This document shows, in pieces, positions 1 through 64,000 of a DNA stretch of 64,000 bases. The stretch spans positions 62,001 to 126,000 of the forward strand of contig JALDTO010000247.1 of the NCBI GenBank assembly GCA_023515725.1, read 5' to 3'. The stretch comes from Amoeboaphelidium protococcarum X5 (taxonomy: Eukaryota > Fungi > Aphelidiomycota). Below the pieces are notes generated by a model. That model had not been told where the DNA came from. It ran no database searches and saw only the letters and a program-made list of their open reading frames with translations. Both the position numbers and the translations under genes were made by a program. How positions within the stretch are numbered: the stretch's first letter is position 1; every line of letters starts with the position of its first letter.

Positions 1-751
1 GTTGGCTTGTACCTTGAACGTGGAAGAAGGTGATGCAAGTGCGATGGAGTCCTGGTTGAGGTTGAGAGAGGAGCTTGAAGTGTCCAAGCTGTCTCCTCAG
101 GCAGTTTTCATGAAGTAGGCGTGGTTGGCAAACTGGTCCTTGTTCGTGTTAAACTCTGGCAATGTATTTGATGATTTGCTGCAGTCTTATCTGGCATCTC
201 ATTATCAGATTATGATTTAGAATGAATGTCCGCATTTGATGCGATATGCTATTGTTTGCTATCTCCTGCAGTCGTCATCTCTAGGCAAAAAACTGGCTGA
301 ATGCGTTCAATTAGTTAAAGAAGATGCTCAGTCTACACTCGATCCTATAGTGAAGTGGTTCACATCTCTGCATGTGGATTTCGACTTTGATTAATGCAGT
401 TCTTTGTGGCCTTAAATTACAGACTTATTGGACAAGGATGTATTTTTGCACCCTCTGAAAGATAAAATAATGAATGGCATTCGCCATGAGTTAATTAGAG
501 TATGTGGGCGCACTCTGGATAATGTTCCTTCAGAGCTGTTGTCGAAGTATCTAAATTTGAATGGAACTGAATAATTATCCGCATTTATTGCACAATGTGG
601 CGATAAATTCAAGTTACAAGATGGTCTTTTGCGTGTGTAAACTAGTCAAGTCCCACGTTAGTTGACTCTACTCTCTCGTCTATAAGAATATGCGCGAAAG
701 TCAGAGAGGATCATTGCTGGCTTGGAGACTGTTCAAAGTTCATCTGAATGA
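1..751 (+). CDS. EIF3E: eIF3 subunit E (Int6), 5'-truncated by window edge
   Basis: Frame 2 is open to TGA 749-751 with TAR=Gln. Motifs WLANWSLFV, IQNECPHLMRY and DPIVKWFTSLHVDFDFD match eIF3e and its PCI region. Confidence 0.85.
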
Positions 752-1141
752 TTATAATCCGACTTTTGGTGACTTGAACTGAATAAAAGTTTAAATTTAT
801 TTTTATAGTCTCAACTTGATTTTTGAGTAGTTTTGAAATGTTTTGACTACCCGAACTTGAGTTCTCCTATAGTGAGCGGATCAACTAGAGCAACTCTCGG
901 TAACTTTCTCTATCTCTCTTGAAGATTTACAGCATATGAAATGCAGAGAAGCGGAAGAGGTTGAGACGCCTAAAGTCTTGGCCAATGATGTAGCGCGTTG
1001 AATTGGTCTCTGAAACGGCAGTACAGTGTTCCGCAGGTGGAGATTCGACGCGTCGCGTGATCAAAACAATAACAATGCCATTGATAATATCTTATGGCAT
1101 CCTTGTGTCAACTTTAACAATTGTCTCCGCACTTTAAACAA

Positions 1142-3029
1142 ATGTCATCTTAAGGCTCTATATAATTAAGGATGAACTTACGAGACAAATTTGCAAACGA
1201 TAAAGTTGGTTCTACTTAGATGGACAACTCTCAGACACCCTGCTTAGTCCCTCACATTGGTGCTCGCGGAAGTTCCTAAGACTCTATGTCCACTGGCAAT
1301 ATATCTCCACCTGCATCCATCTCTACTGGCTCAGATCAAAGTTCCAACTATAGCAAAAAGTCTTATGATATTGTGTCCTGTGGTACATCATCCAAACTGA
1401 AAATGCTGCCAATTGCAAAGCCAATGCTATTCAATATCGAGAATGGGAAGCATACGATGCTCACCCAGGCTGAATTCCATTCTATAGACAGAGAGAGACG
1501 CGTTCTGCAGTCCAAGATGTCGGAACTGCAAGTCAGCCTCAAGATTGAGAAGAGAGTCAAAGATGCCGCGCACTCCATGCTGCAGTTGTATTCCGAGAAG
1601 GATCTGAAACAGTTGAAGCGTCTGTTTCAGGAGATTCTGCAATTGTTCAAGCGCGAGATTGAATTGTTGCGTCTGTTGTGTGCATACTCTTTACGGTCCA
1701 CGGAGCTAGCTGACATTTAGTTGGGGCATAATAATGCGGCATGGTAGGTGTATGCTTCATCAAGAGATCATGGTTAAGCTACTTTTGGTAGTAAGTCTAG
1801 TGAACAAGTGAGAAAAGATTTTGACTCGTAAACTCTGAAAACGTAATTGAAGAATTATAAATCTGAGCTCAAGACTGTAAAGTCTGAGTTATCCCATCTG
1901 AAGTGTAAGAATGAAGTTCTAACTGGAGAATAGAATGCCTTGCTAAAATTGAATCAAGATCAAGAATCTCTAATTACTCAGCTGTAGAGCAGTTTGAACC
2001 TGTTAACATTATAGTTGCACACGTTACAATCATACTCTGTTGATGACACGTCTTAGCCTGATCCTCCTCCGCGTAGTTTGCTTCCATCAGATTATGCTAG
2101 TGACGATTTCGACTCTATGTTGTAAAAGTATGATGAATCCACTGTTATTATTGCCAAAGATCCTGTCTTTACGTTAGAGCAGCTAAATCGATTACTTGGT
2201 ATTGACTGCGAGAATATAGATCAATTTGTGCTGTCTGTCAACGAACTAAAGGATATTAGTGAAGACAATTTCAAAAAGGTGAGTGAGCTTGGCGTTGTTG
2301 TCTAATCTCTGCAATAAAAAGTCTCAAGTAAATCCAAAGAGTGTGAACTAGTAGCTAATGAGCGAGATGAAGCTGCAATGGAGTTGGAGATGCTGAAACA
2401 ACGCCATTAGGCCCAGATTGAAGATATTCAGCAACGGTAGTCTGAGAAGGTAGAAGAATACGAGTCAGTTTAGGCTAAGCAAGAAGAGCTCATCTCACAG
2501 TAATAGTCATATATGGATAAATTGCAGTTGTAGAACAAATAGCTGATGGCAGAGATATAATCACTGAAAAGCCAGCAGCCGGATAACCAAGAACTTAAAA
2601 GTTAGCACTCTCAGTTGCAAGACAAGTACGAGTCTCTGAGAGCTCAGAGTAATCAGCTGGTCTAGCTGCTGGATGATGAAAAGGATGCGCGGCAAGTGGA
2701 AGTTGAATATCTTACCAAGCAACTCAACGAGGCTAAAAGTTGCGATCACCACCAAGTCATGGAAGAGAAGGACAAAGTCATCGCGGCATTAGAAAATGAT
2801 TGTCAGATGCTGATACAAGAAGTCGGTGAGATTTGAGCTACATGTGTTTTGATTATTAATGATAAAAATTCAAGAGTACTGTGTAGAGAGAACTACTAGT
2901 GAATGGGCAGATTTCAAAGAGAAGAAGATTGAGTTCGCAGAGACTATTGAAAAATACGAGCGTCAAATACATGAGCTGCAGTCCACAATAATCGACAAGT
3001 AGAAAACTATTGAGAAATTACAAGGCTGA
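1142..3029 (+). CDS. Coiled-coil protein with Uds1 (up-regulated during septation)-like domain; one intron 2826-2886
   Basis: ATG 1142, open with TAR=Gln. LQVSLKIEKRVKDAAHSMLQLY...LGHNNA resembles the Uds1 domain. A 61-nt GTGAG...TGTAG intron restores the frame to TGA 3027-3029. Confidence 0.65.
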
Positions 3030-3123
3030 GATCCTACAGCAGTCAACTATTATAATACTATTTTAGCAATGTGAAGCAATGTGCAATATCAATCATCTAT
3101 TATACCACTTGACTTCAATTCTA

Positions 3124-3864
3124 TCAATCCTAGTGAGGACGCACTTCTACTCCTTGTTATTGTGGAATCTACTCATGGAATACAGCCTTTAAAATATCAG
3201 GTGCCCTAAGATAATGAACACCATTAGATTGAGGTAGACGCGGATAGACATCCTCAAAAAAGTAATAAAAGTGACCAATACAGATCCCAAGCAGATCGCC
3301 AAGCGGTAGTTTACCACCCAGCACGAAACTAAATGTCAACATAACAAAAGGCATATACGGCGCCTTGAAATCTAATAAGCCAAGAAAGCTCACCACAATA
3401 TCAGGATTCCGTCTTGACCATAGGTATGTGAGCGTGAAAGTGAGCGGCGACCCCAGAAACATGAGATGAGTCCACGGCGCAATGCACAATAGAATGGCAG
3501 CAGTTAGCATAATAAACCACAGAAAATCAGCAGATCTCCCCCTAAATGAGCTCTCTTCCAACATGCGGCAATAACGAACCAGAAAGAACAAGTAGAATAC
3601 AAAGTCTATCCCGAAAGATCCAAAGTATAAAAAGTTTGTAATCAATCGCCAGTACTCACTTGACTTTATGATGGCATCCATATTGAAGTAGAGTTAAAAC
3701 GGATTAATTACGTCAATTTACTACACAGTAATGCAGCAATTATATATTCATCAACATACATCGAGGTATTATAATCTTACACATAGGAATGTTGTCGCAA
3801 CCACGGCAGTTGAATACCATCGAGTAATGGGAGGAATTTCGAAATACCACTGCTCTATAGGCAT
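3124..3864 (-). CDS. DER1: Derlin (Der1-like ERAD membrane protein); intron 3721-3780
   Basis: MPIEQWYFEIPPITRWY, YWRLITNFLYFG, YLWSRRNP and GHFYYFFEDVYP motifs. 60-nt GTAAG...TAG intron; ends at TGA 3124-3126. Confidence 0.92.
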
Positions 3865-4159
3865 TTGATCATTTTATTGCTACTGCTATTACCTAAGTCG
3901 CTACTATATTTCATCTGCATTTGCATCCATCTTTCCTCTTTTATAACTAGGCTTAATTGATGTAAGAAGACAATGAAGACTGGATAAATACAACAAACGT
4001 GAACAGCAAAGATTCTAAAAGGAACAATTGGCAGAAAATTCTAGTAACTACTTGTCACTAATGACAAAAATAAAAGATTTACATATTGAATTAGGCAAGA
4101 ATTAGAAGTGAGTTTAATGGCATACAATAGTGTTTCATCATACGAAGATCACCTTGACC

Positions 4160-4693
4160 TCACGATGATTAACGAGACTATTACTATACAGTGGCATCTG
4201 AATGTACCGCAGAGTATGCTGGAGGCGGAGACTGTGCTCTATTCTGACTATCATTATTATGAGATTATCCAGAGTATGATCTTTAATTCTACTAAGGTAT
4301 TGACTAATCCTACTATGTAAAGTGCCTCCGCGTAAAGGAAAAGGGATCATCTGAATCGTCATTAGTTGTCGATGTCCAAGTATCTAATTCATGAACCAGG
4401 CGCGATGATACTCTTTCAGCATCGCGCGTAGAATATTACTGCGCATGGAATTGTTATTATTATTACTGTTACTATTACTATGATTAATGCTGTCCAGTAT
4501 ACAGTGAATCACGCTAGAAGAATTGTTATGTAAATCCATCTGCTGCAAGACTACTGCCAAAATCTGCAAACATATCTTAATTGCCACTGCCACCTTGATG
4601 CTGCCACGACGGAGCCTTACTATCGCGATATTGATTTTAGTGAGGCGCAGGAGACTGCTATTACTTTTATTATTAAGCAGATGGTTTGGACAT
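4160..4693 (-). CDS. Gln-rich low-complexity hypothetical protein (177 aa)
   Basis: ATG 4693 to TGA 4160-4162. Poly-Q tracts are built from mixed TAA/TAG/CAA/CAG codons. Confidence 0.6.
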
Positions 4694-4992
4694 TTCTTTG
4701 ACAGGAGTAAATTATTGTTTCAGCGGCTATAATTATCGCAGTGTTTGTTTTAGCGCGTTGATCCGAATGGAAAAAAAATGGGGATGTGCCGCTTTTAGGA
4801 ATTTTATTTCTCATGTGATTTTGATGCGAAAATACAACAGCAGTTACCTTTGTTGGGATCATCACTGATTGGACCCGGAGAGAGATTGTACCGTAGATTA
4901 GATTAGATCGCTATTATTATTGCTATTCTATTAGTGTTGTTCTTATTAATCTATCAAGTTGTATTTAATTGGTCGCTGTATAAAGCAGTATT

Positions 4993-5138
4993 ATGATGAG
5001 CGATAATAAAAAGAATCTAAAATTGTCCAAGTTGGAAATTAGAAATCGTACCGTGTAAGCTGACCTCTTTAGTAGCAGTGGTAGCGATACTGTGCTTTCA
5101 GTCGAGGGTAATATTGGCGACATGTGTCAAGAGGGTAT

Positions 5139-5171
<33 letters not shown>

Positions 5172-6723
5172 AGTTTCATGGACCGCTAGTCTGTTTAATC
5201 TGACAAATACTTGCATAGGAGCGGGTACTTTAGCTTTACCGTATGTATTACATTAGTGTGGTCTCGTGCTGGGAGTAGCGCTGATATCATTGATTGGATG
5301 CCTCAGCTGGTTTGGCTTGTACTTTCTCACTGTAAGTAAAATACTCACCAAAAAGAGGACTTTTATAGAGATTGCCGAGGCTGCGGATGGTGATCGCGGT
5401 AAACGTATAGCCTCTATGGCCTTGTTCTTGATGCTACTCGGTCCTCTTTCTGCGTACTTTTCCATTATAGGCTCGTATCTGCGTACCACTGCTGAAGATG
5501 TATTTGGAGAGGAGTAGTTATAGCAGTGGTATTTGAGTAAAACTTTTATCATGGCGTTCATTGGAATTGTCGTCATGTTTCCACTCTCTTTCAAGTCTCT
5601 GAAATTCATATCCTATCTCGCCATTCTGGCTCTGGTGTCTATGCTATACGCCATTAGTCTCATCCCCATCACGTATTTCATTGACCTCTCTAATCCACAA
5701 TGGATCGCTCCTTCAGTTATATTGTGGGTTAATACCGAGGCGCCGTGGTCAATATTGGCTGCATTCAGTACTATCGGTATGGCTTTTATTAATCACTCCA
5801 TTGTGGTTGAGGCGACCAGTGATTTGGAGAATCCAACACATTATCGTCAACATACATTGACATATTTCTCGTCTATCCTCACCACTCTTCTATATGTTAT
5901 TACTAGCGTAACTGGTTATCTTCATTTTGGATTCGCGGTGAAGGGCAATATATTGGAAAGTTATTCTCAGGTGGATGGCTAGAGTGGCGTGGAGATTATA
6001 TTTGCCAGAGTCCTTGTCGCCGTCTGTATAGCTCTCACTTATCCTGCATTTATATATCCGGCGAGATCCTGTCTGTCTGGTATTATGGCGCAGTCTTAGA
6101 AGAAGTTGAGGCCCAGTGTGTCTAGTGGAGGGGAACTGCACTTTGATGATGCTCGAATGGAAGATCAAGTAGCACTACTTGGTGTTGCGTCCTAGCCATC
6201 AGTCTTTGATACGAATATCCGTAAATGGTATTAAAAGTCTAGTGCTATACGAGTATTCTAGACAGTATTCATATTTGGATTATCTTTTGGAATAGCTGTT
6301 TCCATACCAGATTTGGACAAGATTTTTGCCTTCTTTGGATCTCTTACTGGTAGTCTAGTGGTTTACATCTTGCCTGTGTACTTTTTTGTTCGAATAGCTT
6401 AACCTTATAGCCTTGTGGTCGTGGAGTACTTACAAGTGCGCATACCATGTTCATCTAAAGTATTATTCTCTATTCCGAGGATATTTGTTCTAAGTCAGCT
6501 GCATTATGATCACGGGTCTCCTATCGCTGTAACACCCACGGCGGAGTTGGATGGGTATCATGATTTGTCTGCCATAAGGCGAGTTTCGATACCGATCCCT
6601 AACAGGGAACGATGGACAGTGCATCAGCGCTTTGTCGAGATGGCCATTTACGCCAATTTTACAGTTGGTGTCTTGTTATTGATTTTTGGTACTGGCTTTA
6701 GCATTTACGATCTATTTGTATGA
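4993..6723 (+). CDS. Amino acid transporter, SLC38/AVT (Aa_trans) family
   Basis: LFNLTNTCIGAGTLALPY and GYLHFGFAVKGNIL motifs, multiple TM segments. A single frame joins the ORF-track fragments. Confidence 0.9.
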
Positions 6724-6844
6724 AGTGCATTATGTGGACTTCAACATTAGATCTAACATGAATATTATAGAGAATAAACTTTATTTGTTACTACTGATTT
6801 TATTAGTGCATATTCATTTCAAAATATTGGAATCATTGATGATT

Positions 6845-8110
6845 TCAGGATAATTACAGTTGAGACAGTTCAATATGCGACTATAAGCGGCGTGTAGATA
6901 GCTCAACGCAGAGACGACACTCGTTCGATTAAGCGGAGAGATTAACCAGTCTCTGGTACCCAAGACTTCTCTCTTCCAGCGGTAGAGATCTCCAACTTTG
7001 ACGCCTCTCGTACTCAGTTTCGTTGCTCAAAACAAGCTGTATTTCCTTGACGAAATCTTCAAACGACTTCTGGAACGGAGCTTCATACGTGATATTTTCG
7101 TATGGATCTCTTATAAAAGCATCGAAAGCATTCATATGAGGTGCAGCTATTATGGCGTCAGGGTGTGGTAGGAAATCCTTGATTACATTAGGGGCTCCCA
7201 AGTATATGGGGATACACCCTGCTGCCAAGGCATCCCACAGCTTTTCAGTAACATAATCGCGATTCAGCGAGTTCTCCATGGCTATGCACACTTTGTAATT
7301 GGAGAATATCTCAATTTTAGACTCACCGCTTTACCCGAGCAAGTCATTAAACTCATCTGTATTGTGGAGACACGAACCTATAGCATCAATCTTAACGCCA
7401 GAGCTGATGAGTTGTTCCACAATATCAATTCTTGGATGCGAGCCACAATTTCTATTCATAAATGCCACAGCATCCACCTTCTTCTAAGCGAATGATTTCA
7501 ATGGTGCTCTGTAGAATCTCGAATCATTCCAAAAGTAGTGAGCAGGGACTTCTGATGTGAGACGATAAGTCATTCGAGTGTCAAATTTGTTCATCAAATC
7601 CTGATTGTAAGTGTCCTCGATATTAGTGGCTGATTCCATATTAAACCCGACGGACCATTTGTTTTTAATCTTGGTATTTGGATAGTAATCAACATCAACA
7701 TCGCCAATACCAGCGACATAGTATACCTTGCCTATGACGCGTTCTTTCCACTCCGGATCTGATTTCAGGCTCTAACTCAGATACTCACAATGTAATGGCT
7801 TACCATCAATATGACAATTTTGAAACACCTGAGCATACCCCTCACCCATAGATGTAAATGTCATCAATTGTACATATACAGGATCTGTGAGCGAGACATT
7901 CTTTTTCATTTGACCATTACCACGGCTGATGGTATTCAAACTCGGACTAAATTTTAGATTAAACCACGGAGCAGAGGGTGATTACGTACCGAAATATAAC
8001 TAATTTGCCATAAGCATCATCATAAACAGTAGACTTCCAATACATAGCAATATAAGAGGCTTATAATAGCCTGATGAAACCACCGCATTAGGAGTGTTAT
8101 CCGCCGTCAT
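6845..8110 (-). CDS. Alpha-1,3-fucosyltransferase (GT10), type II membrane protein
   Basis: YKVCIAMENSLNRDYVTEKLWDALAAGCIPIYLGAP signature; N-terminal TM helix; 422 codons to TGA. Confidence 0.92.
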
Positions 8111-9229
8111 TTTGCGTCTTGATCAGTACCGCTTAAACTAATTCTAATAGAAAAATCAAGAGAGAATACAAGATGTTTGTCACGGCGCGTCAGCAAAACA
8201 CGCGCTTGATCGATAGCAGTAAGTTCAGTAGAAAGCCCAAGAGACAAACAAGTGTACTGTGCTTATAAACATACTTTCACAACTTTCATCGTACTTTATT
8301 TTTTCAGTCAGCTAGAGATTCTTATCAATAATATGGCTGCTGAATAGCAGGGATAAATTCCATCTTGCAAAAAATAAACTGGCAGATCTTAACGCATCAG
8401 AACGGTAAACTTCAATGCAAACTGAGTGGCATCTTTGCTTCTCTCGACACACGTCTCAATGACCTTACGGATACACTCGTGGAAAAGAGTGGATGTCATG
8501 ACGTCCACCATAAGCGCGCCACGCTCATATAGTCACTTCCTAGCAATTGCGCAAATTTAACGCGTATTGGCCATTAACACTGAGTTGACCAGATACGAAA
8601 CAACCATACTATATTAAGTAACCTTCACATCTGCTTTAGTTTAATACGCCCGGCCATTTTTAAATTTTCTTCGCCATCTTCACGGTTGGCGGCACCAAAT
8701 TTTACATTCTTTTTAATGTTCTTCTTATACTGTTTAACTTACAGAACGAGACAAATGATTTTCCAGTGCCAGGTAATCCTAAGACAACTTTGGTCTTAGC
8801 GTTAGAACATATCCATCGTGTTACAACAAAGCGTCCTGCAAGTAGAAATACCTGTCCATCCTCAGCTTCAAGCGAGTAGGATTTCCATAGTATACCTTAC
8901 TTACATAAATTTGGTTGAAATATATCTTCACCTTCATTCTCGGCTATGCAAGATCGACAATAAGGATGTACTTTGCAAACTGACCCGCCTGCTTAGAGTA
9001 CTATTGATCTTCTTGACACAACTGCTATCCGCCAACCAGCTGCAGATAATAAGACAAGCTCATCACAAAGCGGTAGCACTTCTTAACGGAATCTTACTGA
9101 AGTCGAGATTCTAGTATTCTTCTGTTAAGAATAATATAAGAGAGTGAAGTGAATATGAGATATTACAAGTATATTTACAGTTGTTTCAACTCTTATGTGA
9201 AAAAGAGAGGAGTGAGTGACTGAAACGCG

Positions 9230-9694
9230 TCAGCATGGTTTCAGCTCAACATCTTCAACCGGACTGCAGACTGCAACATAGTTGCGGATACCACCATCCA
9301 CAGTGATCTCCTTCTTTCCATGAAATTCCACTATAGAACCAGGGATCTTATATACTATGCTTACACAGGAACTCTTACGCTGCATTAATTGAAAGCCCTC
9401 AAGGTCCAGCTATTCAAGATCCAAATCATTCACCTCAGCCAGAGCTTCAACTTGCTTGATAGCTTTTAACTCGCGATTATGGCCTAGGACCACCAACACC
9501 TCCTCACCATCGTTATCTTTATATAAATCAAAGATGTAATTGAGGACTGCCAAATCTGCCTAAACGCCATCCTCTTATACTTACTGATGATCATCACCAG
9601 CGGCCGGAGTCGGGACAGCATCAATGTTCCTCAATAGTGCGAGCTTAAGAATCATCATTGCATTTGTATATAAACTGAACATGATAACCAACAT
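9230..9694 (-). CDS. Small, possibly secreted hypothetical protein (154 aa)
   Basis: Open ATG-to-TGA frame; hydrophobic N-terminus followed by A-VPTP; no recognised domain. Confidence 0.5.
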
Positions 9695-11123
9695 TGTGAA
9701 TGCCAAACTATTCCGCTTTACTATATGAAGGAACTTTTTTAAAAATATTTGCAAAAGATTTATTATGCATCATAGATTAGCGCAGGCCTAGCTCAGTAAT
9801 ACTGATGAACGACAATTAGCTAGACGCAACAGGCATCAAAACGAATGATTTGCATCCAAACTTATTGAGGTACTCGCAGCATTTATATAACAGAGGTAGA
9901 TATGCAAACCAGAAAGACTTGCGTCATTTAACATTACTCAGTGCATTATCGAACTCAGATTTAATCCCACACTGGATGACTAAATATTTCTTGATCTCTT
10001 TAAGGATAAACTATACCACTTTCAGGTCAAAGTATAGATCGTCTACTTGCAATGGCACTAATGGCTAACACTTTCACTTTTAGAAGCTTACTCATCCTCG
10101 GCTCAAAGATCAATGTGTTCTCCATTATACGCGGACATTCGCACAAGTTCAGACTCAAAGCCGGATACACCTCCTGATAAAGTAGAGTCCATCATCCGCA
10201 TCAAACTCTGTATCTTATCACTAGACTAGCGCAATAACTTAAGTAGAGCATCAGGAGGAGGAGAAGGCCAATTCCTAAAACCAAGAAGAAGAGGAATTCA
10301 TTTTATTGGCGATATGGTGACGCCGTCATTTTATCCATGTCAGTGTAATTAGCCGCTTTCCTTCACGAATCGGCGTAAGATTCTCACTTGACCTTCATTT
10401 ACCAAAGATTGCTTCAGATCCTTTATCTCGCCTTATTCTAGATTTAATCTTAAGCCGCCATACACAGCACATTCCTTGATGAAGCACACTTGTCCGGATT
10501 AACAGACCCCATCATATTGATCAGCTACCAACTCATTGTTCAGGCCGCTACTCATTCATACCACAAAGTTTACTTTTTAATTAATACGACATAATTCATT
10601 CACCAAACATTTAAAATATAAGAGCAAGTCCCCATCATAATAGGCAGTCAATATCACATTCTCGTTTTAAGAGCCGATATGTCAATTTATGACACTTAAG
10701 AAGGTAGACACCGGCGGATATGAACTCTGTTAGATGTATTGACGGTTTCTCAGGTTATGAAGATTGAGTCGTTCGCCTGTGGCTGATCAAAGGGTCCGCC
10801 TCTGTTGACACGATTCTTCTGAGAAGAGTTTTGGGGCGATTTTTGAAGAGTGAATTTGAGTGATTGAATATAATATTATCTGGAAATAGTGTTTTCCATG
10901 ACTGACAAATATGTCTATTGGAACGGTGGTTTCCGTGTCTCTGCCAGTACTAATTGTAAAACCAGCCCACGTAACAAACTCGTTCGTTTCGAAAAAAGTC
11001 GCGATGCGAGCTTGGCCGCAGAAACCGTTGAACAACAATTATGGCGATCAAAAATATCAATATATCAAGCAAGATCTGTGAAAATTCAATATAATAAATT
11101 CACCTTATTAAGAATCATCATTC

Positions 11124-11696
11124 TCATAGCATCCAGATGAAACCAGCACCAACCAGAGACAGGACAGCGGAAGCTCCGTAAGCAGAGGCGCTATTTGCAT
11201 CCTTGCGGCTCTTGTCATTCTTGTCGGAAGACGAGTTGCTCGATCCCTTCTTACCAAAAGCTTCTGGTGCGTCCTTAGTGCCACACTTGAAATCCTTGTT
11301 ACAGTCAGCAGAGCAGGAGGTAACGTTGAAAGAGGTGGTGTTGTCCGAAGCAGCCGACTAGAAATCCTTGTTACACTTGGTAAAGCATTCATTAAAGTCC
11401 TTGTTACAAGCCTAGAATGCAACGGGGAAGGAGCCATCAACCAAGGTCTGGGAAGAGTTAGATGGGCACTAGCAATCCCACTCCAAGCTCTTATCATCAC
11501 AGGTATTCACGGTTGGCTTGGTGGCATTGGCGCAAGAAAGATCACAATGATTCATGTTAGCCTTGCATAGGTCAGAGTTTGACTGACTAGACACGGTAGT
11601 GTTGAGAGCTCCACTGCTAGTAGTGGTATTCTCACCAGCGGCAGAGATGATGGAAGCATAGGCCAGAGCAGAGATTAAGTATACGATGTTCTTCAT
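11124..11696 (-). CDS. Secreted Cys-rich, probably GPI-anchored surface protein (190 aa)
   Basis: Signal peptide MKNIVYLISALAYASIISA; ten-Cys pattern including NTCDDKSLEWDCQC and repeated CNKDF; C-terminal NSASA plus hydrophobic tail. Confidence 0.8.
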
Positions 11697-12497
11697 TTTG
11701 ATTATCGACGCGTAATAGTTGTTATTCTTCAGTAGAAATGTCTTTTCAATTCAAGAGATAATTGCTAGCTGACAAAAGAAATGGGAAAGGTCAAGATCGA
11801 ATGTCAGTATTAGTTAATCTAAGTACGGGTATCTTATTGGCCATGAAACACCTACGTAGCACAAATCGATCTCGGCCAAGATTGTGTTTCAATCGGAGCC
11901 AATCAGAAGCGCGCGATCTTGGTTTCAAAGTCTGCTGCTAGGAACTCTATATTAGCTGTGGTCAAAGCCTTGTCGTCGTGTGTGGTCAGTATCTTGGTAT
12001 CAAAATTTTTAATGTCATGCGCGTAATTCAAATAAGTCGTGTGACTGCGAAATGGCCAGAAATATAATCATCAAAAGTTCAACTTGTTTAAAGAATAGAA
12101 CAACGTTCACTGTTTGAATAATACTAACTGATCACCTGCATTAGCCCATACCTGATCAATAGTGCAAATATATAGGAGCCAGATTTTAACGGTATCAACA
12201 CAAGATTAGTCCCAAGGGGATCTTGATTACGTCTCATCAAACTGGGCAATGCCGGCTTGGCATAATGTACGGGCTTAAATATTAGAGGATATCACCCACA
12301 CCATTTTACATCTACCTTTACGAATTGAATGAACGAATTCTGCCAATCAGAGATCAGATCAATTTATCGATCGGAACAATTGCAAAGCCAGTTCAATTTA
12401 TCATCATCATTCCCCTTTTGCACACATTGTTATCATCAACCTTGACTAAACTAAATTTTTACTGAGAAGCTGAGGCGTTATAGTCAAATTTACTGAA

Positions 12498-13577
12498 ATG
12501 CAGGGACTGAGTGGAAGCAGCAAATTCTCAGTATAATGGCTTCCTCCTATATTCTGTTATTGTTTGGCCTCGATATCCATGACTTTGACGAACAAGCTGG
12601 TCTTATCGTCTTTCTAGTTCAAGATGCCTTTTCTAATGCTCTCTGTGCAGTCTATTACCACTCTCTGTTTATTGGAGTTATCTGTGCTTATTTAGCTTGT
12701 AAAGTCTCACCGACCGCTAAACAATGTTGATGTCCGCAGGTGGTTTCCCATCTCGGTCCTTATGGGCGTCATGCTGTTCACTGGAAGTAAATCGCTTTAA
12801 TTTCTCAGCGTGCCAATATTTACAATCTTTAAAAATCTCTCTATTATACTCGTCGCCTTTGGTGAAGTTAAACTATTCGGAGGTAAAGTGAGTCCGCTGA
12901 TGCTCTGCTCTTTTCTGCTTATGGTGATTTCCTCTATTGTCGCAGCTCACTCTGACTTTAGCGCGTTTAATAGTAATAAAGATATGACAAGCGAAGATAG
13001 CAGGTAGTTGATAGCTGGCTATATGTGGATGCTGATCAATTGCTTCTCATCCGCGTCTTTTGTTCTATTCATGCGATATTCAATGAAGTATGGCTCGAAC
13101 TATTAAATGGAAGGCACTAAGCCAAACGCGCCTGGTAGTCCATTTAAAGATTTTGACACAGTGTTCTACAATAATATGCTTACAGCTCCTCTATTTCTGG
13201 TAATGTCTTTATTAGGAGCTGATGGAGATTTAGGCGCCTTCTTTGATTACTATTTCCCCCAGTCACAAACAGATTTCAACAATGATCGGGCGGTGGAGAG
13301 GTATCATTTACTGTATGCATTGGTATTTAGTGGATTTAGCGCGTATTGGATATCGTGGGCAAGCGCGTGGTGTATAAGGGCTACTAATTCGACCACTTAT
13401 TCTATGGTCGGTGCTCTTAACAAGCTCCCCATTGCTCTCTTTGGACTCCTCTTCTTCCCTGATGCGAATAAGAACGAATTTACGCGTGGCCTCTCCATCT
13501 TCCTTGGCTTTATGAGTGGAGTGCTCTACACCTACGCCAAAATTCAGTAGGATAAACAATCTAAAGAACATCAATGA
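12498..13577 (+). CDS. VRG4: Golgi GDP-mannose transporter
   Basis: [37 protein letters not shown] and [14 protein letters not shown] motifs. Confidence 0.93.
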
Positions 13578-14564
13578 ACTTCTTGTTGCATCAGTGATAA
13601 ATTTTATATCTTCGTTTTGGACTTGTTTGAATTTTATGGCTGTAGCAAATTTATCATTTTTACGCCTTTCACTTCAAAATTGATAAAAATTGCTCAAGAT
13701 CAAAGAGTGAACGCGGAATTTTAGGTATGCTCAAGCTTAGCCGTGTATCAAGATGCCGTAGATATTTCTCTGATATGCCAGATCTTAGTCATCCTAAATG
13801 GAGCAGGAGAGAGAAGCTGAGTGAAATGAATTTTGCTAATAAAGGCAAAGGTGGATTTCGCGTGATGAAGTCGTTATAAATGAACACGAAAGATGCTCCT
13901 CGTCCTCAATAACAAGAGAGGCTCCCCAGCAAGAAGACAAGGCTGAATTTCTCTGATGATAAACTTCCTTCGCAGTATTAGAGTCTTTATTAAAATATAT
14001 CTGCACATCAATCTTCGCTATAACTCACTCAGCAAAATATCAAAGATGGATCTGCGCGTATGGATGTTTCTTACATACAACAAGAGGAATAGAGCAGTGA
14101 TGCGTCGTTACTACGTACAGATTCTGATATTCTATTATTATCAGCTGATTTATATACATAGACCATGGCTGACAGTATGATCGCCACTCAAGTGAAGGAT
14201 ATATCGTCATAATCAGTATTGATTAATCTTAAGAATGCAGTTGAAAATGGGTAGAAAATCGACGTGTCGGATGTTAATCATCTTATGGATGTGTACGCTA
14301 ATGAAAATGATTTGTAAATGGTGACTAAACTATATGGTCAATTAATGACTGGGTAGGATATAAAGCTTTAGAATGGCATTTCCTTGGGTGTATTACAGGC
14401 TGATATCAAATCTTATGGAATCGTGATAAAATGTCTGGCTAACAATGGAATGGCACATGACGCGTTCAAGATTTATGATTTATTGAAGACTCGCATAAAG
14501 ACTGACCATTCATTGACTGGATATATACCACGGTAGATTTATTCATCCCTTATAAAAGCTTGTA

Positions 14565-17321
14565 TCTGACTCTTTTAAAACAAATAAAACGCTTGTTTTC
14601 TTTTGCACCGGTAGTGTTTTGCACCTTGCACCCGGAGAAACGCACCGAACTCGCTTTGTTACAATCTCGACCGTCTCGCATGTCTGGCAGGAAGCGTTCT
14701 AGAGCAGTGTAGAGTGACTCGTAGCCATCTGGAGGTGGTATCACCACCTCCAACAGTAGTACTGGCATCCCAGCCGTTGATGAGTGTGCTGGTGTTGGCA
14801 GTAGTGTCGGCGTATCCGCCTCCTCAAGTTCTGGTCTGGCTGGGTGCGAGGCTGAAACAAGTGTTGTTAGCATGAATCAAACTGCTGATATCACTTCACA
14901 AAGTTCTGCTCAAGTCAGTGCTGCTTTCAATAGGTAGCTGGAGAATGAAGATGAAGATGACGACGACGATTACGACTCTGATGATGGTCTGGATGATGAG
15001 CAGTTGGCGAAGAAGGTGAAGAGACGCAAGAAGTCGGAGAACAGCCATGTGTATCGCATTGAAGCGGCGTACAAGTATAAGCTGGATGAAGGCATTGGAG
15101 AGACGTTGAAGCTGCTGAGGTTGACTCGATCCGACGTATCTGTGCCACTCACTGGCGGTAGGCCTTTGGCTGTGAATAGTATGTAAGCCTACTAGAAGCA
15201 TTACAGAGGATTGCGGTACTTTTTTGCGCTAATTGGTGACTACAGCTCGAGTTTAATGCTGCTTCCTAACCCCCCGCAGTACACACCGTCAATGAACGCC
15301 AAGAGCATCATTTTGTTTATCAAGTTCAAGCGTAATGAGAAGGGTTCTTTGCTAAAAGACGAGAATGGCAACGCTGTGAAATGTGTCTATGGGCACGATA
15401 TCAAGTGCTAGGGTGGTTGGAATATGCCACAGAATGTTGACCAGTTGTTATCGGCTGTCTCTGTGCTGCATGATAGTCGTAATTAGAGGGGGGAGTACAG
15501 AGATATCTGCGAAGAGTGCATCCAACGTTCTGAGCGTGGTGATAGATCTGGCTGTCGGTTCCATCCGATGGCTCCTCGTATTTGGCTGGGTGGAGATCCA
15601 AAGAATTCTTCCCTCATGACTAACATGTAGAGATTGAACTCCCGCGATGGATGCAGCTACGTGTCCGAAGGCAGCTAGCCGCTCACACCTTGGGAATTAC
15701 TACGTCTCCGCGAGTATTTCATCTCGAAAAATGATGCGAAGTCATTCATGATGTGGACGATGATTATCGTTAGTATCAAGCTATTTCTGCGCAATGATGA
15801 AGTCACCGATTTGAAAATTCATGATCCTAGGCTGGAAAATTGTCTCAACAAGGATCTTGCGACCTTTCAAAGTGATGGCAGTATATCTTCCCTTGCTTTC
15901 TACATTAAAGGCAAGTCTGATCGTGTTAGAGTGTGCTTGACTCTTTGGACGGATTATGATGTGCCCGAATTGTGCCCGGTTCGTGCGCTTTTGACGTGGA
16001 TTTTTATTTCTGGGATTAGAACTGGATTCTTGTTCCCTCAAGAGAGTACACTGGATGCTGTGAAGCAAGTTGGGCATGCGGCGTACAACATCTCTTACGT
16101 ATCTTATCATAGGCAGTATCAGAAAGCTTGTAAGATTGCTACCGGCAATCCCGATGGTAAATTTGGTACGCACACTAGTAGGAAGACTGGCTATTTGCTT
16201 GCTGTTTGGGGAATGGGATCAGAGATTGACATCACTAAGAGTGCGCGACACGCTTCGTCCGCTAATGCCGCATTGTATAAGAAGGATGCTAGCTATTTGC
16301 TAGAATTAGCGAAGACTAGACGTTTGGACGTGTCTTCCGTGGTAAGCAAATTCAGATCAGCCTACTGTGAGTAGCTATAGATGGCTCGCAGTCTGAATGC
16401 TGCCCATTCTAGAGGCAATTTTTGTCTGCAGCAGGTGAGTCAAGAGATTGTTCGTAGCTTATGTGGATTATCTGATGTTGATGCAGTTGGTGGACCTAGA
16501 GTGATTTACGATGCACTTCTCCAGTTGCAGAAGAAAGAGACTGTGCTGCAGCTTATTGAGGCAAAGTTGAAAGAAATTGCACCTAATGCCACTCCGGAGG
16601 AGATTAATGAGCTGCGTAGGATGCTTGAGCTTTATGCGAATGGATTGATTGCTGCCACTCAATCAGCTAAGTTGAAGTAGCCAAAATCTACTCTGACTTC
16701 TCAATAATCTTCTTCCAGATAGTTACGTGAACAAGCTGCGGTTCACTCTGATGATGAACTCTATGAATCCGATGAAGAAGACACTGACGTAGCTGATGTT
16801 GTACCTGCCATCACAGCTGTTCAGTAGGATGAAGTTGTGAATGATATGCCTGGGAGAGAGAAAGTGAGAAAAGCGAAGACTGCCATGGCGAAGTTGGAGG
16901 CCATTCTTGCAGTGGATGATCCTGGCTCAACCGTCGGGTTATCAGCTGGCGCCAAATCATTCTACGTGAAGCAATACTGCCCGATCATGAAATGTCTGAG
17001 AAAGCACTTTGGCGGTGATTTGGATAAGTTCATCGCACATTGGGGGAACTTCAAACCAACTAGCTTCAAGACAAACAATTGCTCTGGTACCATGGATGAG
17101 TGTAGTATTTGAACAAGACAGATAATATGGAGACTGAGATTGAAAGTGGATTTAATACAAAAAGTTTAATGCAAAATCATTGAGGATTTGTTTGAAACAA
17201 CTGACTTGTCTGTTTTCTGCGAGATCACCGTCGCGCGCTCGATCGCTCGCGCATTCTTCCAACGTCAACCTTAACGGTTTCCGTTTTTGCACTTTGCACT
17301 TTTAACAATAAGAGCATTGTA
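14565..17321 (+). mobile_element. Crypton-like tyrosine-recombinase DNA transposon, 2,757 bp
   Basis: TTGTA direct repeat at 14560-14564 and 17317-17321. Single YR ORF; no RT and no long TIRs. Boundaries are defined by the split host gene. Confidence 0.88.
14680..17112 (+). CDS. Tyrosine recombinase (810 aa) of the Crypton-like element
   Basis: Uninterrupted with TAR=Gln. Catalytic set: R (LFLRNDE, 15790), K (IKGKSD), HxxR (GTHTSRKTG, 16171), H (SARH) and Y (AALYKKD, 16276). Confidence 0.9.
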
Positions 17322-18807
17322 CTCGAGCTAATGATGTGAGCCGCGCCATAGGAGTATTCGAACACTTCAAATCATCCGGTCTTCAACATTCAGTGGATGG
17401 TACTTCTGGTGTTGGTAACACAGCGCTGCATATCAAAGAGAGACCGGATGCCATCATGTATTAACAGATTATTCATGCGTGTGCCAAGTCTGGTTAAGTT
17501 GAGAGAGCTTTTAGCTACTTTGATGAGATGCTTCGCTCTGTGGATGATTCTGGCCGTGCTTTAGTCCCACTATAAAGCACCTTTAATGCTCTTATCCACG
17601 CCTGCGCCAAGAACGTTCGCTCTAGTTCCAAGTTTGGCTTTAGAAAGGCTTTTGAACTGTCGGAAGTGATGCAAGAAGTTTATGGCATGAAATTGGATGT
17701 TGTATCCTTCGAGTATCTTCTAATGGCATGTGGATAGTAAGGAGATGTTAGACGTGCAAAAGCTTTGATATCAAAGATGGAAACTGATGCTATACCTGTC
17801 CGTTAGTAAGCAGTATTATGGACACTTAACGCGTACTCTCAGTCTCCTGCTCTAATAACTCAACTGCATTAGTATTAAAAGTTGTACAAGAGGCGATTAG
17901 AATTTGACTAAGAGTAATTTAAAAGTCAGATCGGTCTGCTTAACTCCTAGCGCTTTGAATAAGGAATGCGCCCTATTGACGTGTCTGAGTGGATGTTGGA
18001 TGGTTCTGATTATCAAGTGGACCGAAAGTTGGAGAATAATGGCCAAACTGACCAACTCGGACACGATCTTGTGTAGCTGCAGAGTTACATACTTGACGGC
18101 GATAAAGAAGCGGGTAGGATATCTCGTCTATTTGAGGAAGGCTAGTAAATGTTTGATTCGTATCTCGCTTAATCCTCTTAGGTGAATACTCATGTACTGA
18201 ATGGATACTTGAACTTTCTCGGTGAGTATTGTTAAAAGAAAAAGGTAATGCATGCATATTAAAGTTTATATGATCAGCATCAATGTCAGTAAGATATCAA
18301 TACGTTCGGCAAAGTGATGTAACATTGGTTCCGTAGTAAAGTGATCTTCAATGATTAATCTGACAGCAATAACGAAGATCTTATAGAGAGAAAACAGTTG
18401 GTAGAGTTTGCATTGTCCGTATACAAAGATTATGAAAAATATCGATAAGCATCGTCATATCCACCCAGATGGACTCTTCTAAAAGATAAACATAAGAAGG
18501 TGGAATACAGCAACCTTGGTATCGGCCAAGTGGAATAGCTTAAAGAGTACAATCTGATGAAGAATTTGATCTTGGGCCTGACAAAGTGTGATGAACAAAA
18601 GGTTGCCATGAAATTGCTCAAGTAGTTTGCAGATCGCCGCCATTTCGTCGATCGCTCTGAAGATCCTCTCCTGTACAAAGTATCTTAACTGTTGACGCGC
18701 AACCATAAGCTTTGAATATTAAAAATTAATAGAATCAAATATTAAAAGGAGCTCTTAAACTTACGATCAAATTTGAGCAAAAGTACTATATTATTTTGTG
18801 TGTTAAT

Positions 18808-19623
18808 TCAGAAAGACTTCTTCTTCTCATCCAAACTCATAGCACCTGGACCCATGCTGAACAAGAGCAACAGGCCGCCCATAATAGATAAAGTCTAGAA
18901 GAAATCATACTTTAAGAAATCTCTGTGCGGATGATTGTGATGCAAAGACCACCAGTTGTTCAGAATAACGTTGGCAATACACAAAACCACCACAAGGAAC
19001 AGAGCACTGTACTTGGCCTTGAATCCAACAACGACCATAAGAGCGACACCGAATCCCACCAGACTCATCGTCACTCTGAAGAAGGACATCTCACCTGCGA
19101 ATAGGAAGGACAGAAATAGAGCGACCAGGAGCACACGGCCAGCCAGCTGTAGATAGTGCGTCTTCTTCTCCTCAGTCATGGAAGGCAGGCCGGCGAACAG
19201 ATCCTTCTTCTTCATCAACGACTCACTCAGCAACATCAAAAGACCACCGATAACTGACAGATTTCTAATGAAGAAGGTAAAGTCAAAGAACAGACCGTAG
19301 CCAATACTCTGTAAAAGTACAGTGGCAGCCAGCATACCGACAGCGATCGTGGTGAACTTTTTCATCATGACCAGTGCAGAGCCGCCAAGCATGAGGCCAA
19401 TGTTCACAATCAGAAATAGTTCAGCGATTCCCCATGGAATATGCTGATAATTTTGCAGATAGTACAGCTAGTCTGACCACTGGCTCATAATTCTCAGCGA
19501 ATCCTCCAAGAAGGTTACAATCAACAAGAACCTGGCAATAGACGGAATATAAGGCTTCACAGGCTGGGCCAAGCTGTCCAGAACTTCTTCAACTTTGGCT
19601 GAAATTTCTGAAACTTGTTCCAT
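18808..19623 (-). CDS. ERV29: SURF4/Erv29 ER cargo receptor
   Basis: IARFLLIVTFLEDSLR, RNLSVIGGLL and RDFLKYDFFQTLSIMGGLL motifs; C-terminal DEKKKSF. Confidence 0.95.
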
Positions 19624-20017
19624 TGTAATTGTTATTTTATTAAGCAATATTCACCAGCAGGTTAAATAAACTATTTTGTTTATCCACTGATAATAAATGT
19701 TAAAATGAGGTACAAGAAATAAAAGTTGCCACAAGTTCAGCTAGGAACGAGCGAAATACGCGGACAGATTCCTTTATTCTTGTTTCTCCCTCTCTCTCTC
19801 TCCACTGTCGCCGCTCGCCTCGCTATGATCTTTTGCGCTCTAGTTTCGTTCCACTGATACTTGTCGGTCGTTTACAATACTTAATCCGCCCAACAACGCT
19901 TCTCAAAAGAAAGAAACGCGCGTCTGTGAGAGATGGTCCGTTATAATTGAGACTGATAAGCATTGCTCAATTTATAGTGATAATGAATTGACAAAACTGT
20001 AAGAAGGAGAACAATCA

Positions 20018-21019
20018 TCATTGTACAGTTAGCTCATTCAGTGCGTAAGATAGCCTTTCTTTACGAATATAAATGTAGTATAGAGCGTTGAGAACAGAGT
20101 CTGAGATATCGTCCTTCTTACTGGCGCCATTCCACGCGTCCAAGAAATTGCGGTCAAATCTGATAATCTCATCAGAATTCGTAACTAGATGGTCCACTAT
20201 ACCGATCGCCATTTTCTTTTTATTGGTTTATTTCGCACTGCTACTTTACTTTTTTATTGTTACTGACTGCATGTCAACCTTGTCTTCATCATCGTCATTA
20301 ACTTTAACAGGTCTAGGATTTAATTGCATAAATTCAGAGACATTCTTAGCAGAGACTGAAAACGCGTACGGATACAATAATGCATGCAACTAACTCTCCA
20401 ATATCATACAGGGAACATTGTAAGTCATCAGCTATTGTTCAATGATGTAATGAGTATCTAAACTCTGAGACTACTGGAGCTACAAGGTAGCCTCTTTCAT
20501 ATTTGATGCCAACTTTCGCGTCTATTGTGCATAAACATGAAGCCAGTTCCGAGGCATTTACACCAGCTCTTTATTAGACTTTAGGCAAGTATCATGGAAT
20601 GATATACATACATCACGCGGCGTGAAAGAGCATAGAGAGTAAGAAAGATTTTACAGGCCAAGATCCACCGATACTAATATTCGCCGCGATTAGTCCTTTT
20701 AGAGTTCGACACCACTAATGCCTTTCAAGTCGGACAGTGAATCCAAAAGCGACTCATTAATCATTGACACTTTATCCGATTTTCGATAAATAGTCTACGG
20801 CAATCTTATCTAAAGCCTCCTGATAACATCATTCAATTGAACACTGGGCAATATCAAGAGTTGATTTCTGAGGCGTTACTCAACGTTGGAATTTAATTGT
20901 AAGAGTTCCAATGGACAGTTTCTAGATATCAAATTATGTTATGAAGTTAGCATCTCTTTCAAACGCCAAGCGATAGATTTAAATACCAGTTTACTATGCA
21001 ATAAACTTAGACTCGCCAT
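20018..21019 (-). CDS. Cce1/Ydc2-like (RuvC-fold) mitochondrial Holliday-junction resolvase
   Basis: ILVSVDLGLQNLSY, HYIIEQQ and KKDDISDSVLNALYY acidic motifs; 334 codons. Confidence 0.75.
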
Positions 21020-21083
21020 CTTATGGTGACCCTTTCAGCTAAATACGAAAATCTCAAACACTTGAAACAAAGAGACTAACCGC

Positions 21084-21105
21084 GAGAGAGAGAGAGAGAG
21101 AGAGA
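21084..21105 (+). repeat. (GA)n microsatellite in the divergent promoter region
   Basis: Perfect GA dinucleotide run. Confidence 0.9.
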
Positions 21106-21407
21106 AAAGCAATACTGAAGTGCGAAATTAAGGGGCACTCGCTGCTGCTTTTCTATTACGCGAGCGAGAGAATCCCATCGCCAAATGAAGATGAAGCAGC
21201 GAGGGAGAGTGAAGAACCCGAGTGCAGAGCAAGTTGACCGAAACCTTTTCGCTGAAATTCTAAAAAATCGCGCGATCGTCGCGGGTCAAAAGTCGTGAAA
21301 GATCAAGTAGAAGACCCATCCACAGCTCACTGCATTCCTTCTTCAATCAACATCACTTATCCTCACTGATAATACTATACCTGGACGCGTCTGTTTATAC
21401 ATTTAAA

Positions 21408-22364
21408 ATGGGATTCACAAACTTGCATTAGGAGACTGGACTTGCTGTCCTCAATGAGTACCTCAAGGATAAGAGCTACATTGTTGGGTAGGATTTTTTG
21501 TGTTTGTGTATGATCAGATTCTTTTGCTTAACGGTTACAATAATGGCGTCACAGTGTTATATTTACTTGTGAAATGTACGAATATGTTATAGAGAGAAGC
21601 AGATTATGATGTGATTATTGGTCCGTGTTACTGACGTGATGTTTGACGACAAACCTTCCAATTCTGAATCTGCTACCTTGTGTGGCGCGTCATTATGCTC
21701 ATTTTGCATTAGAATCTGATCATAAACTTGTACTAATTTCAAATGGTATTCATTTTCACGATTTGTATTATGTAGATTCGTTCCATCTGTGGCTGACCTT
21801 GAAGTTATTGCTGCACTCCACGGCGCACCTGATGCTAAATTCAACAATGCTCTCAGATGGTATAAACAGATTACCTCATACTCTGAGGAGGAGAAGAAGT
21901 CATTCCCTGGAGAGAAGAAGGGCGGTGCCAATGCATATGGTCCATCAGAGACTGAGGCTAAGGCTGCAGCAGCTGATGAAGATGATCTGGATTTGTTCGG
22001 CTCTGATGATGAGGAGCAGGATGCAGAGGCTGAGAAGGAGAAGCAGAAGCGTCTGGCCGAGTACAATGCTCGTAAGGCTGCAAAGCCAAAGGTTATTGCC
22101 AAGTCTTCCATCGTGCTGGATGTCAAGCCATGGGACGATGAGACTGACATGAAGGCTCTTGAAGAGGGTGTGCGTAAGATCTCAATGGACGGTCTGCTGT
22201 GGGGTGCCTCCAAGTTGGTGCCAGTCGGTTATGGTATCAGGAAGTTGCAGATTATGTGTGTCGTTGAGGATGACAAGGTGTCTGTCGATGACCTGAGTGA
22301 TCAGATCCTTGAGCTGGAAGACTATGCTCAGTCTGTCGATGTGGCTGCCTTCCAGAAGATTTGA
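21408..22364 (+). CDS. EFB1: Translation elongation factor 1-beta; intron 21488-21775
   Basis: MGFTNL...KSYIVG|[32 protein letters not shown] and [11 protein letters not shown] motifs. Confidence 0.97.
21598..21674 (+). ncRNA. SNR18: Box C/D snoRNA U18/snR18 in the EF1B intron
   Basis: Terminal stem AGCAGATT/AATCTGCT; C-like ATGATGT; guide TTGGTCCGTGTT plus D' CTGA (U18 antisense element); C' GTGATGT; D CTGA at 21664-21667. Yeast snR18 lies in the EFB1 intron. Confidence 0.88.
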
Positions 22365-22749
22365 TTATTATATAATTATTGTCACACAATCTCTCTCCTT
22401 ATAGCGGTAGAAGATTATTATAAAATGAAATCAAATTACATATAAATTGGCCATATTATGATACACTCTTACCTTTCTATGAGCTTTCGCGATCCGCCTC
22501 TCTTCTCTCCTGGGACGAGTCGCGCCGGATTGGAACGCGTCGTCGTCCCGCTTTCTTAACTCGAAAAAGTTGTTTCAGCGATAGATAGGGCGTTAGAGTT
22601 ACTCGATTAGGAACTCCACGAATTCATCCTCATTGGGGCTTATCACCTTTCTTGTTTCATGTGCATTACTCTGCGCGATTTCTTGCGGTGCCTTGTTGAA
22701 TACAACATTCTTGATTTGATAACTTCTACTAAAAACGGGAAGATAAAAT

Positions 22750-24486
22750 ATGCTTAGAGTAAGAGGAAATGAAGTGTTTACATCTCGAGTGAAACCGAGT
22801 CATTCGCATTTGGAAGATATCCTGCTGGAGAAGAGATAGCGAAATTAGTAAAATTAAGTCAGATTTATAGTTGCGTGTGCTGTTTTGCTCATCTGCTTGT
22901 GGAGTTTTGTTACGTATTGCATCTGGAACTATGTAAAGTTGACTGAAGATCGTGATGCTTTTGATTTTGCCTCAGAGTTTCGTGTATAGTCGCGGTTGAA
23001 TATATTCAATTCATATTAGAAGCGTAATAGTACAGTTTTGGTGGCGATTGATGAGAGCGATCTGACCGAATATCCATTTATAGTTAGACTTATTGACAAT
23101 CTTTAATAGTAACCGAATTGCACAGTCATACCTCTGCTCATCCATCAGTCATCTCTGGTAAATGTTAAGAACATTTTACTAGGCGAACACCGAAAGGTTC
23201 ATAATTCTAATAATGGCTCCACCTGTCAAGTATTATAATTCAAATACATCCCGTAGTCTATTGCTGTTAAAATTTGGCCTGAACTTGTAAAATTATACTC
23301 GGCGAAATTGTTAATCGCGTCAGAGAGTTTACCACTTAAAATCATGTCAGGAGTTGATACAATTCAAGTTAGCGCTAAAGATTGGTAGAATATTCATTGG
23401 TTCGGATAACTCAGTGTTCACTCTCTTAGTAAATGGCGTGTACCTAAAATTGAGATCAAAATCATTACTTTTAATCGACCATAGTCTCTGCATAGACTTC
23501 TCACCTCTCTTCTCGATGCCGATTATATGGGAGATGATGTTGACGTGGAGATTGGTATAGAGGCATTGGCTGATAGCAAGACTATCAAAGTGGCGGAATC
23601 TTTCGCAAATGTGTGGTCTTATGGATAGGTGAGAATAAGGCGTAGAGTAATTCCAGCAGGATTATTTACTTCTATTGTCGAAAGTTGGTATCCAGTTGAT
23701 AATCATACATACGCAGTTTTGCTAGAGGATGATATTGAAGTCTCGCCTCTGTTCTATGTTTGGCTTAAATTAAATTTACTCAAGTACAGATACACACAAA
23801 TACATTCGCCATCCATCTCCTAGCTCTATGGAATCAGTTTGTATACTCCTAAAGTGCATGAAGTTACTTATCCAAAGCGGAAATTTCGTGCCGATGAAGA
23901 GATTAATCCCCAATTCTCACCATTCCTCTTTCAAGTTCCGTGCTCGTGGGGAGCTCTGTATTTTCCAGAGGTATGGCGCTAATTTCATTCATACCTCAAA
24001 GAGAGAGATCCCATGTCTTTGGATACTCATTCTGGTGTCAAGTCTGATGTTGTCATTCCGAAATCACGGTCCAATGTATGGCGTCAATCGTGGAAGAAGT
24101 TCTTTATTGAGTTGGTCTATCGTCACGGTCTTGTCATGCTGTATCCGAATTTTAAGAATTAAAGCAGCTTCAGTACCAATCACCTAGAGGCGGGAACTCA
24201 TATCTCTGACGGTTTAAAGCGTGCACTCATTTCCAGTTTCCAAGTGCCTCTGATCAACAGAACGCGAGTAGAATTGACATTTGACTCTCACTGTAAGATT
24301 GTCTCATAATCATCATAATCATCATTATCATCATTATCATAATCTCTGAATGCATATGCGTCTTTGTGGGATTTACCATTGGCTAAACTTCCGGATTATG
24401 ACGTGTTACCCACCTGGGATCTCTTTGGTAAGAATGCAACATTGGAATCTCTCATTCAAAATGGTTAAAGTCTGAATTTAGTATGA
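22750..24486 (+). CDS. Type II membrane GT-A (GT2-like) glycosyltransferase
   Basis: N-terminal TM helix; IITFNRPQSLHRLL, AGLFTSIVESWYP, VLLEDDIEVSP and QVPCSWGALYFP motifs. Confidence 0.8.
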
Positions 24487-24814
24487 TGTTGTCTCCTTTC
24501 ATCAATATCATTGCCTTAACTTTCAATTAAGTAATTATCTGTTTTTTGCTAGATCAATTTTGATTAACTTGCGCAACCTAAATATCATCAGCAGATCACC
24601 TTGCAATACATACTGAACTGTAGTAAAACTACCTTCAATCGATCGTCGTTGTGAAAAGAATCTGAAACAGTCGCGCCTTAAAACGGGAAATTTTGTTGTT
24701 CATCGGCCACTCTTCTCTCTTTATCGCGGCAACTCTCATAATATTACAAATTTAATTAACTTTTGTATATACTCTTTACGAATCTTCATCTATTTTGTGT
24801 AATTGAGGGGTATA

Positions 24815-27800
24815 ATGACTGCTGATACTACTTAGAGCAAGAAAAAGACTGAATTGCTAGAGGCTAAACAGGATCTGGAGAAGCAAAAGGTGAAGGACAC
24901 TGTGGACAGATACAATTTCCTCCTGGGTTAGACGTCTCTATTTTCTCATTTTATAAAGAGCAAGGGATTAATGCCGTCGGACAATGCTGGTAAGAAAGCT
25001 GAATCTGGAGGCGATTCCAGAGGTAAAGGTAAGAAGGACGCCAATGCTAGACGTGGTAGAAAGACGGAGAAGGAGGAAGATGAGGAGTTGCTATAGGACG
25101 AGATTGCGGAAGAAGATAGCAGTAAACCCAATGGCGCCGTGGCTGCTGAGACTGTATTCACTAGTTCACCAGCATACATCAAGAATGGTTAGATGAGAGA
25201 TTACCAAGTGCAAGGTTTGAATTGGATGATCTCACTGTTTGAGCATGGTATCAATGGCATTCTGGCAGATGAAATGGGCCTCGGCAAGACTTGTCAGACA
25301 ATATCTTTTCTAGGATATTTGAAGCATTTCCGCAATACTCCTGGCCCTAATCTAGTCCTAGTTCCCAAGTCCACTCTGCAGAACTGGGTCAATGAATTTA
25401 ACAGGTGGATTCCTGATTTTAAAGTTTTTCTATTCCACGGTAGTAAAGAGGAGAGACAGTAGATGATCAATAATGAGCTCTTCGGTAATGGGTGGGAAGT
25501 GATGGTCACTTCGTATGAGACTTGTCTTTCTGAAAAGGCTTAGCTGAGGAAGTTTGCCTGGCAGTACATTGTGATCGATGAAGCGCATCGTATCAAGAAT
25601 GAGAATAGTCTCCTGTCTCAAATTGTCCGCACGTTCACTTGTCGTAATAGATTGCTGATCACAGGAACTCCTTTGTAGAATAATCTGCGTGAGTTGTGGG
25701 CTCTGCTCAACTTTCTTCTACCTGACATCTTCACCACGTATGAGGAGTTCGATGAGTACCTGTAGAGTAGTGACAAAAATGATGATTAGGATGATGTTGT
25801 CAAGTAACTGCATGCCGTGCTGCGTCCTTTCCTTCTACGTAGACTGAAGGCCGATGTCGAGAAGAGTCTGCTGCCTAAAAAGAAGATTAATTTGTATGTG
25901 GGCATGTCTGAGATGTAGAAGCAGTGGTATCAGAAGATTTTGAGTAAAGACGTTGAAGGTGTAAACGGTGCAGTCAAGGATTCTCGTGAGGGAAAGACGC
26001 GTCTGTTGAACATTGTAATGTAGTTGAGAAAGTGCTGCAATCATCCATATCTATTTGATGGTGCTGAACCTGGTCCGCCGTTTACCACTGATTAGCATTT
26101 GATTGATAATGCCGGTAAACTTGCTCTCCTTGATAAGCTGCTCGTTGCAATGAAAGCGAAGGGATCAAGAGTGTTGATATTCTCGTAGATGAGTCGTATG
26201 TTGGATATTTTAGAGGACTATTGCATCTGGAAAGAGTATGACTACTGCCGCCTTGATGGACAAACTGCTCACGAAGATAGAATTAGAGACATTGATGAGT
26301 TCAACAAGCCCAATAGTAAGAAGTTCATATTTCTGCTTACAACCAGAGCTGGCGGTCTTGGCATCAATTTGGCTACTGCGGACACTGTGGTTATGTATGA
26401 CTCTGACTGGAATCCTCAAGTTGATCTGTAGGCTGAGGATAGAGCTCATCGTATTGGTCAAAAGAAATAGGTGTATATATTCCGTTTTGTTACGGAGAAT
26501 GCAATTGAAGAGAAAGTCATCGAGAGAGCTGCCAGTAAGCTGAGATTAGACTAGCTTGTCATTTAGCAAGGTAGAGTGGCGAATTAGAACAAAACACTCT
26601 CCAAGAATGAGCTGGTGTCTATGATTCAGCATGGCGCTGACAAGATTTTGAATTCCAGCGGCAGTTCTATCCAGTTGGATGAGAGTATTGATGACATTAT
26701 CAAGAAGGGCGAAGAGAGAACTGCGCAGTTGGATAAGAAGTTTCTGTAGTTAGGCCTTGATGATCTGTAAAACTTTTCCCTTGAGGCTGGTAGCATGTAT
26801 GAGTTTGAAGGAAAAGACTTTAGTAATACTAATCAGCAAAAGAGTAAAGACACATCAGCTGTTGGGTTTGGATGGATAGCACCTGCGAGACGTGAACGTA
26901 AGACTGCTGGGTATTCCATTGATGAATATTATAGGCAGTAGATGCATGCAAATTCTAAGGGAGCTGAGGCCAAAGTACCTCGACCGCCAAAGTAGATCTT
27001 TATTCAAGATCACCAGTTCTATCCTCAACGTTTGGTTGAATTACAAAAGCGCGAGTTGTATGCATACTGGAAGGAGGTCAACTATAAAGTTCCTGTGAGT
27101 GATCCTCCGACAGAAGAAGAGCTGGAAGAGCAACGCAAAGTTGATGAGTCCGTCCCATTGACTGAGCAGGAAAAAGAAGAAATGGACCATTTGCGTTCTC
27201 ATGGCTTTAGCAACTGGCTGAAGAGAGATTTTTGGGCCTTTGTACGTGGTTGTGAAAAGTTTGGTCGCAATAATTTTGAGGGAATTGCCAGTGAAGTTGA
27301 GACTAAATCTGTTGATGAAGTTAGAGAGTATGCAGCCTAGTTTTGGGAAAAGTATTATGATATTTCAGATTATGAGACTATTATGGATAGAATTAATCGC
27401 GGTGAAGAGAAGATTCGCAAACGCGATCAGATCCAAGAGACTCTTTCCAACATTGTCGCCTAATACAAGTTTCCGTTGTAGTAGTTGTATATAAACTATG
27501 GTTAGACTACCAAGGCACGCTCTTTTAGTGAGGAAGAGGATCGCTTTCTGATTGTTGGGTTATAAAAGTATGGATACAATACAGATGACGTGTATGAACT
27601 GATCCGTCGTGATATTCGCGCCCACCCTGCGTTCCGCTTTGATTGGTTTATTAAGAGCAGAACTAGTACTGAGCTCTCTCGTCGCTGCAATACTCTTATC
27701 AATCTGCTGATGAAAGATATGAATCAGAACTATGGGAATAACGTTGAAGATGAGAACTCCGAGGCTGTTAGTGGGAAGAGAAAGAGCACCAACGCCGCTT

Positions 27801-27889
27801 CGTTGAATGGTAGTCAAAATAGTATTACCGCTCTGAATGGAGATTCCAATTCCCAGCAGCAGAAGAAGGTGAAGAAGGTGAAGACTTGA
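24815..27889 (+). CDS. ISWI-family chromatin remodelling ATPase (Isw1/Isw2/SMARCA5)
   Basis: [24 protein letters not shown] and [18 protein letters not shown] motifs, with C-terminal HAND-SANT-SLIDE ([11 protein letters not shown]). Confidence 0.97.
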
Positions 27890-28459
27890 AAGATGATTGA
27901 ATATATGTTGTAATACGTGATATTTTTACTTTATTACCACCACTTATCGCGTATCTATTGCTCTAAAAACAATTATAAACATTTCTTCTGTCAAAATCTT
28001 TCGAACTAGCAATTTGCTCGTTGTATCAAACTGATTGAGATTTCAAATCAATAATGATGACCATACACCTTGCACCAGGTCTCCCTTAGAACGATGACAT
28101 GGTAATGTCGCGTTAAAGCGCAGTTTGTTGGAATTTCGCCGGTAAGTTGATAAGCATTTCCTTTTCCATGTCTGCAGGAAGTTTGTGATATGAACGCACG
28201 TACCAAGATTCGGACAATTCTAGGGATTGAGGATTCTTCACAGAGAAGACTTTAAAAATCTATACTTCTCCACCCTCACAATATTCAATCTTAACTTGTG
28301 CCACATTCGATTGCAAAGCGGATCGTTAAGCATAAATATCACTGACCGCGAACTGCGTTCTCCAGTATACATCGTGAATCATTGTCTCCTTCGAATCCAT
28401 AAACCGAATCATTTCCTTATTAAGGTCCCTTTGCACATTTAGATTACACGTTTAGTCCC

Positions 28460-28560
28460 TTTTCCATTTCACTATCCTTACAGTCTATTTCATCGGTTTG
28501 TCCGACAAACATTACTGTATATATCAGGCGCGCCTTTCGGCGCGGCAATTCCATTAAGGT
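28460..28560 (-). ncRNA. Predicted Fanzor omegaRNA (scaffold plus flank-derived guide); boundaries approximate
   Basis: CGCGCC-GAAA-GGCGCG hairpin overlapping the ORF end, GUUUGU/ACAAAC hairpin, and a closing UACAGU/ACUGUA stem ending at the element terminus. Confidence 0.65.
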
Positions 28561-30839
28561 CTGCTACCATGCATCGCGTAATGGCGGACTATTTGAGCCA
28601 TACTCCTGTAAGCATTAACGTCCCGATCTACAAAGACGTCACATCCAGTGTTTTGGCAGTTTGGGCAAACTCCAAATCTTGATTGGACTCTTCGGTTAAA
28701 ACGATCAGGACATTCGTACGATAGGGTTTCTGGACCATCAGCTTTGATGCAGACAGTTTAAGCCCGGCGACGACCAGGCAGTATCTTCTTTGCCTTCTTG
28801 TGTCGGCACCTCATCACCACTTCATGCTCCCATTGAAGATCTGCATGACATAATGAGTGCTGCTTGCTAGTGTGGAACTCCGGCGTTATAACTACCAATG
28901 CCCGACGACTGAATTCAAACGCGAATTTTCTCACCGGAACAGGAGAATTACCACGCACGTGCTTCACACCAGCATCACCAAGTGCAATTACCGGAGGCTT
29001 ATCTGGAGGTGAAAACTTGCCAATAGATTTACGCAGTTCGCGTTTCCTCTTCTTTGCAGCTTTACCTCGGCGCCGATCGTTGATTTTAGGCACTGGTGGC
29101 TTTGGCCTGCCATACATCATGTCGATGACTTTACCAAACGCAGACTTGGTCGCGCAAAATCGTCGGAATCTCCAATTACGATGGAATGATCTTGAGTAGA
29201 AGGCATAGACGTCCTCAAAATATCTGATGTAAACATCGAGATACTACTGGCAAGTGTTTGATTAGGCCATATCTTACTCCATCAGCGTGATTTCAGTTGG
29301 TTTAATATGCAACAGATGGGCTTCAGACTCTGTAGTCAATGCAAGACGTTACCAGTATCCAGCAGATATGTGGCCCGTTTCTTTTAGCTCCTTCTTGGCT
29401 TCTTTTAGCGTAATTGCACCATCGACGTCCGCTTCGTCGCCCCACACCAGTACGTTCTTCTTACCAGGGTCAACGCCAATCAATCGAGAGCCATCTAATC
29501 TTTGTTGGAGATTCCGACAGTTTTCCAAAGCAAAAGCCCCAACAATTACTTGAGACACGTCAATGCTTCGTGCTTTTCTCTGCAGGTCTGAAGCTTCATT
29601 TGCATACGCTTTCCCACCTTAATCTGAAACAGACACGGAGCACGCAAAACCATCAGAGGTGATACTGACACTGACGTTTTTAGATTGAGCCATCCGCTGT
29701 TAAAGACCCAAAACTTTAAGCCTTAGGATACATTACCGTTGATCCTCCTCCTCTTTCGACTCCTCCCCCAACTGATTGCCCAGGCGATACTGTTCAAATC
29801 CCCACTGAGCCAAAACTTTATTGTCAAAGCAGATGTGGCGCGGAACATCGGTACCAGTAGGGAAAATCTTGAATGATGGCAAGCCTAGCTCCTTGAGAGT
29901 TTAACGCAAATACATCAGATATTGGACCAAAACTTTCTAGCCCTCCTAATTCTGAAATGCATGGTGTGCTCTTGATGGCAGGTATGTTTGATGGGTATCA
30001 CGCTACTTCATCTTACCCGATTTCTATCGCTTGAAACCGATGAGTCCATGAAGCTGACTAGGAGATTATGCTTTTCTTTTACTGTATCTCCTTCTTGGAG
30101 CTCTGTCTTTAAAAGAAGTGGTGACAATATCCAATAAATGGTGACGATGCATTGAGACCAAGTGCCGAACTTCTTCAACTTATAACAATTGCAGCAACTC
30201 GTCCTTAATAGCAGCATCTTATTGCGCAATTGTCTCCTCATCTTCACCAGCTTCGTAATCAGGAGGCAAATGTATCTGAGTCGCGGGATTAATCTCCAAG
30301 TACTCGCCCCCAAAGTGTTCGATCGTGTTAACAGCTTCTTCAGTCAGCAAAGAGTTGAGCAGCTATAGAAACACGGTAAGCCTTCGGCCTTTTACATTAA
30401 AGGCCTCCATTTAAGCTTTAATCACCTTCTTCTAGTAGACCCATATAGTTTCAGTCAGATGCCAGGTGATAGCTTAAATAATCTTACGCGCTTGAAACAC
30501 GTACAGGTTAGGATTTGGACCAATCAGGCTTTCGTGCCTCAATCTCTATCGCACTTCAGGAGCGATTGTTTCAGCCAGTATTCGTGTGTGTTCATTGTCA
30601 CGATGAAACGCAGAGTTGCAAAGATACTCCAGCATTGACGCGAAATACTGCTAATGAGATAGCTCAGGTAGTGCCTTGCCGGCTTCATTCCATACATTAA
30701 GACTGAGATAGATCAGACGGGATGCAAAGGTGAGGTGCACTGAGCTCAGTCGAATCTGTGGTATCAATCTCTCTTTATCACCATCGCTAAGATTCAAGAC
30801 AGTATTTAGTTTGCATTTACGTGTTACTTTCTTTGCCAT
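28524..30839 (-). CDS. Fanzor1 (eukaryotic TnpB-like RNA-guided RuvC endonuclease), 771 aa
   Basis: One uninterrupted frame with TAR=Gln. FKIFP...PRHICFD and SITSDGFACSV WED-type motifs; RuvC-I IGVDPG, IALGDA, RuvC-II TPEFHTSK, Zn-binding H/C and CPNC, RuvC-III DRDVNA. Confidence 0.92.
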
Positions 30840-30902
30840 ATCTTCTTATCTATGAGAAGTTAGATAAGAAAGAGGAAGAAGAAATAGTGAACTGTCTGGC
30901 GC

Positions 30903-30909
30903 TTTTATA
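30903..30909 (-). promoter_or_regulatory. Candidate TATA box (TATAAAA) about 65 bp upstream of the Fanzor ATG
   Basis: CTATAAAAGC on the minus strand inside the element 5' region. Confidence 0.4.
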
Positions 30910-31442
30910 GGCCTTTTCAACAAGTCAGTAATTGGAGTTTGCTAGCCGCTGTAAGAGCCGCTTTTAGTAACGATGAAATTGAATTTCATTACTTGGCACT
31001 GTTTGAAAATTTCTAAAGTCAAAAACTACATAATATATAGGAAAAGTATTCTAATTACTATAATCCATCACTTGATTACTTAAATCTAATATCGATGGCT
31101 TTGAAATTGGCACTTTCCATCACTGGAGAATGAAATGGAGAACTTTGCGGCATTATCTAAACAGACGTCACATAAGTTACTTATAATTGTTCAAATTACA
31201 CGCATGCTTCGCATTACGAGTTCTAATACTATCTGTTGTAGGGAAGTATCGTGCTTAAAACTTCGTCATTATTTTTTGTGCCCAAAACACTTTTCCGTGA
31301 TCGGACATTTTACTGAAACGAACTGTAATTAAGTCGGACAGCTGTTGTTTGAGATGATCTGTCGCGTGTCATCGCATCGCTAATTTTAGTTTGTCTTTGA
31401 GTTCAACGGCTTAATTGTTGAAGAAAAGATCAAGCGGTATCG

Positions 31443-33163
31443 CACAAGTTGTTGGGCGGGAAGTCTCATCTGCTTGATAGATGGCACGAATGGAAATTCT
31501 TCAAGCCTTTAATTGAATCTAACGATCTACAACTTGTGGTCTCTAATAAAAGGCACTTGAATTGTGATGTAACTTTTTAAGTCAACGTCTCGGTTAAGCC
31601 GTCGGGCATAAGCAAGAAGGAGCTGATGATGCACAGTTCTACTGTACTTTATTGACAGGATCCCTAAGTCCATTAATGACTCTGGTGAGGCGTCGCTGGA
31701 AGAACTAAGGAATTTCACATGCATTAGCCCTCAAGATTTAAAGGTAAATTAGCATTGAGTAGCAAGTACACCTTGCATACATCAAGAATCCAAAGTAGTC
31801 AGTGCTGATGGTCAAATTAAGAAGTTTAATTGGCAGTACCGGTACTTTAATGCTAAAGTTAATGGTAAATCTTATAACTTATTACCGTTAAGCAAATGCC
31901 AAGCGTGTGAAAAGGTGTCTGATAGATCTCCAGGGAAGAGAGGTGGTAAGCTCAGCTCAGCTCTTGATTAACAATCCTATTTATAAAGAGTGTTGGAAAA
32001 GTTTGAGGGACAGGTTTTGAGGCTGCTGAGAAGTCTCTATGGCTTAAAACAAGCTCCCAAATGTTGGAATAGTACGTTGAATAAATCGAGATCTGGATAG
32101 TCTCTTGTAAGGGATTTCTAAAGTGGTCGGATGTGAAGAAAGGTCGCTTATTGGCCTGCTGACGTGCGCTGCTCATATCAGAAAGGCGACGTAAAATTAG
32201 AGGCGTTTGAAGGCCGCTGGGCTGGATGATTATGCACTAATCGACCGCTAATTCATGCTATTCCGTTCGCCCTTGAATCCATTGCTAGATCATTGCTCGA
32301 AAATTCTGTCTGAGTTTACTGGTGGAAAGTTTAATGCGAGTCAATGTAAAGACGTCTTTCTGAAGGTGGATCTCCCTTTGCAATGATCTGCTTAAGTAGA
32401 CTTCTTACTTAATGGTCCTTGCGGGATAGTTTGCCTGGAACTGGATCAGGAATATCACCGATCTAAAATGTTCGGGTTTCCTGATCCAAGTTATCGTCAT
32501 CTGTCCAGGTATGATCCTGAAGTTGAGTTGTGTAGAATGGTAGCAGTCTCCGCAGAATTATTCAAGGCCACTGGTAAACGAAGTGCGTGGCTACGGATTG
32601 TATTTGGAAAGTATCCTGATTTTAATGATTTGGACGCGTCAAGACTGAAAATCAAGACGGCGCTTGATGATTTGTCGACTTTTTTAGCATTGGGTAATAA
32701 TAATATTAAAGTCGTGGAATTGGAGGTTAGTGGTGAATGCATTGAGGCATTTGAGAAAGGGGTGTCAGAGCTGCAGAATGTCGCTGATATTGTCGAAGGC
32801 TTAGTGAATAAGCTGAAGTTTAAAAGCAGCTTCGAGTGTGTCAGATGTCATAAGAAGATGAGACGAGTTAAAAAATTAGCTTTGGAGAACAACATGTTCA
32901 GTCTTAGCGTATTAATCCACCTTTAATATAAAGAAATGACTGTTTGTTTTGACTCCAATAAAGTAAAGGCTCATTTAATCCGCTATTTTCCAGTTTCGAT
33001 TTCAAGAGTTACTTTCTCCGAAGATTCTCTTGTGCTATTTAACTGCATATATTAGAAGCATCCGTGGGTTAGTAAGACCATCATTGTTTCAAAAGCGCCC
33101 TCCTATCACCATTGGCATCCCTAATACACAAATTTTTACAATATTTATACGTGTCTTTTATGA
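31443..33163 (+). pseudogene. Decayed ORF with a Vsr/DUF559-like PD-(D/E)xK endonuclease domain and an embedded Copia RT fragment; boundaries approximate
   Basis: VDFLL...IVCLELDQEYH...ELCRM...WLRI motif pattern; in-frame TGAs (for example 32384-32386) and frame switches. Confidence 0.5.
32002..32085 (+). mobile_element. Ty1/Copia reverse-transcriptase fragment
   Basis: VLRLLRSLYGLKQAPKCWNSTL matches the Copia LYGLKQ motif. Confidence 0.8.
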
Positions 33164-33329
33164 TCCACTGATTTCTTCCAATTAACTTGCCAACAGAGTA
33201 TCGTCTTGGTTTCATCTTATCACTGCATTACTTTGTCTTGTGTCTCTGTATTTGTTGCTACCTATGTTCTTTGGGTTTATATTCTGATGGCTTGAGTCAG
33301 TTTTGTGAAAACAGGTGAAAACCAGTAAT

Positions 33330-33403
33330 CACTCCTTGGCGCAATTGGTAGTCGCGTCGGATTCCAAATCCGAAGGTTAAGAGTTCAAGTCTCTTAGGGG
33401 TCA
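33330..33403 (+). tRNA. tRNA-Trp(CCA), with a C1:C72 mismatch
   Basis: Cloverleaf: anticodon stem TCGGA/TCCGA with CCA at 33364-33366, T arm AAGAG-TTCAAGT-CTCTT, and a T6 terminator at 33412-33417. Confidence 0.85.
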
Positions 33404-33650
33404 TTGCCTCATTTTTTAGTTTCAATTATAGTAATTTTTATGGTCAACATGGATTTTACTGGGTATTTCCTACTGTATTTAGCTTTCAATGTCGATACAA
33501 AGTCGCCCTAATTCATTCAAACCGTACTTTTGCCACTTATTGTGTTTCCGATTGCTCCCCCAAATAGCAATACATAGTCAGAGTGGTCGCAAAAGACAAA
33601 GTAAAACAAGGGTGCCCCACAACTAGCGAGATACAATCTATATGAACAAT

Positions 33651-34244
33651 TCATTGGCGACATATTACTCCCTCAAAGCAGTGACAACAGTCCTTCATGT
33701 ATAACTCATCTTTGCGCGGAATGTAATAGCATTCATCACATTGCAATCGGTACATTTTAAATAAATGCGCGCACTCTTCGCATAGAACGACACTCTCCAC
33801 AGGAATCGCCAATGTAGTAGGCTCTAAACTAACCATCTCTTTAAATCCCCAATTGATGGCATGTGCAAGCGCTGAATTTCCAAGATCGTCAGATAAAACT
33901 TGTGCAATAGAGGACTTCACCTGGGAAGTAGACGTGGCAGCCTTGCTATAAAAGGCGTCATCTTGATGATGTAAATTTATCGGCACAATTCTAGGATCAC
34001 TCATTGAAATTTAACAACTTTAGCACACATAGACTGGCCGTTCCATTTACCCGTCTTCAACGCTATTGTTACCAGATGACCGTTTGCCGCTACTGCCCAC
34101 AGAATTGAGATTCCTTCGAGTCCTCAATGTTCGTCGCTGCGGCCCATTATTAAAATACTCTCTGAGGTTATCAGTATCCTACAAGCCTATCAAATTATTG
34201 TCAGAGCCAGTTGGAGATTTAATTGGTTCGGATTTCTCACGCAT
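33651..34244 (-). CDS. Divergent Ash1-like zinc-finger protein (197 aa)
   Basis: CQSC...long spacer...LCEEC...CDECYYIPRKDE...CCHC, the same Cys layout as the neighbouring GATA gene. Confidence 0.6.
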
Positions 34245-34426
34245 ATTAAAGATTCGCTTGGAGGTTGACTTTTAGGTGAAGAATGGAGATGAAAGAAAAT
34301 ATCACGAATCTGACCATTCTTCGCACGCAAGGATATAAACGTTAATCTAAAACAATGACTGACAAGTCTACGTAAATTTGGTCCTTAAAAAAAAGATTTA
34401 ATGGCAATAGACACTATATACAAAAT

Positions 34427-35797
34427 TCAACAGTAACCGTGTGAGAACACTCCGTCTCTGCACTTGACACACTGCTTAGCGCGTTTCTCGCTGGCTCTTG
34501 GGACGTAACAGCACTCGGAACATCTCATGCCAGACATACGCCACTGAAGACCACATGCATTACATAGAATCACACTTTTCCACTCTGGTCCCCATTGCTC
34601 CTTCACCTCGCGCCAAATAGGAGTATCTCTAGTCTTGCAAGAAGTACAGCACTTGGATCCCGCCGTACTTGGCTTTGGTACAATGTTGGAAACTGAAGGT
34701 GTCAGTTCCTCACTTGATGCAGAGCTGGATGATGGAGACTTGACTTTGCGTGGTTTAGGAGCTTAGTTCACATTCTTCTTACTACGAGAGAGAAACAATT
34801 GCGACACTGACGCGTCTGATTCTTCTACAACGCTATCAGAGTCGGAATAGGTGTTGAGCACGCGACTTTTAACGCTTTTGGCACGTTTAGCTTTCCCCCT
34901 CTTACTACTAACTGACGACTAGCTCGAAGTTGATGCATCCTCAAGAAGATCCAACATCTGAGATTGCATGATACCGATAGACTTGTAAAATGCAGATGGA
35001 CGCTGCTTTTAAATACGAGAACTAATAACTCTACCGATCGATGCAGATGATGCATTAGAGCTAGCAACAGACGACTAAGAGCCTCTACGCTTTAAGCGCG
35101 ATGGCATGCTCACACCATGACACTTCCAAACGACATCAACACGCTCTTCACCGAAACCAATTTTAAAAACCAGACCAGGAGACTACGATCTTTTTTCTTA
35201 TTGCTAAGACTAATGACTATGATGAGATATGTCAGCTGGACTACTCAAACGCCCCAAGCGATCCACAACTGTATTATCCGTTTTCAGCGGCGACTTTTCA
35301 GGAGTTAAATCCAAACACACCGAGTCATCAGACAAATCACGCGGTGTAAATAATTCAGATCTCTTGACGATAAGAGATGGAGCGGAAGCATCAGATTTAG
35401 GATGCTAATGATGACCGTATCTTCTAGGAGATGTCATGAAGCATTTTGGTGTTTGCATCGGTGTCATCAAAAGCGCATCAGCAGACACGATAGGGGAATC
35501 TCTGCAGTTCTACTATTCATCAACAACAGGAGCAGTCTTGTGTTCAATTCCATCAACGACGATCTCTGCATAATTCAGTGATATACGCGGCACTTTCTAT
35601 CTGGGACACGGCTGCTCAACTCTTAAGGCAGATGCTTCAAAGTCGTAATCACCCGCTGTCTTTTGGGCAATGATATCACAATTCTTGTCCACCAGCAGCA
35701 TTTCGTTCTATTTCTTAATGCCAATAAGATCTTCAGCAGGATTACAATTGGCGTGAATCATTTGATCAAGTTAATTCGGACCTACATAATCAATCAT
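34427..35797 (-). CDS. Ash1-type GATA zinc-finger transcription factor (456 aa)
   Basis: CTSCKTRDTPIWR...LCNACGL followed by CSECCYVPRASE...CVKC. Confidence 0.85.
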
Positions 35798-36271
35798 GTG
35801 AGTTTAGTACCTAAGTCAGCCACTTTGACTTGACGATTGTTCTATACGCGACGAGTACTTAACACTTGTTGTAATATCAGACGCTGCTAGCGATCTTGAT
35901 ATCAACTTATGATGCTCTTATAGGCGTATCTCGTAGCGACATCACAATCATCAAGACACGCTCGAACGGAAAACACTTACAGTTATTATACAAGTTCTGC
36001 CAGCAGAATTCAAAGAGTGGTATTTAGCACAGGCGCAGTTATGGAGAAGAACTGATGTGATTATTGGAGTGTGTGTGGCTTTACATCTTATCGCGCGCCA
36101 TCTGAAATGAGGCGTTGTTTCAATTCTCACCCACGCGGAAGATTAGTATAAACGCTACTAATTAGATTGCGCATAGATTCATACTAAGCAGAATAATATG
36201 ATTAAGCGGGATCATTCATATTCTAGACAAATTTTTACTTTAAAATCAATTGTTCATTGGCTAGTTTCTAC

Positions 36272-36850
36272 TCATTAGGCATTAACTTCGCCTTAATCGG
36301 TCGTCGCCTCTTCAAACTATGAGGAGGCGTCCGAATCAATGGACAACTTTCTACTGTATTCTGTCCGTTGTGGTCTAAGAATTAAAGCAACTTCCTATAC
36401 TTGACTACATAAAGATTCAAAGTCATCATCATCAAGAGGTCGAACTATTTCCCCGTAAATCTTCATATCTCTGTCGAAAGGCTCCACCAGAAGCCAGCAG
36501 CCTCTTTTCAGCCACACGAAATTTCTCAGTTTACGCGACAATTCACACAGCACAACATTCGACTCCAATTACGCGTCATTATCCATGCTTGCATTGTTTA
36601 CCTCGTCTTTATGCTTTTAATCAGCAAGTAAATTGTGCAGAGATTCACACTCAAAAAGATTATTGCCAACTCCTCTCACCAACCGAACGTAATTTCTCAG
36701 ATCTGGCAAGTTGCTTTATAACGCGTCGATTCCACATCGCTCTGTACTGCCCTTACCGACAGCCTATTAATTTTTGGTCTAACTTTTATTATTTTGTATC
36801 CGTTAATGCTGGCTCATAAGCCTCATTACCGAAATTTTCTTCTTGCCCAT
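36272..36850 (-). CDS. EIF1AD: eIF1A-domain (S1/OB-fold) protein
   Basis: VRGVGNNLFECE and LSRKLRNFVWLKRGCWLLVEP...IYGEIV motifs. Confidence 0.8.
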
Positions 36851-37213
36851 ATCTAATTACTTTGTTATTTGATCAATTTTATTCCACGAAGAAATTGACA
36901 AAGTTGAGTAAGTGATCGTTTCACAAACACTGGAGCGCCTTCACTCATTGTGGATTATAAGTGTCGCATAGTATCCTAGAAATTCACTCATACTCACTTA
37001 AGCTAATTCAATCATTCAGCTCATAAATCCATCCCTTCAGGCCACGTCATGAAGCCGATTTAGGTAACGCTGATTCGCCAAGTTTCAAGTGAACGACGCG
37101 GTGGTTAACATGGCAACCATATCGATCTATTGAAATTGAGGTACCTCTAACTTTCTATTTTACTAACTTTAAAATTTAATCATTTCAACGTACGAATATC
37201 TCTCATCATCTGA

Positions 37214-37950
37214 ATGTTGAAAGCTACAATTTAGTGGTGCATTTTATTGATCACGATATCTCAGCTTGGACTGAGTTAGCAAATAGCAACTGAAACCGTT
37301 GTTTCATCATCGTTGCCGATTTCTACATAGTAAGCATGTCCATAGGGGTACTAGAAGAGCGAAAACAGCACTGGCCTTGATGAGAGCGGTGCTTGCGCAA
37401 AATGCAACGCCACGAACGCTTAAGGCGAATGCATAGGCGAATAGGAACACGGATCACATGGTGTACTGGTGGTAGCGGCAGGAACGATAAGCATATGCGC
37501 TGCTGCATTTATCTTTCGACGCATCCGTAAGTTTATGATGACATAACATTGTTACAATTATGGGAGTCATGTGGTAATGTAGAACGAAGAAGAAGAAGAT
37601 CACTACTAGCACAATTTCCCGACTTTGAACCTGAAAATTTCGCGTATGGTAACGATTAATCATCACCAATGAATATGGAGCAGTTGGCTCTTTCGCCAGA
37701 TGCTCCTGTGCTGAGCAAAGCATTAGTGTTTAAAGTATCAGACTCAGCATCAACATCTAATGCAGGTAGTCGATGTGGTACACCGACTAAAAATCGCAGT
37801 GTCCTGAGAAATGTATTCTCATCTAATCGCGACAGTCACGACACCATTCAATACGTGCAACTCAAGTAGAAAGCATTGTTACAGGATGGAAACGCATCGG
37901 GGGATTTGGGGCTTCAAAAAATTAAGCTGGATGCTAATATAACGAAATGA
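37214..37950 (+). CDS. Single-pass type I membrane protein with a small Cys-containing ectodomain; probable intron 37527-37582
   Basis: Signal-like N-terminus, four Cys, TM helix, then RRIQRRRRR after removing a 56-nt GTAAGT...TAG intron. Confidence 0.65.
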
Positions 37951-38015
37951 AAATCTTATGGAGTCTTTTGTTAAATCTTAAGTCTAATTTTGTATACTTC
38001 ATTCATTAAAAAAGG

Positions 38016-39107
38016 TCATTGTCTAGGCTCATCGAACGCGTTCTCTTTGCCAGAGGAATTCTAACTGTTGGCAGGATCTAAGGCTCTTAGCTGGAGAAGA
38101 CAACTCTGTCTGGCAGCGTGATTATCACGCCACGCGTCTTGGTCGGATTATCCGAATTTCGAACGGTACCAAGACAACTCCTACTTTTGCAATTCCAATT
38201 CTTCAAGCACAGACTCCAGTTTCAACTCCAAAGTCCTAACGTGCTCCTTCTTCTTACGCCTGGACTCTTTTGCAGCTTCCCGATTCTTCTCCAGGCGGCG
38301 CTGCTTTCTCTCTTCGCGACTTCCGATCAGTTTCATGCCACCGTATTACTCATTGCGGAATGGACTCTGATTATGAGATGTCGGTAATGCGATTTTTGGA
38401 GAGATGGGCGGAAATTTCTACTAATGGACTTACAATGAGGATGAGACAGGATCTACAGGAGTTACCGGATCGCTTATAGCGCGCATTCTATTAAGAGCGT
38501 TGACGTACATCTGATCGCCGTGACTTAGATGAGATGCTGATGCGGATTACATATTCAGCTACGAGACACCATAGTTTAATGCAGATGACTGAGATAGCGA
38601 TGAGCGACGCGAAGTGTATGCAGATGCAGCAGTGGAGGTGACAGCAGACTATGGCAGTGAATACTAGGTAATTGCCTGCGGGGTGAACGAGATTGGAACC
38701 GCCCCTTTTACTCTATATTGTTTCATCACAGGCTGAACAGGTGCAGTTTTAATTGTATTAGCATCGCTTATGAACTGATTATACAGATCAATGTTCTCGT
38801 CATCAATATTATGCGCAGAGTCCAAATAATCATACAAAGCAGCTGCATCATCGCCATCATCGAATGTTTCAATCATTGCATACGCAGACCCATAATCGTA
38901 ATCCTCAAGCTAATTTTGATCTTTCATCATCTATTCAAGATTGTACGTGTTGACATTGATCTATGGCGCGGGATTATATTACTATTACTGTACTAGATTA
39001 GGTGCTTGTTGAGCAGTCTTTGACTACCAAATGTTCATCATTGATTCTTTAGTATCATCGCTCGTGAAAGCATCATCCGAATTCTTACTTGAGTGTGATC
39101 TATTCAT
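38016..39107 (-). CDS. bZIP (ATF/CREB-like) transcription factor
   Basis: RKQRRLEKNREAAKESRRKKKEHVRTLE basic region plus leucine zipper. Confidence 0.88.
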
Positions 39108-39424
39108 TTCTATTCTATGTATGCAGCACCTTTAAAATAGAATAATTAAATTATTTTTAGCTAAAAGAATAGGATTCCACTTGATGATGATTTGCTTGGC
39201 TCTTCTGAAGATACCTCATGTAACTGTGTAACATCATGGCCGTATCTAGTCGTTCAATCAAAACCTCCGATAAGGGTCACGCGTTAAAACGATAGTCGCG
39301 AAATTCAAACTGCGCGCTCAAGTGTAGGGAATTTACTACATCTGAATGTAACACAGTATGTAGAAGAAAATATAGCTTAGCAAGATCAAACTAAGGAATA
39401 AAAAATTTATACATTATTCAGCAA

Positions 39425-40318
39425 TCACTACGATTTAGATGAGCATGAAGGACAGTACCATAGTCCATGCGGTGGCTAGCCGAGAGTAAGTCCAACGCAC
39501 TCATAATGGAACCACCCGTACGGGCAATTTCCAGCATTATCACACTCAATCATATCCCCAAAAGATCCTTGTTGACAAATACAATAAAGTTGATCTTGAT
39601 CTAGTTCTGCGTCTTGACCATACTCGTTCTAATCATTAACAGCGGCATAAGAATCACCAATAGAACCTTCATCGTCGTCATCGTAAGAGTAAGATTTACG
39701 TTTCTTCTTCTTCTAGTTCTTACTACTCGACTGGCCCACATTTCTAGCGCGTCTATTAACTCGAGGTGACTGGTGGTCGTATGCAGATGTGCTTCCTAGG
39801 ATGGAGGCCTCAAGAAGAGCCGGATCAACATTAGAGCCACCATTGGCGGCCGCCTCTTTCACAGCGTTATTAACAGTATCATTCAGGCGTTTGAGGTGTT
39901 TATTAATGAGCTCCAGGGCACGTTCAGTCAACAACATCTTTTCATCGCTGAGCGTTCTCGCCTGTGCATACTTTTACCTTATCTACTGCACAGTAGCATC
40001 GCCAATAATTTATTACTAAAAAGATTGACCACCTCCACCTCCATTCCACTATCCACCATCATCGCTATTGCTGCCACCAGGAAACAATTAAGCTGCGCCA
40101 TTCATTAGAGAATCATCGCTGCTGCCAGCTACGGCTGGAGGAAGAGCACCAGATTGTCGCTTCGACAGCGTAGACAAATGACTCTTTTACATGCTAAATA
40201 TCTAACGACGCAATTCCAAAATCTCGTCATCTCTACTCCTAATCTCTTGCATATGATGCCTAATCTCTGCAGGCAAATTCTCTATACTCTCCACGAACTC
40301 TTCCAAATACACCGCCAT
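39425..40318 (-). CDS. ING-family PHD finger protein (Yng2/ING3-like)
   Basis: [17 protein letters not shown]-terminus; [17 protein letters not shown]...WFHYECVGL...WYCPSC PHD finger. Confidence 0.92.
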
Positions 40319-40492
40319 ACTTACTCCACTCTTTTTCTCCAAACCTTCAATAGTTTTAGTGAAAGTTAAGGAACGCAGAATACTATTGCGATCACCTCAA
40401 AACTTCTCTGAGTGAAAAACCGTGAACGCGACCCCTTTATCTCTTCAACTTCACTTAGCTTGATCAAAATTAAATTCGAAAAACAGAATAAA

Positions 40493-40929
40493 ATGCAGTC
40501 AGGCTTGAAGGTGGAGCGCGTCGAATTGGTAAGATATTAATAATTCCTATTTTAAAATGATATAATCCCCTATTTATGCAATATGTGTAGATATCCTATA
40601 GTGTGCATGATCCAGGAAATGTTACAGTGGCAATCGAGTATGAGGATCACACATTAGGAAATGCTCTGCGACATGTAATCATGAATATTGCCGACGTTGA
40701 TCTGGTTGGATACTCGAATCCTCATCCAAGTGAGCCTAAATTTCACTTTAGGATACAATTACACGAATGGTCGTAAAAGACTGCGCTTGATGTACTCGCC
40801 GAAGGATTGGAAGAGTTGGGAAAATGTGCTAAACACCTTTACGAGACCATGGAGGCTGATATGGAAAAGGCAAGACGCGATCCAAGCTGTGGAATCATTG
40901 AACAGATATCATACGAAGCTTCTTTCTGA
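40493..40929 (+). CDS. RPC19: RNA polymerase I/III subunit AC19; intron 40529-40590
   Basis: EDHTLGNALRHVIM...VGYSNPHPSEPK...RIQ motif. Confidence 0.9.
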
Positions 40930-41166
40930 ACATAATAAAATTGTCTTTTTGATACTATTTACATTGCGTTTCTTGATTTTTTAGTAATGCGGATCACGAG
41001 CGTTTTATCTTTATAGTTGGATTTATTTCGTTCAGCTTTGCCATCGCGGATTTCTTTCTCGTTTCAACAGAACTCCCTACGCTTGTTCACTTCATTATAG
41101 TTAAAGTCTATTAAACTTTTATCACATTCCAATTGGTGTCATAATCATTTTATTTTACATCGTACA

Positions 41167-43509
41167 ATGACGGTGTACACAAATAGTTAGTAGAGTTCTT
41201 CCACTATTGTGAAAGGTTCATCAACATAGAGAAAGAGGATTAGAAAAGTTTGTAAAGTGTTTATACATGATGTGCAACGTCCTCCTAAGTAATAGAATTC
41301 TAGAGTGCAGCAGAATATAGCCGATTAAAAGTTGAAGCTTTAGTTGGTGGATAAATGTATATAGACGTCTGAAAGTTCAATATTTTAAGAGTAATAGAAG
41401 AGTGATGGTAAAAGGACGTCTAAAACTGGTCAGTCTCCCGTTCACACATAGACTGAAGCTATTGGTAATGCTTTCAATGATTTCCTGGCTCGACGCAAGC
41501 TTTCAACTTCCGTATTTGCTGCTGCTACTACAGGAGATTAAGAGAATGTTTATGTAAAAGATGTGGCAGATTAGTAGAGTAAATCTACTATTTAGGCTTA
41601 GAATGATTATATTGCACCTGTCGAGTCGTTTGATTAATAGAACATTAGTGCTGACACTGATAGTTAACAGTCTTCTGGTATTAACGACTTCTTACGCGGT
41701 AATGTGAATGATATAGATCAAGTTATTGCAGATTCAAGGTGCAAGAGGAAGGAAGAAGAGATGATGCTGGGTATAAAGTATAGAGCAATGAAGGAGTAGA
41801 TTAGTATACAAGTCAAGTAGGCGCGTTCAGAACTGCGGAAACTAGATAAAATGAGTTCTACTATGAAAGAGGATTCTGGTATGATAGAAAAGCGTAGAAA
41901 TTTATAAGAGTTGGAAAGATCACTGCTTACCTAGTTGGCTGCTGAAGACTCGGCTTTTAAGTTCTAAAAGTAGAAGCTCCGATCTCAGTACTTGGCAGAT
42001 TAGAAATAGTTGTAACGATAAAAGTTGGAGCTAAAGCTGAAGCGTCTGTAAGAAGAGAGGAATAGTAGTCAAATTACTGGTGATGAGAAGACTTAAAGTG
42101 AGGGCAGTAGTTTTATTGATGATTAATCTATAATGATTCTGAAATAGAAGATTGAGGCCCTTCGCGTATAGAAAAGTCAACACAAGTCTCCAGTATCTGG
42201 TAATAAAGTGCCTGAGGCGTAGTCTCAAGAAAAGTAACGACGCTAGCCTGAGTAATTTGGCATTCAGGCTGAATTGAAGAGAATATCTGACATTCTTGAT
42301 CGTATATACCGAGAAGAATTGCCTGGTCAGCACCAAAAAATCAATGATACCATATCGTCTATCCTGTCCGACACTTCCTCTGTATCGATAGATTAATCGT
42401 CGATTCTTAATTCTCTGTCCCTATCCTCATTTATTTAATCGAATGATAGTTTGGACCGGGTAACGCAGAAGGTTGTCGAAAAGATTAACAAGGTATCATA
42501 GAACATTGTGCACCAGCCAGAATCTTCTGAATCTTCTGCAGCGAGCTCTTCCGCTGCGGATTTGACTATAGACAGGCCTGAGTATACCGTAGTTGCTACT
42601 GATAATAAATCAGAAAGCATTAAAGTTGATGAGCAAGTATTAGATTCTGTTTTAGTATTATAGTAATAAGAGTAGGCTGTAGAGGAATTAGGGCAACCTG
42701 ATCAGCAAGTGATTGCGGCATTGGAGGATGAAAAGTCATAGTCTGAGCTTATTGAATCTAGTATTTAAGAGTATTTGGAGCAATCACAAGTGGATATTGA
42801 CACTTTGTCGTCGAGTAGTTTGGTCAAAGAAGACATTGTAGAAAAGTAGTTGGATGTAGTTGAAGTGCCTGCTTTTAAACTGGAAGACAGTCTAGATATG
42901 GTGAGTTCAACTACCGACATGGCGGTTCTAGTTCCAGATTATAAATTATAGTTGGAGCAGACTTAATAAATAGTTATTGAAGAGGTTATTGATTCTGTCG
43001 TTAGCCAAGTGGTAGGACAGCAATAGTCTACTCCAATCGTTAACCAATCTGTGAGCTCTAGAAGTTGGAACGAGTAGATTATGGATTTAACGGATATTAT
43101 TTTAAGTGGAATATAAATTGTCGATGAAAAATTGTAGATTAATGGCAATATTGAAAAGATTACATCTTACTCTGCTGAGTTAAAGATTTTGGTGTAGGAT
43201 CTAATTATGGATGCATACGATAAGATTCAGCTGAAATCTGCTCATAAGCCAAGGCTTCTGGTCGGGAAGTAGAACGTATCTGGAGTTAGATAATAATTAC
43301 GCAAGGAAGTTTCGCTGTATCTGTAATACTTTAGTAAGAATGGTGAAAATATGGATTCTTTACTCACTGAAGAGATTTAACTTGAAGAATTGTCGTGGGT
43401 GAAGCGACATGATCTGGTGCCTCAAGTTTAGCTTCGACTGGAGTAGTCTATATTGAGTGAGTTGCTGCTTGAGACCACCGTGTATTATCATTCTACATTT
43501 GATCGATGA
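41167..43509 (+). CDS. Large Gln-rich coiled-coil protein, CEP350-like (C-terminal DUF4378-like segment)
   Basis: Long frame open with TAR=Gln. C-terminal EELSWV...QVQLRLEQSILSELLLET resembles the CEP350/DUF4378 tail. Confidence 0.55.
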
Positions 43510-43820
43510 GACTGATGTCGCTATAAATTTAATATTATCAGGTCACATGCTATATTCAAGTTTCCAACATCATTACATTTTGGATCTTCTATCACTTTAA
43601 TAACACGTTTTGGCTAAAGTTGCAACGTAACATGGTGAGCTCCAATCATTGGTCTTGAATCTAGCTACGTTACATTCATGTGGACAGATGCGATAATGTG
43701 GATCACAGATCAAACCCTCTTCCTGCTATAAAAATACTTGGATATATTTCCTTAAAATCTAAGGTATTATTTTCATACTTTTGTATCGGCTAAATCTAGG
43801 CTTCCGTACGTATACTAAAT

Positions 43821-45161
43821 ATGAAACTGATTTACATTGCAATCACGCTAAGTGCTCTTGTCTACGATCCTGTAGACGCTAATCTTTGGTTGGGACGCAG
43901 AAAGCAGCCGCAGATCTAATAGACTCAAGATAAGTAGTATCGCTCAATCGGTGGCTAAAATGATGGTCCTGTAGAAGGTGGTATGCTAACTAGAAACGCC
44001 TTGAAATGGTACGGTCTTCCGACTGTGCAGAATGGCGGTGTATTTATCCAATCTCAGTAAGCAGCTGTCGTCATGTGCTGGACTGAGGCGCCAGATGCCA
44101 AAATGTCAGAGATGAAGGTATAATTTAACACTAATCATGGCATTAGGGGCGGCAAGGTTGAGGCCGGTGAAGTCAAAGTGTCGCCGCTGACTGAATAGAA
44201 GCTGAAGTAGATTCAAGACGCTTATGTCCAGAATTATGAGGGATTCAGCAAGGCACTAATTCCTGACTAAGTTCGAAAGCTTTTGGCTGATAGCCGCAAT
44301 GGAGTGACTGTTAATGACCAAGACGCGTAAACTGGCGATGATTAAAATGGAGAATAGGCTGGTGAAGTACGTGGTCGCTCTGGTAGTAATAGAGGTGACT
44401 TTGATTAGATTGAGTCTAGAAGTAGCTCTCGTTCACCAATTCCAAGAAGTCATCATGGAGAACAAAATATGGGGTCTTATGAGGAGTAAGTGTAAGGCTT
44501 ACCTGGCGGAGATTAAGAAATTGAAACAGAAGGCTTGTCTATGTTTACGATTGGATCCGGTTCTTCCATGCGTGAATAGCCAGAAAGAGGTATTAGACGT
44601 GTGGGTGCGGGAAGTCAGTTAGGAGCGTATTAGGATCAAGCTTTCGATTAGGATTCGTAGACTTAAGGTGAAAATTTTAATTAAGAGAGCAATTTCATGG
44701 GTTTAAATCCTGAAAGTCAATATTCTCAGCCTGGAGCAGAATACACAGACTATCAAGGATTCTTCAAACGTGGCACTGACGGTAAAGATGGCGGCATGCT
44801 ATTCAATGTGCCAAAGAACTATATGGCAAAGACCAAGTCTGGAGAACCAATTTGTTACGCCGTAGAGTTTACAGTTCCGGGCGACATCAAGCCAAGTCAT
44901 TAGGCGCAGCTGATAGTCTACCGTTCTAGAGCCTTGAAGAACAAGAATCTGCACTCTCCGTAGTTCAACATTGTCGCAAAGCCTCAATTCCCTGAAAATT
45001 TGATAATCGGCAGAAGCAGTCATTAAGGTGAGGGATCTGGTAGTTAAACTAGAAGCTCGCAAAGCGATGGCCCAAAGTCTGACAAGTAGTAGAATAGCTA
45101 AGCCAAAGATGGCATTGCCTCATTCTGGACCAGACTCTTTGGCGGTGAAAAGAAATAGTGA
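43821..45161 (+). CDS. Secreted hypothetical protein (446 aa)
   Basis: Signal peptide MKLIYIAITLSALVYDPVDA; two globular-looking parts separated by a G/Q/E/S-rich linker. Confidence 0.75.
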
Positions 45162-45214
45162 TTTTATTAGTTTGATGACTGAAGTAATAGATTTATTTGA
45201 CCAACACTTTTCAT

Positions 45215-46573
45215 TCACTTTTCCAACATTCTATAATCATCCAATCGACATATCGAGAGAGGTACAAATTTTGAAGTTGATTTTAATTCATTCTAGCTTT
45301 CTGCCGTGGTTTTACTAGGTATCTAGACTTGAACTAGTGACAGTACATCACCGACATTTCTATTTTACTGCATGATACTCAGATGGGGTGACTATTGGGG
45401 GATTTAATCAGTATTGCGCATCAATTAACGCGTCATTGAGACTTCTTACTGAAACAACAATCTCTCTTACTCCAAATGCATTTTCATTTAGATAAGCTAA
45501 TCCAGTATTGACATAGCTTTCGATGACAAGTCAAAAGACTAGACTGGTAGTTACGGAAGCTATTATACCGGAACTGCATTCTGATTAAATACAGGCAGAG
45601 TCAGTGAGCTTTGAGGAGGGACAGGATTAATCGCGGCATCCTCATTCTAACTATCAAGCTTTTATGACATTGTTCTCTATTCTCGTTGTTCTTACTAAAG
45701 CTACTAACTATTATTCTACGTAGATTATCGCCTGCTGCCTTAATTACTTTTTGCTTCAACTTTCTCTTACATAGCACCACGTTTATTGCTAAATCTATTC
45801 TTCTTCAACAGCTCTGCCTCTTTCTGAGCTTCCAAAAACTTCCTCGAAGCTTCCTCCTTTGCTCGATCCAATTAGGATTATTTCTTACTCCCGGCAAAAA
45901 TCATGACTTCTCCATCACCAGATTCACCAGTCCCCTTCTGCCCAATAGCCTTTTCATTCTTGCGTTCTAATTCATATTTCCGTGCAAGCTCACGCCGTTC
46001 CCTCTCTATTCTCTCTTCCTCCAATCTCTCCTCCTCCAAACGCCTTTGCTTATCCAGCTCTTTTTTACGCGCAACCTCCGCCATTTGCTGCCTAAGCAGC
46101 TACTGTGCATTCGGCTTGATACTGATATCCCTGTGATCTTCTGATCGAGCTAGACTTTCCCTGGATTACTATCTTGATATGTCGCGTTACTTGAATTGCA
46201 TATAATCGTGAGCAAATTCATACTGTTATTGTCGCTCAGGAGGAGCTTGATATGGAGAATTGGAGCCAAAATTCTTGTAAGCTGATTGTTTCTAGCCATG
46301 ATGATCGAGTCTTTCAAACGATTGGTTCTAATATCCATAGGGCTCGTTGAAGTCTCTTTGATACGGTGCCTAAAGACGATGACCATCTTGAGAATCCATG
46401 TGCAGTCCTGAAGACTTTTGGACCATCTCGTAACCATAATCGCTATCATTGCGGTACAAATTTTTCTCAATCTGAGCCTGTTTTTAGTCTCTTTATCTGG
46501 ATGTATTGCCTTAATCTTATACAGGAGCAAATGGATTGTCTGAACTTGTCGCATTACCGTATCGCTTTACCAT
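45215..46573 (-). CDS. CCDC66/CSPP1-like coiled-coil protein
   Basis: LLRQQMAEVARKKELDKQRRLEEERLEEERIERERRELARKYELE resembles the CCDC66 domain; 453 codons. Confidence 0.6.
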
Positions 46574-46977
46574 TTCCTTCAATTAATTCTAGAGTACTAA
46601 TAAGTTCAGCTATAGATATAGAATACAACTTGTATTTGCAAAACGATCACTGTTGAAAAAGATGATGTTACAATATCAAGTGTCTCCATAGCAACCAGGT
46701 CTCCTTCACTGAACTACAGGACATTACATTGCAGTAATATGTGCGACAAGATATCGTGATTCACGTTGTCTCTTTGTTATAGCCACATTCATTTAAGTGA
46801 TTTTAGCAAAATATATCTTACTTATTGTTTTCTTAACTTTACGCGTTTTATAATAAATCAAATCTAAATAAAGTGTATAGACAACATCTTATTACTATCG
46901 TTTTTAGACAGCGACACGCGACTAATTTGTGTCCGGCAGAGTTTATCTGCATTACATTATAATCAAACTCGTCAGAA

Positions 46978-47589
46978 ATGTCAACACTGGGTAAATATGC
47001 ATTGGCTATTGAATATGATTATATGAGGACACATCCGATCGATGGAATGTATGTACTCCCTGTGCTTGAAGAGTGTCGCTGGGACGTGGTCTGGTTTGTC
47101 AAAGAGGGGCTCTATCAATAGGCCGTTCTCAAGTTTAGCATTCAAGTACCTTCAACTTATCCTTACTAAACAACCTAGAATAATCTACCGGAAGTCATAT
47201 TTCATAACGCTAATATTTACCATCCGCTAATTAAACAATACGGTGGACAGTTGGTTATGACACTGATGAGAGAGTCAATGGAACAGAAATAGTAATAATA
47301 ATAACACAAAGGGACTGAAGATGTAAACTTCAAAGATGTGTATATGCGCGATATTCTGCTCTATGTATAAAGAGTGTTTACAGATACTGATATGATAATA
47401 AGAGCATAGTCTGCTGCCGTGGAAGATAGCTCAATGATGATAAGAACCAAGATTCGCGACTTTGTGCACTCCACATAGACTAGTATGCAGACTGCTGATC
47501 ACGATTACTTCAAGATTCCTTTACAGCCCAGCTAATCAATGTCAGAGGAAGAGTATCGCAATATAAAATCACAACTCTTGCGATAATGA
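46978..47589 (+). CDS. AKTIP: AKTIP/FTS-like ubiquitin E2 variant
   Basis: YALAIEY...GMYVLP...W..VWFVKEGLY..AVLKFSI..P..YP...HPLI pattern. Confidence 0.78.
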
Positions 47590-48004
47590 AGAAGGCATTA
47601 TATTTGAATCATCGGTTGATTATATCTCTGCTATGTATTATTGCGTTTTCATGATGCTGAACAGTGTTCTTCTCCCCTCATTTATCCTCTTCAGAGCCTG
47701 CACAGTGCGTTTCTCTCTCTCTCTTCTTTCTGAGACTGCGCGACCAGCTGGTTGTTCAGGTGCGTGCGCATTGTTGTTGTTATTTCAGCTTTTGGCTCAA
47801 AAGAAAAATCTGTTTTCCGTTCTCTCTCCCTCTTTTTGGATCGTTTTGCCATCAGTGCATGCGTGATTTAGTAAAATTTATACTAGTCTTAATAGTATAC
47901 TCGTCTGATGCTTTCTGTAAGTATTTCTTTGCTCTATTTTTATTTTGAATTTTTATATCCTTGTAATTATTAGACTATATTGAGTGTAGAAAATTAGGAG
48001 AAGT

Positions 48005-50047
48005 ATGAGCTATTAGTTGAAGCAGGATCAGAACAAGCTTACTTTTGGGTATCAGAGCAAGTTGCCAATGCTTCCTGTGCCCACTCTCAAAGATACTGCT
48101 GAGAAGTACTTGCGTTCTATCTACCCTGCCTTCAGATAACAAGGTATTTCTGTTGTTAAATTATTCGTCATCGCTATATGATTGTCATATCATGTAGGAC
48201 CAGAGGGTGAGAAGAATTATGAGTAACATGTGAAGCTGGTGAATGACTTCTTTAAGGATCCTAAAGTCTTGCAGGCTTAAAATTAGCTGGAACAGAGAGC
48301 TAGTGATATGGCTAAGCATCGAAAGAGCTGGCTCATCGACTGGTGGAATGACTATGCGTATATGGGCTATAGAGATAGTGTTGTGTTGAATGTGTCTTAC
48401 TTTTTCTAGTTCAAAGATGATCCTTACAGACGGGATCAGTGTGTTCGTGCAGCTTCCATCATTCAGGAGGCTATGAAGTTTAGATCCATGTTGAATGAGC
48501 AGTCTCTTCACCCTGATACGTCTGGACGCAAAGGTCATCCGCTTGATATGCATTAGTATGCTTTCATGTTCAATGCGTGCAGACAGCCTTATGCCGGGAG
48601 TGATTAGACTTTATTGTATGATCCTTAGGAGAACAATCATGTCTTGGTTATCAGAAAGGGTAGATTTTATACTCTTTATCCATTTGCTGATCAGAAGTAG
48701 CTTAATGAGCAGGATCTGGCTTAAGCTTTAATGTCTATCAAGAAGGATGCTGATTAGAATGGATTTGATGGATTCCCAGTTGGAGCTCTCACTTCAGAGA
48801 ATAGAGATGTATGGACTCGTTATTATCAGCATCTAAAGTCTCTTTCAGGCAGAAATGAAGATGTTCTTAGATAGATTGAAAGTGCTGCGTTTGTCATTTG
48901 TCTTGATGATGAACCGTCTATGGAATAGTACCCAGGCGATTCGCCTTAGACATTATCTGAAGTTGGGCGTGCGCTATGGCATGGTGATGGTAAGAACAGA
49001 TGGTTCGACAAGAGCTTGCAGTTCATTGTATTTTAGAATGGAAAAGCTGGGTTCTTGGGTGAGCACTCAATGATGGATGCTACTCCCACGCATAGATTAT
49101 GTGAGTATATTCTGGATAATGCATTTAAGAATGGCAAGTAGGAAGCTGCCAAGACTCCGAGTGGCGGGGATTAAGTGCAGGCGTTGGACGTTAAAGTTGC
49201 TCAAAGATTGCAATTTCATCTTGATGAGTAATTAAAGTGTGGCATTGATAGAGCAGTGGATAGATTTTAGCAAGATATTGCGCGTCATGATCACCATGTG
49301 TTGGCTTATAACAAATATGGTAAGAACCGAATTAAGCAATTGAAATTATCTCCGGATGCTTTTGTTCAGTTATCTATCCAGCTGGCGTATTTCAAGCTAT
49401 TCGGGGTGTCTCGTTCCACGTATGAAAGTGCGACAGCCCGTAAATTTGCATGGGGACGTACAGAGACGTGTCGCTCCGTGTCTAATGAATCTCTGCAGTT
49501 TGTCCAGTCAGCCGTTTAAGGTAAGACTGAGGTAAGTGTGAAACAATTAGATCAGTTGGGGAGAGCTGCCATTGATCACCATGGTAAGTACATGGCTGAT
49601 TGTGTGGAAGGCAGAGGAGTTGATCGCCACTTCTTAGGATTAAAGATGCTATTGTCCGAGATGAAGCATAAGCCTGCATTGCTGGATGATCCTGTATTTA
49701 AGGACTCTAGTTATTGGTACATTTCTTCGTCTTAGATCACTTCTGAATACTATGATGGCTATGGATGGGGACAGGTGGTGCCTGAAGGATTTGGAATTGC
49801 GTACATGATTAAGAACGATTCTATCCATTACAACATTGCCAGTCTGAAGGAGGGACCTGGATCTTGGTTAAAGCATAATGGTACTTCAGGATCCGCGGAG
49901 AGAAACGCTGGAGTAAAGAATGCATGTGCCAAGATGGGTCACTTGTTGTCCGAATCTTTGGATGAGATGAGTATCATTTTCGGCAGCAATCCTATAGTGC
50001 AGCACTCTAATGCATCCGGAGAATCCAAGAGTATGAGTAAACTTTGA
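48005..50047 (+). CDS. CAT2: Carnitine O-acetyltransferase with C-terminal PTS1 (SKL); intron 48144-48197
   Basis: LPMLPVPTL, NRWFDKSLQ, EHSMMDA, SPDAFVQLSIQLAY, GRTETCR and GRGVDRH motifs; ends SKL-TGA. Confidence 0.93.
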
Positions 50048-50513
50048 ATGGAATAAAGTAATATCTTTAAAAATCGCGTTTTAGTTACTCTGTGGTGCTA
50101 TTTCTGTCAGATATCTTTGATTGATCATGTGTATTACTTGATATAAAATACGTGATGAATCTATGACTGTAATTCTCAATAACTTGCAGAAATATCTTAA
50201 TGTTGAACGATGCTTGCTGAAATTACTGGAATTTATTTAAGTTTTAATAGGCATCTGTTGCCGTAGTTTTGGACTGATATGATAAAGACTTAATTTGTTT
50301 GATTGGGGCCATCTTGATCCAATTATAGATTGGAGTGAGCATTTTAAATTTTCCATTGATACGGCAACGCTATCTGCTATCGATTATTGTGTCTTTTTAT
50401 TACAGTATATAAATTTTTGACTTCACAATATCACCTATCATAATTTGTTTAAATTCGCGTCTCAAGTACATCATCACTGAAGCGATTGAATTGATCACTA
50501 GGTAGTTTGAATC

Positions 50514-53347
50514 ATGTCATAAGTAATCAGCCCACTGAACAATAATAAAGTGGTGAACAGTGTGGCTCATTACTGTTACTCTGTGGTGACTCGTGTCGGT
50601 AATAACACTGCTTACGCTGCATGTTAGGCTAAAACAACGCTCTACAGTATGGTATAGGTGCTTTCCAACAGTGGCTCAATCATAAGGCAGCATACGTGGA
50701 AAGCTAATCAACTGTCTTCTGGTGTTGACCTGCCTTATGGTATCGCAGTGAATCATTAAACTGGTGATATATACGTCACTGGTCAGGTTAAGAATATTAT
50801 CAATGGCTACGTGTATGTAACACGTCTACTGAACGATGGCTCTGTGGCGTGGACGAAAACTTATGGTACATCTGGCTTGGATAATATTGGCTGGAATATA
50901 TAGCTATTCGCATCCAAGAATATAATCACAGTGACTGGATAGACTAAAGATGATCCTTTGAGCTCTTCTAAAGGTATAGATGGTTAAGTAATGTCTATTA
51001 ACGCCTCTGATGGTAATCTTTTGAATCGTATCATCATTGATCTTGGTACTGACGATTAAATTAGATCCTCAGTTAATTAGGATGATCTTAATTTGGTTGT
51101 TGCTGGCAGTGTCTTGTAATCTAGTTAACGAAAGGGATTCATCGCTAGTTATGCTTTATCATCATCTGGGAGCTTCACTTTGAGATGGCAGAGAACGTTC
51201 TTCACCAGCAGCTTGACCGAGTTTAAAACTGTGAAACTTTACCGTGGCTATTTGTATGCTGGTGGAATTTGGAATGGTTTATATACAAATGATGTGGCAA
51301 CGTATTTTAGCAATGCCGGTGATGCCACTCTAGTTGTAAGATATGGTCTGGATGGCACATTGGATCCTAGATTCTTTGTGTATTATTAGCAGTTTCACTG
51401 TAAACTCTATGATATTCACATTGATCTGTCTTCCAATAAAGTTATGAATGTTGGCAGTGTTGATGTTTACTCAGATTCTAATTGGGCTGGCAATTTGATG
51501 CTGAACGATTTTACTAATTTTGATGACAACTTCTATTATCATTGGTTTGAACTTGATAGTGGATCCAATTTTGCAATGGTATTTACATCGATGACGATGC
51601 TTGATGATCGTACCGTGATAATTGTTGGGGCGAGTGATCTGCTGCTAAATGGAAATGCGATTATATTGGTAAATAAGGACTTACCGTTAGCCAAAACATT
51701 GGCGGCTCCCTATTAGGCATCATATTTACCATCTGTTACTACTATGACAACAAAGCCTACTACTACTATCACCTCAACGACGACTTCTACTACTACCACT
51801 ACGACAACAACAACTACTACTACTTCTACTACTACTACGACAATAACAACGACTACCACCACAAAAACTACTACTACTACTACACCGATAACAAAATCGA
51901 CAACAACAAGTACTGCCACTATTACATCACTGCATTCCATTACTGCGACATCAGTCACACCTTCAAGAACCTCCATTACAAGCACGATTACTCCTAATGT
52001 AACTACTCTAGCATCTGTCAGTACATCCTTGTTGCCATCAAGCAAATGGAATTCCTCTACATCTGCACTGACAACAACTACATTCTCTAGTTCAGTACTG
52101 AATGCATCATCCACCTTTGCTTCACTGTCTCTCACTAGTGACTCTCTGACAATGTCCACTCTGGTTAGTTCATATGACGCGGTAACTAGTTCAATGTCCA
52201 GTGCATTGTCTACTGCTTAACTGCCTACAACGAGCTCGAAAACTTCATCTGGAACTGGAATTTAATTTACTTTCGGTTCTGATATTATTTAGAGCACTAA
52301 TTAGAGCGAAGACGTACTTTCCACTACTTATCCGGATGTTTAGTCGAATCCGAATCAGTCTCTAAGTATGGTTAGTGCATACGCGTTGATTGCGACTATT
52401 GCACTTATCGCTGTTCTTGCTATAGGAGCTGCGTACTTTGTAACTAAGAGGAGACTGCGCAAAATGGTTAGAGAGGCCAGAGGTTCACCGTAGATGAACC
52501 ACAGTACTACTTACTCCTTGGTTAATAGTGCAACTCACACGGTTCCCTACTCAAGTACAACTATGTAAGAGACAACGATTTAAGCATCCAATATAATTGC
52601 CATCCCAGTATTTATGCAAGCACAGTGTGGAGTAGATTTTAGGACATCCAAGTTGTTGACCAAGGGTGGTGTTGGCTCTATTTACTTTGCTGAGGTGTTG
52701 AAATCATCACTTCAATATAGAGTTCCAGCTGGTGCTAAGCTAATATTCAAATAGATTGCTCGAAGTACTCGTATGTTGACAGATAATTAGCGTGCTATCT
52801 TCCTCCAAGAGTTGAGCATAATGTACAGATTCAGAGATGATCCAAGGTTTGCTTATATCTACGCCTATAGTGAAGAACCAGCTGGTTTACTTTTGAAGTT
52901 CTATGAGCTTGGCTCCATGAGGAATTACATTCATGGAGAGAGCAAGATGGCCTCTTAATTCGGGTATTCAAAGCGGTAAGTACTTTATCTGGTGAAGACT
53001 CTCTCGTAGGCTCTATTAATTATGCATTAAAGCGGCATCGTTCATCTGGATATAAGCCTGATAACGCTTTGTTGGATTATGATGCACAGAGTGGGATGAT
53101 ATTCTCCGTACTAACTGACTTTGGATTGTCAAAGATTGTGGATGAGCAGTCGCTTAAAGTCAAGGCTTTCCACACGGGTAAGATTAAAGGTGCCTCCATA
53201 AGTTACGCGGCACCTGAGATTTTGCACTAATTACGCAATACAACTCCTGCTGGGTAAGAAATTGTGTCATATTTAGCAGCTGATGTTTACGCTGTTGCAA
53301 TAGTTACGATGTAACTGTTAAAACGTCGCAATGTGTGGAGCAGGTGA
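50514..53347 (+). pseudogene. Receptor-like protein kinase (beta-propeller-like ectodomain, Thr-rich stalk, TM, kinase) with a 1-nt frameshift in the catalytic loop; 5' end uncertain
   Basis: KGGVGSIY, FLQELSIM and GIVHLDI lie in one frame; PDNALL, LTDFGL, YAAPE and ADVYA lie in the shifted frame after about 53054. Confidence 0.8.
51737..51930 (+). repeat. ACN (poly-Thr) coding repeat, mucin-like stalk
   Basis: Degenerate ACT/ACA/ACG/ACC runs. Confidence 0.85.
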
Positions 53348-53466
53348 CTTCAATTTATATGACTGTAATTAATGATGCTTGAAGTTCATTAAAGAAATAT
53401 TGATGATAATGGCTTAAGATTTAATTATCCTTACAACTTTGATTCAAATTGACATTCAATTAATAA

Positions 53467-54550
53467 TCAAAACTTGTAAACATTATCCTTGGTAAATCCC
53501 AACTTACCAAGCAAGGAGTTAGGATCAACTTCTCCCTGAGACTTGTCAGGATTCTTATCACCAGACATGCCCTTCATAAAGCCAGGCGGTCCACACACCA
53601 GAACCATAGAGTCCTTCTCGGAAACCTTTGGCATATTGGCCTTCTTTAACTTCTTCTCATCAATGTAGCCCACGAATCCCTTCCATCCATCTTCAGCCTT
53701 GTCCACAGTGTAGAATAGCTTGAACTGATTTGGGTGCTGCTTTGCCAGCTGATCCAACTCATCCTTGAGCAGAATGTCGCGCTATGACTGGTTGGCAAAA
53801 ATCAGAGTAACCTTGGTCTTATCAGCAGGATTACCAAGAATCTCGCGGATAATCTACAAAGCTGGTGTTAATCCACTGCCTCCCATCAGGAATCCCAAAT
53901 GCTTCCACTTGTTCTCCTCATACTTGATCTTGCCCAGAGGTCCTTTGAAGAGCAGAGTATCGCCAGGTTTCATGAGGCTCAAATGCTTAGACATGACACC
54001 ATTCTCATACGTCTTCACCACCAGATCGACATGGCCCTTGGCGTGACGTTCGCTCACTGGAGTGTAGGGACGAATGGTTGGCTCAATCTTCACCGTACCA
54101 TCCTCCTTCTTGACTGCACAGTCAGCCTTGACCAACAGACAGCTGGCCACGTTCAAACCCAAAGTCTATTCCGGATTATCAAACTTGAATCTGTACAAGT
54201 TGGTGTTGTAGTTCACGGGCTCCACCTTCTCCAGTGTGAGTGGAGTGAACTCTTTCGGACTGATTGCGTACTGCTACTAAGGCTGTGCATCAGCGGCGGA
54301 ATGAGACAATAGCTTCTTACCATTGCCGCCAAGTGGAGATCTCTTGCCGCTGAACAAGTACTTGGTAAACACTGCACCAACACCCACCAGAAGAACACCA
54401 CCCCAAAACCAAGTCTTTTTATAGAACGGAGCATCAACAGCACCTCCGCTAGAAGTGGAATTAAAGCGCAACTACAAAATTCAACACTTAAACAATTAGT
54501 TCCGCTAACTGACGTCATCTTACCTATTTAATTGACTACAACTTTGACAT
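53467..54550 (-). CDS. MCR1: NADH-cytochrome b5 reductase, mitochondrial; intron 54472-54523
   Basis: IRPYTP, GVMSKHL, GGSGLTP and VCGPPG motifs; N-terminal TM anchor. Confidence 0.92.
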
Positions 54551-54813
54551 GCTGACGCGCTGAAGTATTTTGTATAGCTAATCAGAGATTAAGAGTAAGC
54601 AGATGATAGAGTCGGCACTAAACAGGGAGGAAGAGATGAGGAGAGGAAGAGCCGTCTCGGAGCGCGCGCGTTTCATTTGATCAAGCCGATCTGTATGACG
54701 ATGACGAATAGTAAAGAACTAACTGCTTTTCTAATATGGAAGCAATTACGGAATTAATAAAGTAAAAAGACAAACTATGAAGTATCAAGTAAAGGTTTTC
54801 ATACTGATTAAAA

Positions 54814-57800
54814 TCATTCTTGAGTTACAAGAGTGAACGAGTACTCTTGATCACAGCCTACCCAGCTATCAGACAGGAGGAGAAGCTGGTACTTGTGCTC
54901 ACCGCCTTCACTTGGAACTTGAAATTGAAGTTTAGCAATGAAGTCATAGACAAATAGCACGCGCTTAATGGAAACCAATTCATTCGGGTTGCCTTCATTG
55001 TGTTTACCAACAATAAGCCACCATCCTTCCTGACGCTCCTTATCAGGATAGTTGATAGTGAGCACTGGCGGCAAAGACTCTTCCTTTTTAGGATGGTCAC
55101 CATCATCTTTCTACTGCATAGCAATTTCTCCTTCTTAGTCATTATCTTCAGAACTATTACCATCTTAATCACGACTGAGATGTACATCAATAGTCACAAT
55201 AGATCCAGCGTCAACAGTCACTTGCAAATTGTCCTAATGCTGAGTTCCATTTACAGCAAACTACATTTCAATCTATGGATATCTGTTGGCAGTCTCTGCT
55301 ATCATCTAAACTTGATCTTCAGAAAGGCCTTCAAAAAGTTGCTCTCTAATAGAGTCATCCACTTCAGCTAGATCATAAATGGATTCTATACCAAAATCTG
55401 ATGCCTTCTATAATCTATTCGCGTCGAAGAATGGCAGCTATTTCAACGGACCATCTCTATCAGACCACATTGACTGAATCAGCATTTAGCACAGTTCAAT
55501 TGAAGTTATCACAGAGTCAAGCATCTTTGCAGTGGACAGCACATCAACCAAAGCATACACTAGATTAACCGATAGTGGGAGAATCTTCTGGTCAAGGACC
55601 GCTTTCAACTTGGCAGATATCTTCACTCTACTGAAATAGGCTTAGAGTAGAGTGAAAATAACAGTCTTGGGATCACTAAAGTTAATTCTACCACGATCAT
55701 CAGCAGCCAACTTAAACACGCAATGCTCATACAAAGACTTTATCTACGATTTATCCAGCTTTGAGTTGTTCTGTAGAGTGGAGAACTCGGCAGACATTGC
55801 CAGCATTTCCAACAAGACTTTCAACTTCATCTGAGGACTTGCAGACTGAGAGAACATGTCGATAGTCAAGTATTCAATTCCGTGATAAGAGGCAATTAGG
55901 CCAAGACTTTGTGGTATTACCTCCTCTCCATCTTGAGCCAAATCAATACATTGCACTTCTTGCAGATCTCCTATTACAGTTTCAACAGCCTCTGACAGGA
56001 ACTCTGAAATGTGTCCAGCATCATTCTTGATCAGGTTATAATAGTTTGGATTCTTATACAATCTGCGCATCCAGAAGGACAATGACAAGAACTCCACAGC
56101 CTCTTGCTAATTTTCAACAGACTTGTTACATATCTCAGCATTTAGGAAATTGTGCAAACCTTGGACCAGCGTACTCTCAACAGGTAATACTTCTTTTACT
56201 ACATCACGTAAACTATCAACTGAAGGAGCAAAATTAAAGACGGATTCTTCTTGACATCCCAGCCAAGTACCTAAATCTTTAGCATTAGCAATAGGATGCC
56301 CAGTAGCCACAATACTAATCGCTGACTCTAACTAAAGCTGAATGTATTTCATCCGCATAATGCACTATTCTAAGCAATAGCCATCAGAACTATCCTTGAT
56401 TAAATGTATATCGGATACCACACATAGACTGATATTTTATAGGAATTCTATAGACTTCCATCGCCGAGATAAAACTTCAAATGAACTTGTACATGCCAAT
56501 AGAATATCTGCTTCATTCAGCTTCTCAACGTTGACATCTGTAAATTATTTTTACCAATACATTTATACATTGAAGAGCTGAGCCAATTTTTGCAGCCTCT
56601 AGAAAGACTCTTTAGCACTCTGCTCATTCAGAGATATGACAACAATTTTGCCGTTTGCTGATTAAGAGCTATCACTGGCCATATCAAGACTCTTTAAGTA
56701 CAATATTAGAGATAAATCCTGGATGATACTTGCATTGGATGACACTGAAGAAGTGACCAATAAACTTTAATGCAGACCATTTTCCATAATATGATTTAAC
56801 ACCACAGATGTGGCGGCATCAAATGAGTCAACAGTGTATTAATCATGAAAATACTATCGTAATTCCTAAGTGAGTACAGAGTCCACAGAAACGCAAGGAT
56901 AATCCTATGGAACTTCAATAAATCTATCAGCAGGCGGAGGTAGAATGAGATTCTTGAATGATAGAGCGATACGGCTCTCTGACTTTATCCAAGCATCAGA
57001 CACGACACTGACAAAGTAATTAGGATGTAGAGGCATCAGGACAGGAACGAAAAACGATACAGATTGCTGATCTTCCATATAGTCTGGATACAATACAAAC
57101 TGCTCATAGTGTAATACACTAGAACCGTCACCATCGACAACGAGTATCCAAAAAGTTTCACCGCCAGGATTATGACTTTATTCATCGAATGTGAAACTGG
57201 CACCAAGTTAAAGCTCAATCTTCAACTTTTACATAGTTATCGGCTGTATAGAAGCTTGCACATCCAAGCGCGGAATCTGCTGTATAGCATCCTTCAATAC
57301 TCTACCCGCCTTGGGATTCCTGACCAGCTCCCCAAGTTCTTGAGGATTAAGTAGCACCAACTTCGACCATGGAAACTCTTTACGCTCCAAACGGCGCAAA
57401 ATGTCTGTATCTACAGATCCTGGTAATTAACGCAGCGGAGTCATCACGGACCACATCCTCCGATGAACCATCTTACATAGCTCCAGAGACTGAGAAGTTG
57501 CATATGCCCACTTCTTATGCAGGCAAATTTCAAACAAAGCTCTCATTAGACGGCCAGCACTCTGCGTAATATAAATCATATCTGACATTAAAGAAAATAA
57601 CTCCAACTTGAGTTGACTGATGTAGCATTGCAATAGAACATTGACTTTTGCAAGAGGATCTTCAGCTGGCTCCGCAACAGGAATAGGAACTTGTTCGATC
57701 AGCCTTGACATCTCCACACGCTCCTCCAATCGAACGGTGATGAACTTGAACTCTTCGCTCATTGCGAAAATTCTAAACAACTCCAACATACCACATCTGG

Positions 57801-60729
57801 CATCCATATGCTTAATGTAAGTAACCATAGACTCATGAGCAATGTAGTAATAAGATGCAATTCTACCAAGTTCATTCGATGTAATATCACCACTTTATAC
57901 ATCATAATGCAGTAGATGTGACTAGCTGAGAATCATCAACGCCGTATGAACTAATTAGACTCTTTTCTAATCGAGCTGCGGATCTTCTTAAATCTCCTTC
58001 TCAGATATAAAGTAAGTAGACGGTGACTTACGCATTCTAGTGAATAGATACGTGTACTCTAACCAATCAATAGCCTCATCACGATTCTTCACAGTCCCGG
58101 CTACAATCTCGGCATTCAAGATATCCGGCAACTTGGCAATAAGCTAACTCTCAATTGGTAATTGTGTATTGAGCAGTGACAAGTAAAACTACAACTCATC
58201 CTGAGTAGTTATAATTATACCCTCACCAAACGTGTCATACTGTGGACGACCAGCTCTTCCTAACATTTATAGAACATCCTGAGGTGATAACTCTATCCAG
58301 TCTCCTTTCTCAGGCGAATATACTTGCGTACCTTTAATGATCACCGTATGTGCAGGCAGATTGACACCCCATGCCAGTGTAGCTGTGCTGACAAGAACTT
58401 GCACATGCCTGTCGGCAAACAAATCTTCAACCAGAGACCTGTCTGACCGGCTCATTCCGGCATGGTGAATAGCAAAACCATATGGCAACAAATCTGCCAA
58501 GTCTTTATTTTTACAGTTTCCGGCTTCATTTCTCAATATTTCTCTACTCTGAGACTGAGAGTGAATAAATGCTCCACTCTGATTCTTCTCCACTGCCTAA
58601 TCTCTCAAAAACTTGGCAGTCTTGGCCGTGTCTGAGCGTGAATGAACAAAGACAATCATCTAGTTCTTACCAGCTTCGGCGATGACCTTGTCATAGACAA
58701 TCTAGTTCATAATGCGATGCCTCTTCAATGGTCGCTTCTCCGTAATTCCAATGTAATTCTATTGAAGAGGACATGGACGATAAGAATTGTCAAAATGGAA
58801 CAGGCCAACATCATTATTCACATGCAGAAATTGAGCAACATCTTCATAATTTGGTAAAGTAGCGGAAAGGCCAACAAGGCGAACTTAACTTCCAGTAAGT
58901 TCCTGCTGCCTCAATGTCCTGGCCACAATGGACTCCAACACAGGACCGCGGGTGTCATGCAACAGATGTATTTCGTCAATTATCAATAATCGCACCAGAT
59001 TGACATAAGAACCGTCATGAACTTTACGCGTAATGACATCCCACTTCTCAGGGGTTGTCACCAAGATCTAAGTCTCTGCAATCTGGAGCCCAGATAGCTG
59101 CTTGTCACCGGTCAGTTCTGCCACAGATATACCATAAGGCTCGCTTAATCTGCTCCTGAGATTACCAACAACTTCTGCAACTAGCGCTTTCATAGGAGCC
59201 ACGTAGACAATTTTGAACTGATCAGTCTTAAATGATCCATCTTCAGCATTGCGATATCTATCCAGAACATTCAAAATGGTCAATACCGCGACATTAGTCT
59301 TACCAGCACCGGTGGGAGCACATAGAAGAATATTCTCATCTCCAGATCCAAATGCCACCGGATAGAGGCGACTCTATACACGATTAAGAGTTTTCGTGTT
59401 CTTGAAAGCCGCCCTAGTCCACTCTGGCAAACTTGAAATGGATACCAATTGCTCATCTTCAGAGAAAGGGGCAGCTTTCATTGCAGGTATAACAATCTCT
59501 TCATAATCAGCTTTGGTCTTTTTGTATGATCCCTCAGGTAGCATAACTTTTTCATTCGTCATTGTATGCGCACCTTATCTGAACGCCATACCGTGAATAT
59601 CCAACATCTTAAGTGTGGACGTGCCTGCATTATCATTCTCTAATAACATGTCATCGAGATCCGTATATTACACATTAAGCCTTTTCAGAATCCAAGATAG
59701 ACCTTAACGAACCATGTACTCGATCATACCATCTCTCTCAGCGATATCAGCTTCAGACAACTTGATGGCATAGTAGATCAAATCTTTATTGGAAGATAGT
59801 ATTTAAACCAAGTCATGGCACCGATCACCAAGTAGACCATGAAGACCATCGTCACATTCATGCTAGCTGAGTTACAGCGACTGTAAAATCTTCCGAGACA
59901 ATCTCTAGCTTTCCACAGCGGAGAATCTGCCCATCAACAAAGATTACAACCAGCCCGAGTTAATAGATTACCCATCAAGATCCATATCACCCAAGTTTGC
60001 ACTATCAACATCCTTCTACTGATCCTCATCTCTCAGCCCGGCTTCTATAATGCCCTGGATAGCCAAATCATCATCATCGTCATCATTGTCCAATTCTTAA
60101 ACCTCATTCGTGAACTGCTACTATGATGACTATAAATCGGCCGCATCATCTTCAACCACAAGGTCTATAGCAGCTCCCTCAGAGAACTTTTAATAGTTAT
60201 CGCCAGCTAAAGCAGATTGATCAGCAGATACTAACTATTGCAAAAGATCCAAAATTTATGGCAAATCTTCGCTGGACTCAGGACCAATAATTTCTAACAA
60301 ATTCTCTTATAAATTGTCTACAGCACCATCAGCATCACGCACTATCTAGATGCATTCATTGACAATACTCTGACTTAGAAAAGCATATTCAGACGCGTAC
60401 TTTGACACGATACTCAGTAGCTTATCGTACGCTGCATGGCTATCTTCAGTAAGAGGCTAATACGCATACTCATCAGCCAGTTTTAAAGCATCCAAGACTG
60501 AATCAATCTTTTAACCATTCTTGGTACTAACACGCGCACTTTATTACAGAACCGCCTTCTATTAGGAATTCTTCTTCTATCCATCCATCTCATTAGTGGC
60601 AGTAGCACCGCTTCCCAAAGCTCTATCACCCATCATCTACTTCAGATCAACTCTACCGTAAAGAGACACGGCTTCTCCACTCAGCTCTTATTCATCAACA
60701 GTCTTTTTATTCCCTCTCGGTCTACTCAT
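54814..60729 (-). CDS. BRR2: U5 snRNP 200-kDa helicase (1,971 aa, intronless)
   Basis: [14 protein letters not shown] and [21 protein letters not shown] motifs, two Sec63 units, C-terminal [11 protein letters not shown]. Confidence 0.97.
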
Positions 60730-61500
60730 TATTATTTTTCAGTATTTAAATATTTAATTAAGATTAGCCGTTGACCTAGAGTAATAGAAATTGCGCGTCG
60801 TGGACTTTAATCTGGAAAGAAGAAGTTTGAAAGAAACAGACTCGTCAGAGGTTGGCGATCATGAAACGGTTCGCACTCAATGTGATGTTGATAATCATGC
60901 CTTCCCAAGTAACTAACTAGACTGTAGTCAAAGGACATGATTGCAAACTCGGTCCAGTTTGCATTGCTCACTGCTCTTGGTTAGCAATAAAATAATGAAA
61001 ACTGGTCGTGTCATGCAAAGGATGGTGAGAAAATATTCGAGGTGACCCCGCAAAATCAGAATGAAGCTGTGAATAATTTTGAGGAATTGGTTAAATTGGT
61101 TAAAAGCATGAAAAAGGACCCGTCATGATAATCCGTCCTATCCAGTCTAATTGGTATTTGTATTTGACGTTTCATCTGTTTCCTTAGCAGTTTCGCTTAC
61201 GAGTCAAAAGGCTAACTAAAAAGGTAGTTCGACCACTCAATCAAGCGAAGAAACTTCCATCTCTGTCTCGTTCTCGTTCTCGCTCTCGGTCTCCCTCTTC
61301 TTCTCCCGCTCGCTCGTTTGTCTCGTCTTCTCTTCTCTTTTCGTCTCCTTAATGCTGTTCTCGTATGATAGCGTTGGTTTCTCTTTCCTTAAATTTATAG
61401 GTTTTATCTATAAAATATATTCCCTCTTCTCAGTATTGTGGCAGACGTTAGTATAGATAGAGTTGTCAACATTTTTGACTCTATTCCAGACAGACTATAT

Positions 61501-63093
61501 ATGTTAAAATCTGGCTTGAGATTGTCAACTCGGACTCCACTGAAGGGGCGCGGCATTGCACCTTGCTAATTATCCCATAGTCGTTACAGTTATGGCACAG
61601 TTCTCGGTAATGGAGTACGTACTGTGCGCAATGGCGGTAATGTGTTCTATTCTACTGCTAGTAGTGGTGCAGCGAATAATGTGGTATAGTTCAACTTGGC
61701 CGACATTGGGGAAGGCATTACAGAGTGTGAACTTGTGCAGTGGTATGTGAAGACTGGCTCCAAGATTCAGCAGTTTGACAAGATTTGTGAGGTGCAGTCA
61801 GATAAGGCTACGGTTGAGATTACCTCTCGCTATGATGGTATTGTCTCTAAATTGTATTATGAAAAGGGATAGATGGCTAAAGTTGGATCTCCGCTGGTTG
61901 ATATTCAGCTGGAGGGAAGTAGTAATAGTCGCTCTGAAGCTGGATAGTAAGCGCCACCTTAATAGTAATAGTAAGAATAGGTTGTAGTTGAACCGCATGT
62001 AAAGGATGCTAGTGTCAGTTAGAAGGTGAAAGCGGCATCTGCTGAATAACAATCAAATGATCAACGTGTTTACAAAGCTGGTACTGTAAATGAGAACGTT
62101 CTTGCTACTCCTGCAGTTAGACGAATGGCCAAGGAGATGAAGATTGATTTGAATTCTGTCAAAGGCACTGGTAGAGATGGTCGCATAACTAAAGAGGATT
62201 TACTGTCTTATTCTCCTGGTGCCGATTAAGGTACTCAGACGTCCTCCTAATCGACTCCTTAATAATAGTAGCAATCTAACTAATCTTCGTTTTAATCAGG
62301 CGGAAGCGCCAAGTGGAGTGGTCAATAGACTGCGACTACTCCACCTGTTGTCAAACTGACTGGCGTGTAAAAAGCAATGCTGAAAGGAATGTCGCAATCA
62401 TTGCGTATCCCACATTTTGGATTCAGTGATGAGATAGAATTTGATTAGTTGTCAGCATTGCGGGCTGGTATTAATAAGGATCTTGCATTGAATTAGAATC
62501 CTTCTGCTGGTTTAGCAAAGATTTCATTCATGCCTCTGCTCTTGAAATCCTTCTCTGTTGCCCTGTAGCGATATCCTCTACTAAATGCTAAATTACAACA
62601 ATCTGATCAGTTTGAGGATTCTGGTTCTGCATCATTGCTGTACCGCTCGTCTCATAATATTGGAGTCGCTATTGATTCACCGGGAGGCTTGGTGGTGCCA
62701 AACATCAAGGCTGTTGATTAAAAGTCGATCCTGGAGATTGCACTTGACTTGCAAAGACTTGTAGACTTGGCCAAAAAGGGACAATTGCCTCCAGATGCCT
62801 TCAAGGATATCACGATCACCATGAGTAATATTGGTAACATTGGAGGCAGAGTGCTGAGTCCAGTGATTCCTCCTGATACCTTGTGCATCGTGGCCATTGG
62901 TAGAATATAGTCACTTCCTAGATTTGTGAATAATGGCGATGAAGATAGCCTAGTGGTGACTAAAAAGCAGATTGTGACTGCAAGCTTCAGTGCTGATCAC
63001 AGAGTCGTGGATGGTGCCACAGTGGCCAAATTCTTCGCTGAATGGAAGTCTTTGATCGAAGATCCAGCTAAAATGCTAATGAACTTGAGATGA
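61501..63093 (+). CDS. DBT: Branched-chain alpha-ketoacid dehydrogenase E2
   Basis: [36 protein letters not shown] and [10 protein letters not shown] motifs. Confidence 0.95.
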
Positions 63094-63204
63094 ATATAAA
63101 ATAAAGCTGGTAACTTCTGTCTCTAAAATCTGAAATACCTTTTCTTTATTAAATGTAGATTGATATTCAATGATCAATTTAGATCACTAATTCACTAATG
63201 ATGT

Positions 63205-64000
63205 TCATGCAACGTCTTCTAGAGACAATTCTGCAAACATTTCATTGCGTGCCTGGGTGTTATCAGGAAGAGACACGTTGGCGCCCAGTTCACAATTGAT
63301 CAAGTTACATCCTTTGCCAATGCGCACTCCTTCCCCCACAATGCAACCTTCTAATTTAACATCCTGTTCTATAGTGACATAATTGAAAATTATCGAAGAG
63401 TTGATCTTGGACTTGGTGCCTATCGATACATGGCTACCAACGACGGACTTTTTGACTATTGCTTTGGCTTAGATGTTTTGCAGACTAGACGGCTCCACCA
63501 TAGAGTCTGGAGAGATGATGGCCACACCGCCTTGATTTCCTCCTCCACCGCCACCACCACTGCCTACCTGTTAGACGTTCGCGGTATTACCACCAGCAGA
63601 CGGGGCACGTTTCTCTGCGTGCTTGATTCTAGCCAGATGTCGATTTAGCTCAATGAATGATTGTAGATCATTAGCACGCACGCAATATGTTGGCTATGAC
63701 CATTAAGATGCAGAGTCGATAAAAGAAGCTTCCATAAAGCTCTGATCGGTCGATACTTTCTATTGACTGGCAGTCGCTGGTGGCGTGTACAGCTGGGTTG
63801 GAATATTGGTCAAGGATTATCCGAATCTATTCATCACCAAAGTGCAACCAATCACTCTGATAGTGGAGTACTTTTAAAGCATCTTTGCCGCATCTTGCAG
63901 TCCCATCTCTGCCGACTCTTTCTAGAACTATTGCAAATCAAGAACATCAGACACAGAGTTCTGACCTTCTTCATTATCTACGGTACCAACATCTGCAGTG
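63205..64000 (-). CDS. GCD1: eIF2B gamma subunit, C-terminal part (5'-truncated by window edge)
   Basis: YCVRANDLQSFIELNR followed by left-handed beta-helix hexapeptide repeats (KKSVVGSH...LEGCIVG). Confidence 0.8.

Follow-up and report, generated by a model that had tools for sequence, protein, structure and literature searches.

A divergent Fanzor1 nuclease as the only cargo of a recently multiplied, probably Tc1/IS630-type non-autonomous transposon in the aphelid Amoeboaphelidium protococcarum

On the minus strand of the window (the whole stretch of 64,000 nucleotides that was analysed), which comes from Amoeboaphelidium protococcarum, an aphelid and algal parasite related to fungi, lies a frame of 771 codons for which the original prediction had proposed an intact Fanzor1 RNA-guided nuclease within a compact transposon. 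The locus raises the questions of whether the frame is a functional gene for a Fanzor1, where the element that carries it begins and ends, which enzyme moves it and what a nuclease would do for such an element. The features of the coding region are the following.

28524..30839, minus strand: Fanzor1 ORF, 771 aa, with TAA/TAG read as Gln (table 6 translation, identical database protein P0039, profile, fold)
29469..29471, minus strand: RuvC-I Asp457 (VDPG), invariant in 13 homologues and aligned with the DP motif of SpuFz1
28878..28880, minus strand: RuvC-II Glu654, the rearranged Fanzor site, six residues before the zinc finger (homologue alignment, profile)
28620..28622, minus strand: RuvC-III Asp740 (RDVN) (homologue alignment, profile)
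28656..28859, minus strand: TNB zinc finger H661/C664/C725/C728 with a 60-aa insert (homologue alignment)

The frame extends from an ATG to a TGA (30839-28524) and contains 23 in-frame TAR codons (14 TAA and 9 TAG) and no internal TGA, in agreement with the more than 20 such codons predicted; at the TGA frequency of the window, the chance of a TGA-free frame of this length is near 1e-8. The same TAR=Gln code is used by a neighbouring ISWI-type ATPase gene (24617-27886) and by a neighbouring frame of 1,974 codons (54817-60738), which from its N-terminus we take to encode a Brr2-like helicase. The window also contains an 868-codon frame in table 6 at 14506-17109. For A. protococcarum, the assignment of UAR to Gln has been published (PMC5304391). 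Comparison of the window ORF with its counterpart in L012, a copy representing an 86%-identical subfamily, revealed 11 TAR/CAR swaps at the same codon and a dN/dS of 0.16 at a dS of 0.45, which show directly that the ORF is adapted to the TAR=Gln code of its host and is under purifying selection. It had also been claimed that this code hides the gene. Under the standard code, no stop-free stretch of the ORF indeed exceeds 161 aa, but GenBank translated this genome with the correct code and already contains the full-length sequence and its siblings as hypothetical proteins, since protein P0039, whose cluster is named 'hypothetical protein MIR68_...' of Amoeboaphelidium protococcarum, is identical to the 771-aa translation. 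The protein is therefore not hidden from protein searches and is unannotated because of its divergence.

This divergence was evident in all direct searches. Stop-free pieces of the ORF gave no significant match among Pfam and PDB sequences, and the whole protein, used as a single sequence, gave none in Pfam, NCBIfam or PDB; for full-length searches the identical database protein P0039 was employed. With a stop-free piece, 30 relatives were found, several of which have the Pfam domain Cas12f1-like_TNB. A profile of 13 of these relatives matched SpuFz1 with an E value of 1.1e-6, aligning the WED, RuvC-I and bridge regions, and matched GtFz1 and TnpB weakly, after SpuFz1. The link to Fanzor came only from this profile and from the fold. 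A predicted structure model of the 771-aa protein (pLDDT 75.5) retrieved only Fanzor1 structures with Foldseek at E <1e-3, and the seven top matches were all Fanzor1 (E 3e-15 to 3e-10; SpuFz1 3e-15, PpFz1 9e-13, GtFz1 3e-10). Z scores over about 480-545 residues were 19.4 for SpuFz1, 18.8 for PpFz1 and 14.8 for GtFz1, compared with 7.7 for Fanzor2 and 8.4 for TnpB using the same model. As far as a predicted model can show it, the protein thus has the Fanzor1 fold, with a large REC, WED, RuvC and TNB, and is nearer to Fanzor1 than to Fanzor2 or TnpB, so that both the proposed identity and the Fanzor1-type WED motifs are borne out.

The C-terminal signature of Fanzor1, D-X(125,275)-[TS][TS]-XX-zinc finger-X(5,50)-RD (PMC3627910), is present as D457, T657-S658, H661/C664/C725/C728 and R739-D740. 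The three RuvC acidic residues lie where they had been predicted, and E654, followed by six residues and then H661, represents the rearranged Fanzor arrangement. The predicted zinc finger exists but is not a canonical C4, as its first ligand is His (H661-x2-C664 ... C725-x2-C728); in a sister family this position is Cys. Within the 60-aa insert, C678/H680/C697/C710 are conserved among the six closest proteins (five for H680) and missing from shorter relatives, and may form a candidate second metal site of the closest clade only. In a quick tree built only from the hits found here, the aphelid proteins formed one supported group. A further relative was found in Amoeboradix gromovi (P0013). Look-alikes in the ESM Atlas belong to DUF8286/TNB clusters, mostly from giant viruses, and are a lead only.

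The protein could also act by RNA-guided DNA binding without efficient cutting, or in another helper role such as protection or recruitment at donor sites. The inserts that are large relative to SpuFz1, the His in the zinc finger and an identity of 14-15% to any tested Fanzor would fit such a role. Nuclease-dead derivatives of TnpB, however, typically lose catalytic residues, and the D/E/D triad is kept here in every intact copy and in nearly all homologues. We regard a binding-only function as quite unlikely and proceed with a Fanzor1 that would cut DNA.

The element that carries this ORF has the following features.

28481..31325, minus strand: Fanzor1-carrying element, non-autonomous Tc1/IS630-type DNA transposon, 2,845 bp (homology of 11 other copies stops there; read depth)
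31301..31325, minus strand: left (5') TIR, starting CAGT, with 21/25 positions shared with the TIR of the Tc1/IS630-type DDE element of contig C98
28481..28505, plus strand: right (3') TIR, also part of the predicted omegaRNA scaffold, 16/25 against the left TIR and 20/25 against the C98 Tc1 TIR
28479..28480, minus strand: 3' TA target-site duplication, pairing inside the terminal RNA stem (empty-site coordinates; folding, covariation)

A TA is found on both sides of the element and both ends start with CAGT. The imperfect 25-bp TIRs are real but prove little on their own, because left and right TIRs match at only 16 of 25 positions and the pair is not among the 25 longest inverted repeats. 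The ends are instead fixed exactly by a genome-wide comparison of copies: homology to 11 other copies, each in different flanks, stops precisely at 28481 and 31325, the ends that had been proposed. The twelve copies share these end coordinates and 96-100% identity, eight having an intact ORF. Ten copies in the genome are full-length and 98-100% identical; in addition, one copy carries an internal duplication and another an insert of 512 bp, and the 86% copy L012 and several remnants exist. Intact frames with all catalytic motifs are present in eight young copies and in the 86% copy. No second long ORF was found within the element, consistent with the claim that it encodes no transposase. Short derivatives, a search for which had been suggested, were not recovered, as no ORF-less ghost copies with these exact ends occurred among the TIR-pattern matches.

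The regions flanking the insertions have a second version in the assembly that is 75-90% identical and probably represents a second subgenome, in line with a putative hybrid origin of this organism. In this second version the window site is empty and collinear after removal of one TA. By coordinates, the upstream and downstream TA of the window copy map to one base of the empty site (C205:276406), and the same holds for copy L002 (C179:494437). These two empty sites demonstrate a 2-bp TA duplication as predicted; the junctions of two further sites were strongly divergent. The element has multiplied recently at TA sites with duplication of these 2 bp. The window copy and L002, which lie 59.5 kb apart, are identical across 2,845 bp, and this identity of two copies on the same contig might suggest an assembly artefact. 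Their flanks differ, as do those of every copy, empty sites exist, read depth in a DNA run is about 1000-1500 within the element and 65-70 in adjoining sequence (14-21-fold), and the element is also present in a second A. protococcarum assembly. A decayed standard-code pseudogene is in turn contradicted by the host genes that use the same code and by the TAR/CAR exchange. We consider both readings refuted, with a negligible residual probability.

Several observations were made at or near individual copies. A 285-codon frame across the rebuilt junction had suggested that the element splits a host gene, but it corresponds to 79 codons in the homeologue and the idea was rejected. A tRNA-Trp(CCA) gene (window 33329-33404) lies 2 kb from the left end of the element; none of the 11 other copies tested (0/11) has a tRNA within 1.5 kb. 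A perfect 10-bp inverted repeat just 5' of the ATG (window 30843-30870) is imperfect in the 86% subfamily and therefore probably inessential. At G000:C244:171713-266827, two inverted copies (L005, L003) have exchanged their upstream flanks when compared with the homeologous contig C136. This amounts to an apparent inversion of some 89 kb lying between them, which may stem from ectopic recombination or from misjoining at the repeat. The 512-bp insert that interrupts one copy (L013:3054-3566, G000:C213) is unrelated and has neither TA ends nor TIRs. Near-identical pieces of the element were detected at low depth in three other studies (runs X5, X6, X7), one of which, a hot-spring metagenome, also contained a piece of flank; this might indicate low-level presence of the organism or cross-contamination.

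A. protococcarum has at least two more Fanzor1 families, with 42% and 38% identity, and both are also present in this genome. The 42% sister resides in an autonomous element of 4.55 kb that encodes a pogo-type DDE_1 transposase and has TA flanks and ends starting with CTGTA. In the second assembly this pogo-type element (L087, L090, L091: 264-4819) encodes a 759-aa Fanzor1 (P0044), and near-identical Fanzor copies occur in this genome at C207:293405-295681 and C249:16-2292. A third family encodes an 802-aa protein, P0045 (L088, L092: 1665-4940), and is represented in this genome at C98:1401584 and C142:302933; its right end is TA-flanked and a matching left TIR is not obvious.

Which enzyme moves the window element was examined through its ends. 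A degenerate TIR pattern, which gave 37 matches compared with 4 for a reversed-pattern control, detected not only the Fanzor copies but also ends flanking DDE_3 (Tc1/IS630) coding regions. Such DDE_3 elements lie at C155:71808-72993 and C162:108574-109816, two are on C264 and one is on C98, the transposases on C155, C162 and C264 being judged by coordinates. The C155 element (1,182 bp) has perfect TIRs and only TAR codons within its DDE match. The TIR of the C98 element agrees with the left Fanzor TIR at 21/25 positions and with the right one at 20/25, better than these two match each other, but its transposase is single-copy and broken in two. The two halves (L056:1080-1525, L057:1503-2290) are split at a TA, swapped and 6.4 kb apart, and a family-2 Fanzor 3' remnant with its RNA scaffold (L056:633-795) lies about 300 bp past the N-terminal half. 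The species harbors an autonomous element combining DDE_1 and Fanzor, and an intact Tc1 gene with identical TIRs was not confirmed among the TIR-pattern matches, so another TA-targeting enzyme, for instance the pogo-type transposase of the sister element, might be the mover. Pogo-type ends starting with CTGTA have little in common with the TIRs of this element, whereas those of DDE_3 elements agree at 20-21/25 positions, and we judge a mover of another class to be unlikely. The similarity of ends supports the predicted partner class, a host transposase of the Tc1/IS630 type that would act in trans.

The right end of the element is also predicted to specify an RNA.

28479..28564, minus strand: predicted omegaRNA scaffold (folding z about -3.5 to -4.2; covariation)
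28545-28564, minus strand: weak 5' stem of the scaffold (folding)
28529-28544, minus strand: GAAA-capped scaffold hairpin over the last codons (folding)
28510-28519 with 28479-28484, minus strand: terminal stem of the scaffold, including the TA duplication (folding, covariation)
28489-28509, minus strand: inner hairpin of the scaffold, enclosed by the terminal stem (folding)
28464..28478, minus strand: predicted guide, some 15 nt of flanking host DNA (different at each copy; length taken from SpuFz1, PMC10432273)

The stop codon lies only 43 bp from the end of the element. The final 80-97 nt fold with z scores of -3.5 to -4.2, and in a coarser scan with 80-nt windows the end ranked second within the element. 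Across 9 related sequences from three related Fanzor families, 98 of 99 cells were paired and 4 pairs showed two-sided changes. No shuffle reached either of these values and slid controls were 19-53% paired; the shuffle test is inflated by relatedness, and only three independent lineages are represented. The scaffold region had no match in Rfam. TIR and TSD are known to belong to Fanzor1 RNA scaffolds (PMC10711439). Folding and covariation thus point to a predicted omegaRNA scaffold at the 3' end of the element, which would include the TIR and the 3' TSD and be followed by a variable guide. An ENA metagenome scaffold (L089) contains a standard-code relative of 939 aa whose CAGT right end, flanked by TA, has this terminal stem as well.

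At the opposite end, the sequence adjoining the insertion is strongly biased.

31326..31329, minus strand: ATTA adjoining the left end, consisting of the 5' TA duplication and AT, the predicted TAM (insertion-site counts)

Upstream of the left end, ATTA was found at 15 of 17 independent sites and TTA at all 17; in the window, the background per TA is 0.10 for the ATTA context and 0.30 for the TTA context. One of the two GTTA sites is ATTA at the orthologous insertion in the second assembly (L012 vs L093). The motif is one-sided, as no mirror preference for TAAT exists downstream of the right TA. SPu-1 shows a one-sided CA before its TA, and the measured TAM of SpuFz1 is CATA (PMC10432273). Because of this parallel, ATTA is predicted to be the TAM of the Fanzor1 studied here.

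TA-specific transposases show flanking preferences of their own, and ATTA could instead be the site preference of the transposase, the Fanzor being a neutral passenger now that has stayed intact through a young burst. The young copies have a dN/dS of 0.45-0.66 on few changes, and frameshifts are present in 2 of 10 full-length copies. On the other hand, the dN/dS of 0.16 between subfamilies, the covarying RNA stems and the one-sidedness of the motif argue against neutrality, and ATTA also precedes both independent sites (n=2) of the pogo-borne sister family. A neutral passenger is, in our view, very unlikely, and ATTA is retained here as the predicted TAM.

In each Fanzor family the terminal RNA stem varies in step with the end sequence. 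This pattern and the two sister-family sites are no more than suggestive of an exchange of carriers within the aphelid Fanzor1 lineage, with ATTA possibly set by the nuclease. In its full form, this idea states that one lineage switched among unrelated TA-targeting carriers (Tc1, pogo and a third end type) within a single species, rewriting the 5' arm of the terminal stem to fit each new transposon end and keeping ATTA upstream, which we hold to be possible but doubtful. If true, the ATTA bias would derive from the TAM of the nuclease and not from the transposase, and either only those insertions that homing can restore or copy would persist or the nuclease would steer insertion; this would constitute genomic evidence of Fanzor-driven homing in a eukaryotic DDE transposon.

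The explanation that we favor with good confidence is a cut-and-paste, non-autonomous IS630/Tc1/mariner transposon with a Fanzor1 endonuclease as its sole cargo and a mechanism as follows. A Tc1-type DDE transposase of the host, whose own TIRs are similar, would excise and insert the element in trans, at TA. An RNA of about 85-105 nt would cover the final codons of the ORF, continue through the right TIR and the TA duplication and extend about 15 nt into the flank. The Fanzor-omegaRNA complex would recognise 5'-ATTA followed by a guide match, that is, a precisely emptied or never-filled site, and would cut it, and repair from an element-bearing sister or homologue would restore or copy the element. 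Such restorative homing would keep the passenger ORF intact, and the element may be an active OMEGA system. The homeologous empty-site junctions are locally divergent and were considered as possible scars of cleavage, but the one readable gap lies at guide positions 9-12, which is not the expected cut. The one readable homeologous empty site has GTAA where ATTA would be required and agrees with the guide at only 8 bases, and so would escape cutting. Excision by Tc1/mariner transposases usually leaves a footprint, which would shift the target and counts against the homing mechanism. The homing model has been reviewed, restorative homing having been demonstrated for bacterial TnpB only and not for Fanzor1, and the benefit of Fanzor to DDE elements has been called unclear (PMC13565253).

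Among known systems, SPu-1/SpuFz1 from Spizellomyces punctatus (PDB 8GKH, 9CEU-9CEZ; PMC3627910, PMC10432273), the best profile and fold match, resembles the present element in its single ORF, lack of a transposase, TIRs, TA duplication, one-sided two-base motif upstream of TA and many recent copies. In contrast to SPu-1, the protein described here has 771 aa instead of about 635 aa, with 14-15% identity, a His in the zinc finger, the 60-aa cysteine-rich insert and the TAR=Gln code, the motif is ATTA and not CATA, the TIRs are much less alike (16/25), and no ORF-less 'ghost' family with these ends was found among the pattern matches. With 43 bp from stop codon to end, the predicted RNA would overlap the ORF, and the RNA of GtFz1 also overlaps its ORF end, by 17 codons (PMC10432273). 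GtFz1 (9CER) and PpFz1 (9CF0) share the Fanzor1 fold and differ in having 10-15% identity to this protein and, in GtFz1, Asn instead of Asp at the third catalytic position. The Mariner-associated Fanzor1 elements, PUl-4 among them (PMC3627910), likewise have Fanzor1 as only cargo, TIRs of the Tc1/mariner family, TA duplications and autonomous relatives alongside; here the TIRs are similar (20-21/25) but not identical to those of the candidate partner, and the host is an aphelid. Fanzor2 (ApmFz2, 9B0L) and TnpB (8H1J) share the core of WED, RuvC and zinc finger, and Fanzor2 the rearranged Glu, but are far weaker matches (Z 7.7 and 8.4), are both much smaller and belong to an IS607/IS605 context, whereas this element has no serine recombinase or HUH transposase.

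The layout of a lone Fanzor1 with Tc1/mariner TIRs and TA duplication has been known since 2013 from SPu-1 and PUl-4 (PMC3627910). A literature search found no paper with Fanzor and Amoeboaphelidium together in its main text, and no A. protococcarum entry is present in the supplements of PMC10711439 and PMC11423790 or of the bioRxiv version of PMC10530073. The available entries of a table in PMC10432273 include two A. occidentale proteins, and the family of the window may be listed there. The element is therefore not a new kind of system, and appears to be a well-preserved, apparently unstudied member of Fanzor1; the searchable papers contained no description of a Fanzor for this lineage and genetic code.

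What it adds is a divergent, compact and probably active Fanzor1 for which predictions of TAM (ATTA), scaffold and guide are ready. Within one small genome, at least three related Fanzor1 families occupy different transposon ends, and young copies, candidate transposases and homeologous sites that are empty occur alongside them. This setting makes the role of Fanzor1 in cut-and-paste elements testable, by setting the site preference of the transposase against the TAM of the nuclease.
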